Source of the DNA: Phaeosaccion multiseriatum
Taxonomy: Eukaryota; Protista; Ochrophyta, other classes
Reading direction: 5' to 3'
Assembly: GCA_965112735.1 (NCBI GenBank)
Contig: OZ218965.1
Span: 1,674,001 to 1,738,000 of the forward strand
Length of the DNA: 64,000 nt
Of this stretch, positions 1 to 64,000 are shown piece by piece (positions within the stretch are counted from its first letter, which is position 1; each line of letters starts with the position of its first letter). A program made the translations under genes and the position numbers. The notes under the pieces are model-generated. The model had not been told where the DNA came from, did not search any database, and saw only the letters and a list, made by a program, of their open reading frames with translations.

Positions 1-1258
1 AGCAGCAGCCTCCGAATCAGCCAGGCTACGCTTCTGTGCCTCAGCAGCAGCAGCAGCAGCAGCAGCAGCATCAGCAGCACAAGCAGCAGCATGCGCCTAT
101 GCCTGGAGTGAGCTTTGTGCACGCCGCTGGGGGGGAGGCAGAGGCGGACTCCAAAGCCGCCCCTCGGCCCAAGCTCGACGACGAGATGGAGCGCCAGGTA
201 CGGTTACAGAGACAGTTTGGGCCGTGGGGTGTGTGTGTCGCATATTGTCGCATATGCAAACGACGACTTTGATAAGTAAATGAATGGCTGCAAGTCCGCC
301 GAGTCTTTCCCTTCCACCACCACCCCGCCCCGCCCGTTTTACTACACGACCTCCTCCTCCCCGTCTTGGTACATCAAAAGTGCACAGGGAGTCTCCTTCC
401 TTCCTTTCCAGCGCGACTGCCTGCTCTGTGTAGATGGGTGGTTTGGGGGGGGCAGGCGAGTGTGTCGAGTTTATTAAAAGACGAACGCAGGGAGGACTCT
501 GCGTCTCTCCGTCTCGCAGACTCAGCATGACTCGTTCGATTTGACTGCGAGAAAGGCCTGGCTGACGCCACCGCTTGCGTTCGCCCGCTGTGCTGCCGGC
601 CGACTCTCCCAATTGCCCTCCATCCATCCTTCCTTCCTCCACAGGAGCAGCAGGTTAGTGACTACATGAATGCTGCGGTGCGGGGGCGAGGCTTGGGCTT
701 TGTGGTACCCAAGCGGGAGGAGGAGGAGCAGCGCTTTCTTAGACCAGCAGCAGCTCCCCAGGGGGGTGCGTCCATCGCCCCTCCCTCGTCCTTAGCGGGG
801 CAGGTGAAGGAGGAAGGAATGGTCGTTGTGAAGAGCGAGCAAGAACAAGAGCAAGGGAGCGAGGGGGTGGGCGCGACTGGAGAGACAGGAGGAGCGCCCC
901 CTTCCACTCCCTCTGCGGGTCTCACAGGGGCAGCAGCAGCCGCCGCAGCCATCGCCGCTCGGTTAGGGGCAATTAAGTCCGACGCAGTCAGTCAGCAGGA
1001 GCTACCCCCGGGGGAGAGACGGATGGTACCAGACGGCTTCGTCGCGGCCGCTGAGATCATCCCGTTGCCAGAGGTGCTGGAGCGCCCCTTCGTGCTTCCG
1101 CTGGTGTTTGATGCCACCACCAGCCTCATCAGGCCCAGGGAGAGGGACAGGCTCAAGAAGGCGGCTATTAAGAACATTGAGTACATAGAGAGGTGGGTGA
1201 GCAAGAGAAAGAGAGAGAGAGGAGAAAGAGAGAGATAGAGAGAGAGAGAGAGAAAGAA

Positions 1259-1319
<61 letters not shown>

Positions 1320-1320
1320 T

Positions 1321-1367
<47 letters not shown>

Positions 1368-1432
1368 TAGAGAGAGAGAAAGAGAGAGAGAGAAAGAGAG
1401 AGAGAAAGAGAGAGATAGAGAGAAAGAGAGAT

Positions 1433-1479
<47 letters not shown>

Positions 1480-1480
1480 T

Positions 1481-1527
<47 letters not shown>

Positions 1528-2001
1528 TAGAGAGAGAGAGTGGACCAAAGTCGGCAGTCGACGGCCATCAAACGTGCGCTGTGTTTTGATGTTGTAGGGG
1601 GCGCTGCTCGTACGCTTTCGAGAGAGCAGCCGAATCGCCTTTTCCATCCCTTGTACGTGTTTCCTTGGCCAAGCCCTCTGCTGCGTCAGTCAACTGCAGC
1701 CTCCTGTGCCCGTCTTCTCTCCGCCCTTCCTTCCTCCTCTATCGCTGCTGCTCACCTGCTACTGCTGTTGCTCGTGCCCGCCATGATCCGCACTCTCGCT
1801 TGCAGGAAGGAGATGGAAGGGAGGATGAAGAAGCTGGAGCGCCTTGACCAGGTGCATTATGTAATGTTATGTAGGACTGGTTGGGCCTTCCCCCTGCAGC
1901 TTGTTGGGCCTCCCATCCTTGTCTTTGTCTTTTAGACAGTTGTGCCTCGGTCTTGAGCAGGGATGGATTTTCTGATCTTCTACCCCCCTCCCACTTACCC
2001 G

Positions 2002-2035
<34 letters not shown>

Positions 2036-3669
2036 TCACTTATGCGACTCCCTTATTTCAATTCCAATTCCAATCTGGCCGAATGATAGGAGGAGCAACA
2101 GGCCAAAGCGGCCATCGCAGCTGCCATGGGCAGGAGTGGGAGGGGGGGGCGAGGGGGGCAGCAGCAGAGAGGCGGTATCGGCTACCAGAGAGGACGGGGG
2201 GGAGGGAGGGGCGGGAGGGGAGGGAGGGGAGGGTATCCGCAGCAGCAGACGCACGAGGCACAGTCCGCCAACTGCAGCCTGTATGTGTGCGGCCTGCCTT
2301 CCACCATCACACACGAAAAGGCAAGTGTCTCTCTCGCTCTCCCTCCCTCCCTCTCTCTTTGTCTCTCTGTCTCTCTCTCTTCTTTCCGTCACTCTCTCTC
2401 TCCCACTTCTCTTTCCCCTCTCCTCCTCGTCTCTCTCTCTGTCTCTTTTGTCTCTCTCCCCCCACCCCCCCCCCCCCTCTCTCTCTCTCTCCACCGCCGC
2501 GGCCTTGATGGGAGAGCGTCTCCCTGCTGTTGTCGCGCCCGCAAGGCCATACCTTGGTTGTTTAGGGAGGCCTACCTTCCTTCCGTACCAGAGAGGGAGG
2601 TTTCCCTTCTCCCCTCATCGCTACCGCTCATCTCCGTCTCTCGTGCCGTCCCTCCCCGCCTTCCCTCTGGCGACTTTCCGACCACGTTCGCACGCACACA
2701 CACACACTCTCTCTCTCTCACACACAGTTGATGCAGCTCTTCAACCCGTATGGCAAGATCAAGCGGGCGAAGCTGTACACAGGGCCAGCCGGGAAGCCCA
2801 AGGGGGACGCGCTCGTGACGTTTCAGCTGGACAGAAGTGCGGAGGCGGCCATGGCTCGGCTCCATGACACCAAGATGGGGGAGGGCCTCACGTTGAGCGT
2901 TACCCTGGCAGACTTTTCGTACAAGAAGGTGAGTGGGCTTACACTTAACAGCTACGCCACGCAGGGCGAAAGTGTGGTGGACTAGCAGCGGTAGTAGTCT
3001 TTAGGGGAGGACTTTGGTCAAACGCGGAGTCGTGCCATTTGTCGTCGGTTCTCGAGGTGGAGAGGGTCTTGAGCCTGCGATGACCGCTCGCGCACGTAGT
3101 GCCGCTTGATGCTCATGCCCCACTATACTCAAACTCAAACTCAAACTCTCTATTTGTGTGGTGTCTGACGATACCCTACAAAAGCAGGAGCCGCTGGAGC
3201 AGCAGGGGCGGGGGCAGCAGCAGCAGCAGCAGCAGGAGGAGGAGGAAGAGGAGAGGCAGGTGGAGGAGGAGGAGGAGGAGAGGCGGCGAAACGCGGCGGC
3301 TGGGGCTGCGGTACCAGGGCTGCAGACGTTACCCCCACTCCCTCCAGAGTGTGAGGCACAGCTCTATCCCGTGCTTGTGCTATATAATGTGTATACGTCG
3401 GAGGAGGCAGAGGGAGACCCTGACTTCTTCGATGAGCTGGAGGTGAGTCAGTGAGTGAGTGAGTGAGGAAATGAGAGGGGCAGAGGGACGGAGGGAATGA
3501 GAGTGAGTGAGTGAGTGGAATGCCAGCTTCTGTGCGGCTCTTTCTCCCCTCGATTGATCGGGTTGGGTCTCACGGCGTCCAACCGTCTCTCTTTGTCTCC
3601 CTCCCTCCCTCCCTCCCCCCCTCCCCCTCCCCTCTCTGTCTCTCTCTCTCTCTGTGTGTGTATGTGTCC

Positions 3670-3703
<34 letters not shown>

Positions 3704-4580
3704 CCCTCTCTCTCTCTCTCTCTCTCTCCCCTGTCCAGAGAGACATGTTGTCCGAGTCCATCAAGTTCGGCAACGTGCGGCGTGTGGTGACGCCGGAGGG
3801 CCCCTTTTACCAAGGAGCCGTGGCCATCACCTTTGAGAAAGCCGATGCGGCGAGAGCTTGTGCCAAGTGAGTGCCACGCATGGTACGGCGGATGAGTGAG
3901 GCACACCCAGGGGGGCTGATTGGGCTGATTGGGCAGGGCGAGGGGCGGTGCTGCAGGGCTCGCATCGGCTTTGTAGTGATGTCATGAGGAGCAGAAATAC
4001 TTTCATGCGTTGGTGTATTCAAATGCGCCAAGTGCTCTCTCTCTCTCTATTGATGACGCAACACTCTTATCTGGCCTTTCGTCAAGCCTCCCGGAGGCAG
4101 CGGCAGAAGACGCAGCCGCACTTACTCCGTCTCCGCGCCGTGCAATCGCTGCCGTCCTGTCCCCTCCCCCCCCCCTTAGAATGATGCACGGCCGGTGGTT
4201 TGACAGCCGCCAGATCGAAGCGGAAGAGCAGGGAAATTTTGAGGTGCGGGCTCTCTCTCTCTCCTCTGTTTGTCCCTTCGCGCTCTCCCGCTCTACTACT
4301 CCCCCTCTACCTCCCGCACCCTTTCCCTGGTCTTCTGCCACCTAATTGCTGTCCTGTACGTTCATGCATGCCTGCTCCTTTCCCTCTCGCGCAGACTCCT
4401 GGCGTGGCCAGTCCGCAAGCGGCAGCAGCACCAGCAGCAGCAGCAGCAGCCCCGCCCCCCGCGCAGAAGCGTGCTCCGTCTCAGGCCTTGGAGGCCCTGC
4501 GACAGTACGACGACGCGGAAACGACGGAGAAGGAGGAGCCCGAGCCATCGTCGCTGGAGGACTTTCTTAGCTCAGTGTAG
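1..4580 (+). CDS. HTATSF1: Multi-exon HTATSF1/Tat-SF1/Cus2-like splicing factor (RRM + UHM), 5' end probably outside the window
   Basis: Spliced RRM SLYVCGLPSTITHEK|LMQLFNPYGKIKRAKLYTGPAGKPKGDALVTF (exon ending 2320 joined to 2728-2928). UHM LYNVYTSEEAEGDPDFFDELE|RDMLSESIKFGNVRRV...|MMHGRWFDSRQIEA. Stop at 4578-4580. Upstream exons at about 646-1192 and 1806-1850. Confidence 0.75.
1203..1540. repeat. Long imperfect (GA)n microsatellite in an intron
   Basis: About 340 bp of GAGA/GAAA/GATA directly after a GT donor. Confidence 0.95.
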
Positions 4581-5070
4581 TCATCAGAGGAGCGAGCCAA
4601 GCGAGCAGTCGAAACGCACGTTGCAATCAATAGAGTTGTGGCTGCTCTTTTTTGCAGCCACACACTGACCAACTCAAGTACCCACCCATCACGTTCGCAC
4701 GTAGGAGAAGATTGGGACGAAGGCCTCTGAGCGCGAGGCTCGTACGTCGTACCGTACCAGTCGATGAGTGGCAGCGAGCTGCGGAGGAGTGGGGGTAGGG
4801 TTGGGGGATTCGTCGCCAAGATGACTCCTCGTACCCCTCCCTCAATCCCTCCCTCCCTCCTCCTCAGTAGCGCTTCCATTGGGGCCCGCCCAGTGCAGCA
4901 GCTGCGGCCCGACGTGTCACCATTTGCAGTCGAAGGAGGACTTACCCCCTCTAGTGGTCGCACGAGGCACGCAGCTGCCCGCCCACTCAGTCAGTGCGCA
5001 CAGCTCACCAACTCGTTGATGGCTGGAGGAGGAGGAGTAGCCTCGGGCGCAATTGGGGAGAGGGGTGGGG

Positions 5071-5484
5071 CTAAGAAAGAAATCGCCAGTGCCGGACTAA
5101 AAAAGAAATATCCCAGTGCCGTAGACCTCCTCGAGGGCACTCGATATCTTCGTAGACGCCCCAGCCGCAGAAGCGACAATTGGCAGCTCCATCTGCATTG
5201 CACCCCAGCCTGCCGAAGATGCCGGAAGGAGAGTCCAGGCACGTCTCGTCGACGTAGCAGGCTCGCGGAGCTCCGCCCACCAGTTCCTCCCGGCAGCACG
5301 GGAAAAGGTCTATAGTGGTGGAGGGGCGCACGAGGGGAGGTTAGAGGTGGGAGGAGGAAGGGGCAAAGCTACAGAACAACCTCCTCCCTCGCTCTCTTTG
5401 CTCACCTTGTTCTTGGGCTTTAAGTTGATATCCGATTAACGCCAACCCCACCACAAATGAGGGTATGCACAGAGAGGATCTCAT
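5071..5484 (-). CDS. Small secreted cysteine-rich protein; 3' end uncertain
   Basis: Exon 1 (5484-5406) encodes MRSSLCIPSFVVGLALIGYQLKAQEQ, which is signal-peptide-like, and ends in a GTGAG donor. A TAG acceptor opens exon 2 at 5309 in matching phase: DLFPCC...CYVDETC...GRLGCNADGAANCRFCGWGVYEDIECP. Confidence 0.65.
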
Positions 5485-5936
5485 AGAGCCTGCAGCCCCT
5501 CTTCCGCCCTGCCTTGTCTACTCGGGTCCGGAAAGCTGCTGAACAAATCACGGAAAGAAATAACAAAAAAATCGATGTGCTTGGCCAATCCTCTGCTTGT
5601 GCCTGCTTCCCTGCACTGCTGCTGCGGCTGCTCCTGTCAACTTGCTGTGGGGAGCTGTCCCTTCCTCTTGCTCTTTTATTTACCCCTCGCGCTTTCTAAC
5701 CTCAATTATTGGTTTTGGTTCGACGAAATCAGTGACCCCCAACCCAGCATGGGCGACACCTTAGCGCAGTCCGCTTGCGAGGTTGTGACTATTAGGCGGC
5801 AATGATGGATGGATGGATGGATGGATGGACGCAATTGCTTCAACCTCCGGTTTATTATTTCGACCTTCTCGGAGCGGTCGCGATGGAGGAGTTTTAGTTT
5901 CAGGTGCATTTTGGTTGCGGCCTATTCCCCCTCGGC

Positions 5937-6629
5937 CCATGCACGCCTAGCGGCCTAGGCCTAAATTGCCCGGCCTAGCGAGGGCCGTAGGCCCTCGGCC
6001 TATTTATAGGCCGCCGCCTAGGCGGCCTAGGCGGGCCGGAGGCCCGCGGCCTTGTCGCGGGTCCAGGGCGGGAATATGCTCATATGCCCCTGGGCTGGCC
6101 CGGAACCCGCCCAAGTGTCGTAGCTAGAGGGGAGATTGAAGTCAAACGATAGTTTAATTTTAAAAAAATGTTTTTTGTCCCCTCACTCTTCTGCCTCTCC
6201 CTACCTAGCTCGCTTCGCCCTCCCTTCCTCCACCCCGGGGCCCACCACTTTTGCTCTGAGCGCCACATCCATCATTGTCTGCTACAACGAGGGCGCCTGT
6301 GGAAATGAGTGCCACCTTCGTTGCCTCGGCCTTCGCTCCAGGCCGAGAGGACGGTGGGAGTGCCCAGAGTGCAAAGAGTAGTCAGTTTTAAGGAAAAGTA
6401 AGGCATTAGAGTAGACTTGGTTCTTGTTGTCTCTTTCCGCCTCGCTGGCCCTACGAGGAGTGTAGGCCTTCGTGTGCTGCTACCCACTGGCCGGGCGGCA
6501 CCACGCACGCGCCCATGGTCACTGGGAGGCTGCCTAGAGGCGGGCTATGTAGACCGCCTAGGACTGAAAAGTGAGCGGCCTAGCTAGAGCGGCCTAGCGG
6601 CCTAGAGCAAAACCGCTAGGCGTGCATGG
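5937..6629. mobile_element. Non-autonomous TIR DNA transposon (MITE-like) carrying a PHD-finger fragment
   Basis: Perfect 17-bp TIRs CCATGCACGCCTAGCGG (5937-5953) and CCGCTAGGCGTGCATGG (6613-6629), GGC on both flanks (candidate 3-bp TSD), many subterminal GCCTAG motifs, and internal CYNEGACGNECHLRCLGLRSRPRGRWECPECKE*. Confidence 0.75.
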
Positions 6630-6639
6630 GGCTGACCCC

Positions 6640-7520
6640 TTCTTCCTAGACAGCCACGGGCGCTTTCACGAAGCACATGCTGATGCTCCTCGCAGCCTCT
6701 TCTCTCCCAGAGGATAAGATGTGCTCTGTGACGACGGTATTCCGTGGGGCAGATTGGTGGTATTCCGTGGGGCCGCCCTGTGCTCAACCCCTCCCTCTCC
6801 GTTCCTTCGCTCTTCTACCTCGCAGACTCCCGCGGGAATGAGGTTCAGCACCACATGCTGGCCAACCCCATTCCTTTCGCGCCATTGATTGAAGCGAGAG
6901 CCCCGCTCGTCCACAGAGCGGTGCGAAGGGTAGCTAGTCCGACATGAGGCAGGCGACAGGCCCGAACTCGCCGTAGTGGCCAACGAGGAAGTTGGCCTTG
7001 TCCGTGGATTCAGCAGGCGTGGGGATGCCTTCCGAAGCCACCATGGTGGTGGTGGGGCCCAGGACAAGCTCTACGAACATATCCGCCTTGACCTCTGCGC
7101 TCGTCGTGGGGTTGTCGCCACTCCATTCCTCGAGCTGCTCCCTTCCCTTCACCTCCGCGCCGTTCCAGGGGCTGCTCCCGCTCGGGTACGCCACGCACTG
7201 CCCAGGCACTGCCCCCGCTGTTATCGTCTCCAAGATGGTGTCCATTGGCACCGGGGAGCGGTCCTCAAACGGCACCCGGTGCTACACCACGCACTGCGCC
7301 TGGGCAGTGACGAGAACAGCCTTCGAACCCACCCACTCGGCCCCCTCGTCTTTTCCAGGAGACGGGTGACAGCAGCAGCTGTTCTCGTCTCCTCTGCTGG
7401 ATGGGTGCTTTCAACATCGCGCAGATCTGACACCTCGCTGCTGCTGTCACCCGTGGGGGGGGAGGGGTGTTTTCACAGGCCCGCAGATCTGACACCTCGC
7501 TGCTGCTGTCACCTTCGTCG
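6640..7520 (-). pseudogene. Degenerate coding-like segment of unknown origin, with a 32-bp direct repeat
   Basis: Frame 7275-6934 is bounded by in-frame stops but protein-like on both sides. The repeat CGCAGATCTGACACCTCGCTGCTGCTGTCACC occurs at 7420-7451 and 7482-7513. Confidence 0.3.
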
Positions 7521-7720
7521 CTGTCCTTGGTGCTAGGAATATCAATAACACCGTTGCTGCTGGTGAAGGGCAGAAGGAGAGAAGAGACAGAGAAATTAAG
7601 TTTTAAAAAATTGTACTTAGGCTGGGCAATTGGGAAACACCGATCGAAGAGACAACAGAGGGCAAGGGGAAGATGAGAAGTAGACCCCATTTGCGCCTCA
7701 CCTGGCAGATGCAGCCCCCG

Positions 7721-7856
7721 AGCAGCAGACAATGGACTCGAGAGTCAGCCGTGAGGAGAAGGCAAACACCCCCCCCTCACCCTTGAGGCTCCCCAGTTGA
7801 GGGGGGGGTGTTTGCCTTCTCCTCACGGCTGACTCTCGAGTCCATTGTCTACTGCT
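7721..7856. repeat. 59-bp inverted repeat with an 18-nt loop (fold-back hairpin)
   Basis: Arm 7721-7779 is the reverse complement of 7798-7856 with one mismatch. Confidence 0.95.
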
Positions 7857-8105
7857 GGTGGTGGTTTTGGGGCGTTCAAGGCCGTGAAACACAGAATGGT
7901 TGCTGCCATTGTCTCCCCTTCATGGAATTTAAAGAGAGAAGGACTGATTAGTAGTAGAGTCGAAAATGGAAAATGAGAAGGGGAAGAGGGAAACCGAGTT
8001 GGGATGGACTAACAGGAGCCCACTGCTGTGCCGGGCACCGCATATTGGAGAGCCGAGAGCATCATGACGCAGCACGCTTTCCCTCCACCACTCCTTGGAG
8101 AGAGG

Positions 8106-11100
8106 ATGAGCGTGAGTAGAAGGAGTAGAGGTGGTGGCGTGAAAAGCAGGCGTGTGGAGGATGGAGGGGCGGTGCGATCCAGGAGGAGCCTTGGCCTCGT
8201 CTTGCTGAGCGTGGTGCTGCAGGGCAGAGGCGTGGAGGCGTTTTACGGTGGAGCAGTATCGAAGGCCTTCGTGGCAGTGGTAGCGACAGGGTGCGTTGGG
8301 TCAGCAAGGTGGAGTCGTGTTCAGTCGTCCTCCTACCTATCCCAACCCTGTCTTCTCTTCCTCTCCTGCCTGCATCACTGCTGCCGCTTTCTTCCCACGT
8401 TCCCCCGCACTCCTCCACGCGCTCACCCCCTTCGTTCCGCCCCCACCCTGCCGTTCTTTCCATTGTGTTCACCGACTGTCTCTGTCATCTCTCCAGGCGC
8501 CAGTCCCACCACCCAGAACGAATACACATGTCGGCAGCAGTCCAAGAGGCGCCGACAGAGGCCAAGAAAGGACAGGTGAGGGGTGGATCCGACGTCCTCG
8601 ACGAGAGACTGTCGCCTTCCATGTAGGCAACCAACCCATCCAGGGCCATTGTCCCTCTGGGGTGCGATTGCTCTTGGTCCTCGTGGCTTCTGCTGCCTTT
8701 CACACTCCTACCCGTGTCCTTAGCTCTCGCTGTCGCGCAACCCCCCCCCACCCCATGGCAACACGAGAAGTGGTCGTCCCCGACTCGCGAGATCGAGCGG
8801 CGGCGGAATTTTGCCATTATTTCTCATCCCGACGCAGGCAAAACCACTCTGACGGAGAAGCTGCTTCTCTACGGAGGGGCCATCCAAGAGGCCGGGGCAG
8901 GTGAATGCAGAGTCGGGGTGAGCAGGCGGAGAGGGGGGGGGGGGGGGGATTGCGGCTGGGAGATACGAGAATGATTGGAAGTGAGGGGGTCTACACCGGA
9001 GTGAGTGAGCGAGTGAGGGAGGGCCTTACGCATGTAGGAAGGCGCCCCTCCTCCCCTGCTGCTGGTTGGGGGCATGGGTGTGCCTCGCTTCCACCGCCCA
9101 ACAACCCGCTGCCTTGCTTTCCTGCGCTGTGCGCTGTGCAGTCCGCTCCAAGGGAGAGCAACGGAGGGCCACGAGCGATTGGATGGAGCTCGAGAAGCAG
9201 AGGGGCATCTCCATTACATCCACGGTGCTGAGCTTCGAGTACAACGGCGTGCACATCAACCTGCTCGACACTCCGGGGTGAGGCTGGGTACATGGGTCTG
9301 TCGGAGAGGCAGAGCGGGGGAGGGAGGAGGGCTTACGATGAAAGGGGATGCTCTGCCTATGCTTCCCCTCCTGCTGCTGCTGGTGGTGCTGGTGGTGCTG
9401 GTGGTGCTGCTGGTGCTGCTGGCCTGCTCTCTGCTGTCGACTCACCATCTCTCCCGGCCTGTTGCCCCCCCCAGCTGAACTCATTTGTCTCATCCATCAT
9501 GCGTGGTCAGGCATCAAGACTTCAGCGAGGACACGTACCGCACTCTGGCCGCCGCTGACAACGCCGTTATGCTCGTGGACGCTGCTAAAGGTAATACATA
9601 ACAGGCCGTGGGGAGGAGAGCGGAGGGAGAGGAGGCAGCACTCGGAGGGCTGGGGGGGGGGGGGGGGTTAGGTCTCGAGCCCATCAGATGGTTTTGGGGC
9701 TTGAGCGATGCAATGAAGCGCACACTCACGTGACGTTGAGCTCCTTGAAGGGATGTGTGCTCCGGCCACCTCCACGTTGCTTTCGCTTCTCTTTGTCAAA
9801 CTTCAAACTTCCCCCCATGACACCTTCCCGAAGCACTTGTCCCTTAGGGCCAGCCTCTGAGGCCTCTCTCTGAGCCGTCCAGTGCTCGCGACTGGGCCCT
9901 TCGAAGGCGCACCGCGTGGACTCCCTCAATCTCACTGTGCGAATGCGTCAGGCGCTCCACACTGTGACTCACGCTGTCACTTGACGTTGTTTTCACTCCC
10001 CCTTGTCCCCTCCTCTCTGCCGCACAGGTCTGGAGCCGCAGACCCGAAAGCTGTTCGAAGTCTGTAAGCTCAGAGGCCTGCCCATGTTCACCTTCGTCAA
10101 CAAGGTAAGGAAGGGGCCGGACCCTCCGTGTTGCCCTCCGTCACCACCACCCTCCCTCCGAGAGGCCCCTCCCTCCCTCTCTCTCTCTCTGTGTCTCTTT
10201 CTCTCCTCCCCCTCTCTCTGCTGCCTGTCTCTCTCCTCTCTCCCTCTCTCCCTCCCATGTAACTGTAACTGTAACGCGCTCCACACCACACCGTATCCCC
10301 GTCTTCTTCCGCCTCCCCCCTCCTTTTCCACACACACGTTTGGCTGCCGGCCAATCCCCGTAACCCACCCACATACATACATACATACATACATACATAC
10401 ATACATACATACATACATACATACGTACGTACATACATACATACATACATACACCTCAGATGGACCGCCCCGCGCTCTCTCCCTTTGAGATTATGGACCA
10501 AATCGAAAAGGACTTTGGACTAACCATGTGCCCTATAGTGTGGCCCATCGGCGAGGGTGACCGCTTCAAGGGTGTGCTGGACAGGCAAACCAATGAAGTG
10601 TACCTCTTCAATCGCGGCACTCGGATGGGCAAGGCAGAGGAGCTGGAGGTGGTGCCTTTTAACGACCCATCTCTGCCCGACGTGCTAGGGGAGGAACTGT
10701 ATGCTCAGCTGCAGGAGGACGTGGAGCTGTTGGATGGCATTGTAGAGCCGCTGGACATGGAGATGGTGGTGGCGGGGCAGCAGAGCCCCATGTTCTTTGG
10801 ATCTGCCATGACCAACTTCGGTGAGAGGGAGAGAGGGAGGGAGGGAGGGAGGAAGGGAAGGAGGGACATACGGAGCTTGACTCTTTTCTCGACATGGTCT
10901 TCAATCTGCTTCGTCTTGCTTTCTCTTCCCTACAGGAGTGGAGCTGTTTCTGAAACGCTTCTTGACCATGGGCCTGGAGCCGGTGGGCAGGAAGATGGAG
11001 GAGGAGACCGTACAACCGGACTATGGCGAGTTTACGGGCTTCGTCTTCAAGCTTCAGGTGCCGTGCCCCTCTTCTCTTTTGCATGCTTTGCTTGTCTTTT

Positions 11101-12325
11101 TGTCTGCCGTCGTTTTAAAGCTTTTTGTTTTCTTTACTCTCTCTCTCTCTCTTCTGCCACCGTGTGGAAAGAAGGAAGCTACACTTTGTGTGCTTCATTC
11201 ACACTCTTCTACTCGACTTCTCGTAAGAACAACACACAGGCGACCTTGCCCTGTGTACCCCTGTTCTGAAACGGTCCTTCCTCTCCCCGTTTTCCGACAC
11301 CGCCGCCTTCAACTTCCCCGCCCCACCCGTCAGGCCAACTTGAACCCACGCCACCGTGACCGACTGGCGTACATCCGCGTGGTGTCTGGCCGTTACGAGA
11401 AGGGTGAGTAAAGTGGCCTTGAGGCGAGAGAGGGCAGAGACTTGCATCGCCCGTATACAGGTCAGAGCCGGCAACTGCGCCGACACCTCCCCAAGCATCG
11501 GCGCGCGACCACGGCACTTGCTCCCTCCCATCCCATCGCTCTGTGCCTCAGTCGCCCTCTCTCTTTCTTTGACCTCTCTCCGTCGCTGACTCTTTATCTT
11601 CTCCCGCCGTGTCATATCTTTCTCGCTCTTCGTCCCACTCCAACCCCCCACCCTCCTCCTCCCTCTCAGGCATGAAGGTGTCCCACAGCCGCATGAAGAA
11701 TCGGCAAATCAACCTCGCACAAGCCAGTCAGCTCTTTGCGCAGGACAGGGAGGAGGTGCTGGCAGCCTATCCCGGAGACGTCATCGGGCTCAACAACCCG
11801 GGGCACTTTGCCATTGGCGACACCATCTACACGGGCAATAAGCGCATCGCCTTCCCGGGCATCCCCTCCTTCAGTCCCGAATGCTTTGTTACTATTCGCA
11901 ACCCCAACCCCTCCAAGTCCAAGGCTTATCGAAAGGGCATTGACCAGTTGCTGGACGAGGGGGCGGTGCAAATGCTCCGGGAGAGGTCCGACGACGGTAA
12001 CGGCAACCCCATCCTCGCCGCCGTGGGGCAGCTTCAGTTTGACGTGGTGATGCATCGCCTGCAGAGCGAGTACAATGTCGAGGCTGTGATGGAGGAGCTG
12101 GGCGGGTACAACCAGGCAAGGTGGTGTGGTGTAGACTGGCCAGAGGTGGATGAAGCGGCCAAGAGCGGCAAGTTGTTTGGCATCTTTCAGGCCAAGGATA
12201 GGTGGGACCGCCCTGTGCTGCTATTCCGCAACTCTTGGAAGCTTGAGTCGGTAGTTCAGGAACTGCCGGAGCTTGGCCTAGTGCCTTGGGCCTCTCCTCC
12301 GGACATCCTCGGCAAGAAGAGGTAG
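8106..12325 (+). CDS. prfC: Peptide chain release factor 3 (bacterial-type GTPase), probably plastid-targeted, multi-exon
   Basis: [29 protein letters not shown]; [16 protein letters not shown]; [19 protein letters not shown]; FVNKMDRP; FGSAMTNFG; [10 protein letters not shown]; [10 protein letters not shown]. Hydrophobic N-terminal stretch ends in VEA-F. Confidence 0.95.
10371..10452. repeat. (TACA)n microsatellite immediately upstream of a splice acceptor
   Basis: About 20 ACAT units before CAG|ATG at 10460. Confidence 0.95.
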
Positions 12326-12542
12326 AGGTGGAGTGAATTGAAGTAGGTTATAGAGATGAATGGCAGGGGAAATAAAGGACGGACAACACCGAAGGAGGGC
12401 TCGCGTCGCGCTGTTTTAGAGCATACAAATGCACAGGTCGTTACATTATTTATACTGGTGGCTTCTATCGAGTATATATGTATATAAACAGGATGATCAT
12501 GCCGTAGCCAACAAGTCCCTACATGTTTGACAAGGTCTAAGC

Positions 12543-15304
12543 CTACGGAAGGAGGTGGAAGCTTTTGGCTATCGTGGAGAGGGCCTGCTCCTTCGGCCCC
12601 GGCCAGAACCGTTCAGGGCAGAGCGTCGTGAGGGTGAGAATGTCATCGTCCTTGCTCGCGATGACTCCCACATTGTGCAAGAAGACGTTCCTATCCGTCT
12701 TGATGGTGTACTCAAACTGATAAACGAGGCCCCCTTCTCTCTCCTCCTCAAAAGCGTTGATGAGGTTCCACTCCTTGCCGGACCCCGGGGGGGCGATGGC
12801 AGTGGACAGGAGGATCTCGGCGGCTTTCCTGTGGGTCCGGTGCGGTGCAGTGTGTGGTGCGAGCAGGGCAGGGCAATCAATCGTGCAATCGTGCGGCGCG
12901 CAAGGGTTGGGTGGGAGGGCAAGATGGATGAATGTGACACAGCTAGGGTCAGAGGAGGGGAGCACATACATCGAGCGTGCGCGGGGGGTCTTCTCGTAGG
13001 TGCTATACTGCCTCCACTTCAGTTTCAGGTTCGGTTCGATGTACAGCACGTGTGGATCAACCCAAGTCAGGGCAGGCTCCTTCCTCCACGTGCGGCCTGT
13101 GTGATGATGCCACCCCCTGAATCCCCCTCTCTCTCCCCTTCCGTCTCTCTCTCCCTCCCTCCCTCCCCCTCTCCCCCCCCACCTCTCTCTCTCCCTCTCC
13201 TTCCCTCTACCGGATGTAACTCACGTAGGGTCCCCCAGAGTGCCTCTGAGTGAGAAGCCCTGCATGACCTTCGTCTTGATGACCGACACGTTCTCCCTGT
13301 AGTTGCCCCCTGGGGGGCCATATGCGGCGGAGGGCCGGACCTTGAGCTTACGCTGTACACAAAAAACACATGCACACACACACAGGGAGAGAGAGAGAGA
13401 GACACACACACACACACAGGGAGAGAGAGAGAGACACACACACACAGGGAGAGAGAGAGAGACGAACGACACATGCACACACACACACAGGGAGAGAGAG
13501 ACACACACACGAACGACACACGCACACACAAGCAACGGTGATCGTGCGGGTGGGGGAAGCATACGACAGTAGAGCGTGTATATGTGTGAGAGAGAGATAA
13601 GAGAGAAAGACGGAGAGAGTGAGAGACAGAGACAGAGAGAGAGACAGAGAGACAGAGAGAGAAAGGCAGGGCCACTTTCGGACTCGATTCTGAGTGCGGT
13701 CTGTGTACACCTTGAGTCGCATCCAAACAAGCAAAACAGGGGACAGCGTACCTGTTTGGCCACGTCTGTGGGGCTCACGGAGTCTGCAGAAGGCGCTCTA
13801 CCCAACTGAAGAGCCTGATCTCCGAGCCAATCCTTCGGGAACATAAACGTGTAACCGTCAGTCCTGCAGGCGATGGGGCAAAAGAGACAGGGACAAGCGA
13901 GTGGACGGACGCAGGAGAGCAGTAACACAGAGAGCAAAGAGCAAAGATGAGGGGGGGAGATTATGTTTCTCGCACTGGACGAAGGCACCTCCCAGCCAGC
14001 CTCCTTGCCTGCCTGCCTGCCTGCCTGCCTGCCTCACTTGCCTGTCTACGTGGCGCTTGTAACCGTCAATGGGGTACAGCACGTCGAGCTGTGCGGATCT
14101 GCCGAGCTCGCGCGTCTCCGGCGTCATTGACAACACCGATGAGGTCACTCCGAACAGGTTTCCCCCCAGCGCCACCATCAGGGCTGAGAGAGAGAGAGGA
14201 GGGAGGAGAGAGGGATAGCGAGAGAAGGACAAGTATAGAAAGCAGAACAACAAAGAGAGAAAGAGAACGCGGGAAAGCCCGGGTCGGGTCAAGATGTGGG
14301 GAGGGCATGGGAAGTATGTCTTGCTGCTTCGACGAGTAGCTCAGGGTGGCGGCCCAACGAACGTAAAGAAAGCCCATCCCCACACGCACCCACGCACCGA
14401 GAAAGCCGTACAGGATGAAGCGGCCCGGAGCTGCCCAGGAGTTGCGCCCCTTGTAGGACACTGTGTACCGCGTTGTCTCTATTGTGAAGCTCTCTTCGTC
14501 CGCCTTTGGCCGGCGGGAGTGAGTCAGCTCCTGCCAAGCGAGACGTTCGAACAAGTCAGAATGGGAGCAGGCAGTAGAGCATGGAATGGGTCAGGGTCAG
14601 CAGTAGCGGAGCGGGGTGCAGTGCTCCATGCAAAAGGACCGGACGGTGGGGGTGGGGAGAGGGGAACCCCTTGGACGGTGCTCTTTGTTTTAGAGACACA
14701 CTCACACACCCACTAGACGCCTTCACTTGTTCAGCCAGAAAGCAACACCAACTAGGCATGAGTCAGCTGGCTACTGGCGTACCTGAGAGAGGTTAATGGC
14801 GTCCTCACCGATCTCCTTGATAAACTCTGTGCCGAGCGCCAGATTGAGGTTCTCTCTTAGTTCACGGATGGCGAGCTGGGCCTTTTGATCGTAGATGCTC
14901 TCCCCAAAGTCTACCAATGCTTTCTTGGCCCTCTCGTCAAACTCGTTAAACTGGAAGCCGTCGTCAAAGGAAGCCCTTTGAGTCGTCAAAGTGGACGTCT
15001 CTCTCTCTTCCTCATTAGGGGCTTGCACCCTGCCTTGATACTGATCCTCCTCCTGCTGCTCCTGCTGCCGCTGCCGTCTGGCCTCCCCCCTTCCCTCCTT
15101 TCCCTCCCCTGCCGCCATGTACGTCCTCCTCCGACTGCGATGCCGCAGGGTGGCCGGGCCTCGGCAGGACCGAGCAGGATGATAAGAGGAAGAGCAAGGC
15201 GCTGCCGAAAAAGAGAATGCATCAGCCTGCTTCGCCAGAAGGAGGAGTGCCTGGAGCAGGATCCCGGCCGATGCCAGAGAGGATGCTGCTCGCACCATTA
15301 TCAT
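12543..15304 (-). CDS. PsbP-domain protein (PPD7-like), plastid/thylakoid-targeted, multi-exon
   Basis: Signal peptide ...LLLLAKQADA-FSF; VALGGNLFGVTS...LDVLYPIDGYKR; YTFMFPKDWLGDQ; AAYGPPGG..ENVSVI; YQFEYTI...LTLTTLCPE...IAKSFHLLP*. Confidence 0.85.
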
Positions 15305-15443
15305 TGATATATCTCTCGTCCTCGCTCGGCCGAAGAGGCGCGCAGCGGCGTTCGCAACAGATGGCAAAGGGAGAGCACCAACAGGCAAAGAAAGATACAC
15401 TCTCTGATTCCTCCTTCCTTTCGTCCTTCTGGCGACATAGACG
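15305..15443. promoter_or_regulatory. Very short divergent (bidirectional) promoter region
   Basis: 139 bp between head-to-head ATGs at 15304 (-) and 15444 (+). Confidence 0.5.
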
Positions 15444-17018
15444 ATGATTGAAAGTGATGTAGCACATAACGGAACGGTTATGGTGGTGAGTCCCTCAAGG
15501 CCTCTCTTTTAAGGAGGAACCGCCCGGTCAACCGGCTTCCTCCTCCCCCTCCAACCTCTTTCTCCATTTCCCCCTTTCCCCCCCTCAGGCGGTGCTCATT
15601 TACTGCGTCAGTGCGGTAGCCCTTGGCGATTTCCTCGTGGGTAGGAAAGCCCTATCCAAAGATGTGTCCCGAAAGATGGTGCACATCGCAGCAGGTGGGC
15701 AACTTTCAACTTTCCTCTTACAGGGTGTGTAGGAGGAACGAAGAGGCAGTATTTCCAGCCCGGTTTGCGCTTCGCGAGGAGTTAATTGCCCCCTTTCCTT
15801 CTATTGGCGCGGGCAGGCTGTTGGCTGCTGTGGTGGCCACTTTTCCGCTCCTCTCACTGGTCGTGGAGGCTCAACGCTGGAGGTGCGTAAGGTGTGAGGT
15901 CCCTCATCTCCTCCTCCTCTCTACCACATGGTGCTATTAAGACCATCAACCTGGGGTGCTTGCCTTTTCAATCTGGGATGCCTTCTACCGGCGGAGGGAA
16001 AGTAATGTCAGCCCTCCTTCCTCCTGTTGTTGCTGCTGCTGCTCTCCTTCTCATTAGCGCCTCTGATATTTGCGGTCAAGCTGCTCGCGAAGGGCTTGTT
16101 GGGGGTGTCGGACCCCAAGAGCGATCCTGACGTGGCCGCCATGACTCGGACAGGCGACCCCAAGGAGCTCCTGGCGGGGCCGCTCTACTTTGCGCTGGTC
16201 ATGGCGGCCGTGGGGCTGCTCCTCTTTCGGGACGAGAGGGCGTTCTTCATCATGGCTTGCCTGGGCTTCGGAGATGGCTTGGCTCCACTGGCAGGGTGAG
16301 GGAGACTGAAGGGGGAGACTAATCCTAGAGTCCAGGAGATGTTGGGTGCATATCCTAATCCTGTCCGTCCCTACGTGGCGCGAGTGTACTACGCACAATG
16401 GCCTGAGGAGCGAGGGCGGGAAGGGGGGGGGAGGGCTAAGGCGTTAGGGAGGGTTCTGTTCTGTTCTGTTCTGTTCTGTTCTGTCCCTCCCTTTTTCCGA
16501 AACACGCAGAGCATAGAGGTCTGTCCACTCGGCTTCGAACACTCACACCTCCCCGCCCTCTCTGGCACAACTGCGATTGCGGTGGTGCCCTGCCCTGCTC
16601 ACTCCTTCTCCACTCCGCGCCCCTCTCTGCACAGCTCGCGCTTCGGGGCCAAGTCCTACAGCTTCCGCTTCCTCGGCCGGCCCAAGACGCTGGCGGGGTC
16701 GCTGGCCTGCTTTGTTGGCTCCGTGGGCGGCATGTATCTGTTCAGTGCCCTCGGGCACGTGCCAAGCCTCGAGTGGCAGACGGCCGTAGGGACAGCTGCT
16801 CTGGCAACGGCGGTGAGTCGGGGAAGAGAGAAGGAAGGGAGGGAGCGAAGTGACACACAGTTTATGGCGAGTATGAATCGCTCCTTCGTGACCTGACTTG
16901 GTGACTCTCTCTCTTGTCCCGTGCGCAGGTGGAGGCCGTAGCCCCGAGCGACTGGGACAATGTGCTCATTCCACTGTCTGTGTTCGGCTTCTTAACGTAC
17001 GGACTCGGCAGTCCTTGA
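15444..17018 (+). CDS. Phytol/farnesol kinase-like (VTE5/FOLK, CTP-dependent polyprenol kinase family), complete copy, 6 exons
   Basis: MIESDVAHNGTVMV|AVLIYC...SKDVSRKMVHIAAG|CWLLWWPLF...|TRTGDPKELLAGPLYF...GFGDGLAPLAG|...KTLAGSLACF|VEAVAPSDWDNVLIPL...*; all introns GT-AG. Confidence 0.88.
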
Positions 17019-19138
17019 TTTCGTTCCCTTGCATGTACGACGGAGCGAGCGAGGGCGGAGGATGGCGGAGCCAGTGCTTGACAGCAGCTCACTCGGGACG
17101 CGTGGTCGTCTTATCGCTTGCGGCTTCGTTGTGGGCGAGGTTGTTTGACTGCCGCACGGGACTGTGCTCGCCGGTCATGGCCATTTGAGAGCAAGTGCTA
17201 TGGATACCGATTCACCTCTTTTGTCAAGAGTGGAGCAGCTGCGAGCGTCCTTGCCCGCCCCCTGCGCCGCCTCAGCCGAGAAGAGCTTTACTCAAGGGGA
17301 GGGCGAGATGGGTGACGAGACAGTAGAGGATTCATCTGGAAGAAGAAGAGAAGGGTGCCGTGCAGACTGAATCCAGAATCCGGAGCTGCGCACCACGCGG
17401 GAAAGCATACAGCGGTGAGAAATGGATGAATGCGATGGAGGGCCTCTCCTCCTTACACGGCGTGTCTCTCAGCAAAGTGCATGTGCGCGCGCGTGGAGTA
17501 AGAGGGAGCCCTCTCGCTCAACTTGACTCGTGGGTGCGTGCGTGTGCCCTTCGGCTCCATTGCTGGCTGCTTGCCCTGACACCCCCCGGCACACCCCAAG
17601 CCTCGGCCAAGCCTCTACCAGTGAAGCAGCAGACGGCAGGTGGGTCCAGAGCTGAAGAGAAGAAGCACACACTTAGCACCTACCAGTGATCCAGAGCTGA
17701 AGAGAGAGAGAGAGAGAGGATTTTTTTTTCCCTGAGGAGGGGTACGTAGCTATCGTAATAAACTCTGTATTTTTTTGGTTCTTTACACTACTGAGTGAAT
17801 CAGTTCTTTACACTACTGCACGAATCAGCCTCTGGTTGGGTTGGTTACGGGGGCAGACCCGCAGCAGCCTGTGCAGCTGCGTGGACCTCGCCCCCCCTCC
17901 TCCAACAATATTATACTCATCCCTTTTTTCCTCCTTCTACACTTACTTCCATACCCAATACGCGTACTCTCAAAGCGCAAGCAATAGAGCGGTGGTTGAC
18001 TTAACTCCGCCCCCTCTCTTTTGCTTGACGCTTGACTCGCTGCTGCTCCTCGCCCCCGCCCCCCCCGATTTTTTCTCTCTGATCCCCTTTCTACAAACTT
18101 AACCATACTTAAAAATGTACCTACTATACCAGAACGCGTGTCTCGTATGTGGCGGTCCTCGCTCCTTCCCGCCTCTTTTCCTTGTTGAACTCGACCAGTC
18201 GCCGATCGATCCAGAGTGTGCCGCAAAGCAACGCACGTAGAAGAGAAGAGAGAAGGAGGAGGAGGGCGACTCGGAGAGCCTCGGACCCGAAGGTCCTTCC
18301 CTCTCTTCGCTCTCCACTCGGGCTGCCACGCATTCACGCGAAACCGCCCCCCCTCTCCCGCCTCTCTCACGAGTTGAACATTCCACGTGGAACATTCGAT
18401 GCAGGCCGTAGCTACCGAGGAATCCCCCCCCTCCAGCCATCCAGTAGTGGGGGACGCGGTGTCGACTCGGTAGTAGCTCTTGGCCTTACTGTCGTCGCGG
18501 CGCCGCCTCAGAGCTCCAGCTCGAACACTTCCTCCGATCCACCAGTTGAAGGTGCACCAGGTGCTGAGGTGGAGCACCTGCTGCTGTTGTTGGTCGCGGC
18601 CATGGAGTGGAAGATGTGATCGTCCTCCTCGAGAAACACGCGGCGTAGCTCCGGAAGTGTGATCCGCTGCAGCTGCGAGGAGGGGAGGCGGGAGCTCACC
18701 AGCCTAAGAAACATGAGAAACCCACACTGCTCTTGCTCCCGCCGCAGGAATTCCTCCTCGATCAATCTCTGCTTCTCTTCCGCAATGGACCAAGCCGAGT
18801 TTCCCGCGCTCGATGGTAGCCCCCCCCTTCTCGCCCCGCGAGGCACCTTGACCGAAGGCGACCGTGGCGAAGGTGAGAGTGCCATGGCTGTGGCGCGGGA
18901 ATAAACGAGGTCAAAGCGTTCGCTTTACTTTTGCCGCCGGTTCGGCCCTGCCTGCTCAGTGCTCCGCTGCTCCTGCGTCGCTAAATAGGTCTGTAGTCCT
19001 CCGTCCCTGCGATCTCTAGCGTGCTCGTTTGGCTCTCAATGCTGTAGCCATGAAAACGATGAGGGTGAGAGATGAACAAAAGAAAGGGGGGGGGGGGGAA
19101 GTGCAAATGCCTGTAAACCCCTAATTTTTCCATTTGAC
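15625..19138 (+). repeat. Segmental duplication copy 1 (~3.5 kb)
   Basis: Colinear with 21666-25272 from GGCGATTTCCTCGTGGG to TTTTCCATWTGAC. Confidence 0.95.
18508..19051 (-). pseudogene. Hypothetical gene copy 1; putative first exon frameshifted
   Basis: ORF 18885-18508 is shared with copy 2. The upstream ATG at 19051 reaches a stop after 11 codons because of one extra A. Confidence 0.35.
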
Positions 19139-21665
19139 AACGAAAGAAATTTTTTTTCCTTCTTATCCTTCCTTATGGTAGTCGATGGAGCGACTTTTTC
19201 CCTACGCCAGCACTATGAACTGCTGACTATGAAGCCGATTCTTCAGCAGGGGGCTATGCTGACAAGGGACTTGAGGCGGCCTGCGCCTGGGGAGGAGTTC
19301 AACAACTCCCTCTTAGAGCCACAGCTGACGTGCCCATCGCCAGGACAGCTCGAGCAGCAGAGGCGGCTGAGAGAGGGGCGTGTGCCTTTGGTAGCAGCAA
19401 CTGCTGCGGCTGCGGCTGCGAGTAGCGCCGAGGCGTGCACCCTGCGGGAGCAAGTCTCTTCCCTCTCTTCGGAGGGAGGAAGCGTGCCTGATAGCGGTGC
19501 CAGTGGTCAACCGGCCGCACTTCCCGATGAACCACGGCAGAGGGCCTTGAAGATGGGCAAGAAGTGCGGGCATTATCAGAATGCTAAGAGGGGTGGCGTG
19601 AGCGTGCACACAGAAGGGACGAAGAAGACTTGCGCCGTGCCCGATGCCGAGAAGCGGCCCAGGAAGCGCAATCGCAAGGGCGAGCTCATTCCAGAGAGCC
19701 AGTCCGCCAGAAAGATGTATGGTGGGGCTTGTGGATGTGATTTTTGCAGTTCATTCGCAACTTCTGGGCCTTAGGGAAGCCAAGAATGTAAATAAAGGGG
19801 GGGCAAAGCTCTTTGTATGTTGTTCATCCACCAGCTAGTCGCCAGTTGTGGTAGGGGAATTTTTATTTTAATTGGCTGGCCCTTCGGGCCAGCCATATTA
19901 GATTAGATCCCTTTAGCACGATATTCCCCCTCATTAAGAGGGTCAACGCTGCTTAAAGGACCACAACTGCTCCATTCCAGCAGCAGTAATGGCTTGGTGA
20001 AGGCTTGCTCATGGCAGGAAGGTGGCAGGGCTGGTAGTAGCAGCAGCAGTCAAGCAAAAAAAAAAACATACCAGCAAGCAGCAGAGACAAATGGAGGAGA
20101 ATGAAGAAGCTGCAGCGGGGCAGCACAAAAGGAAGGAACAGCAACCTGGGTGACAGTCCTGAAGAGATTTCTGGCGCTCAGGGCTCTGAGAATACGAGTG
20201 GAAAGGCCGCAGGAGCGCATGACGACGATGGCCGTGGTTGGGACGACGAGACTTGGACGCAAGCCGTTGCTCTGGCAGATGGAGCAGCTGCGGCGGCACA
20301 ACCAGCGACCGCTTCGAAACCGGGCACTCAAGCGGCAGTGGAGACTGAGCTTGCGACCATCGCCGCAGCACAGGAGGAGACACGGTGAACCAATTGCAGA
20401 CAGCTAAGCAGAGATTGAAAATCGAGAAGGCGGCTGTAGAAGATGCTTACAAAGTTCGAGGAGGACGAGGCCGGCCTCTGAAGGGAATAAACGAGAAACT
20501 GCGGTTGAATGGTGCAGCTATGAAAGGAATTGATGAGGATTTCCTTCTCCCAGCGGGCTGTGACATGTCTTCGAGCGCAGGCAGGGTAGATGGTGCAAGT
20601 GATGACCACTTCGTAGGGTTTTCTTCGCCGCCCCTTGGTCGCACGTCTAAGCGGTACGTTCTCAATTATCTCCTCTTCTTTCTTGATGCCTGGCTGCTCT
20701 TGTCCACGCCCCCCGCCCACTCTCGGGCCGCCCTTTCTGAACATACCTTGACACACTTTAATCCCCCTGTTGTTCTCGCCCCCTTTTTACATCTTTTTTT
20801 GTGTGAACAGGGGTGAGAAAGACGAGGATGAGGACGAGGAGGATGGAAATACGGGCGACAAGGGGGGCGGTGGTGCTGGGGGGGGGTTTGGGAAGAAGAA
20901 TAGACCACCAGCGCAGACTGAGTTCATCCAAGTCGCACTCGAGGCGGCAAGGGATCCAAAGGAAGGGTTGCCTACCTGGCAAACTCCATACTACAGGGCC
21001 TCGACGCCAAGCCGCCAGTCTCAAGTGGGAGGGTATGCCCAACGAGACGTTTGTCTGTTCCCCCCCCCCCCACCTCTTCCACAACCTTGAAGAGGACCAG
21101 CAGCAGCCTCTTTGCGCATGGGATGCATCGTCAGAGTGTGTACAAGCTTATGGGTGGACGTCGCCGCAGCGGGCTGTGTCTGTCACCAGCCTCGAGCAGG
21201 AGGAGGAGGGGAGGGGGGGGAGAGGAGGAGGAGGAGGACCATCATCATCAGCAGAAAGAGAATCACAAGGAGGAGGAGGGGGGGGGGAAGCAGGGGGAGA
21301 ATCAGCTGTGGGAGGAGGAGGAGGAGGAGGAGGAGGAGGAGGAGGAGGAGGAACAGCAGGAGTAGGAGTAGCAGGTGGTGCTGCTGCTGGAGAAGACGGG
21401 GGGGGGGGGGGGGGGGCAAGAGATGCAGGTGCTGCTGAGGCTGGAGAAGGAGGGGGGGAAGGAGGAGGAGGAGGAGGAGGAGGAGGAGGTGTAACAGGAG
21501 GAGGGGGAGGAGGAGCAGCAGCAGCAGCAGCCACCGCAGCACTGTGGCCGGCACGGGGAGGATCGGGAGCAGGAGCATCTGTTGCGCCTGCAGAGGCTGC
21601 TGCTGCAGAGGGTGGTGTGGAGGAGGTGAGAGTACTCACGAGAGGCAGCTATGGAAGAGGAGGGA
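19139..21665 (+). mobile_element. Degenerate, circularly permuted DNA-transposon-like insert (3' part, joined ends, 5' part)
   Basis: Unique sequence between the duplicated blocks. ORF 19175-19774 ends in a Cys/His cluster (CGHY..H..C...CGCDFC) followed by AATAAA. Nested inverted repeats are centred on 19884. A frameshifted N-terminal-like coding region runs from 20091 to about 21200. Confidence 0.55.
21200..21630. repeat. Low-complexity (GAG/GGA/GCA)n tract
   Basis: Poly-GGA/GAG and G runs. Confidence 0.9.
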
Positions 21666-23070
21666 GGCGATTTCCTCGTGGGTAGGAAAGCCCTATCCAA
21701 AGATGTGTCCCGAAAGATGGTGCACATCGCAGCAGGTCGGCAACTTTCAACTTTCCTCTTACAGGGTGTGTAGGAGGAAGGAAGAGGCAGTATTTCCAGC
21801 CCGGTTTGCGCTTCGCGAGGAGTTAATTGCCCCCTTTCCTTCTATTGGCGCGGGCAGGCTGTTGGCTGCTGTGGTGGCCGCTTTCCCGCTCCTCTCACTG
21901 GTCGTGGAGGCTCAACGCTGGAGGTGCGTAAGGCGTGAGGTCCCTCTTCTCCTCCTCCTCTCTACCACATGGTGCTATTAAGACGATCAACCTGGGGTGC
22001 TTGCCTTTTCAATCTGGGATGCCTTCTACCGGCGGAAGGAAAGTAATGTCAGCCCTCCTTCCTGCTGTTGCTGCTGCTGCTCTCTTTCTCATTAGCGCCT
22101 CTGATATTTGCGGTCAAGCTGCTCGCGAAGGGCTTGTTGGGGGTGTCGGACCCCAAGAGCGATCCTGACGTGGCCGCCATGACTCGGACAGGCGACCCCA
22201 AGGAGCTACTGGCGGGGCCGCTATACTTTGCGCTGGTCATGGCGGCCGTGGGGCTGCTCCTCTTTCGGGACGAGAGGGCGTTCTTCATCATGGCTTGCCT
22301 GGGCTTCGGAGATGGCTTGGCTCCACTGGCAGGGTGAGGGAGACTGAAGGGGGAGACTAATCCTAGAGTCCAGGAGATGTTGGGTGCATATCCTAATCCT
22401 GTCCATCCCTACGTGGCGCGAGTGTACTACGCACAATGGCCTGAGGAGCGATGGCGGGAAGGGGGGGGCGGGGAGGGCTAAGGCGTTAGGGGTGGTTCTG
22501 TTCTGTTCGGTTCTGTCCCTCCCTTTTTCCGAAACACGCAGAGCATAGAGGGGGTGAAAGGGACTGCGCGGTCTGTGCACTCGGCTTCGAACACTCACAC
22601 CTCCCCGCCCTCTCTGGCACAACTGCGATTGCGGTGGTGCCCTGCCCTGCTCACTCCTTCTCCACTCCGCGCCCCTCTCTGCACAGCTCGCGCTTCGGGG
22701 CCAAGTCCTACAGCTTCCGCTTCCTCGGCCGGCCCAAGACGCTGGCGGGGTCGCTGGCCTGCTTTGTTGGCTCCGTGGGCGGCATGTATCTGTTCAGTGC
22801 CCTCGGGCACGTGCCAAGCCTCGAGTGGCAGACGGCCGTAGGGACAGCTGCTCTGGCAACGGCGGTGAGTCGGGGAAGAGAGAAGGAAGGGAGGGAGCGA
22901 AGTGACACACAGTTTATGGCGAGTATGAATCGCTCCTTCGTGACCTGACTTGGTGACTCTCTCTCCTGTCCCGTGCGCAGGTGGATGCCGTAGCCCCGAG
23001 CGACTGGGACAATGTGCTCATTCCACTGTCTGTGTTCGGCTTCTTAACGTACGGACTCGGCAGTCCTTGA
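21651..23070 (+). CDS. 5'-truncated duplicate of the phytol/farnesol kinase with a new in-frame ATG; possibly a pseudogene
   Basis: Lacks exon 1 and the start of exon 2. ATG at 21651 gives MEEEG-GDFLVGRK.... Remaining exons are intact, with F>S and VEA>VDA substitutions. Confidence 0.6.
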
Positions 23071-25272
23071 TTTCGTTCCCTTGCACGTACGACGGAGCGA
23101 GCGAGGGCGGAGGATTGCTGCCGGTGCTTGACAGCAGCTCACTCGGGAGTCGTGGTCGTCTTATCGCTTGCGGCTTCGTTGTGGGCGAGGTTGTTTGACT
23201 GCCGCACGGGACTGTACTCGCCGGTCGTGGTCATTTGAGAGCAAGTGCTGGAGATGGGGGATGGATTGGCAACGCTATGGATACCGATTCACCTCTTTTG
23301 TCAAGAGTGGAGCAGCTGTGAGTGTTCTTGCCCGCCCCTGCCTCGCCTCAGCCGAGAAGAGCTTTGACTCAAGGGGAGGGCGAGATGGGTGACGAGAGAA
23401 AGGGAGGCTGTGTGGAAGGGAAGACAGGAGGCTTCATCTGGAAGAAGAAGAAGAAGAAGAGCAAGAAGAAGAAGAGAAGGGTGCCGTGCAGAATGAATCC
23501 GGAGCGGCGCACCACGCGGGCAAGCATACAGCGGTGAGAAATGGATGAATGCGATGGAGGGCCTCTCCTCCTTACACGGCGTGCCTCTCAGCAAAGTGCA
23601 TGTGCGCGCGCGTGGAGTAAGAGGGAGCCCTCTCGCTCAACTTGACTCGTGGGTGCGTGCGTGTGCCCTTCGGCTCCATTGCTGCTTGCCCTGACACCCC
23701 CCGGCACACCCCAAGCCTCGGCCAAGCCTCTACCAGTGAAGCAGCAGATGGCAGGTGGATCCAGAGCTGAAGAGAGAGAGAGAGGAGGTTTCTCACACTA
23801 AGCACCTACCAGTGAAACAAAAGACTACAGGTAGATCCAGAGCTGAAGAGAGAGAGAGAGAGAGAGAGAAGAGAGGAGATTGGTCACTCGAAGAGAGGAG
23901 TGCTATCGTAATAAACTCTGTATTTTTTTGGTTCTTTACACTACTGAGTGAATCAGTTCTTTACACTACTGCACGAATCAGCCTCTGGTTGGGTTGGTTA
24001 CGGGGGCAGGCCCGCAGCAGCCTGTGCAGCTGCGTGGACCTCGCCCCCCCTCCTCCAACAATATTATACTCACCCCTTTTTTCCTCCTTCTACACTTACT
24101 TCCATACCCAATACGCGTACTCTAAAAGCGCAAGCAATAGAGCGGTGGTTGACTTAACTCCGCCCTCTCTCTTTGCTTGACGCTTGACTCGCTGCTGCTC
24201 CTCGCCCCCGCCCCCCCCGATATTTAACTCAGTACGTCTACTAATGAATACATCATAAAACTACAAACTTAACCATACTTAACATGTATACCTACTATAC
24301 CACACAGAGCGCGTGTCTCGTATGTGGCGGTCCTCCTTCCCGCCTTTTCCTTGTTGAACTCGACCAGTCGCCGATCGATCCAGAGTGTGCCGCAAAGCAA
24401 CGCACGTAGAAGAGAAGAGAGAAGGAGGAGGAGGGCGACTCGGAGAGCCTCGGACCCGAAGGTCCTTCCCTCTCTTCGCTCTCCACTCGGGCTGCCACGC
24501 ATTCACGCGAAACCGCCACCCCTCTCCCGCGCCTCCTCTCGCGAGTTGAACATTCGATGCAGGCCGTACCGAGGAATCCCCCCCCCCCCAGCCATCCAAT
24601 AGTGGGGGACGCGGTGTCGACTCGGTAGTAGCTCTTGGCCTTACTGTCGCGGCGCCGCCTCAGAGCTCCAGCTCGAACACTTCCTCCGGTCCACCAGTTG
24701 AAGGTGCACCAGGCGCTGAGGTGGAGCACCTGCTGCTGTTCTTGGCCGCGGCCATGGAGTGGAAGATGTGATCGTCCTCCTCGAGAAACACGCGGCGTAG
24801 CTCCGGAAGTGTGATCCGCTGCAGCTGCGAGGAGGGCAGGCGGGAGCTCACCACCCTAAGAAACATGAGAAACCCACACTGCTCTTGCTCCCGCCGCAGG
24901 GATTCCTCCTCGATCAATCTCTGCTTCTCTTCCGGAATGGACCAAGCCGAGCTTCCCGTGCTCGAGGGCAGCCCCCCCCTTCTCGCCCCGCGAGGCACCT
25001 TGACCGAAGGCGACCGTGGCGAAGGTGAGAGTGCCATGACTGTGGCGCGGGAACAAACGAGGTCAAAGCGTTCGCTTTACTTTTGCCCGCCGGTTCGGCC
25101 CTGCTCACTGCTCCGCTGCTCCTGCGTCGCTAAATAGGTGTATAGCCCTCCGTCCCTGTGATCTCTAGCGTGCTCGTTGGCTCTCAATGCTCTGTACCCA
25201 TGAAAACGATGAGGGTGAATCGAAGAGCTGGCACGTGCAAATGCCCGTATACCCCTAACTTTTCCATATGAC
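21666..25272 (+). repeat. Segmental duplication copy 2 (~3.6 kb)
   Basis: Direct repeat of 15625-19138 with scattered substitutions and indels. Confidence 0.95.
24660..25201 (-). pseudogene. Hypothetical gene copy 2; putative first exon frameshifted differently
   Basis: ORF 25037-24660. The ATG at 25201 reaches TGA after 5 codons because of a 2-nt insertion. Confidence 0.35.
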
Positions 25273-25339
25273 TGTAATTTGGAAAACGAGCGAAGCGAAT
25301 TTTGCGTCGAATAGTAAAATCGGGGGTCAAGACATTAAA

Positions 25340-26765
25340 ATGGCCTCAGCAGCAGAGACAGGGGCTCCTGTCGAGGAGAGGAGCTGGGTAGACGAGAGCC
25401 TCAGCAGGTTCGTACTCTTCGTGCTGCGCTACCCTGCTGCTGCTGCTGGTGCTGCTGCTGCTATGGGGGGAGGACCGAATATTATATTCGTGACAGACAT
25501 AGTATCCCTCTGTCTCCCCCCCCCCCTTCTCAGATATGGCAACCCTCGCCGCTTCTTCGGCGGGGGAGGAGGACCCTCTGCGCCCGCTCGTAAACTCGTC
25601 GAGGAGAGAGTGCTCGACGAAGGCACGGAAAACTGCCAACTACGCGGTAAGACTCTCTCTCTCTCTCTCTCTCTCTCTCTTAGTATCGACTGCAGCATCG
25701 ACGAATGCCCCCTCACAGTTTTCCCCTTTCCTCCTGCTCCTATGTTTTCCCAGTGTATCTTTCCAAGGAGTACGCTTTCTGGTAAGCCCGCATTCTGACC
25801 CACTCTTGGCGAGGGTGGGGCATGAATCTCTGGATGCTAACGGCCGGTTGGTGTCTGGATGGTATCCCTCCCTGCCTAACTTTCCTGTCTGCGTGGCGCT
25901 TATACCCGTCAATGGGGTGTAACACGTCGAGCTGTGCCGGTCTGCCGAGCTCCCGCCGAGGGGGAAGTCTTTGGATGCTACTGTGTGCCTTGAAGAAGAC
26001 AAGTGTCTATCCTCGTTTTTATGCCCATGATGCCCTATCTAGGGCTACTTGTGTCTGCCTGACAAAGGTAATCAGCACCCCATCAGTTAAATGAAGGCTG
26101 TGCTTGTCTCCCCCCCGCCTGCTCCGGTACATACGCAGGCACAAGTTCACCCTCGATTTCGAGTTCGCAAAGGCTGACGTGGAGGGAGAGGGAGAGAAGA
26201 CGGTCTTCACATTAGTCTTTGACAGGTACTACTTATTGCTAGCGGTAGGGAACGGAACTGGAGGCTGCGCGCGTGGTGCAAGGCGTGCCGTTCTCTTGTG
26301 CCTGATAAGAGTCGCTCCCTCCTCCTCCTTCACTTGTTGAGCCAATCGCCTCTCCCCCCCACCCCCCACCCCTTTCACACTACACACTCTTTCCTCGCTT
26401 GGCGCTCAGCTGGCGGAGCGAGCTGACAGTGAAGGAGGACGGCGAAGTCAAGTATGAGGAGCTGCAAAAGTGAGTCGCCAAGGGATGTGTGGCCGCCACT
26501 GGGAGGCACGTGCGAAAGGGATAGAGTACACACCCTTCTTTCTTTTCCATTCGCTACTCGGTGCAGATTGTGAGGCACGCCATTGTGTACTCATGCCCCG
26601 CACGCACGCGCGCACGCACGTACTTCTCACAGGCCCTTTATCGGAGGAACATGGACCGCGGAAACCAAGTTCGGTCAAGTTATCGCAAAGATTACGCCCG
26701 GGTTCCTGAACAACGAGTACACGCTGGACATGGGGGGTAAGCAAATCTTCATCACTTACCTGTAG
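25340..26765 (+). CDS. Small hypothetical beta-rich protein, about 6 exons
   Basis: GT-AG exon chain MASAAETG...|YGNPRRFF...|VYLSKEYAFW|HKFTLDFEF...FTLVFD|WRSELTVKEDG...|PFIGGTWTAETKFG...NEYTLDMGGKQIFITYL*. Confidence 0.6.
25872..25955 (-). pseudogene. Diverged copy of part of a PPD7-like exon plus its donor site, inside an intron
   Basis: RELGRPAQLDVLHPIDGYKRHADRK|gttagg versus RELGRSAQLDVLYPIDGYKRHVDRQ|gtgagg at about 14030-14112. Confidence 0.8.
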
Positions 26766-27744
26766 CCTGAAGCGCAGCCTTGGGAGGGGGGTTGAGGGGA
26801 GGGGAGGGCATGCAGGAAGAGGCAGGTCTACAGAGCCTCGAACTCTTCGAGTGCCCAAGGACGAGACGCGACAGCGTGGGGCAGGCAAGCTTGCGGCGCC
26901 TTTTATCGTCCATCGAAAGGGGACAAAGGGAGCTCGATGCGGAGATGGACCCTACGGAGGGCAGTGCGGGGGCAACCATCAGCACAGGCACAGGTATACA
27001 GGTATACATACACCTGTGGTGGTGCTGATGCTGCTGTGTCTATGGCCCGTGTGGATTAGAGAGACATGTGTGCGTGCCGTCTGTCTGAGCGCCCCCACAG
27101 AAGGGCCTTGACGCCTCTTTTGCGTGCGTGCAGCGCTCTGCCACACGCCCCAGGCCTACATAGTGCTCGACTCCGGCTTTTGTTCGCGCATCGGCACCGG
27201 TGGGTGAGCTCGCTGCCCTGCACACTTTCTCTGGGCCCTCCAAGGAGGCAGCCGCACATGCACAGCGCGGAGCAAGGGAAGCTGCGTTGCCCCCAGCCTC
27301 CACCGGAAATAGCAGCCAGCCGCTGCATGGAGGGAGCAACCACTCACTCCTGGCAGTGCTCTCGCCACTGCCTACACAGACCCAATAAGGAAGAGTGGCT
27401 GAGCCAGACCTCTACGCATATGTTTTTCCCAGTTATGTAATGGAGCTGTTTGTGCTCAACGAAGTGCCGTCCAAGCACAAAAGGCTTTGGGAGGAATAGA
27501 ATAGAAAAAGCAAAAGCAAAAACGGATTCGTCTCCTCCCCTACTCCAGGCCGGCAGGTCTAAATCCATCCTCCTGCTCCTCCTTGTGCCCAACACTAGCG
27601 CCCCCCCCGTCACAGCCTTCTCCTCCACCTCGTTCTCGTCATCGCCGTAAGTTGTTGCTACTCTTGCGCCTCTCTACACCCACCCCAACTCTGTCTTGTC
27701 TGTCTCCGTCGCCTACATGACTCTCTCTCTCTCTCTTCTCTCTC

Positions 27745-29213
27745 TCATGTCTCCATGCTGGTCGCGCCGCCCGCTGCCTCCTTCTCTGCCGCGTATTTGT
27801 TGTGCAGGTCCTGCACGTCAATAGCCGACACCTTGACCCATCCCGTGGGCTTGACCAGGTACACGTTGTTGATGCCTCCCGAGTACGCGTCTCGGTGCGT
27901 GGCGTGGTAGATGGCCCGCTGCCCCAGGTCAATGGCCTCCTCGTCCGTCATGTCGTGCTTGTAGTGTGAGTCCAACACTCCGTATGCGTAGGTGGAGCCC
28001 GAGCCTACGCTAAAGAGGTTTCCGTGCAGCCTCGTTCCGTCATCGTCCACATAGTAGAGATTTGGTCCCGTCTTATCCCACCCCGCCACCTGCCGCCAAA
28101 ACATAGAGAGAGAGAGAGAGAGCAGATGAGGGAGCAATACATGACGCGAATTCCTTGTGCACCACCGTAGCGAAGCGGCAAAGGCGAGCAAAGAAGGACA
28201 AGACACAGACATACCCCGCCACACCCGACAACGCACCATGGTGCCCATGCTGAGTCCGTAGCCCCTGTATTGCTGCATGGTGTTGGCCAGCAGCTTGGAG
28301 GCAGCCGCCACGGAGATGCGCTCCTTGTTGCGCAGCTCGTACAGCCGGCATTGGGTGCCCAAGTTTCGCTCCCAGAAGGAGCAGTCCGCCGCCCCCCCTG
28401 CCATGGTGCCCAGGAGGTAGGGGTTGATCTCGATAATCTTCTTCACCGTGCCGGACGCAATGTACGGGCCCATGGTGGAGCGAGAGTCCACAGACACGAT
28501 AATGCCGCCTTGGAACTGTCAGCAGCACAGCAGAGGGTTGGGTTGGGAGGGGCGAGTCAGAAACCAGCTGCCGGGTTTGAGATACTATGGGACAGTAGCT
28601 GAGCGCTCCCCCGAAGAGTCTCTGTCATCCTTCTCATGGTTGTGCCTCGCGAGGAACTCAGCAGCTTCTCTGTCGCAAAGCGCCTACATCTCCAATGCTT
28701 GGCTCTAAACTACATTGCATCTCAAGGCCGTACGCCTCCTCCACTGCGGATCACCTTTCCCCCCTCTTACCTTGAACGCCAGGGTTGTGGTACCCTTGGC
28801 GAACTTAATGTCCTGCGCGTGGTCCGTGCCGTACCCGCAGCCAAAGTTGTTTCTGCAGAATGCCGCGGGCTGTGAGACACAAGAGAGGCACAGATACAAG
28901 ACGAGTTAGCAGCACGTAGTAATAGGGGCCAGAAATGCATCTGCTGCTCCTGGGGAGAGTCTCCATCTCGTGCCATGTTCGCTCCCCCTCTTCACCGCCT
29001 ACTTCCTGACCTCCCCCGCGGATGCCGCTACCCACTTACGTCGCTAACGTTGGGAAGCGCAAACGCTGCTGGATCCCCTGCCATGCTAAATCCACAGTTC
29101 CCTCCCCCCAGTCCCCCGTCGGCAGCCATGTTGGTCGTGGCACTAGCCGATCCCCTCTTGGTGCCCAAGGAGAGAATGTCCTCGCCAATCGCGAAGCCCT
29201 CCATCGCCGCCAT
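27745..29213 (-). CDS. PSMB5: 20S proteasome subunit beta type-5, 4 exons
   Basis: Propeptide followed by [25 protein letters not shown]; [15 protein letters not shown]; [10 protein letters not shown]; [11 protein letters not shown]. Confidence 0.97.
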
Positions 29214-29546
29214 CGCGACTCCCCGGCCCCCTTCTACTTTTCCTATTCAGCAACTGATCTTCACGCAAAGCTGTCGTCTGAGCTCTGGCTTATTCCTTAA
29301 TCTATATCGAACTGTTTCTCACAAGTTCTCCGTGTCGCCTTGCTTACGATAGGGCCTTGCATAGGACAGGGCCCGGCCCTTCAGATTAGATATAAAGACA
29401 CGCTGATAAATACAGCGGCAGCAGCAACAGCAGCAGCAGAGGACTTCAACAGAGTCAGGGCTGTCAAAACAGCAGCAGTGCAAGGCCCCGGGAGTAAGAA
29501 AATTTTCCAATCTTCAATCTGCTTCCAATCTTCCCGGTTTTCAATA

Positions 29547-30152
29547 ATGAAGCGCTTATCTTCGAGGAGGAAGCGCTTGCCTTTGTCCCTCTTCTTTTTC
29601 GCACTGGTGGTGCCATCTGCCTGGTCCTTCCTGATGCCAGTCAGCAGAGTACCTGCGGTGCGAAGCCATTCCGTACGCTGCCGGCAGTCGCTGTTCTCCG
29701 AGGGACAGGAAGGCAAGAGTGTTGAAGACCTCTTGAGGCAAAGAAAGCTGGAGAAGCTCGAGGGGACGGGAGCGGATGCCTATGTGACTGACGACGATCC
29801 AGAGGAGCCCCGGGAGGGCGCGGGGCCAAAGGTTGAGCTGCCAGACCTAAAGACGTACATGGAGAGCGGCAACAGGCCAAGGCCCGCCAGAGACGTGATG
29901 AGCGGGGAAAAACCAGCGGCAGGGGGAGGCGGGGAACAGCAAGACGAAAGCACCGGCGTGAGATCTTTTGTGCGACAGTTGCGGAGAATTAGCACGGAGC
30001 CACCAAGGTCCAGCGACAGGTTCGACAGCAGCTGGGGCAGGATCGTGAAGGAGAGCGTCTATTACTGCTGTGGTTTCCTCGTCCTCTGGGAGCTCTACAT
30101 CAACTCGCCGTTCTTTGAACGGGCGGGCACTCCACCCCCATTTGTCTTCTGA
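29547..30152 (+). CDS. Intronless plastid-targeted membrane protein of unknown function
   Basis: Signal LSLFFFALVVPSAWS-F followed by a Ser/Arg-rich transit peptide; C-terminal TM segment with LWELYINSPFFERA. Confidence 0.7.
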   Translation: MKRLSSRRKRLPLSLFFFALVVPSAWSFLMPVSRVPAVRSHSVRCRQSLFSEGQEGKSVEDLLRQRKLEKLEGTGADAYVTDDDPEEPREGAGPKVELPDLKTYMESGNRPRPARDVMSGEKPAAGGGGEQQDESTGVRSFVRQLRRISTEPPRSSDRFDSSWGRIVKESVYYCCGFLVLWELYINSPFFERAGTPPPFVF

Positions 30153-30894
30153 TGTGCCTATCCGCGTTCTCGCGTCGGGCTTACGGGAGACCTCATTCAT
30201 GTTCATATTGCGGTCTCGCAAAGTGAGTACAGCGGGGTAGGGGTGAATCGTGTTGGCCCTTCACTCTCTTGTACAGGGGCAGGCGTGTACTCGTGCACAT
30301 ATGCACGAGTAGCAAAGCTACGAGTCGCACAGAATGTATTATTGTAGGTATTTTGGGGTAACGGATGGAGGAGGAGGAGGAGGAGTAAGTATTCAGGGAG
30401 AGAATGAAGGGAGGAAGCGGCAGGACTTAGACAGGCTGCTGAGACAGGCTGAGCAAGATAGCACACATTTAGAGTACTTTTTATACTTTTTATATATCGT
30501 AATGCATCGGGGTTCCTGCCTTGGTCCTTTTGTAGCATTTCCACGCCGATAGGAGGGGTGTGGCTCAGGATGGAGCTTGGATCTTCTCCCTGTCGCCCGA
30601 CCCCCACCCCTACTCGCTGTGCTAATAGTGCTGGCCTGCTGACAGGCAGCTGGCTCGACCCCTGACGTGCGCGCACCAGTAGCATAGCATAGAGAAAAAG
30701 CCTGCCGATGTCAGGGGTGGTATTACACCCTTAAGTGCCATCTATGGTTGTCTAAAAGTAATGGCTCACAGTCCCGGGGAACTTAGTCCCCGAGGTCGCA
30801 GCTTCTCCAGCTCTCCATTCAACCATCCTCGCTTTCGTCCTCGGCCGAAGCACTCTGCGTGTGGTGAACGGCGAAGAATCAGAACCAGAACATC

Positions 30895-32322
30895 ATGCAC
30901 GGTCGAAAGAAGTCGGATCTGCCGCAGACGGCGGAGGCCAAGGCGCAGCTGGCAGCCAAGACGGCCAACTACAATAAGGTGCTTCACGCGTGTCTCAAGG
31001 AGAGGAGAGCGAAGCACAACCAGCGTCTGCAGCAGGAGCAGGGACAGCGGGAGGAAGAAGAGGGAAAGACAGAGTTGGGTGTAGAAGGAGGAACCGATCC
31101 CTCTGTGGTCGGGGCAGTTGCAAATGGGGCACCGGAGGAGGCGGCAGCAGAGAGCAGTAGTGGAAAGGGGGGCTTACAAGAGGAGGACGCGGACGCGGAG
31201 CAGCAGCAGCGGCAGCAGCGGCAGGAACAGCAGATGGGGCTGCTGGGGAAAGTACTACGGATCAACCCAGACGTGTACACTCTGTGGAACTTACGGAGGG
31301 AGATTCTGTGCGAGCAGCCGCACGCCGCGGAGACGCTAGACACCGAGCTGGGATTGACGGTCGACGCCATCAAGCGCAATCCCAAGTCATACCCGTCGTG
31401 GTACCACCGTCGCTGGATGCTGGAGCGCACAGCCTCTCTCTGCGAGTCCGGTAAGATGGAGAACCATGCAAGCGTGTTCAAGGCCGAGTTGGGACTTTGT
31501 GAGAGTTTTCTTCAGATGGACGGGCGCAACTTCCACTGCTGGAGCTATCGACAATGGGTGGTCGAGCAGCTGCCGCTGTCCGCCGAGGATGACTTTGCCT
31601 TCCTCACGGCCAAGATTGAGCAGAACTTTAGCAACTACAGCGCCTTCCACTACCGGAGCAAGCTGCTGCCCCGCCTCGTGAGTCCGCACGGCCGGAGAGA
31701 CAAGTGGGGCCTGCTGCGTGAGGAGCTGGACATGTGCCACCAAGCCATGTACACAGAGCCTTCCGATCAGAGCGTGTGGTGGTACCACAACTTTCTGGTG
31801 CGCTGGCCCGGGGCGGATGAGGGAGGTGAGTTTTTGAGCTCTTGAGTGAGGGAACGTGGTGAGGGAGGGAAGGAAGGAGGGAGCAGGGGAGAAACGAGGG
31901 ACGGAGGAACGTCCTGAAGCGTGTGTGCTTTATTTACTGAAACTCACGGTTACACTTCGTGCCCGTCTCTCCTTCTATCTCGATTATTGTTAGCGAGTGA
32001 GAGGTATCTGGAGCTGTTGGAGGGAGAGGCCGCCACCATCAGAGAGCTGCTCGAGGTTGAAGAGGACTGCAAGTGGGCCATGGTCACGCTGTTATCACTA
32101 TTGCAGCTCAGGCAGACGGTGGCACAGGGGGGAGGGAGGAAAGCAGCAGCACCACCACCAGCAGCAGCAGCAGGAGTAGGAGGAGGAGAGGAGCAGCAGG
32201 GTAGGCAAGAGCAATCGCAGCCAGAGGGCGAGTCAGCAGCGAATAGGGAAGTTGAGCGGTTAAGAGAGGGGCTGATGAGCGTGGACCCCATGCACATCAA
32301 CTATTACAAGGCGCTGACTTAA
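30895..32322 (+). CDS. RABGGTA: Rab geranylgeranyltransferase type II alpha subunit, 2 exons
   Basis: MHGRKK start; PPTA repeats NPDVYTLWNLRR, NPKSYPSWYHRRW, DGRNFHCWSYR, NFSNYSAFHYR, EPSDQSVWWY; C-terminal VDPMHINYY. Confidence 0.93.
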
Positions 32323-32630
32323 CATCTCTACTCTAATTTTCTATTGTTGAAGGGTTTGATGTTGTGGTGTTGACGGCCTTCTTCAGTCTCTGCTGGTGGC
32401 AGCTCCGTTTGGAGAAAGAGATCAGGGCCGTGCCGTAGAAGGACTATCCATTGCCTCGTGTTCGTCTTCGTTTCCCCCCTCCTTCCTCCCGTCTCCTGAA
32501 TTGCCTGACAAACAGCCGCTCCCTTGCGTCCACCGCGGAGAGACGAGTAGCAGGTCATAAGTCCTTTTGCTAATGGTGACTCCTCCACCCCGGCTTAAAG
32601 CCCCCAAAGCACTGAGTGCCCTTAAGCTAC

Positions 32631-34602
32631 TCACAGCTCACCCTCCTCCTTCTCCTCCACAGCGTGCCCTTCTTCCGCGTCACCCCCTTCGATCTGGCTG
32701 ACGTGGGAGAGGTAGCCCCCCCACAGGATGGACATGAAGGAATTGTACAAGGGGCGCTTGTCCGCAGGCACCCTGAGGTACAGCCACGTGTCGTACAGAG
32801 GCCATACTTGCAGAGAGCGCAGCTGGGTGCTGTGACATCATTCAATCAGTCGAGCAGAACAAAGGTGGAATGGTCAGCGGCTTAGGAGGAGGGGCAAGAG
32901 GACGAAGACGAGGACGACGACGAGGAGGAGGAGGAACCGAGAAAGAAAAGCAATGAGGGCTCCATCTTCATTCCTAAGGGGGTGAGGGGCACTCTCTCTT
33001 GGCAATGCAGCCCGGGCACCCCACTGCTTGGCCAAAACAAGAGTGTTTCATTCCACTCGATAAGATCACGATGAGAAGATCAGCCAGTACATGAGCAATC
33101 TTCACGACCATGGATACTTACAGGATGAAGGTCTTGCGGAACTTGACCTTGAGCTGGTCCCACGTGCCGCCCGCCATGAGGTTCGTGAGGGCGATCATGG
33201 ACGAGATCTTGTACACGCCCACGGTAGGCCACTCGATCCAGTACTTGGTCATCGCCACACCCAGCTGCACACCCACCATGATGATATGCGATAGGTATTC
33301 ACAGACACAGAGAGGAGATGAGTGGGCGTCCACAGAGGACACAGAGACAGACATCCATAGCACATCGGTGGAGGTGAAAGAGTAGAGCCAAACAGTGCGC
33401 AGGACGGGGTTGGGAGGAGACAAGAAAGCACGAGCAAGCGGTGGTGGTTCTAGCCTCCTATTGCGACATTCCGTCGAACGAGAGGGAGGGAGCGTGGAGT
33501 TCCCAACCTGTCCTCTAACGTACCTGGTACTTGTTGCCAGAAGGAGGACCCCACACCTTCGGGTTGTTGTTGAACTTGTGATACGGGAACCTGTGTGGAT
33601 GGTGCATTGAGGCACATTTACAGTGTAAGCAGGAGGGCGAAGAGCTGAGGGGAGGGCAGTAGCAGGAGGCGCAAGTACACAACCCCCAGCCCACTCAAGT
33701 TCGCCCCACCTCACCTCTTGTCAATCCACTTGTAGTACTCAAAGTGGAGGATTCCATTATTCAACATTCCAATGAGACCGCTGCGCACCATTCGCCGTAG
33801 CTTGATGCCCACTTCCTTCTGCCACCCCTGCTCCAGAACCTGAGGGAAGGAGAGAGGGAGAGTGCGAGGATGGCGGTAAGTGTGGCCCAGAGAGTTGGGC
33901 GATAGCGTGTACCTGCACTGGGGGATTAGAGAGAGAGAGAGAGCTCCCCCCCCCCCCCCTCTCACAGCAGTAGACGTAGTACCTGGAAGAGGGCATCGCC
34001 GCTGAAGAGGAGCACGAAGCCCTGTACAGCGTTAAACAGTCGTGGGAACTGCTTTAGGAGAGGCGTGCAGCTGATGGCCAGCAAGTCGGCAGCGAAGAGG
34101 CCCAAGGCTCCCCCCACCGCAGCCAGGGGCGACATCTTCAAGCCGCCGCTCACGGGGTGCTTCCTGGTGGGCAAGTCCACCGCTCGGCAGCTCTCGCCGA
34201 TGGTGGCATCCAGGAACTGAGAACAAGAGAAAGATGGGAGAACGTCCAAAGTCGACAGCTTCAGTGCTGCGGCCTTGAGCACACAGCGAGAGTGGCAGCA
34301 TCGCGTACCTGGTACTTGTATTTACACGCCCCAACCGGCTCACAGCGACTGCGTCGCCAGGACCAGCGGCAGTCATCGTTGCTCGACACCGTCAGGCTCT
34401 TGCCCAAGTCCTCCGCCGCTCCAGTGGCAAGGGCAGGTGCGTCTTCTGCTGCTCCGTCTAGTGCATCGTGGAATTGCTCCTCAGCCTCTTCAGAGTCTGC
34501 CGCTACAACATGTGGTGATTGACAAAGCACTGCCAGAAGCACCAATGCCAGGGGAAAAAGGGATAAAAAGCGACCCACCCCTGTCCCTCCACCCCGGCCC
34601 AT
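32631..34602 (-). CDS. Mpv17/PMP22-family membrane protein with N-terminal signal peptide and Cys module, multi-exon
   Basis: GFVLLFSGDALFQ; LRRMVRSGLIG...HFEYYKWIDKRFP; SLQVWPLYD...VPADKRPLYNSFMSILWGGYLSHV; 3' end uncertain. Confidence 0.75.
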
Positions 34603-35591
34603 CTTAGGGGCTCTCGTGCTCTACCGCTCCTTGCTTTCTCGCGCTTCCCTCAAGCTTAGATTCCCAGAAGCAAGCGCGAACAGCAGCAATCCAACCAAAA
34701 TAAAGAGGGCCCGCTGCTTGCTAAGAGTAATATATCCATAGGATTTCAAATCCCCAGGGGTGGAGAAGGGGGAGCTGTGGTCCTAGCTCAGTTTTGTGAG
34801 GAAGAGAGGTACGTGAAATGGAGGAGGAGTGGAGAGATGCTTTTGATTGGAGTGGAGAGAAGATATGTGTGTACGTGTGTGCACTGCTGCTGGCGAACGC
34901 TAGAGGAGAGGAAAGGGCGAAGTATTGGGATCGTCCTCGGAGGAGGAGACAGGAGAGGGAAAGACGCAGCCCTGAAGCATCAGCAGAGAGCACGGGATGC
35001 GAGAGGCTCAATAATATGCTCCGTCTATTACGGATGCTGAGGCAGGGGTCTGTGGGAGGCGTGCTTCGCCTTTTGAGGGAAGGCCATTCATCCAGGAAGG
35101 GAGAAGTGCCCAAAGACCAAGCAGCCTTGCATTGCTGGGGGTTGGCGAGCCAATAGGAGCTGTAGCAACACGCCATGGTCTTTGCAGGAACGTGCGGGGT
35201 GGGGAGGGGTGGCGTGTCATATCCATGGAGCCCTGATGATCGTGGTCGGCAGCACAGAGGATTGACTGCTCGGGCCGCGCCACTGGGCCCGAGGCTGCTG
35301 CAGATAGATGATGACGCGAGTTTGCAGCTTCTGGGGGTGCTTCTATGCTGCGTTCAGCAACGCTATCGAGGACCTTCGCTTTGCACATCAGTGAGGTGTT
35401 CGTTTTGCACCAGTTGGCTGTGGGTGAAGAAGCATGGAGCTGTCTCTAGGATGTAGGGGGAGGGCAGCGCTCTGCCACCGGCAACTCCACCGTGAGAACG
35501 CCTTTACTCAACCCACACCCACGTCCCCCCCTCGGTCTCTCCGTATGCGTCCTTGCACCCCCCCCCCCACCCCCACCAAACAGCCTTCATC

Positions 35592-36936
35592 ATGTCTGCC
35601 CGCCCCGTCGTCTCGGTCCTTGGAACGGATGGAAGCTCCACCGGCTCCACCACCCTCCCCGCGGTCATGACCGCCCCCATCCGCCCGGACATTGTCAACT
35701 TCGTGCACACCAACATGGCCAAGAACCACAGGCAGTGCTACGCTGTGTCCGTCAAGGCCGGCCACCAGACATCCGCCGAGTCCTGGGGAACAGGCCGAGC
35801 TGTGTCTCGTATTCCCCGTGTCGGGGGAGGAGGTACCCAGCGCTCCGGCCAGGGAGCCTTCGGTAACATGTGCCGCTCCGGACGCATGTTCGCGCCCACC
35901 AAGGTGTGGCGCAAGTGGCACCGCAAGATCAACACCACGCAGAAGAGGTAAGCGAGCAGCCTTATTTTTTGTCTTGTTTGCTGTTCTGCTCTTCTTCTTG
36001 TCCCCCTTCCTTCGTTCCTTCCTTCCTTCGCTTTTCTCTCCCTCCTCTCCCTCTCCTGTCCGTTCACGCCGGACGACCGCTTTCCTCTGTCCGAAGCCCT
36101 CACCCCTCCTCCTGATGTCCACATCCCCCTCTCTCCTCCCTCTTATCGCACACAGGTACGCCATTGCCTCCGCCATCGCGGCCACCGCCGTGCCCGCGCT
36201 GGTGATGGCCCGCGGACACAAGATCGAGCAGGTCTCCGAGGTGCCCCTCGTGGTGGACAATGCCGTCACTGGCACGGCCAAGACCGCTGAGGCCGTCAAG
36301 ATCCTCACCGCCCTCGGAGCCTACGCTGACGTGGAGAAGGCAAAGGACTCCAAGAAGATCCGCGCGGGGAAGGGCAAGGCCCGTAACCGTCGTTTCGTCA
36401 TGCGCAAGGGCCCTCTTGTCATCTACGACGAGGCCGAGAGCATGGACAAGGCCTTCCGCAACCTTCCCGGTGTGGAGCTGGCCTGTGTGGACCGCCTCAA
36501 CCTTCTCCAGCTCGCCCCCGGAGGACACATGGGGCGCTTCTGCGTGTGGACCCAGGCTGCCTTCGACAAGCTGGACGCCATCTACGGCACCTACACCGAG
36601 AAGGGCAGCAAGAAGGGCTACACTCTGCCCCGTCACGTCATGTCCAACGCTGACGTTGCTCGCATCATCAACTCCGATGAGATCCAGTCCGTGGTCAAGG
36701 CCGCACAGCCCGAGAAGCAGAAGCGCGAGTTCCCCCGCAAGAAGAACCCGCTCGTCAACAAGGGTGTCATGCTCCGCCTCAACCCCTACGCCGCTGCCGC
36801 CAAGGCCGCTGCGGAGGAGCAGATGGCAGCCAACAGGAAGGCCCGCCAGGCGGACGTGAAGGCTCGCAGAGCGCGCCGTGCGGACGGAAGGAAGTTCTAC
36901 GAGATTGCCAACAAGGAGGGCGACGTTACTTTCTAA
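35592..36936 (+). CDS. RPL4: 60S ribosomal protein L4 (uL4), 2 exons
   Basis: MSARPVVSV...APIRPDIV...[22 protein letters not shown]...[14 protein letters not shown]; [15 protein letters not shown]. Confidence 0.99.
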
Positions 36937-36957
36937 GCGGTGTGTGTGAAGCGGCGC

Positions 36958-36997
<40 letters not shown>

Positions 36998-37649
36998 TGG
37001 TGGTGGTGGAGGGCAGTGGTGAGGGTGGGGGGTGGGGGTATTGTTATCCTCGTTGGCGACGGGCCCCCGCCTTGCCGGCCTTTCTTACTCTCTCGGGATG
37101 ACTTGCTTGTCGGGCGTTCTTCTGTTGATCTCGCTCTTGTCGTGGTGTAACCACAGGCAGAGTCTTCAAATCAATAGACGGACCCAAGCAGCGGTCCCTT
37201 TCCTCACGAATTTCACGATGCAATGCATCAGCAACACGCAGAGACTAGACGGCCTGTTTCGAAGCGTGATTTTCTCTTTATATCGTATCGCTGATGTACT
37301 CTTTGCTGCTGCTGCTGTTACTACTAATGCTTCCATCAGCAGCAACGGTGCTCTATTGCATCTCCTATCCTCTGTATACACAAGCCGCCCTTCCCAGCCC
37401 TGCCCTTCCTTCCTCACACATGTTCGCCAACTCAAAAGTCCCCTCAAAGCACTCCAGTCCAGTCTAGTCCAGTCCAGTCCAGGGTGGGGTCGAGAAGAAT
37501 CTTCCTCGTGAAAACAGACGTCCACCACGTCCACCCCCCACCTTGGGCAACCGACGCTCGACTCAAATCAACTGTGAGCGCCTTGGTGGAGGGATTTAAA
37601 CTTCTCTTTGTGCGTACCATCCATCTACTGCCATCCATGCCACCGCCAT

Positions 37650-39588
37650 CTACGTCCGCCACATGTCGCTGTCCTCCAGGTCATCCGCCTCCCACCACGT
37701 GCGGCTCTTGTAGCCCTTACGGAAGAAGGACATGGTCTTGGTCTCATCCTGAACCACCTTCTCTCCGTTGATCACCAGCGCGTCGGTTAATTGGTCCTTA
37801 AACTCACCCAAGGGGGGTCTTGTCAGACTCGCTGTGATTCTCTTGTACCTCTCCCCGACATCCAGCATGGTCTGGTACCCTCCGGGAAAGACGCGGAAAA
37901 GGGCCCCCTGGTAGTTGACCAGGAAGGGCGCTCGGTTGATGGAGCGCGAGTACGTTCGCGTTCGCAGCAGATACGCCGGCTTGATTTTGCTCATGAAGCG
38001 GAAGTGGAGGTCCTTCCTTGGGAAGCCTGGGAGGCCCAAGTCTCCTCGCATGGTTTCCAGCCCCAGATTGAAAAACACAATGGGCTTGTCTGGCTCCAGC
38101 TGGTGCAGGGTCTCCAAGTCGGGCATCTCTTGACATGAGTACACAATCGCAACGTACAGATCGGTGTCTGGTACAACCTTAAGGTTGCCCTTGCCCCCGA
38201 ACCGGCTGCCAAACAACCCCGTCACCAGCGAGTCGATCGAGTCGGCCGTTCTGGCGCCGGACTCCCTCAGAGTGGCCAACTTCACGCCGGGGAAGGGCTC
38301 ATTTGTCTTCTCAATCTCGGTGGCAATGTCGAGCTCTGTCTCATCGGGCAAGATGATGGACACCTTCATCTTCTCATCGTATGAGAACTTCTTGGCAAAG
38401 TCTATGGCGAGACGCGTGTTAGCCTTTGAAATGTCGTAAGCAGAGCTCCCTGTGTCGTCCAGGAAATCCTGAGACACGGGAGGGAACTCCACCTGAGAGG
38501 GAAGTAAAGGCAAGTAGGGTAGGCAGGGGGCAAGGTGCAGGCGGGGGAGAGGGGTGAGAAAAGAGGGAGAGGGGCTTGAGGGAGGGGTGAGAGGGGGGCG
38601 TGAGAAAGAGACTGGTCTTGCTCACTGACCTCTACCAGCTTGAACCCCTCCTCGAACGCCCGCTTGCTCGCAATCTGAGCCTGGGTGATGCACTGAACAA
38701 AGGTAGACGGGGGTGGCTCCAGGGGGAAATCGTCCACGGTTGGGGTCTGCCGCGGGGCCCAAGAGAGGGCAGAGCAGGGTGGAGCAAGCAGAGCAGCAGG
38801 GAAGCAGGGGGGCAGCCGAGCAGGGGGGAAACACAGAGGAACAAGAGAGTAAATGAAGGAAGGGGCTTGAGCACAAACAAACAAAGAGGTATTCAACCCT
38901 CCCTCACACCCTCTCTGCCTCTGCTGCTGTGCTGCTCTCTCCGTGTCTTGCTCCTCCTGCACGAGTACTCTGCTCTTCTCCGCTCCTCCTCCCCGTGGCT
39001 CGTCGAGGCTGCGCTCTCTTGTGCCCCACGTCTTTAATCAGGTGCCCATTGACCACCACAATAAAGAGAAACCCACTGCTCTTTACCTTCTTCTCGGGGG
39101 CGCTCTCGCTCTCCGTAGACTCCTCAGAGCTCCAAAGGCATACCGACCGTGGGCCCTGTTGGGATCGCGACGTACATTGCACGAAGGAGAAGGGGCCAAG
39201 CGAGTGCGTTGCGTGCATATGGGTTCCTCAATGAGCAGCGGAGAGAACACGGTGCCATACCCACCGAGAAGGACAGGAAGGTGTGGGGTTTGGGTGCAGT
39301 ATCAGCACACCTTTCCCTCCTCCTCCTTTCCTCCTTCATGCTTCTCTTTCTCCCTCTGTGCTCTTCCACTATCCTACGGGTAGAAACGGAACGCTCTTTT
39401 CGCTTCGCCTTCTCCTCCCTGCTCTATCAGTCCCTCCTGCTGTGGCGCACCTTCCCACTCGTTCCAGCCCTCGACGAGCATCGGGGGCCCACTCCTGCGC
39501 CTCCAGTGGCAGGCCTGAAAGCCCCAATGCTGAATCCTTCGGCGGTCAGCGCCAGAGCTAAGACAAGCACAGCCAATCGAAGCTCCAT
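37650..39588 (-). CDS. DUF1995 protein, LPA3-like, plastid-targeted, multi-exon
   Basis: Signal MELRLAVLVLALALTAEG-F; KLVEVEFPP; FNLGLETMRGDLGLPGFPRKDLHFRF; NYQGALFRVFPG; FFRKGYKSRTWWE. Confidence 0.85.
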
Positions 39589-39836
39589 CGCGCTCTTCTT
39601 AGGCTTTGGCCTCTTAAGCACTCTTTTTGCCGGTCCCGCTCGTAGGTGGCGCGAAATGTGAGGGTTCCGCGTTGGCGTAGATGATGCTTCGCCCCCCCCC
39701 AAGGTCACATCAACTGAAAACTGAAACTGAAAAGCCGGCGGGAGAGAGACAAAGGCGGAAAAGAAGAAGAAGAAAAGAGGAAAGGCAGAAGGCAGACGGC
39801 GGGCGGACAGGCGAGAGAGGGGGAGAGGCCGTCGTG

Positions 39837-42800
39837 ATGGGTGTGGGCTTGCCGCCCTACGCGAGGGCTCTGTTGCTCCCCTCGGCTCTGCTTGTCCTCT
39901 CCACAGCGAGTCTTGTGGGCTCGGCCAGTGCTTCGGCCGATGGAGGGAGCGGAAACGGCAGAAGTCGGGGGAGTCTCAATGGCAAGTGTCGGAGTTTGAG
40001 TAGCAAAGACTTACCACCTGGCGTCAAAACTGCAAAAGTGAACAAGGCTGCAGCATCACAGCCACGCCAGCGGCGTCCGCAGCAGAAGCAGCAACAGCAA
40101 AAGCAACTAGCTGCAGCTGTACACAGTAGAGGAGCTCATTCCGGGAGAAAGAGACCCAGAAGCCGCCCTGAAGCTCAGGCTCCAAGAAGCAGGGCTGCGA
40201 GATGCCCACGTGGAGGGGCAGCTCTTTCACCATCGGGAGGGCGAGATGCAGACACAGAGGCTGGGCAGCAAGAGATGGTAGTGGAGGAGAAATGCGACAC
40301 AGTTAGCAGGGACAGATACAGTAAGGGTAGCACCAGTGCGAGGATGGTTGATTGGGTGAGTGGCTGGCTGGGGCCGCAGGGCAGCAGCAGGGACACAGCT
40401 GACGAGAGGGTAAGCAGCAAGAGGGTGGGTGACTGGATAGATGGTTTTGTGGGGGTGTGGAGCGGTAGGGACAGTCAAGACAGCGCGAGCAGCAGTAGCA
40501 GCAGCAGTAGTAGCAGCAGCAGTAGTGGCAGCAGTAGCAACAGCAGTAGTAGTAGTAGTAGCAGCAGCTCCGTGCAAGAGGCAGCAGATGCGGAATCACT
40601 GCCAGCCCCGGACTCAGACTCAGAGAGGGCCGTGGAGAGGTCAGAAGGTCTGCCCCTGGGGGGCGAGCCCGACGGAAGCGGGGGAGTGAGTGAGAGCGGC
40701 AGCGACAGCTTCAGCGGCAGCGTGGAGAGCATCTTTACTTACTGCATGGATACTTGTCCTCCTCGTACTGCTGCTTCTGCTTCTCCTGCCAATGGCGAAG
40801 CTGCGGCGGTTGTGGCGGTGATGGGCAGGCAAGGCAGCGGGAAGAGCACCCTTCTCAACCGTCTCTTCGGCACCAGCTTCCCGGTGGGCAGAGGCTTCAC
40901 CAGAACCACCACAGGGGCTTTCGTGGACGTGAAGCACCCTGCCTTCGAGGGCGAGGGCGCGCCGCAAGGGGATGCTGGATCGCCTCCGCTGGTCATCATC
41001 GACTTAGAGGGGATGCAAGGTGCGAAATTGACGATGGCATCTCGGGGGAATTGATGCACAAAAGTATCCACTGCGCTGCGGCATGCCTCTCACCTCTTCG
41101 TTTGATGCTTGTTCCTCGAGACCATGGTTTTGCTTGTGGGGGTGAGGGAGGGGACAGAAGGGCTGACAGGGAAGCCGGGTGGGGTCGCGCCCTCCGTAGT
41201 CCTTTCCCTCTCGCTGTAGAGGCTCCAATTTTCCTGACACGATCCGCTTCTTGCCTCGCTCGTCTGTCCTTCGCTCCTCACCGATCATCTTGTCAGGCTC
41301 TGCTGACGAAACGGTTGGGGAGGTGGAGCGATTCGCCTTTAGAACGTCCCTCTTCGCGCTGAGGGCCGCGAATGTGGTGTTGCTCAACGTGTGGGCCCAC
41401 GACGTCAGGACAAGCAGCAGCAGCAGTAGCGAGAGGAGTGTGGATGACGGAGGAACCGGGGGAGGGGAAGAAGGAGACTACGACCAAGTCCTTCGGGAGG
41501 CACTGCAAGGCCTCGTGCTGGACCTGGCGGGATGCAAAGGGGAGGAGGAAGAAGAAGCCTCCCTATCTACCGAAGCAGCAGAGACCACGGCGACAAGTGG
41601 CAGCAGCAGAGGGGGGAAAGGAGGAGGAGGAGGAGGCGGCGGAGAAGGTGTGGAGGGACAGTCCCTTCATCACCACCGCCCCCGCCTGCTCGTGGTGTTC
41701 CGTGACGTCGAAGTCGAGCAGCAGCAGGAGGGGCAAGAAGGCGTGAAGTCGTCGCCCCTGCTGTTACTCCAGCAGAGCTTTGAGACTTGTCTAGAGCGCA
41801 TTTGGGACGGCGTGCACAAGCCACCAAGGTAAGAGAGGCGCCGTGTTAGGACAGGACAACGGATCTGTGTGGCGCTGCTGCTGCTGCTGTCCCACTGCCT
41901 TGTACATGTGCATCATTATTATGTCTTTTTTATTTTCACGTCTTTGCAACCATCCCCCCTTCCTTCTGCTTTTACCTCTGTGCGGCAGCCTCCAAGGCCT
42001 GACCAGAGAAAATGTGCTGAGCGTGGACTACTTTGGCCTACCCAATTTCCTCTTTTGCGCCGACGACTTTCAAGAGGGGGTGCGGCAGCTGCGGCGTAAG
42101 CTCCGTCACTCGCTCCTTCCCGACGGGGCCGAGGGCTCTGACGTCAGTAATGACCCCGAGGGAGAAGAGGCCAGAGTGATTAGCAGCAGACGCGTGTCCC
42201 TTGAGGCCCTGAGGGGCTACTTACAGACCCAATGGGAGGGCACGGCCCTTACCATGGCAGCTGGAGCGCCCGCTGCTGAAGGGTCGGAGCAACGTCTTGT
42301 GGTGATGGGGACGGAGGGGGCCCTTGAAGGCTCTCTCACGGAGGTGAGGGCCACTCCGAATGTCCTCCTTCTTTTCCTTTCTATGCATTCATTCCTACCA
42401 CCGCGGGCGCTCTTGAATGGATGCTACTCCACTCCGCCTTTCACCGGTTTCCATGCTGCTTGCTGCTGCTGCTGCTGCTGCGCCCTTCCCTACGTTGTAT
42501 GGTGCTCCTCCCCCATCCTTGGCTCTCTCTCTCTCAGGAGGGATCCGTACCGCCACAGCTGCCCCTGACCCCGACTGCCATGACCGAGGCGGTGCTGGAG
42601 GAGCTTCACCCCGCAGTGACGGCTTTCCACGAGCAGGTGTGTGCCAACTACGAGGCCACCAACAGCGCCCGCCCCATGCTGAGCTTCGGAGCAGACGCTG
42701 CTTCCCTAGTGGATAGAGCAGTGGCCCTGTTCGCAGAGCGGCGCAAGTGTAGAGAGGGGGGAGCTGGCGAGGCGCTGCAGGACGAGGAAGGAGGGAGAGG

Positions 42801-44097
42801 CACCGGCAGCAACGTCCCCATTGACTACGAACGGTTAATGCTGGACGCATTAGGTGAGATAGCAAGATGACCGAGTCGGGTCTGTCTGGGTAGGGCATGT
42901 GTCAGTGGCTCTGGAAGGAGGAGCGAGACCCTTGACAGAAACAAGGGAGGGAAGGTGGTGCCCTTTCTCGCTCGCCCTTCCGACATGAGTCTTGCCCTAT
43001 ACTAAGGGTTTTTCTTCACATACCTAACCTTGGACACGCGTTTGCGGCCTACTTCGTGTTGTCTCTGAACTACATTCGCATTCCTTTCTTTCCCATCTCG
43101 ATATCCCATCTCGGCATCGAAATCAGGGGCCCAGCTGGAGCCTGCTTTTCGCGTCCACATGAGCGGGTTGAAGCGCTACTTCAAAAGTCGATTCGAAGAT
43201 AAACTGTCGGATCTGGAGACTTTCGATCCCGATTTCCTGGGGCAGGCGGACGGGTGAGTGTGGTGGATGAAGTGAGCAAGTGAGCGAGCGAGAATGGTCG
43301 AGTGGGAAAGGAGGGAAGCAACAACAACAACAACACAGAGGCACAACAAATGGCAGACACTCGGGAGGCGTGTATGTAGAGGCATGATGGTGTCCGCCGT
43401 TCCCCCCCGAGAACCAGAAGCACCGTCTGTCGGGTATATACTGAACTGTGACGGTCTCGCGCTCTCATGATCCCTGACCCCTCCCCCCCCGCCCTCCATC
43501 ATCCACCTGCTCACGCGTCAGGCTGTCGCAGGAATTTGAAGAGGGCTTCACCACCGCGGCTCAGCTCTCCATCCCCACTCCTCTCCTCGGGCAGTGGAAG
43601 CTGCTGAGTCGACGCGAGCTTCAGACCTTCAGGACGAGCCTCGAAGCGGTCGTGGAGGCGGCGCTGACGGCGGGGGCGTGGAGCATGTTCCCTCCCAAGG
43701 TATATGGGCCGAGGCTACGGCACTAGCACTCATATTCGCACTCTCCCTCTCTCTCTCCTCTCCTCTGTCTTCCGGAGGTGTATGGGCCAAGGCCACAGCA
43801 CTAACACTCACACTCCCCCCCCCCCCTCTTTTCCTCTTTTGTTAGATGCGCGAGATGGTCAGGAGTGGGGAGGGCATGGAGGCCATCGCAGCGGCGGCAG
43901 CGGCAGCAAGGAAGGAGGCCCAGCCGCCTGAGACACCAGAGCAGAGGAGGGCCCGCAGACGCAAGAAGGTGAAGGTGTTCGTGCTGAGAGGTGTAGTGAT
44001 GTACATCAACTACTTGCAGGCCACGCAGGGGCAGAGAGCAGCCAAGAAGGCCTCGCTGGAGAGAGAGAGAGTCATGCCCAAGTTTCCGCTCTTTTGA
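39837..44097 (+). CDS. Sey1/RHD3 (atlastin-like) GTPase-domain protein with N-terminal signal peptide, multi-exon
   Basis: VVAVMGRQGSGKSTLLNRLFGTSF; TTTG; IIDLEG; SLFALRAANVVLLNVWAHDV; LLVVFRD; LERIWDGVHKP; FGLPN...F..GVRQLR. Confidence 0.82.
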
Positions 44098-44558
44098 TGC
44101 TCACTCGGATCGTCTCTGGTGCGATGGTGTGTCTATCCCTTCCACCCCAAGGAGTCAACGAAGGGTTGAGAAGCGGCTCCCTCGTGTACGGTATATCGAC
44201 AGCTGAACGAATGCGTGTGTAAGGGTGCATGACAAGCTTTCCCTTTGATGGAAACGAATCCTGTGTCTGGAAAGAAAAGAAAAAAAAAGTAGAGGACAGG
44301 TCCGTGCAGATCTCGATTTTTATTTCTGAAACTTCCTACGATAGAGAGGGAGGAAGGAAGGATAATTTAATTGCCAGGAGTATGAAGCATTTCATGTACT
44401 ACAGCTTAGACCCCATCTCAGCGCGGAGGGGAGGGGAAATGTGGAGGCGACGGTGAGCGGAGGACACTTTCGACATTCGTCTTGAATACAGAGCTCGTTT
44501 CTTGCACTTCGCCATCCCATGGTGAATACCGCAGTGAGGTGGGGCGACCTTTAGAAGA

Positions 44559-45691
44559 ATGGCTACGGCGGCAGCCGTGGTCGCACCAAATTCCCCTGCT
44601 CGTGCTGCTGTTCCTCCTGAGGACGGCAGGTTAGAGCAGCCGCTTGGTGAGAGCAAAGATGTTATCGAGAAAGCCCAAGTTGCCGGGGCGGGTACTGCCT
44701 TGGCCCCAGACGGTGGTACGGTGGGGAGTGCCAATTGGACTGGGGAAGGCCTGTCTGACCCTTTGATGGAAACGAAAGAGTCCACTGCTGCAGTCAGGGA
44801 CGGAGACGCCCCGAACGTAAGAGGCAGCAGACAGCCGGACACTGCAGCGTCAGAGGGGGTGGAAAAAATGGGTGGGGAAACAGCAGAAGCAGCAGCGGCA
44901 GCGCTAGCAGCTGGAGGGGCCCAGGCGGACCCCCAGCCGGAGAACATCGTCCTGAGCGGGAAAGGTGACGAAGGCACGCACAGTGTAGGCAGAATCTATG
45001 AACACCACAAGAGCTTCAAAACCAAGGCGCCAGACCCGCCTCATCCCCCCAAAACCGCCTCAAGTTTCGTGGAAGCGCGTCAGTTTGCGGGCGCCATGCC
45101 CGGCTATGTGTACAAGAAGGGCATCCGCGGCATGGGCTACTACATAGAAGGGTACAGCGCCCGTCTGGACGAAGAATATACGGAGCCGGCCAAGTGGGCA
45201 CATCAGTTCGCCAAGCCATGGAACGCGGGACCGGGCCGCGTGTCTATGAATGCCATATTTGGCCCCCAGAAGCCCACCAAGGTGCGCAGCGTCTCGTTGG
45301 CATCGAAGGACGGGGTAACAGCGGCGGGCGTTAACGCGTACCTGAGTCGCATGGTGGCACAGAAGAACGCACGCGCCTTCACGGGCTCGCTGCTGGGGAG
45401 GGAGAACACGCTGGACACGGACGTGCTGCAGGCGCTCGAACACGTAAAGGTGAGAGAGTGGGAGAGCGGGGACGCGGGGAAGGGGGAAGGGGAGGCGAAG
45501 GAGGGGGAGGGGGAGGGAGGACAGAGGCGTGAGGGGAAGGAGGCGTGAATTGCAGCTGTTCAGCGCAACACACTTTTCAGCTTGCTTTACGTCGACGAGC
45601 ATTGCCGCTGCCTACCGGGCTCTCTAATGTTCGTTTCTTGACCCACGCTCTTGTTCTGCCCTTTGTCTCTGTGCTATGCCTCTCCCTCTCC

Positions 45692-45727
<36 letters not shown>

Positions 45728-46323
45728 CCTTGTCTCTCTGCCGCTGCCCCTCCAGAACTTGGACTACTTCAGGGTGAAGAACGATTACGATATCCACGGG
45801 ATTCTGTTGGGCAAAGATAGCAAGCCCATAGAGAGGGTGCGTGAGTGCGTGCGTGCGTACACGAGCAAAACTGTCTGTGGGCCACGAGATAGTGTGAGGA
45901 GGGGGGGGGTGTGGGGTGCTGGATGGGGGAGGGGGAGGGGGAGGTACGGACTGTTGAGAGTTTGTGATGGCACAGTGTCGCCCCCCTCCGGCACGACTGG
46001 CCCATCGACAGCGCTGAATGACAGGCCGACATATTCTCTGCTCCCTCCCTCCCTCCCCTTCTTCACTCACTCCCTCACTCCCTCCCCGTGTTCTCTTCGT
46101 GCGTGGTGGTCGATTCCATACGCCTACCAACAACAGAAAGTAAGGGAGCGAACCGAAGAGGAGCTGGCCAAGATTGAGTGGTACCGCAAAGTGTTTGAGG
46201 CCAGATTGGGCAGCAAACTGCCCCCCAAGCGGCTCGGAGACAGCATTGAGGCCCGCCGAGAGGCACTGGCCTGTAGCAGGTAAGATGGAGAGGACATGTG
46301 GGCGGCACACGCGCAGTCGACAG

Positions 46324-46386
<63 letters not shown>

Positions 46387-46407
46387 AGAGAGAGAGAGAG
46401 AGAGAGG

Positions 46408-46459
<52 letters not shown>

Positions 46460-46726
46460 CTGAAGGGATTCTGAAGACACCCCGTACATACATCCAACAA
46501 CCCTTGTCCCCTGACGCACGACATACTCCCATGACGCACGGCACTTGACGTGACACAGGCAGTTTCAGGAAGAGCTGGATACCCGTCAGAGGCAACTCGA
46601 CAAGCACCTTCGAACGGCCCTCAAAGGGTGCACCAACACAGCGATTGTGTCCTCGCACAGAGTGGGAGGGCGTGACCTTGACGGACTCGTCATTCAGAAG
46701 AAGGGGGAGGTGAGTGGAAAATGAAA

Positions 46727-46757
<31 letters not shown>

Positions 46758-48567
46758 AAGACAGAGAGAGAGACAGACAGAGAAAGAAAGAGAGAGAGAG
46801 AGAGAGTCGGCGAGAGAGAGAGAGACAGAGAAAGAGACGAAAAGGAAGGAGTGGGTGGGGGTGAGTAAGAGGAGAGAGACGGCACTTGATGGCACTTGGA
46901 AATGGGGAGGAAGGGAGACCCTCTTACTCGCTTGTTGTTCGCGCTACTGCCTCAACACGAACTTTCTTCTGCTCCTTCTCCGGCCTCCTAGCTCCTATCC
47001 CTTTTCTCCTGCCACTCTCTCACTGCCCATCCCCTGACCATCCACTGCCATCTCCCCCCCTCCCATACAGAGCCGCGATGGGGTCAAGCGCACCAAGGAG
47101 GAGGAGGAGAGGGCGGCGACGTACGTGTTCAAAGCCACGCAGCGCTTCCGACTCGCACACGAGGACATTGTCCAGGCCATAGACGAAAGAGTTAAGGTAC
47201 GTAACAGTGTGTGACAGTCACACATGAGAGTTACGTGAGACTCACGTAAGAGTACCGACGTCAGTGCCCGGTGTCAGGTTGCACACGCACATGCACACGC
47301 ACGCACACACGCATACACCCATATACACACACGCACACACGCACACACGCACACACGCACACACGAATTGAATCCCCGCTCCATTCTCTGCTTCGCTCCC
47401 GACATCGACACGCACGCACGTACGCACACACGCACGCACGCACACACAGTCCACGGCCAAAATGCTGAAGAAGACAGAGACGTCCGTCATCATCAACATC
47501 CTCGAGGGGGCGGTGGGTGACACCGACGGAGTGTACAGACAGAAGAAGTGAGTCAGTCAGTCAGTCAGTCATTGTAGAGAGGTTAGGAGGGGAGTGCATG
47601 AGGCAGGGACCGTCACGCCTCACATGTTCTCAACGTACGTTGTAAGACTCATGCCTCTCTCTCTCGTCCTTGTCTTCTGAAACGCCATTTGTTCTGTAAC
47701 AGTGCACCGCCTATCGACGAAGAGGCGCTCAAGGCGAAGGCCCAAAAGGGGAGGATCTACAAGGGCGGCCTCAACGTCTCGCCAGAGGTCCTCAGAGACA
47801 CCTTCTCCAGTAAGTCACTCAAATCTTTCGCACGTCAGCCATGGAAGCTGCTTTCTTGGGGATTCATCCTCTTGGTTCCCTCATCTTATCACTTCCATCC
47901 CTCCCTACCTCCCTCCTTCCCTCCCTCCCTACCTCCCTCCCTCCCTCCCTCCCTCTCTCCCTCCCTCCCTCCCTCCCTCCCTCCAATCCCTCCTCCGCAA
48001 ATACAAGCGCAACTCCAAAAGGAGATCCGAAGCCGCGACAAGGTCATCCTAAAAGACGTCATGGCACTTGAGGAGGACGGAATGAACGACTTCATGGCAG
48101 AGGCAGGGGCAAACATCATCCTGCCGGACTCGTGGAGATCCGACCCCGACCATCTAGGTGGGTGAGCTTGGGTATTGGGTGGGTGAGCTTGGGTATTGGG
48201 TGGGTGAGGTTGGGTACGTGGATGGACGAGGTTGGGTATTGGGTGGATGAGGTTGGGTATTAGGTGGGTGAGGTTGGGTATTGGGTGGGTGAGGTTGGGT
48301 ACGTGGATGGACGAGGTTGGGCATTGGGTGGGTGAGGTTGGGTACCTGGATGGACGAGGTTGGGTGGGTGAGTTTGGGTATTGGGTAGGTGAGGTTGGGT
48401 ACTGGGTGGGTGAAGTTGGGTATTGGGTGGGTGAGGTTGGGTACACCTGGATGGATGAGGTTGGATATTGGGTGGATGAGGCTTGGTATTGGGTGGGTGG
48501 GGTTGGGTTGGGAACCGCTCCCAAAGACGAACCGACACGCATGTGTGAAAGAGGACGCCAAACATAC

Positions 48568-48665
<98 letters not shown>

Positions 48666-50828
48666 TCCATCTATCCCCATGCCGGAGTTCTATTCTCAAT
48701 ACCGATACTCAATGTCGATCCCACCAACGCACGACTCACAGGCACTCTCCAAGAGCAGCTCAAACGCCTCCGCCAAGAGCGGAAGGAGCGGGCGGAAAGG
48801 ATCACCGCTCCTTGGCGCCCCGGGGGGTACCACATTGCCAACGGCCCCTGGGACTCATTCGTGCCGAGGAAGCGTGGGCCTGAACTAATTCGGGAACAAG
48901 CCAACAAAAAGGACCAGGAGCAACGCCTGTTGACGGACGGAGGGGGAGAAGGGGGGGGAGAAGGAGGAGGAGGGGCCATAGAGGGTGGGGCAGTAGTGGC
49001 TGCTGCATCTGGAGGGACCGAGAAAGGAGGAGGAGGAGGAGGAGGAGGAGGAGGAGGAGGAGGAGGAGGAGGAGGAGGAGAAGGAGGAGGGAGTACTGTG
49101 AAGAAGTATCGCATCACTCCGGCAAGAGCGTTCCAAGACGCGCTCGGCAAGCACGCACACGCTCTCTTTACGAACAGTGGGCCCAAGCAGAACACCACCT
49201 CCTTGAAGAGTACGTACTCCGCCTACGCCACGCCAATTGTGAGGAGCAGGGGCACTCCACAACTCGCCAAGACCAAGGAGCGCATGCGTAGGAGCCGTCA
49301 ACGGACGGGTGCTCGCAGCGATCGCTTGAGTACCAACGCAAGCAACACTTCCTCCTGCCCCTCAAACCGAAACAAAGAGGGCGGTGGTAACAAGTATACG
49401 GGCAAAGACAAAAAAGCAAGTGCGGGTGCGGGCACGGATGGGCGGACGAGTAGGGCGGAAAGTAGGGCTGGTGCAGGGAGAAGGGGCGCCGCAGAGGTCG
49501 GAGTTAGACAGCCGCATGGTGAGTTTGGAGTGGGGGGGTCGAAGGCGCCTCGGCCTCTCAGCTATGTGCCCCTCGGGGAGGAGGAGGACCGTATGCGCGG
49601 GGAGAGCGACGTTGGGTTTATCGCCAAGTTGACGGCTCAGTCGCTGTCTCCGAGTCGAGAGGTATGCGAAGCTGGACAGCAGCAGCAGCAGCAAGACGGG
49701 TTGTGTGAAGAAGATATCAAGGGGAGGGAGTTTGGGCCTTGCAGAAACCCCCAAGGAGGAGAAGGAGGGGGAGGAGGAGGGAGTGGTGGAGAGCCAGAGC
49801 AAGGCGCCGGAGCTGGTGGTGGTGTGACCGATGGAGGAGGGGTAGCCAAGGGCAGTACCGCCTTCTCCTTCCCTCCTTCCTCCTGCGCCTCCCCCTACCC
49901 GGAGGGATGGACCCCAGACCTCGGGCCTGCCCCTCGACAGCGAAAGGATGGTAGCGCATTCACCACTTACGCCGCACGCACGCACGCACGTCGCTTGTCG
50001 CCGGACAAGCTCCGCTCTCAGCAGAGCCTCGCCTTTGGGGCCACAGGGCGGCGTGACTCGCACCAGCAGCACCAGCACGAGGAGGCGAGGCGCTTCCTTC
50101 TCGAGCAGGAGCAGTTGGTGATTCGGCAGCAGCAACAGCTGGCGCAGGGGCAAGCAAGGCCGGCATCAGCGGAGGGGAGGGGAGGAGAGGAGAGTAGCAA
50201 CAGCCGCAGCCCTCCCTCTCAGTCTCAGCAGCGGCGTCGTCGGCCCCAGTCCGCCCACCCAGCTGCTGTATCACCAACTGGCGCGGGTGGCGGTGATGCT
50301 GCTGCCCTTGACGCATACCATGGCGCCTCAGGGGGCCATCATCATCATCGCTGCCCGGGTGAGGCGGTGGCGAGAGGCACAGCCCTCCCTACTGCCGTGC
50401 GGCCCCAGACAGCCCCTGGGGGTGGGTATCGCAGTCGCCCAAGTCAGGGCAGCAGGAGAATCGTCATCCCTACCACCACGGTAGCGGGGGAGGGGCAAGG
50501 GCAGGGGCAGGAGAGCGACGAGGAAGGGAATGACTGCGGCGTGCTTGACGACGACGATGATTACGCGGATGACCAACTTGAGGAGGGCTTGAACTTGGAC
50601 GTGGTCGGAGAGAGGGACTATCTGAAACGCTCATACGAAAGAGACGGCATGAGTGGGGGCACCGGGAGGGGACAAAGTACCTTCCCACACAACTTCAGTC
50701 AGCGGACTCGTCCCCAGGGGTCCAGCGGCTGGAAGCGGGTGTACGGACGGCTCTGCGACAGTTCGGACGTGACGCACTCGAGGGCGGTGTACGAGTACAA
50801 CCTCCGTAGGCAGCAGCAGTTGGTGATA

Positions 50829-50863
<35 letters not shown>

Positions 50864-53800
50864 GTCCGGGGGGCAGCAGCAGTCAGACGGGCAGCAGCAG
50901 GCCCGGCGGCGGCCGCGTCAGGTGTCATCGCCGGACGGTGCGAGGCTCCCCGGGGGGGGGCGCACCGGCAGTGGCAAGCGTTCTTCAGCCAGACGTGACA
51001 TCGCCAACATGGATGCGTGTGGATTCGACTTTGATGCCTTCCTTAGAGACTCAATACTGTCCTGCCAGGCGCCGGACACGAGGCGGCAGTACGTCCCGAC
51101 CAAGGCCGGGGGAGGGAGAGGGAGAGGAGGGCACGAGGATGGTAGGCGTCGACCCACGACGGCAGGTGCCAAGCTACAGGTGCAATCCTACGCGAGTCAG
51201 CTCGGAAGCGGCACCGCCTATCCCTTCCGTGCGAGCAGCGCTGGTGGACGTCGTCAAACTTGCCTCGAAGCCGAGGACCGAAGAGGGGGATGCACAAGCG
51301 GAGGGCGCAATAGCAACAACAATCACAGGAACAGCAGCACCGGGATGGGCTACTCCGAGGAGGAGAGAGGAGGAGGAGAGCAGCTCTGCCCCGCAGCGCT
51401 CAGTTCTCTGCAGGAGGGCAGCGTGGAGACGTTGGTGGCAGGAGGTGGCGCCGTTGGTGGCAGCAGCGATGGAAACACGAGAGGGGCAGGGGCAGAGGAA
51501 GGGAAGGGGGCTCCGAAACGCCTTGGGAGTAAGCTCCGTGCGGAAGAGGAGTCTCTAGGGTGGAGCACTCAACAGCGCACACGCACTCGGCATGTGGTGA
51601 TGAGAGGGTACTTTATGCGATCACTACGGGATAAGAGTTATGAGGGGTATCTGAAACGACACCCCAACCACAGCAACCACAGGAGAGGCGACAGGCTTGA
51701 CGGAACTGACGGGACCGACAGGACTCACAGTCGTAGTTGTAGTCGCTCTCCGCCTCCGCCTCCTCGTCCGAGCTCTCACGCGACCTCAAGCTGTCAAGCC
51801 AAAGGAGAGGAGCGGAGGGAGGGGGAGGGGGAGGGGGAGGAGCAGGGGAGCCGAGGGTGTGGAGGTCGGGATGCGGGCGAGGGGGGTGATGCTCCGGAGG
51901 AAGGAGAGAAGCAGCAGTTGCAGTCGCAGGGGCAGGGGGAGGAAGGGAATGAGAGGAAGGAAGTCAGACCTGACGGTAGGGAGTCAGGGCCCGAGGAAGG
52001 GGAGGAGCAGCAGCAGCAGCAGGAGGAGGAGGAGGAGGACGAGGAGGACGAGGAGGAGGAGAAGGGGGCGACGGAGGTGGTGACGTATGATTGGAAGACT
52101 GCCGACCTGAGAGAGCTGGCGGCCTACGCAGACGAGCTGAAGGAGACCATCACGGATCTATACATGGGGGTGTGCGAGACTAAGGAACCTCTATTCAACA
52201 AGAACTTTGCGGCGGCGCTGGACCTCCTTGCGTGTGTGGCCGACAAGCTGAGGTGGCCCCAGAGGAGCTTTGAGAGGTATTGGGCCCGCTTTAGTAGGGG
52301 TAGTAGTAGTAGTAGTAGTAGTAGTAGCAGTGGTGGTGGTGGTGGTGACAGTGGCAGTAGTAGTGGTGGTGGTGGTAGGAGCAACAACAAGACGCGGCGC
52401 GGTGAGTGGACAGTGGCCGAGTACGCCTCTGTCGTGTCACGGCTGAACCTCTTGTGGACCACCATCTGTCAGCAGATTGAGTGCGTAGCGGGCATGATAC
52501 TGCCACGTGAAGAGCTGTTGCTGGAGCTCGGTGGATGGAGCGGCAGCTTAGAGACCGCAGACTACAGGAGCAGAAGGGGCCTTCTCTGCGAGTACAACTT
52601 GGGCGTGCAGACGGCGATTCAGACGTGGCAGGCGTTGGTTCCTTGGCGGACGAGGGTACTGTACGGAGGCTATAGAAGAGGAGAAGGAGGTGGGGGTGAG
52701 GATGCGGGTGAGGTGGGGGGGATGCCATACTTGGAGCAGATGAAGGGAGATCAGAGCTTGCTTCCGCCGTGGGACGCAGAGCGCTACAAGCGGGACGTTC
52801 GGAATAAGGAGATGGCTCGAGTGCAGGAGTTGGAGCGGCAAAGAGAGGAGAGGGAGAGGCGGAGGTGGGAGAGGGAGCAGCAGCAGCAGCAGGAGGAGGA
52901 GGAGGAGAGGGAGAGGAGGATCATCGAGCAGGAGGCACAGCAGGCAGCACAGCAGGCAGCACGGCGACTAAGCCCCGGCAGGTCGGTCCCGAGAGGGATA
53001 CGAGGAGCCGGCAGGGGGGGGCAAGGAGGTGTAGGGAGAGGGGGAAAGAGTCGGCTTCAAAGCACGCGTAACTGCAGCCGGGGGGCGGAGACGGATGGCG
53101 TCGAGATCATTCGTCCGAGCGAAGCGATACACGAAGAGGAGACTCCTCCTCCACAGAGGCCTGTCGAGACTGACGAGAACGGATCAGCAGCAACAGCAGC
53201 ATCATCATCACGAGTTGGTGATACAGCGACGAAGATGATGGCTGCAGAGACGATCCCTCCGGTCGTGGCCTCTTCGACGGCAGCAGATGTCATACAGAGG
53301 GGCTTGCTCTCTGCATTGGCGCTATTGGCCGAGATGCCAAAGCCTTCGAGGACGGGAAGCGCCGGTGGTGTAGCTAGGAACCCTGCGAGAACGGGAAGCA
53401 AGTGTGGTGCCGCTGCAGCTTCTACTACCGCTGCATCTGCTTCTGCTACTCTTACTACGCCCTCACCCGCAGCAGGAGGATCCACTGTGGAATCCTCTCC
53501 AGATGCTACTGGTGCCACTGGTGGTGCTACTGGTGCTGCTGCTACTACTAGTGGCGCCACCACTACTATAGCTACGCCCTCGTCAGCGGCAGAAGGGTCC
53601 ACCGTCGATCCCTCCCCACCGAAGCCCTCCTCGACCTCTGCTGCACCGCCGGCGGCCACTGCAGCCAGTGAGGCGGAGATTGTTCCTTCGACGACGAGTA
53701 TCAGGCAAGGCAGCCAGAGCAGCGGTGCGGACCATAAGAGATACACTAGTGTGTACCGTCAGCAGCAAGGCAGCAGAAGCACAAGTAGCCCAAGCACCAG

Positions 53801-54002
53801 CAACGGGAGCAGCAGCAGCAGCCGCAGAAACAGGGGCAGAAACGCGTCTCCTGCGCGAGCAACCATGCAGAAAGCACAGCCACTAATGAAAGGCTTGGAA
53901 GGTAGGGACACCGCAACGGCAGCAGAAGCAGCAACAGTAGCAGCAGGGGCGGCAGCAGGGGCAGCAGCAGGGGTGTCGGGCGGCGCCGGAGCGGGTGGCT
54001 GA
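44559..54002 (+). CDS. Very large low-complexity hypothetical protein, about 9 exons, 5.2-kb last exon
   Basis: Exon chain from ATG 44559. SDPDHLG|[11 protein letters not shown] splices in phase into the 1713-aa ORF ending at 54002. Internal exon borders are approximate. Confidence 0.65.
48158..48510 (+). repeat. G-rich ~21-bp minisatellite (GGGTGGGTGAGGTTGGGTATT)n in an intron
   Basis: About 16 degenerate units starting at the donor site. Confidence 0.9.
48572..48663. repeat. (CA)n microsatellite
   Basis: About 45 CA units. Confidence 0.95.
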
Positions 54003-54349
54003 CGAGGAGGAGGGTACCTCTGTGGGCCTGTAGGGGGTTTTGACTTGCTTGTGGACGAGGACTTGAGGAGTCTTTGCAGCGCGTGGGAGAGATGGAGAGA
54101 TGGCAGTAGATGGTCGTTGAGACTCCTAAGGCTAGAGCGTTAGCAAAGAGCACCACCACATCCAAGGCAAATAAGGTATTCAGAAACGAATGGATGTCCA
54201 AGAGACTCTCACTCAGATACGTTAATTAATCTTAATTAATAATAAGATCGTGTTAACGTGGACAACAGTGCTCGGCTTCGATGACTCCTCTCTCTCTCTC
54301 TTTTTGTCTCTCTCTGTCCCCTCTTTCCCCTTTCTCTCTGATCGACACT

Positions 54350-57300
54350 CTACGCTGCGTACTGACTAGGGGTGAGCACATGGTAGAGCGCCGCCGCCTC
54401 CTGAAACAACGCGAAGCACTCGAAGCGCTGCCCGTTATAGAAACTCTCCAGCAGGCTCCTCAGCACGAGCGTGTTGCAACTGGCATCCAGCAGCTCCGAC
54501 AGGGGCACGGGTGTGTGCGGTCCCCAGTCACACAGCAACAAAAACGCCTCCCGGATCACCGTCTCCCTCCGTCCCTCGTGCCCCACACCTTCTCGCATAA
54601 CAGTATCCGCCGCCGTCAGCTGCAGCCCCTCCACTGCCATCGGGTCCACGCTGCTCATCACATCCCAAATGGGTCGCTCGTACGTTTCATCGTGCCACGT
54701 CCACGTCTCAACGTGCAGCAGCTTGACGAGTTGCCCCAGAATGTGCGGGTCGTGAAGCAAAAAAATGCAAAAGGCCGGCCCGCCGTGCAAGCGACAAGTG
54801 GTGGCCGCGAGACGCAGCACGCTCAGCCGAGTGTCAAGCGACACGGAAGCGTAGGTCCGCCTCTCTGTAGAGAAGGCCGTCTGACAGAGCTTCCGCAGGA
54901 CATCAGGACCTGTCCTCCTGGCCAGGAGGTAGGCGAAGACGAGAGGGTCGCGCAGAATGAGGTGCAGGAGGCGTATGGCGAGGAGGCGCGGGTGAGGGTT
55001 GTCGCTATCATAGCCGAGTACTAGCGAGTCCATTGCATCGCCCTCCAGTAGGCCCGCCCAGCCGGCTGGAACAGGAACAGGAGCAGCAGCAGTAGCAACT
55101 GTTGCGGCAGCACCAGCAGCGGCGCTAGCAGCGGGGGAAGACGGTGCAGCTGCGTCTCGCCCTGCAGTGCCGCCATCATGTCCATCATCACGAGAAGCGC
55201 CCCCCCCCTTAGCATCGCTACGCACGCCCGAGGTGGTGCCCACTTTCCTGCAGGGAGGCGGCGACATTGCGGCATTAGCGGCGGCTCGCGCTGCCTGCGC
55301 TACGGGAGAGTCGTTCATTCTTTCAGCTCCGTCCGCGCCGCCAGCACCCGCCTTGCCCCCCTGGGACCGGCTTTTGGCCTTGCCTTTGCCTTTGGTTTGA
55401 CCCTTGCCCTTGCTCTTGGTCTTTCCATCGCCCTTGCCTTCCTCATCCTCGCCCTCATCCTTGCCCTCCCCCCGTTCCCCACTCTTGCCCCCCGAGGTTC
55501 TCCTCAGCGGTGATCCCACATGCGCCTGCTCCTGTCCACCCCCTGCTTGCTCCTGTCCACCCCCTGCTTGCTGCTGCTGCTGCTGCTGCTGCTGCTTCTG
55601 CTGGTGGTGGTGATGCTTGGGGTACTGGTGGGAATTCCCAGTCCCAGGGTTTCCATGTGGCCTTCCCAGAGGCCCCGGCTCCTCCCACACCATTGCCGTG
55701 AGGAGATGCAAGAGCGCCTCCAAAGCGCCCTCCGCCTCACTGCCTTCCCCAGCGTAACTGTAGCGGTGGAACAGAGCAATCAAGAGCTTTTGCAGCCGCT
55801 CAGGGGTGGGGTCAGGTACACCGGCTTCAATCTGCTTGCAAAACAGCTTACTGGCCCATAGACTACCATTGCTGCCGCCGCTGCCGCTGCCGTGGCCGCT
55901 CCTACCGCTGCTACAGTTGCCTTTTCCCTTTGTATCGCCCTCATACCTCTTCCTCTTGCTCTCCCTCCAGCTGTCATTGGCCCAGTCCTTCGGGTCGAAG
56001 CTGCTCTTCCTCTTTCGGGAAGAGGAGGCACCACTTGCATCACCCTCGCCACTGCTAGAAGAAACACCGCCGCTGGACCCTCTCTCATTGCTCCCATCGC
56101 CTCCCTTGCTCTTACACCGATGATCAGGGTCGTCGTCAACATGTCCACGGCCGTTCCCCTCCGTGCCGCAAAGACGCCTGCCCCCACAACCCCCCCACGC
56201 CTCCACGCGAATGTCCTTCAGTACCTCCTCAGCTCCTGCCACACCCAAGACGGGTTTTCCGTCCACGAGAATGCAGCTGGCAATGTGCTTCGCCACATCA
56301 GACAAGTGCGCAGCGGCCCTGCTTGCCCTGCTTTCTGCTGCTGGTACTCGTCCTGTTCCGGCGGCCGAGGTCACTTCTGATCCTTCCGCGAGCTCGCCGC
56401 CGCGCCCCCCTCCCCTCCTCTTCTCTCTAGTAGCTGCCCCTGCCCCTCCATTCCCTTCCCCAACAGTTGGTGATACAGCGGGGTCCGACCACGAGGACGG
56501 TACACATCGCGACACGAGCTCATCCTTGAGAGGGGTGATGCCGAATGTCAGCGTGGCCAGCAGCAGGCGGAGCATACTCGCGACGGGGGCATCACACCAC
56601 TCTGCATCCTCTACCTCCACCACTGCCTCCACATAGCGGATAAGCACCTTCTCTCGTTAAGGGTTACGGGGGCAACCAGAAAAAAGTGCGTGCATGCATA
56701 CATACATACATACATAGGCAGATGAGGTGAAAAAGCCGGGAAAACAGTACGGCGAGGGGCGCAAAAATGGACGGTGGGGGAAGGAGGCGAGCATAATTCT
56801 ACACCGACAAATCACCGACCCTCAGTTCTCCTGCCCTCCCCCCCTCCCTTTGTGAGGAATTCAGCGCATCGACAACAAGACAGGAGGCGTACAAAAAACA
56901 AAACAAAACAAAAGAGTTGCCCCACCTTCAGCAGCTCTCTCTCGAGCTCCAAGACAGGCTCGTCTCTCCCAATGGCCGACATGTCGGTGACGACGGAGAG
57001 TAGATCTGCGGACAGACGCGTCCATCGCTCCTGCACCGCTGCCGCAGCCGCCGCTCTCTCGGCTCGCTGCTCCTCTCCTTCCCTTACACTGGCTCGCCTC
57101 GCCCTCTTTCGACCCCCCCCCTGGTCGGTGCTGCCTGGCGTGAGCTGTGACAGTGCCTCTCCCTCTTCATCAGAGCTTTGGTCCCGTTGCTGCGAGTCTT
57201 GGCTGTCGTCCGGCGGCTCGATCTGCGTACAGGGCATACCGGTCTGCTCGTACTCACGTTCATGCTCGTCCTCGCCGACCTCATCCTCGTACACCTCCTC

Positions 57301-59206
57301 GCCCTCCTCCTCTCTATCTCTGCGGTGGTGGTGGTGGTGGTGGTGGTGGTGGCGCTCTCTCTCTCTGACGTCATCATCAAAGCGAATTCTTCGCTTTAGT
57401 CCGTCCCCGTTGATGCGGAGGGCACTCCCTCCCTTTGTAAATGAGGACTCCGAGTAATAGGGACTTCCTCGGCTGCTGCTGGACATGGAGAGCAGGGGGG
57501 ATTGGGTGAGTTCGCCGGCAGAGCTTCCGCCCCCGCCAGCCCGAGGGGTCTCAAAAGTGCCAGGATGCCCTGCTCGCGACGAAGGCAAGAGGCAGCTGCT
57601 GGAGCTCATAGTGCTTGCCGAGCCTGTACCGAGAAGCTGTAGCACGCTGCAGCGCGAGAGCGGGAAGAGGCGAAGCCCGGAAGATGGGAGAGAGGGAGGG
57701 AGGGAGGGAGGGAGGGAGGGAGAGAGGGACACGGGGGGGGGGGTGAAGGTAAGAGACTTGAACGGATGAGGCGCGAGGAGAAGGTGGGAGCGAGAAAGTG
57801 AGTGAAGAGATTGGAGGAGGGGGGGGGGTGCAAGGTGGTGCTTCACGTCGTGACACAATCCCATCAAGCCGCAAGAGAGGAGAAGAGGGGAGGGAGCACC
57901 ACCTTGGGCGGGACAGGCAAGTACAAGTACAAGCACTACTCACTCGTCACGGAAGTCGCAGCATATCATGTCCACGAGGCGGAGGCTCAGGGGTTCCTCT
58001 TCACTTCGGCCTTGGCCTTCGCCACCACCACCTCCATCGTCGTCGACAGTTGTATTCTTGGCCTCCCGAAGCTGCTGCAGCAGCTGCCGCTTGTCTTCCT
58101 CCTTCTCCTTCGCCAGAGCCGCAGCAGCAGCCTCTGCCCCCTTTGCCGCCTCCTCCCTCTCACGATTCGCTGCCGCAACCCTCCCCGCAGCCTCTGTCGT
58201 CGCTTTCCTGGCCCGCGCCTCCGCCTCGCTCTTCGCCCTCCTCAGCGCCAACGCCTGCTGCTGCTCGAGCTTGCCTCGCTCTTCCAGACTCCGTTTCCGC
58301 TCTCCTTCAACCTCTCTTTGCGCTCGCTGTACCACCGTTTCCTTTTCGTGCTCCAAGAAGGCGATTTTACTCTGAGCCTCTGCCACAGCCCGCTCCCGCT
58401 TCTTCCTTTCCTCAATGGGAATGAGCTGCAATTGCGCATCCTGGTCACAAACCTCATTCTTCAGGCCGTCGCACTCTTGCTCCAGGCGCACAACTTGCTC
58501 CGACTTGGCCCGAAGCGCGAGCTCAAGTTGGCGTATCCGCTCCTCTGCAGCAGAAGCAACCGCCGAACTCACACCACCACCACCACCACCACCACCACCA
58601 CCACCACCACCGTCACCACTACCGTCACCACCACCGCCACCAGCGATATCACCGCTGCCCCTGGCGCCGTCGACACGCACACCCATAGCATCTGGACGAG
58701 CAGCGCCCACCACAATAAGAGCAGCAGGGTCAGCCATACCCGCCCCTGCGTCTCCTTCTCTGGCTACAGCGAAAGCCCCGGTCGGAGGCCTCACCCCAGC
58801 GGGAGACCTCACAGGGGAAGCCGCCATCGCTGTCTGGACAGCAGCTCCATTGGTTGTAGAAGCAACAGCAGGGAACGGAGGAGAAGTGGCTGGCTGCTGC
58901 GAGTGGTTTGGCTGTTGCGGCTGAGCAAGGGGGGATGGGCAGGTGCCTCCTGCCCTTTCCACAGGGGCTGCTGATGGCTTCCCTTGCCCCTGCCGGGCCT
59001 TCCTCTCTGCGGCTTCCTTCTCTGCTGCCTCTACAGCTGCGATCTCCGCGGCTTCATCTTCGTCGCTGCTGTCCACATCACCGTGCACTGCGTAGGGAGA
59101 GGACCCACTTCCATTCGGCTGTACCACCAACTGCTGCTGTTCTTGTTGCTGCTGCGACTGGGGTCGTCCTTGGTCTTGCGAGTGTGAACCAGGCTGAGAA
59201 GATCGT

Positions 59207-59251
<45 letters not shown>

Positions 59252-60012
59252 TCCTGCCGTTGCCTCGTCGCATCCCTTCTGACCCGTGCTGAGTGCTGCT
59301 TACGGAGCGCTTCCTGCTTCTTATCCTCATGCGCGCCCCCCTGGGAATGTGTGGGAGGGGGTGTTAACGAGTGCGAGCGAGACAGAGTTGGCGCTCGGGC
59401 TGGGGCTCCCGTAGGAGGGGCGCCTTGTTGGTGTTGCTGCTGCTGGTGGAGCGTGGCAGGGCTCGACTCACTCCGCTGCTGGAATCGCCCTTTGGGCTCC
59501 TCCTCCTCCTGCGGCTGCTGCTGCCGAGGCTGGTGAGTCTTAGACCTTTGCTGCCGTATGAGCTCGGCCTGGCGCTTGTTCTCCTGCATCCTCTGCACCT
59601 GCTTGGGTGTGTACTTCGTTGGCTGCTGCTCTTGCTCCTGCCGCTGGGGCGGCTGCGGAAGCTGCTGAAGCTGCTGATGCTGCTCCTGATGCTGATGCTG
59701 GTGCTGGTGGTACTGCTGTGGCCACTGCTCCTGTTCCTGCTCCTTGCGTTGCTGCTGCCTCGGCGCCTGTAGCTTCAGCTGCGGGTCTGGCGCCGCGGCA
59801 TCGTACCTCCCTGCCCGCCCCCCGCCTTTGGCTTTGCTCATGACCAGCCCCTTTCCTTTTGGCGTCGACACGCCTTTCTTCCAGTGCTCACCACCGCCAT
59901 TCAGATGCGTGAGGGCAGATGACTTCCCCGCCTTCGAAGGGCTCTCCTTACGCGCCTTGCTGCCGCCGGAAGGGGCCAAGGTCAGAGGCTTGGCGCCGCC
60001 CCCTCTCTTCAT
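54350..60012 (-). CDS. Large coiled-coil plus C-terminal helical-repeat protein, possibly ATRIP-like, 3 exons
   Basis: ORFs 60012-57940, 57652-56926 and 56647-54350 join in phase (CDFRD|DVLQLLG; ELLK|VLIRYVE); coiled coil; SQ/TQ cluster. Confidence 0.6.
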
Positions 60013-61170
60013 AGCTGCTGCTACTGCTGCTTCTTATCCTCGTGACTAGGATGTCTCCACTCTCTCCAGAACGAGAAGCTCTGCCGCAACGATGGCGGCG
60101 GCCACGAACGGCATCGAGCACTGCTCTACCACTGGGGGCTCGTGTGTCAAGCTGAACCTCGTTGGTCCTGGGGGGAGAGGACCCCGCCTTTTCGTCCGCT
60201 GAAATGCCAGGGTCCTCCACCTCCAAGGGCCTTTCCTCGGCGCCGGGCAGCTCCTGCGCCGGTTCTGATTCAAGGGGATTGAAAGGCGTCGCCCCTCCGC
60301 TTCCCCTTCTACTCCTCCCGGCTCTCTCCTGACAACTGAGGCTTTGGATGCTGGCTTTGAGGAGGCAGCAAAGAATACGACTGGTGATAACGGGAGTTGT
60401 GTAGACTGAAGCGCAGATAGCAAAGAGGCATCGACCTCTGTCACTCCGCCCTCACTACTCGCTCGGCGGGAAAGAAGGGAAGGGGGTCGAGAAAAAAAAA
60501 TCGATCATTTCGATTTCCCCCCTCCCCTCCCCGCTCCTCAATCACATTTGCCGATTGCCTTCGTGTGGGAGAGAGGAGAGAGAGAGGAGCGCTTCAGTGC
60601 CACTGCTGGCCTTCCCGGGATCTCCCGCGCCCTTACACAGCTGGTGAGGTAGTTGCATCGACTGAGGAGGGACTATCGAGGAGAGAGAAGGAGGAGGACG
60701 GAGAGGAGGAAGAGTGAAGGAGGACAAGGACCAGTTAGCCCGTGTACTGTACGGCACTTCAGTTGCTGCCCTGCTGCTGCTCTTTTGTTTCCGCCTCTGT
60801 GGACGCAAACTGTCAAGCTTCCGAAGAGGCAGTGCCTGGGAAGAGGAAGTGCCTGGGCAGCGGAGAGGGCGTCGAGGCTGATGGAGATTCCCTCCCGGAG
60901 ACCGCCGTGGCCAGTACCAAGCCCTTGGAGCAGGAGGAGGACGTCTTTTGCCTGGGCTTTATGCTTGGCTCCTGTCCTGCGGCCTCACCCCTCACCCCTC
61001 CCATTTCCTTTTTGTCTTCCATCCCTGGGCGTCTCTGCAGTGGTGAACGGGAGGTCACAACGCTGACTTCGTCCTCCCTTCCCCGCCAAATCTCTCTGCA
61101 ACTTTACTTTGTATCTTGTGCGTTCGGTGTTGCGTAGCAGGTCAAGTAGTAGTTAGGGAGGCAGCAGCTC

Positions 61171-61419
61171 ATGGACTCTTCCTTCACAGCGTTTCCGTCG
61201 CCCACCTTGCGGAGCAGCAGCAAACAGGCCCGACAGGGGGACGTGGATGAGTGGATGGCGCTGGAAGCCAAAGTCAACAGCGCGGGGAGGATGGCAGCCG
61301 AAGCCAAGGACGTCCTCTTGGAAGACACCATCGCATCGCTGCGGAGGATAGCAGACACCCTCGACCAAGACGCTTGGCTGTACACGCCGAATGGCAGGAA
61401 GATGGCAAACTACGGTTAA
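61171..61419 (+). CDS. Small hypothetical protein, probably a last exon
   Basis: Amphipathic helix ending LRRIADTLDQDAWLY; upstream exons unresolved. Confidence 0.45.
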   Translation: MDSSFTAFPSPTLRSSSKQARQGDVDEWMALEAKVNSAGRMAAEAKDVLLEDTIASLRRIADTLDQDAWLYTPNGRKMANYG

Positions 61420-62042
61420 TGAACCGTAAGTCAGGCCCCCTCTCTCCGTTGTGGCCTCCTGATACCACACAGACGGAAGGGTTGATTGACCGCACCGTGG
61501 CCCTCCATCTTGACTGCTTGGGAGGCGTCTCTGTAGGTGGTCGGCCCTGAGAAAGTCGCGTGTCTCTTCATTCTCCGTAAGGCCTGGAGTGGCATGCCGT
61601 TTTGGAGCCTCTCCAAGAAAGAAAGGCTGGACGGGAGAAGAGGATGACAATGAGTAGTGAGAAGTGGAAGGGCTCGCTACCTCAATTCCTCTTATGTGCA
61701 GGCACCATCGATAAGGCTGCTTAGGGCGATTCGTTTATCGGTGGATCATCACCAGCGGCTGAAGGAGCTTCTCTCAGCAGGTGATAAAGTGGACGGTGTA
61801 TGTCTGTATGTATATATGTATGTATGAATGAATGAATGTATTTTAAACAATCTATATAGACTCTGCACTACAGTACACCAGGCAGGAGGCCATTTCCTAC
61901 TAAGTACCTTACTTATAGAAGTGGAAGAGTCTCTTATGTACCATACAATATAGACTAGGTATACATCTAAAAGCGTCGCTTCCCCTCCTTTTGCAGGGCA
62001 GATAACGCCGCCAATAACACATCTAACTACAAGGCCCCCCAC

Positions 62043-62232
62043 CGTATGCCCTCTTCCCCAACATACCCGTATACGCCCTCTCCCCTCTTCCCCAACATAC
62101 CCGTATACGCCCTCTTCCCTCTTCCCCAACATACCCGTATACGCCCTCTTCCCTCTTCCCCAACATACCCGCATACGCCCTCTCCCCTCTTACCCAACAT
62201 ACCCGTATACGCCCTCTCCCCTCTCACCCAAT
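62043..62232. repeat. 34-bp minisatellite, about 5.5 copies
   Basis: Unit GTATACGCCCTCTYCCCTCTTCCCCAACATACCC in tandem. Confidence 0.92.
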
Positions 62233-62408
62233 AACCTAATCGAGCATGAGCCTGCCCGTCTCCCTTCTCCCCTCCTCCCCACCCGATACCCTAGTGTGCC
62301 TACTACCACCTCTTTATCTTGCCCATCTCAGTCAGTCAACCCCCCTCCCCCATCCCAGTGCTGGTGACGACAGACAGCTTCTCAGCTCGCAATCCGCCAC
62401 GTCTTTCT

Positions 62409-63200
62409 TCATTTCTTGAGGGTTCTCTTGGTCCCTTTCCGTGTTGCTCCTGCCCCTGCTCCGCTGGCCGCGACTGCAGGCTGCTGCCCACCCCCGGCGA
62501 CGCGTGCCTCTCTCTTAATTCTCCGCTGAATGAGATTGTATCGGTTCTGTGTGAGAGGGAGGGGAAGAGAGGCAAGAGCACAACAACAACAAAATTAGAA
62601 ACGAAAGTAGGGAGTAAGAGGTCGAGAGTTGGTCGATACATGTCTTCTCTCTCTCTCTCTCTCTTTCTCTCTCCTTTCCCTCTACCTCTCTCACCTTGGT
62701 GTCGTTGTAGCTTCGGCCGGGCAGCTTGCGGCAAATCTCCGCCCATTGATGCTTGCTCTGATTCGAGCGACCCACCTCTGTCTGCTTCCTCTCCTCACAC
62801 AACTGCATGAGTAGCTCCTCCTCCTTCTGCGTCCACGGCTCGTCCTTGCGCAGGCTGGGGTCCAAGTGGTTGAGGTACCGCTCGCGGCACTGCTTGGCTA
62901 CCCTCCCGGGTATAAGCCTCGCCACCTCTGCCCACTTCTGCCCGTGGCGCTCCACCAGCCCCGTCAAACGCGTGTCTTCCTCCCTCGTCCAACTGCCAAT
63001 GCCCTTGACCACCGTGCAACGGTTCAGCGCCGTCCGCCAGTGCAGCATGCAGGCCGTCTCGCTCTTGTCGCGGAAGTTTGAGGCGACCTTGACCCACGCC
63101 GCGTGGCCGTGCTCCAGTACCAACCGTTCCAGCAGATGCGTCTCTGCGTCGCTCCACGCATTCTTATCGTAGTCCTCCAACTGGCCGTCGTCCTTGGCGT

Positions 63201-63233
<33 letters not shown>

Positions 63234-63277
63234 ATCGTGTAACGGACAGAGGCGCCCCGCTGGCCCCCCGGGTGACG

Positions 63278-63309
<32 letters not shown>

Positions 63310-64000
63310 CTGTGAGGGGGAGAGCGAGGGGGGCTCACGCTTAACAGCCGCGTCCTTGTTGCGAGGGGTTGGAGATGCCTTGACAGCCGGCTGTGGCGTG
63401 GCGAGGGAAGCGCACGGGGTGTGGGAAAGAGAGGGAGGGGAGTCGCGGTGGCGGGGGAAAAAATCAGAACAAAAAAATATACAAACAAAACAACACAAAA
63501 AAGGGGTAAAGACGCATGCAAAGAACCGAAGGCGAAGGGACGAAGAAGCTCCCTCCCTCCCCCCTCCAATTTTCGCTGGGGTCCACGGTACCACTGTTGG
63601 TGTTGGCGTTACGAAGACGTTAGCCAGCCATGGCGTTAGCCTTACCTGATGCGAGGCCTGGTGCTTGCGGAGCTTCTCCATCTGATGGTGGTGGAAGGGC
63701 ATGCCCTTTTTTATTCCGTGGCTATGCCTGTGTCCACAAATGGCGTGGAAGTGCCGCTGCTTGGCAACACCGCCCTCCAGATACGTGCACAACACGCCAG
63801 CGCCTCTTTCCGGCAGACACACTCCGTATCTCCCCCGCTCCCCCTTCTCCACCTTGACCCACAGCGAAGCGTCAAGGTCAGCGGGGACTGCTTCCACAGG
63901 CCCTCCCACACTCCTCCGGTCCGTCGGGCTATTGTTGGGGCTTGGGCCGCTGCTGCACGAGAAGCTGCTGTCGTCCTCCGCGGGAAAGGCCTCTGCCGTG
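62409..64000 (-). CDS. Three-repeat MYB transcription factor, 5' end outside the window
   Basis: WSDAET...W...W; WTREEDTRL...KWAEVA..IPGRVAKQCRERYLNHLDP; WTQKEE...WAEICRKLPGRSYNDTK|NRYN; stop at 62409-62411. Confidence 0.92.

What the first reader, a model, noticed from the sequence alone, without database searches (positions are those of the whole stretch)
15625..25272. Inside-out transposon flanked by a 3.5-kb direct duplication: possible integrated circular intermediate
Seen: the layout is A - insert - A'. The left edge of A (kinase 5' end) and the right edge of A' (next gene) are the native contexts. The insert reads 3'-terminal exon + stop + AATAAA, then a symmetric junction, then a 5'-like coding region on the same strand. 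Inference: this is what results if an element that had captured segment A between its ends circularised and recombined into the native A, or if an end-joined transposon circle was opened internally and captured at a break with a very large duplication. Established: end-joined circles with short spacers are intermediates of bacterial IS3/IS256-type copy-out/paste-in transposition. A chromosomal fossil of one that duplicated host genes in an alga would be notable.
Basis: partly seen in the sequence, partly recalled or inferred. Interest (0 to 1): 0.85.

Follow-up and report, generated by a model that had tools for sequence, protein, structure and literature searches.

The report
Inside-out dead transposon between duplicated genes
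A 3.5-kb stretch of an algal chromosome is duplicated around the joined tail and head of a dead Dada-type transposon; the layout is real and odd, but it does not by itself prove that a transposon circle carried the host gene.

Summary
The layout is real. A (15625-19138) and A' (21666-25272) are 97.3% identical with 44 indels. Between them lie 2527 bp: the tail of a decayed Dada-like transposase gene, a structured 127-nt junction, then a probable head. A Logan contig (L001), 81% identical to the tail, matches Dada-1_ES from Ectocarpus by eye (15/46 residues); no HMM confirmed it. L001 carries the same 22-nt palindrome, TTC loop included. So the palindrome is a family feature, more likely a terminal hairpin than two 10-bp TIRs with a chance spacer; the true joint may lie at 19896-19909. 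The 5'-truncated kinase copy in A' keeps its frame and splice sites (3 synonymous, 2 replacement changes, no indels), so A and A' look like alleles joined recently. Best reading: a one-unit slice of an end-joined element (circle or head-to-tail dimer) was captured at the junction of a tandem duplication. Circle versus dimer is undecided. An unchecked scan note reports a 5050-letter tandem pair with a DUF6729-like relic on another piece of this genome.

The parts
15625..19138 (.). Segment A, first copy of the 3.5-kb direct duplication (right edge could be as far as 19153)
15444..17018 (+). Intact host gene, phytol/farnesol (dolichol-type) kinase-like by motif; exons 15444-15485, 15589-15694, 15817-15882, 16058-16295, 16635-16812, 16929-17018
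   Evidence: exon model and translation; family from recalled motifs, not confirmed by HMM exon by exon
18508..18885 (-). 125-codon ORF present in both copies; coding status unproven (4 synonymous, 10 replacement differences)
   Evidence: no Pfam or NCBIfam hit
19139..21665 (+). Insert, 2527 bp: element tail, junction, element head
19182..19774 (+). C-terminal relic of a Dada-like transposase, ending in a Cys/His cluster and a stop; 17-bp (frameshifting) and 24-bp deletions relative to L001
   Evidence: by-eye match of L001 to Dada-1_ES
19791..19796 (+). AATAAA, candidate polyadenylation signal (not conserved in L001)
19843..19852 (+). Subterminal 10-mer CAGTTGTGGT, identical in L001
19873..19895 (.). 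Hairpin 1: perfect 10-bp stem, TTC loop (GAA loop closed by C-G on the - strand); 22 nt identical in L001. Either two TIRs plus spacer or a terminal hairpin of the tail
19896..19909 (.). 14-nt linker with a short ATTAG repeat; holds the midpoint (19906) between the two 10-mers; candidate true tail/head joint
   Evidence: inference
19910..19959 (.). Hairpin 2: imperfect 50-nt stem-loop (z about -2.5, moderate)
19960..19969 (-). Inverted copy of the subterminal 10-mer
   Evidence: 3% of comparable window pairs hold such a match
20091..21200 (+). Frameshifted, intron-bearing coding relic resembling the Dada N-terminus (AT-hook-like GRGRP, then a short Trp/Tyr/Pro motif)
   Evidence: by eye against Dada-1_LB; no database hit
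21201..21665 (+). Low-complexity GGA/GAG/CAG tract; ends in an ATG at 21651 in frame with the truncated kinase of A'
21666..25272 (.). Segment A', second copy of the duplication
21666..23070 (+). 5'-truncated kinase copy: lacks exon 1 and 12 codons of exon 2; frame, stop and all splice dinucleotides kept

Best explanation
The insert is a circularly permuted piece of a dead, non-autonomous Dada-like element: tail, end junction, head. It comes from an end-joined form of the element, either a free circle or a chromosomal head-to-tail dimer. It was captured as filler in one complex repair or template-switch event that joined the end of A on one chromosome copy to the start of A' on another, probably the homologue, giving A - insert - A'. 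The transposase did not make the outer joints, which fall inside the element. The palindrome at the junction is a conserved end feature of the family, more likely a terminal hairpin than TIR-spacer-TIR. Shown: duplication, order of the pieces, decay, conservation of the palindrome. Inferred: Dada identity (by eye), allelic origin of A and A', the donor, the repair mechanism.
For: Outer joints are at internal positions of the element and show no target duplication. Both halves are decayed, and window and L001 diverged without codon bias (25/18/27 changes by codon position; 11 synonymous, 31 replacement), while the last 28 nt are identical (chance about 0.02 at 86% identity). Kinase exons in A': 3 synonymous and 2 replacement changes, no indel in 642 nt, against 2-3% substitutions and 44 indels outside. 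Head-to-tail pairs are known for Dada-U1 (PMC3706591) and arise by double insertion in P and hobo (10.1101/158386). An unchecked scan note describes a 5050-letter tandem pair with a DUF6729-like relic on another piece of this genome, twice the insert's length.
Against: No intact copy, donor or other haplotype could be examined. A random filler would rarely hold an end junction, which favours a circle over a chance slice. The selection signal in A' is weak when introns alone set the neutral rate (P 0.14, Fisher P 0.07). The right half has no database support as a transposase piece. That the tandem pair elsewhere belongs to this family is unverified.
Confidence: 0.5

Rival explanations
1. One reading: an element captured segment A between its ends (Pack-type), was excised and end-joined into a circle, and the circle recombined into native A.
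For: One crossover explains both duplication edges coinciding with the insert edges and the inside-out order. The ends are intact, so a transposase in trans could act. End-joined circles are known for IS256-family elements (PMC7780238) and Sleeping Beauty (PMC6943129), and Dada is a distant IS256/MuDR relative.
Against: Needs three rare steps in quick succession if A and A' are alleles. IS256-type spacers are 6-8 bp taken from donor flank and vary; here the same TTC stands in a diverged relative. No A-carrying element is known.
Confidence: 0.2
2. The mobile unit is a non-autonomous rolling-circle (Helitron2-like) element carrying a dead Dada gene as cargo; circles, tandems and host capture are then its normal behaviour.
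For: Two hairpins and an asymmetric inverted repeat. On the - strand hairpin 1 starts with T and has a GAA loop closed by C-G, as at FoHeli1/2 5' ends (PMC5148889), and the 10-mer lies right before hairpin 2, as for a 3'-ATIR (PMC3627910). Coding diverged neutrally while the hairpin did not. An unchecked note reports a similar head-to-tail dimer with a GCGAAGC hairpin in this genome.
Against: The 5' partner of the inverted repeat is 43-50 nt from the end and outside the hairpin, unlike Helitron2 (0-2 bp). No Rep/helicase sequence. The Dada start and stop sit 120 and 70 nt from the 10-mers, as expected if the ends are Dada's own. L001 has G, not T, at the candidate 5' base.
Confidence: 0.12
3. 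A head-to-tail dimer inserted at this locus, or elements stood at opposite borders of A on two homologues; unequal crossover made the duplication and later deletions removed both outer ends.
For: Uses only ordinary events; allelic-looking divergence of A and A'; double insertion is common.
Against: Needs two independent deletions that each stop at the native edge of A without removing or leaving extra host sequence.
Confidence: 0.1
4. Assembly artefact: two haplotypes placed in tandem through a multi-copy repeat.
For: 2.7% substitutions plus many indels with conserved exons is what two haplotypes look like. Reads could not be checked.
Against: No gap. Both hybrid joints (A to element interior, element interior to A') would have to exist independently on the two haplotypes at opposite ends of the same 3.5 kb.
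Confidence: 0.08

Closest known systems
Dada DNA transposons, exonuclease-bearing branch (Dada-1_ES Ectocarpus, Dada-1/2_LB Laccaria; PMC3706591; Dada-1_Ec32 in PMC12477816)
   Same: C-terminal region matches Dada-1_ES by eye through L001 (F-x2-WA-x2-WN and 15/46 ungapped identities); terminal Cys/His cluster; introns; short subterminal inverted repeats; head-to-tail pairs and internally deleted derivatives are described.
   Different: No catalytic core or exonuclease in the insert; no small-RNA gene target nearby; no 6-7-bp TSD visible; strong hairpins at the ends. The termini and TSD of the Ectocarpus family are listed as unresolved.
Head-to-tail dimers of DNA transposons formed by double insertion (P, hobo; 10.1101/158386)
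   Same: Tail-to-head junction with a short spacer.
   Different: There both elements keep their outer ends; here both outer ends are missing and host DNA is duplicated.
Copy-out/paste-in circles of IS256 (ISCth4; PMC7780238) and excision circles of Sleeping Beauty (PMC6943129)
   Same: Joined ends; distant relationship of Dada to IS256/MuDR.
   Different: Spacers there are variable and flank-derived (6-8 bp for ISCth4); no circle is shown here.
Helitron2 / FoHeli (PMC3627910, PMC5148889)
   Same: Hairpins at both ends, GAA-loop hairpin, asymmetric inverted repeat, joined ends and tandems.
   Different: 5' repeat not terminal and not part of the hairpin; no RepHel; cargo is Dada-like.
Maize Ac/fAc reversed-ends transposition and Composite Insertions (PMC3744419, PMC4270019)
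   Same: Transposon-associated tandem direct duplication with transposon DNA at the junction.
   Different: There the transposon termini flank the inserted DNA; here the termini face each other in the middle and the outer joints are internal.

Membership tests
Dada | Transposase homologous to Dada transposases | tested here: inconclusive
   By-eye match of L001 to Dada-1_ES C-terminal region, 15/46 ungapped; window tail is 86% identical to L001 in coding. No Pfam, Atlas or HMMER support.
Dada | DDE triad with DxxH motif (and DEDDy exonuclease in the ES/LB branch) | not testable with these tools
   That part of the gene is absent from the insert and from L001.
Dada | C-terminal CCHC zinc finger | tested here: inconclusive
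   Cys/His cluster at 19553-19635; first Cys is Gly in the window and Cys in L001, spacing longer than in Dada-U6_DR.
Dada | No TIRs; short subterminal inverted repeats at equal distance from the TSD | tested here: inconclusive
   Met if the joint is near 19906 (10-mers 50 nt either side of a 7-nt core); not met if the 10-bp arms of hairpin 1 are TIRs.
Dada | 6-7-bp TSD | not testable with these tools
   No solo copy with flanks was available; L001 stops one base after the hairpin.
Dada | Insertion into tRNA, snRNA or 5S genes | tested here: inconclusive
   No such gene at the junction or in the window, but the outer ends are missing, so the original target is not represented.
IS256/IS3-type circle junction | [quoted passage not shown] | tested here: not met
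   Same TTC in the window and in the 81%-identical L001; a fixed target could rescue it but is not shown.
IS256/IS3-type circle junction | Free circular form | not testable with these tools
Helitron2 | Hairpins at both termini | tested here: met
   Hairpin 1 (z about -5.7) and hairpin 2 (z about -2.5), if the joint lies between them.
Helitron2 | 5'-ATIR 0-2 bp from the 5' end and part of the 5' hairpin | tested here: not met
   The 10-mer lies 43-50 nt from the candidate end and outside either hairpin.
Helitron2 | RepHel partner with the same ends | not testable with these tools
   No genome-wide search available.
Pack-type element carrying A | Head - captured host segment - tail, present as a unit | not testable with these tools
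   Not seen in the window; both outer edges of the duplication are in host context.

The most novel reading that the evidence does not exclude
Exonuclease-type Dada elements of algae have hairpin-defined ends and move through an end-joined circle with a fixed junction. One such circle, carrying or copying segment A from the homologue, integrated here and made a second kinase gene with a new in-frame start codon (21651) supplied by the element.
Probability: 0.15. Interest if true: 0.8.

Novelty: new variant of a known kind. Interest (0 to 1): 0.45.

Why it matters
The ends of the exonuclease-bearing Dada branch are undefined in the curated Ectocarpus library, and Dada's habit of carrying a fixed short sequence into its target is unexplained. 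A junction that shows both ends together gives candidate ends (two hairpins and a subterminal 10-mer) and a direct PCR test for circles. If circles are found, a eukaryotic DDE superfamily would gain an IS256-like intermediate and a route to host gene duplication. If not, the locus is a tidy example of a tandem duplication with transposon filler, which is of modest interest.

Tried and rejected
Junction and end patterns found nothing in metagenome, genome or viral contigs; protein-based locus scans found nothing. Protein searches: only P0001/L001 for the tail; P0002 is an unrelated repeat protein on a 3.2-Mb contig with bacterial-type genes and was rejected; nothing for two head pieces (these see only proteins of 0.55-1.75 times the query length, so the blank says little). 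Atlas hits were below 0.9 (TP6A_N) or absent. Nine window ORFs are not in the protein collection, so the species could not be named; SRR29999185 is in no held paper. A weak likeness between the start and the end of the insert (20/29, P 0.005-0.04) and between the 5' part of L001 and the low-complexity tract (2% of windows as good) were judged too weak to use. Spliced models were searched exon by exon by reference only; the joined kinase model was used only inside a script to count codon changes and was sent to no search tool. Dada sequences from the paper's supplement have no reference here and were compared by eye only.

Full report
Observation. The window holds a direct duplication, A 15625-19138 and A' 21666-25272, with 3341 matches and 93 mismatches in a local alignment, or 91 substitutions and 44 indel events globally. 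There is no assembly gap. The left edge of A falls 12 codons into exon 2 of an intact gene whose motifs I recognise from memory as phytol/farnesol-kinase-like; exon-by-exon HMM scans did not confirm this. The 2527-bp insert reads: ORF 19175-19774 with stop, AATAAA at 19791, a perfect 10-bp palindrome around TTC at 19873-19895, then broken coding pieces on the same strand.

What the insert is. A protein search with the left ORF found one relative, P0001, on a 973-bp Logan contig, L001. L001 is 81% identical to 19226-19894 and extends further into the gene. Its translation carries F-x2-WA-x2-WN and a following stretch that matches Dada-1_ES of Ectocarpus at 15 of 46 ungapped positions (by eye; PMC3706591 Dataset S1). 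That stretch lies near the C-terminus of Dada transposases. The right half has an AT-hook-like GRGRP and two short motifs that recall the N-terminus of Dada-1_LB (by eye), but no search supports this. So tail-then-head order is well supported for the tail and only plausible for the head. Both halves are dead: the tail has 17-bp and 24-bp deletions relative to L001 and the head has frameshifts. Window and L001 differ evenly over codon positions (25, 18, 27; 11 synonymous, 31 replacement), so the two lineages diverged without selection on the protein.

The junction. L001 ends with the same palindrome, TTC loop included; the last 28 aligned bases are identical against 86% identity in coding (chance about 0.02). 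If the arms were two TIRs and TTC a chance spacer, L001 would have to be a second tail-to-head junction with the same spacer. That is possible for a strictly target-specific element, or if both descend from one old junction, but it is simpler if the whole palindrome belongs to the tail. Folding shows more structure: an outer 10-bp repeat (19843-19852 with 19960-19969) encloses hairpin 1 and a second, imperfect hairpin at 19910-19959 (z -5.7 to -6.5 for the whole; about -2.5 for hairpin 2 alone). The midpoint between the 10-mers is 19906, inside the 14-nt linker between the hairpins. Dada elements are described as lacking TIRs and having short subterminal inverted repeats at equal distance from a 6-7-bp TSD, which fits a joint in that linker. 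The two hairpins, the GAA loop and the asymmetric repeat also recall Helitron2 ends, but the 5' repeat is not terminal, so that membership test fails. I put about two to one on the hairpin reading over the TIR reading; this is judgement, and one unchecked note calls related elements TIR-bounded.

The duplication. The kinase copy in A' lacks its first 26 codons yet keeps its frame, stop and splice dinucleotides, with 3 synonymous and 2 replacement changes and no indel in 642 nt. Had it decayed since the copies split, about 5-7 replacement changes would be expected (P 0.14 with the intron rate, 0.02 with all non-coding). This suggests, without proving, that A and A' diverged as working alleles and were joined recently, or that the truncated copy is still used: an ATG at 21651 in the insert is in frame with it. 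Neither outer joint coincides with an element end and no target duplication is seen, so the transposase did not make those joints.

Mechanism. The reading with fewest steps is one repair or template-switch event that joined the end of A to the start of A' on another chromosome copy through a piece of end-joined element (0.5). The piece may come from a free circle or from a chromosomal head-to-tail dimer; loop-out from a dimer would itself give a circle of one unit plus spacer. Dimers are documented for Dada-U1 and for P and hobo. An unchecked scan note describes a tandem pair of 5050 letters with a DUF6729-like relic on another piece of this genome; twice the insert is 5054, which would fit an exact one-unit permutation, but I could not see that locus. 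A rolling-circle carrier (0.12), a local dimer trimmed by two deletions (0.1) and mis-assembly of two haplotypes (0.08) are the other rivals.

Novelty and verdict. End-joined circles, transposon dimers and transposon-linked tandem duplications are all known; I found no held paper on this combination, which is weak evidence of novelty. What is new is a candidate pair of ends for an algal Dada-like family whose Ectocarpus counterpart has unresolved termini, with a conserved hairpin that invites a test for circles. Novelty: new variant of a known kind. Interest 0.45. Spliced models were searched exon by exon only.

Noticed in passing
window 21651-21735: An ATG in the insert is in frame with the truncated kinase of A' (MEEEGG replaces the first 26 residues); a possible chimeric gene.
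   Followed up: partly
window 14024-14113 and 25867-25956: A dispersed 90-nt repeat, 87% identical, in two other genes' non-coding DNA.
   Followed up: no
window 7753-7824: Long fold-back that just passes Rfam's mir-30 gathering score (51 against 50.2); probably a generic hairpin match, but a candidate hairpin-RNA locus (also note s1-343480).
   Followed up: partly
window 48136-48534: Tandem array of a 21-nt unit rich in GGGT.
   Followed up: no
window 62049-62231: Tandem repeat of a 68-nt unit, 94% identical.
   Followed up: no
window 18508-18885 (-) and its copy near 24660-25040: ORF kept open in both copies but with mostly replacement differences; whether A holds a second real gene is unresolved.
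   Followed up: partly
L001 1-330: Degenerate Dada-like coding sequence upstream of the part shared with the window; shows that longer relics of this family exist in sample SRR29999185.
   Followed up: partly
L002 10001-12205: P0002, a 734-aa protein of about eight 68-residue repeats near an integrase on a 3.2-Mb contig; unrelated false hit.
   Followed up: no
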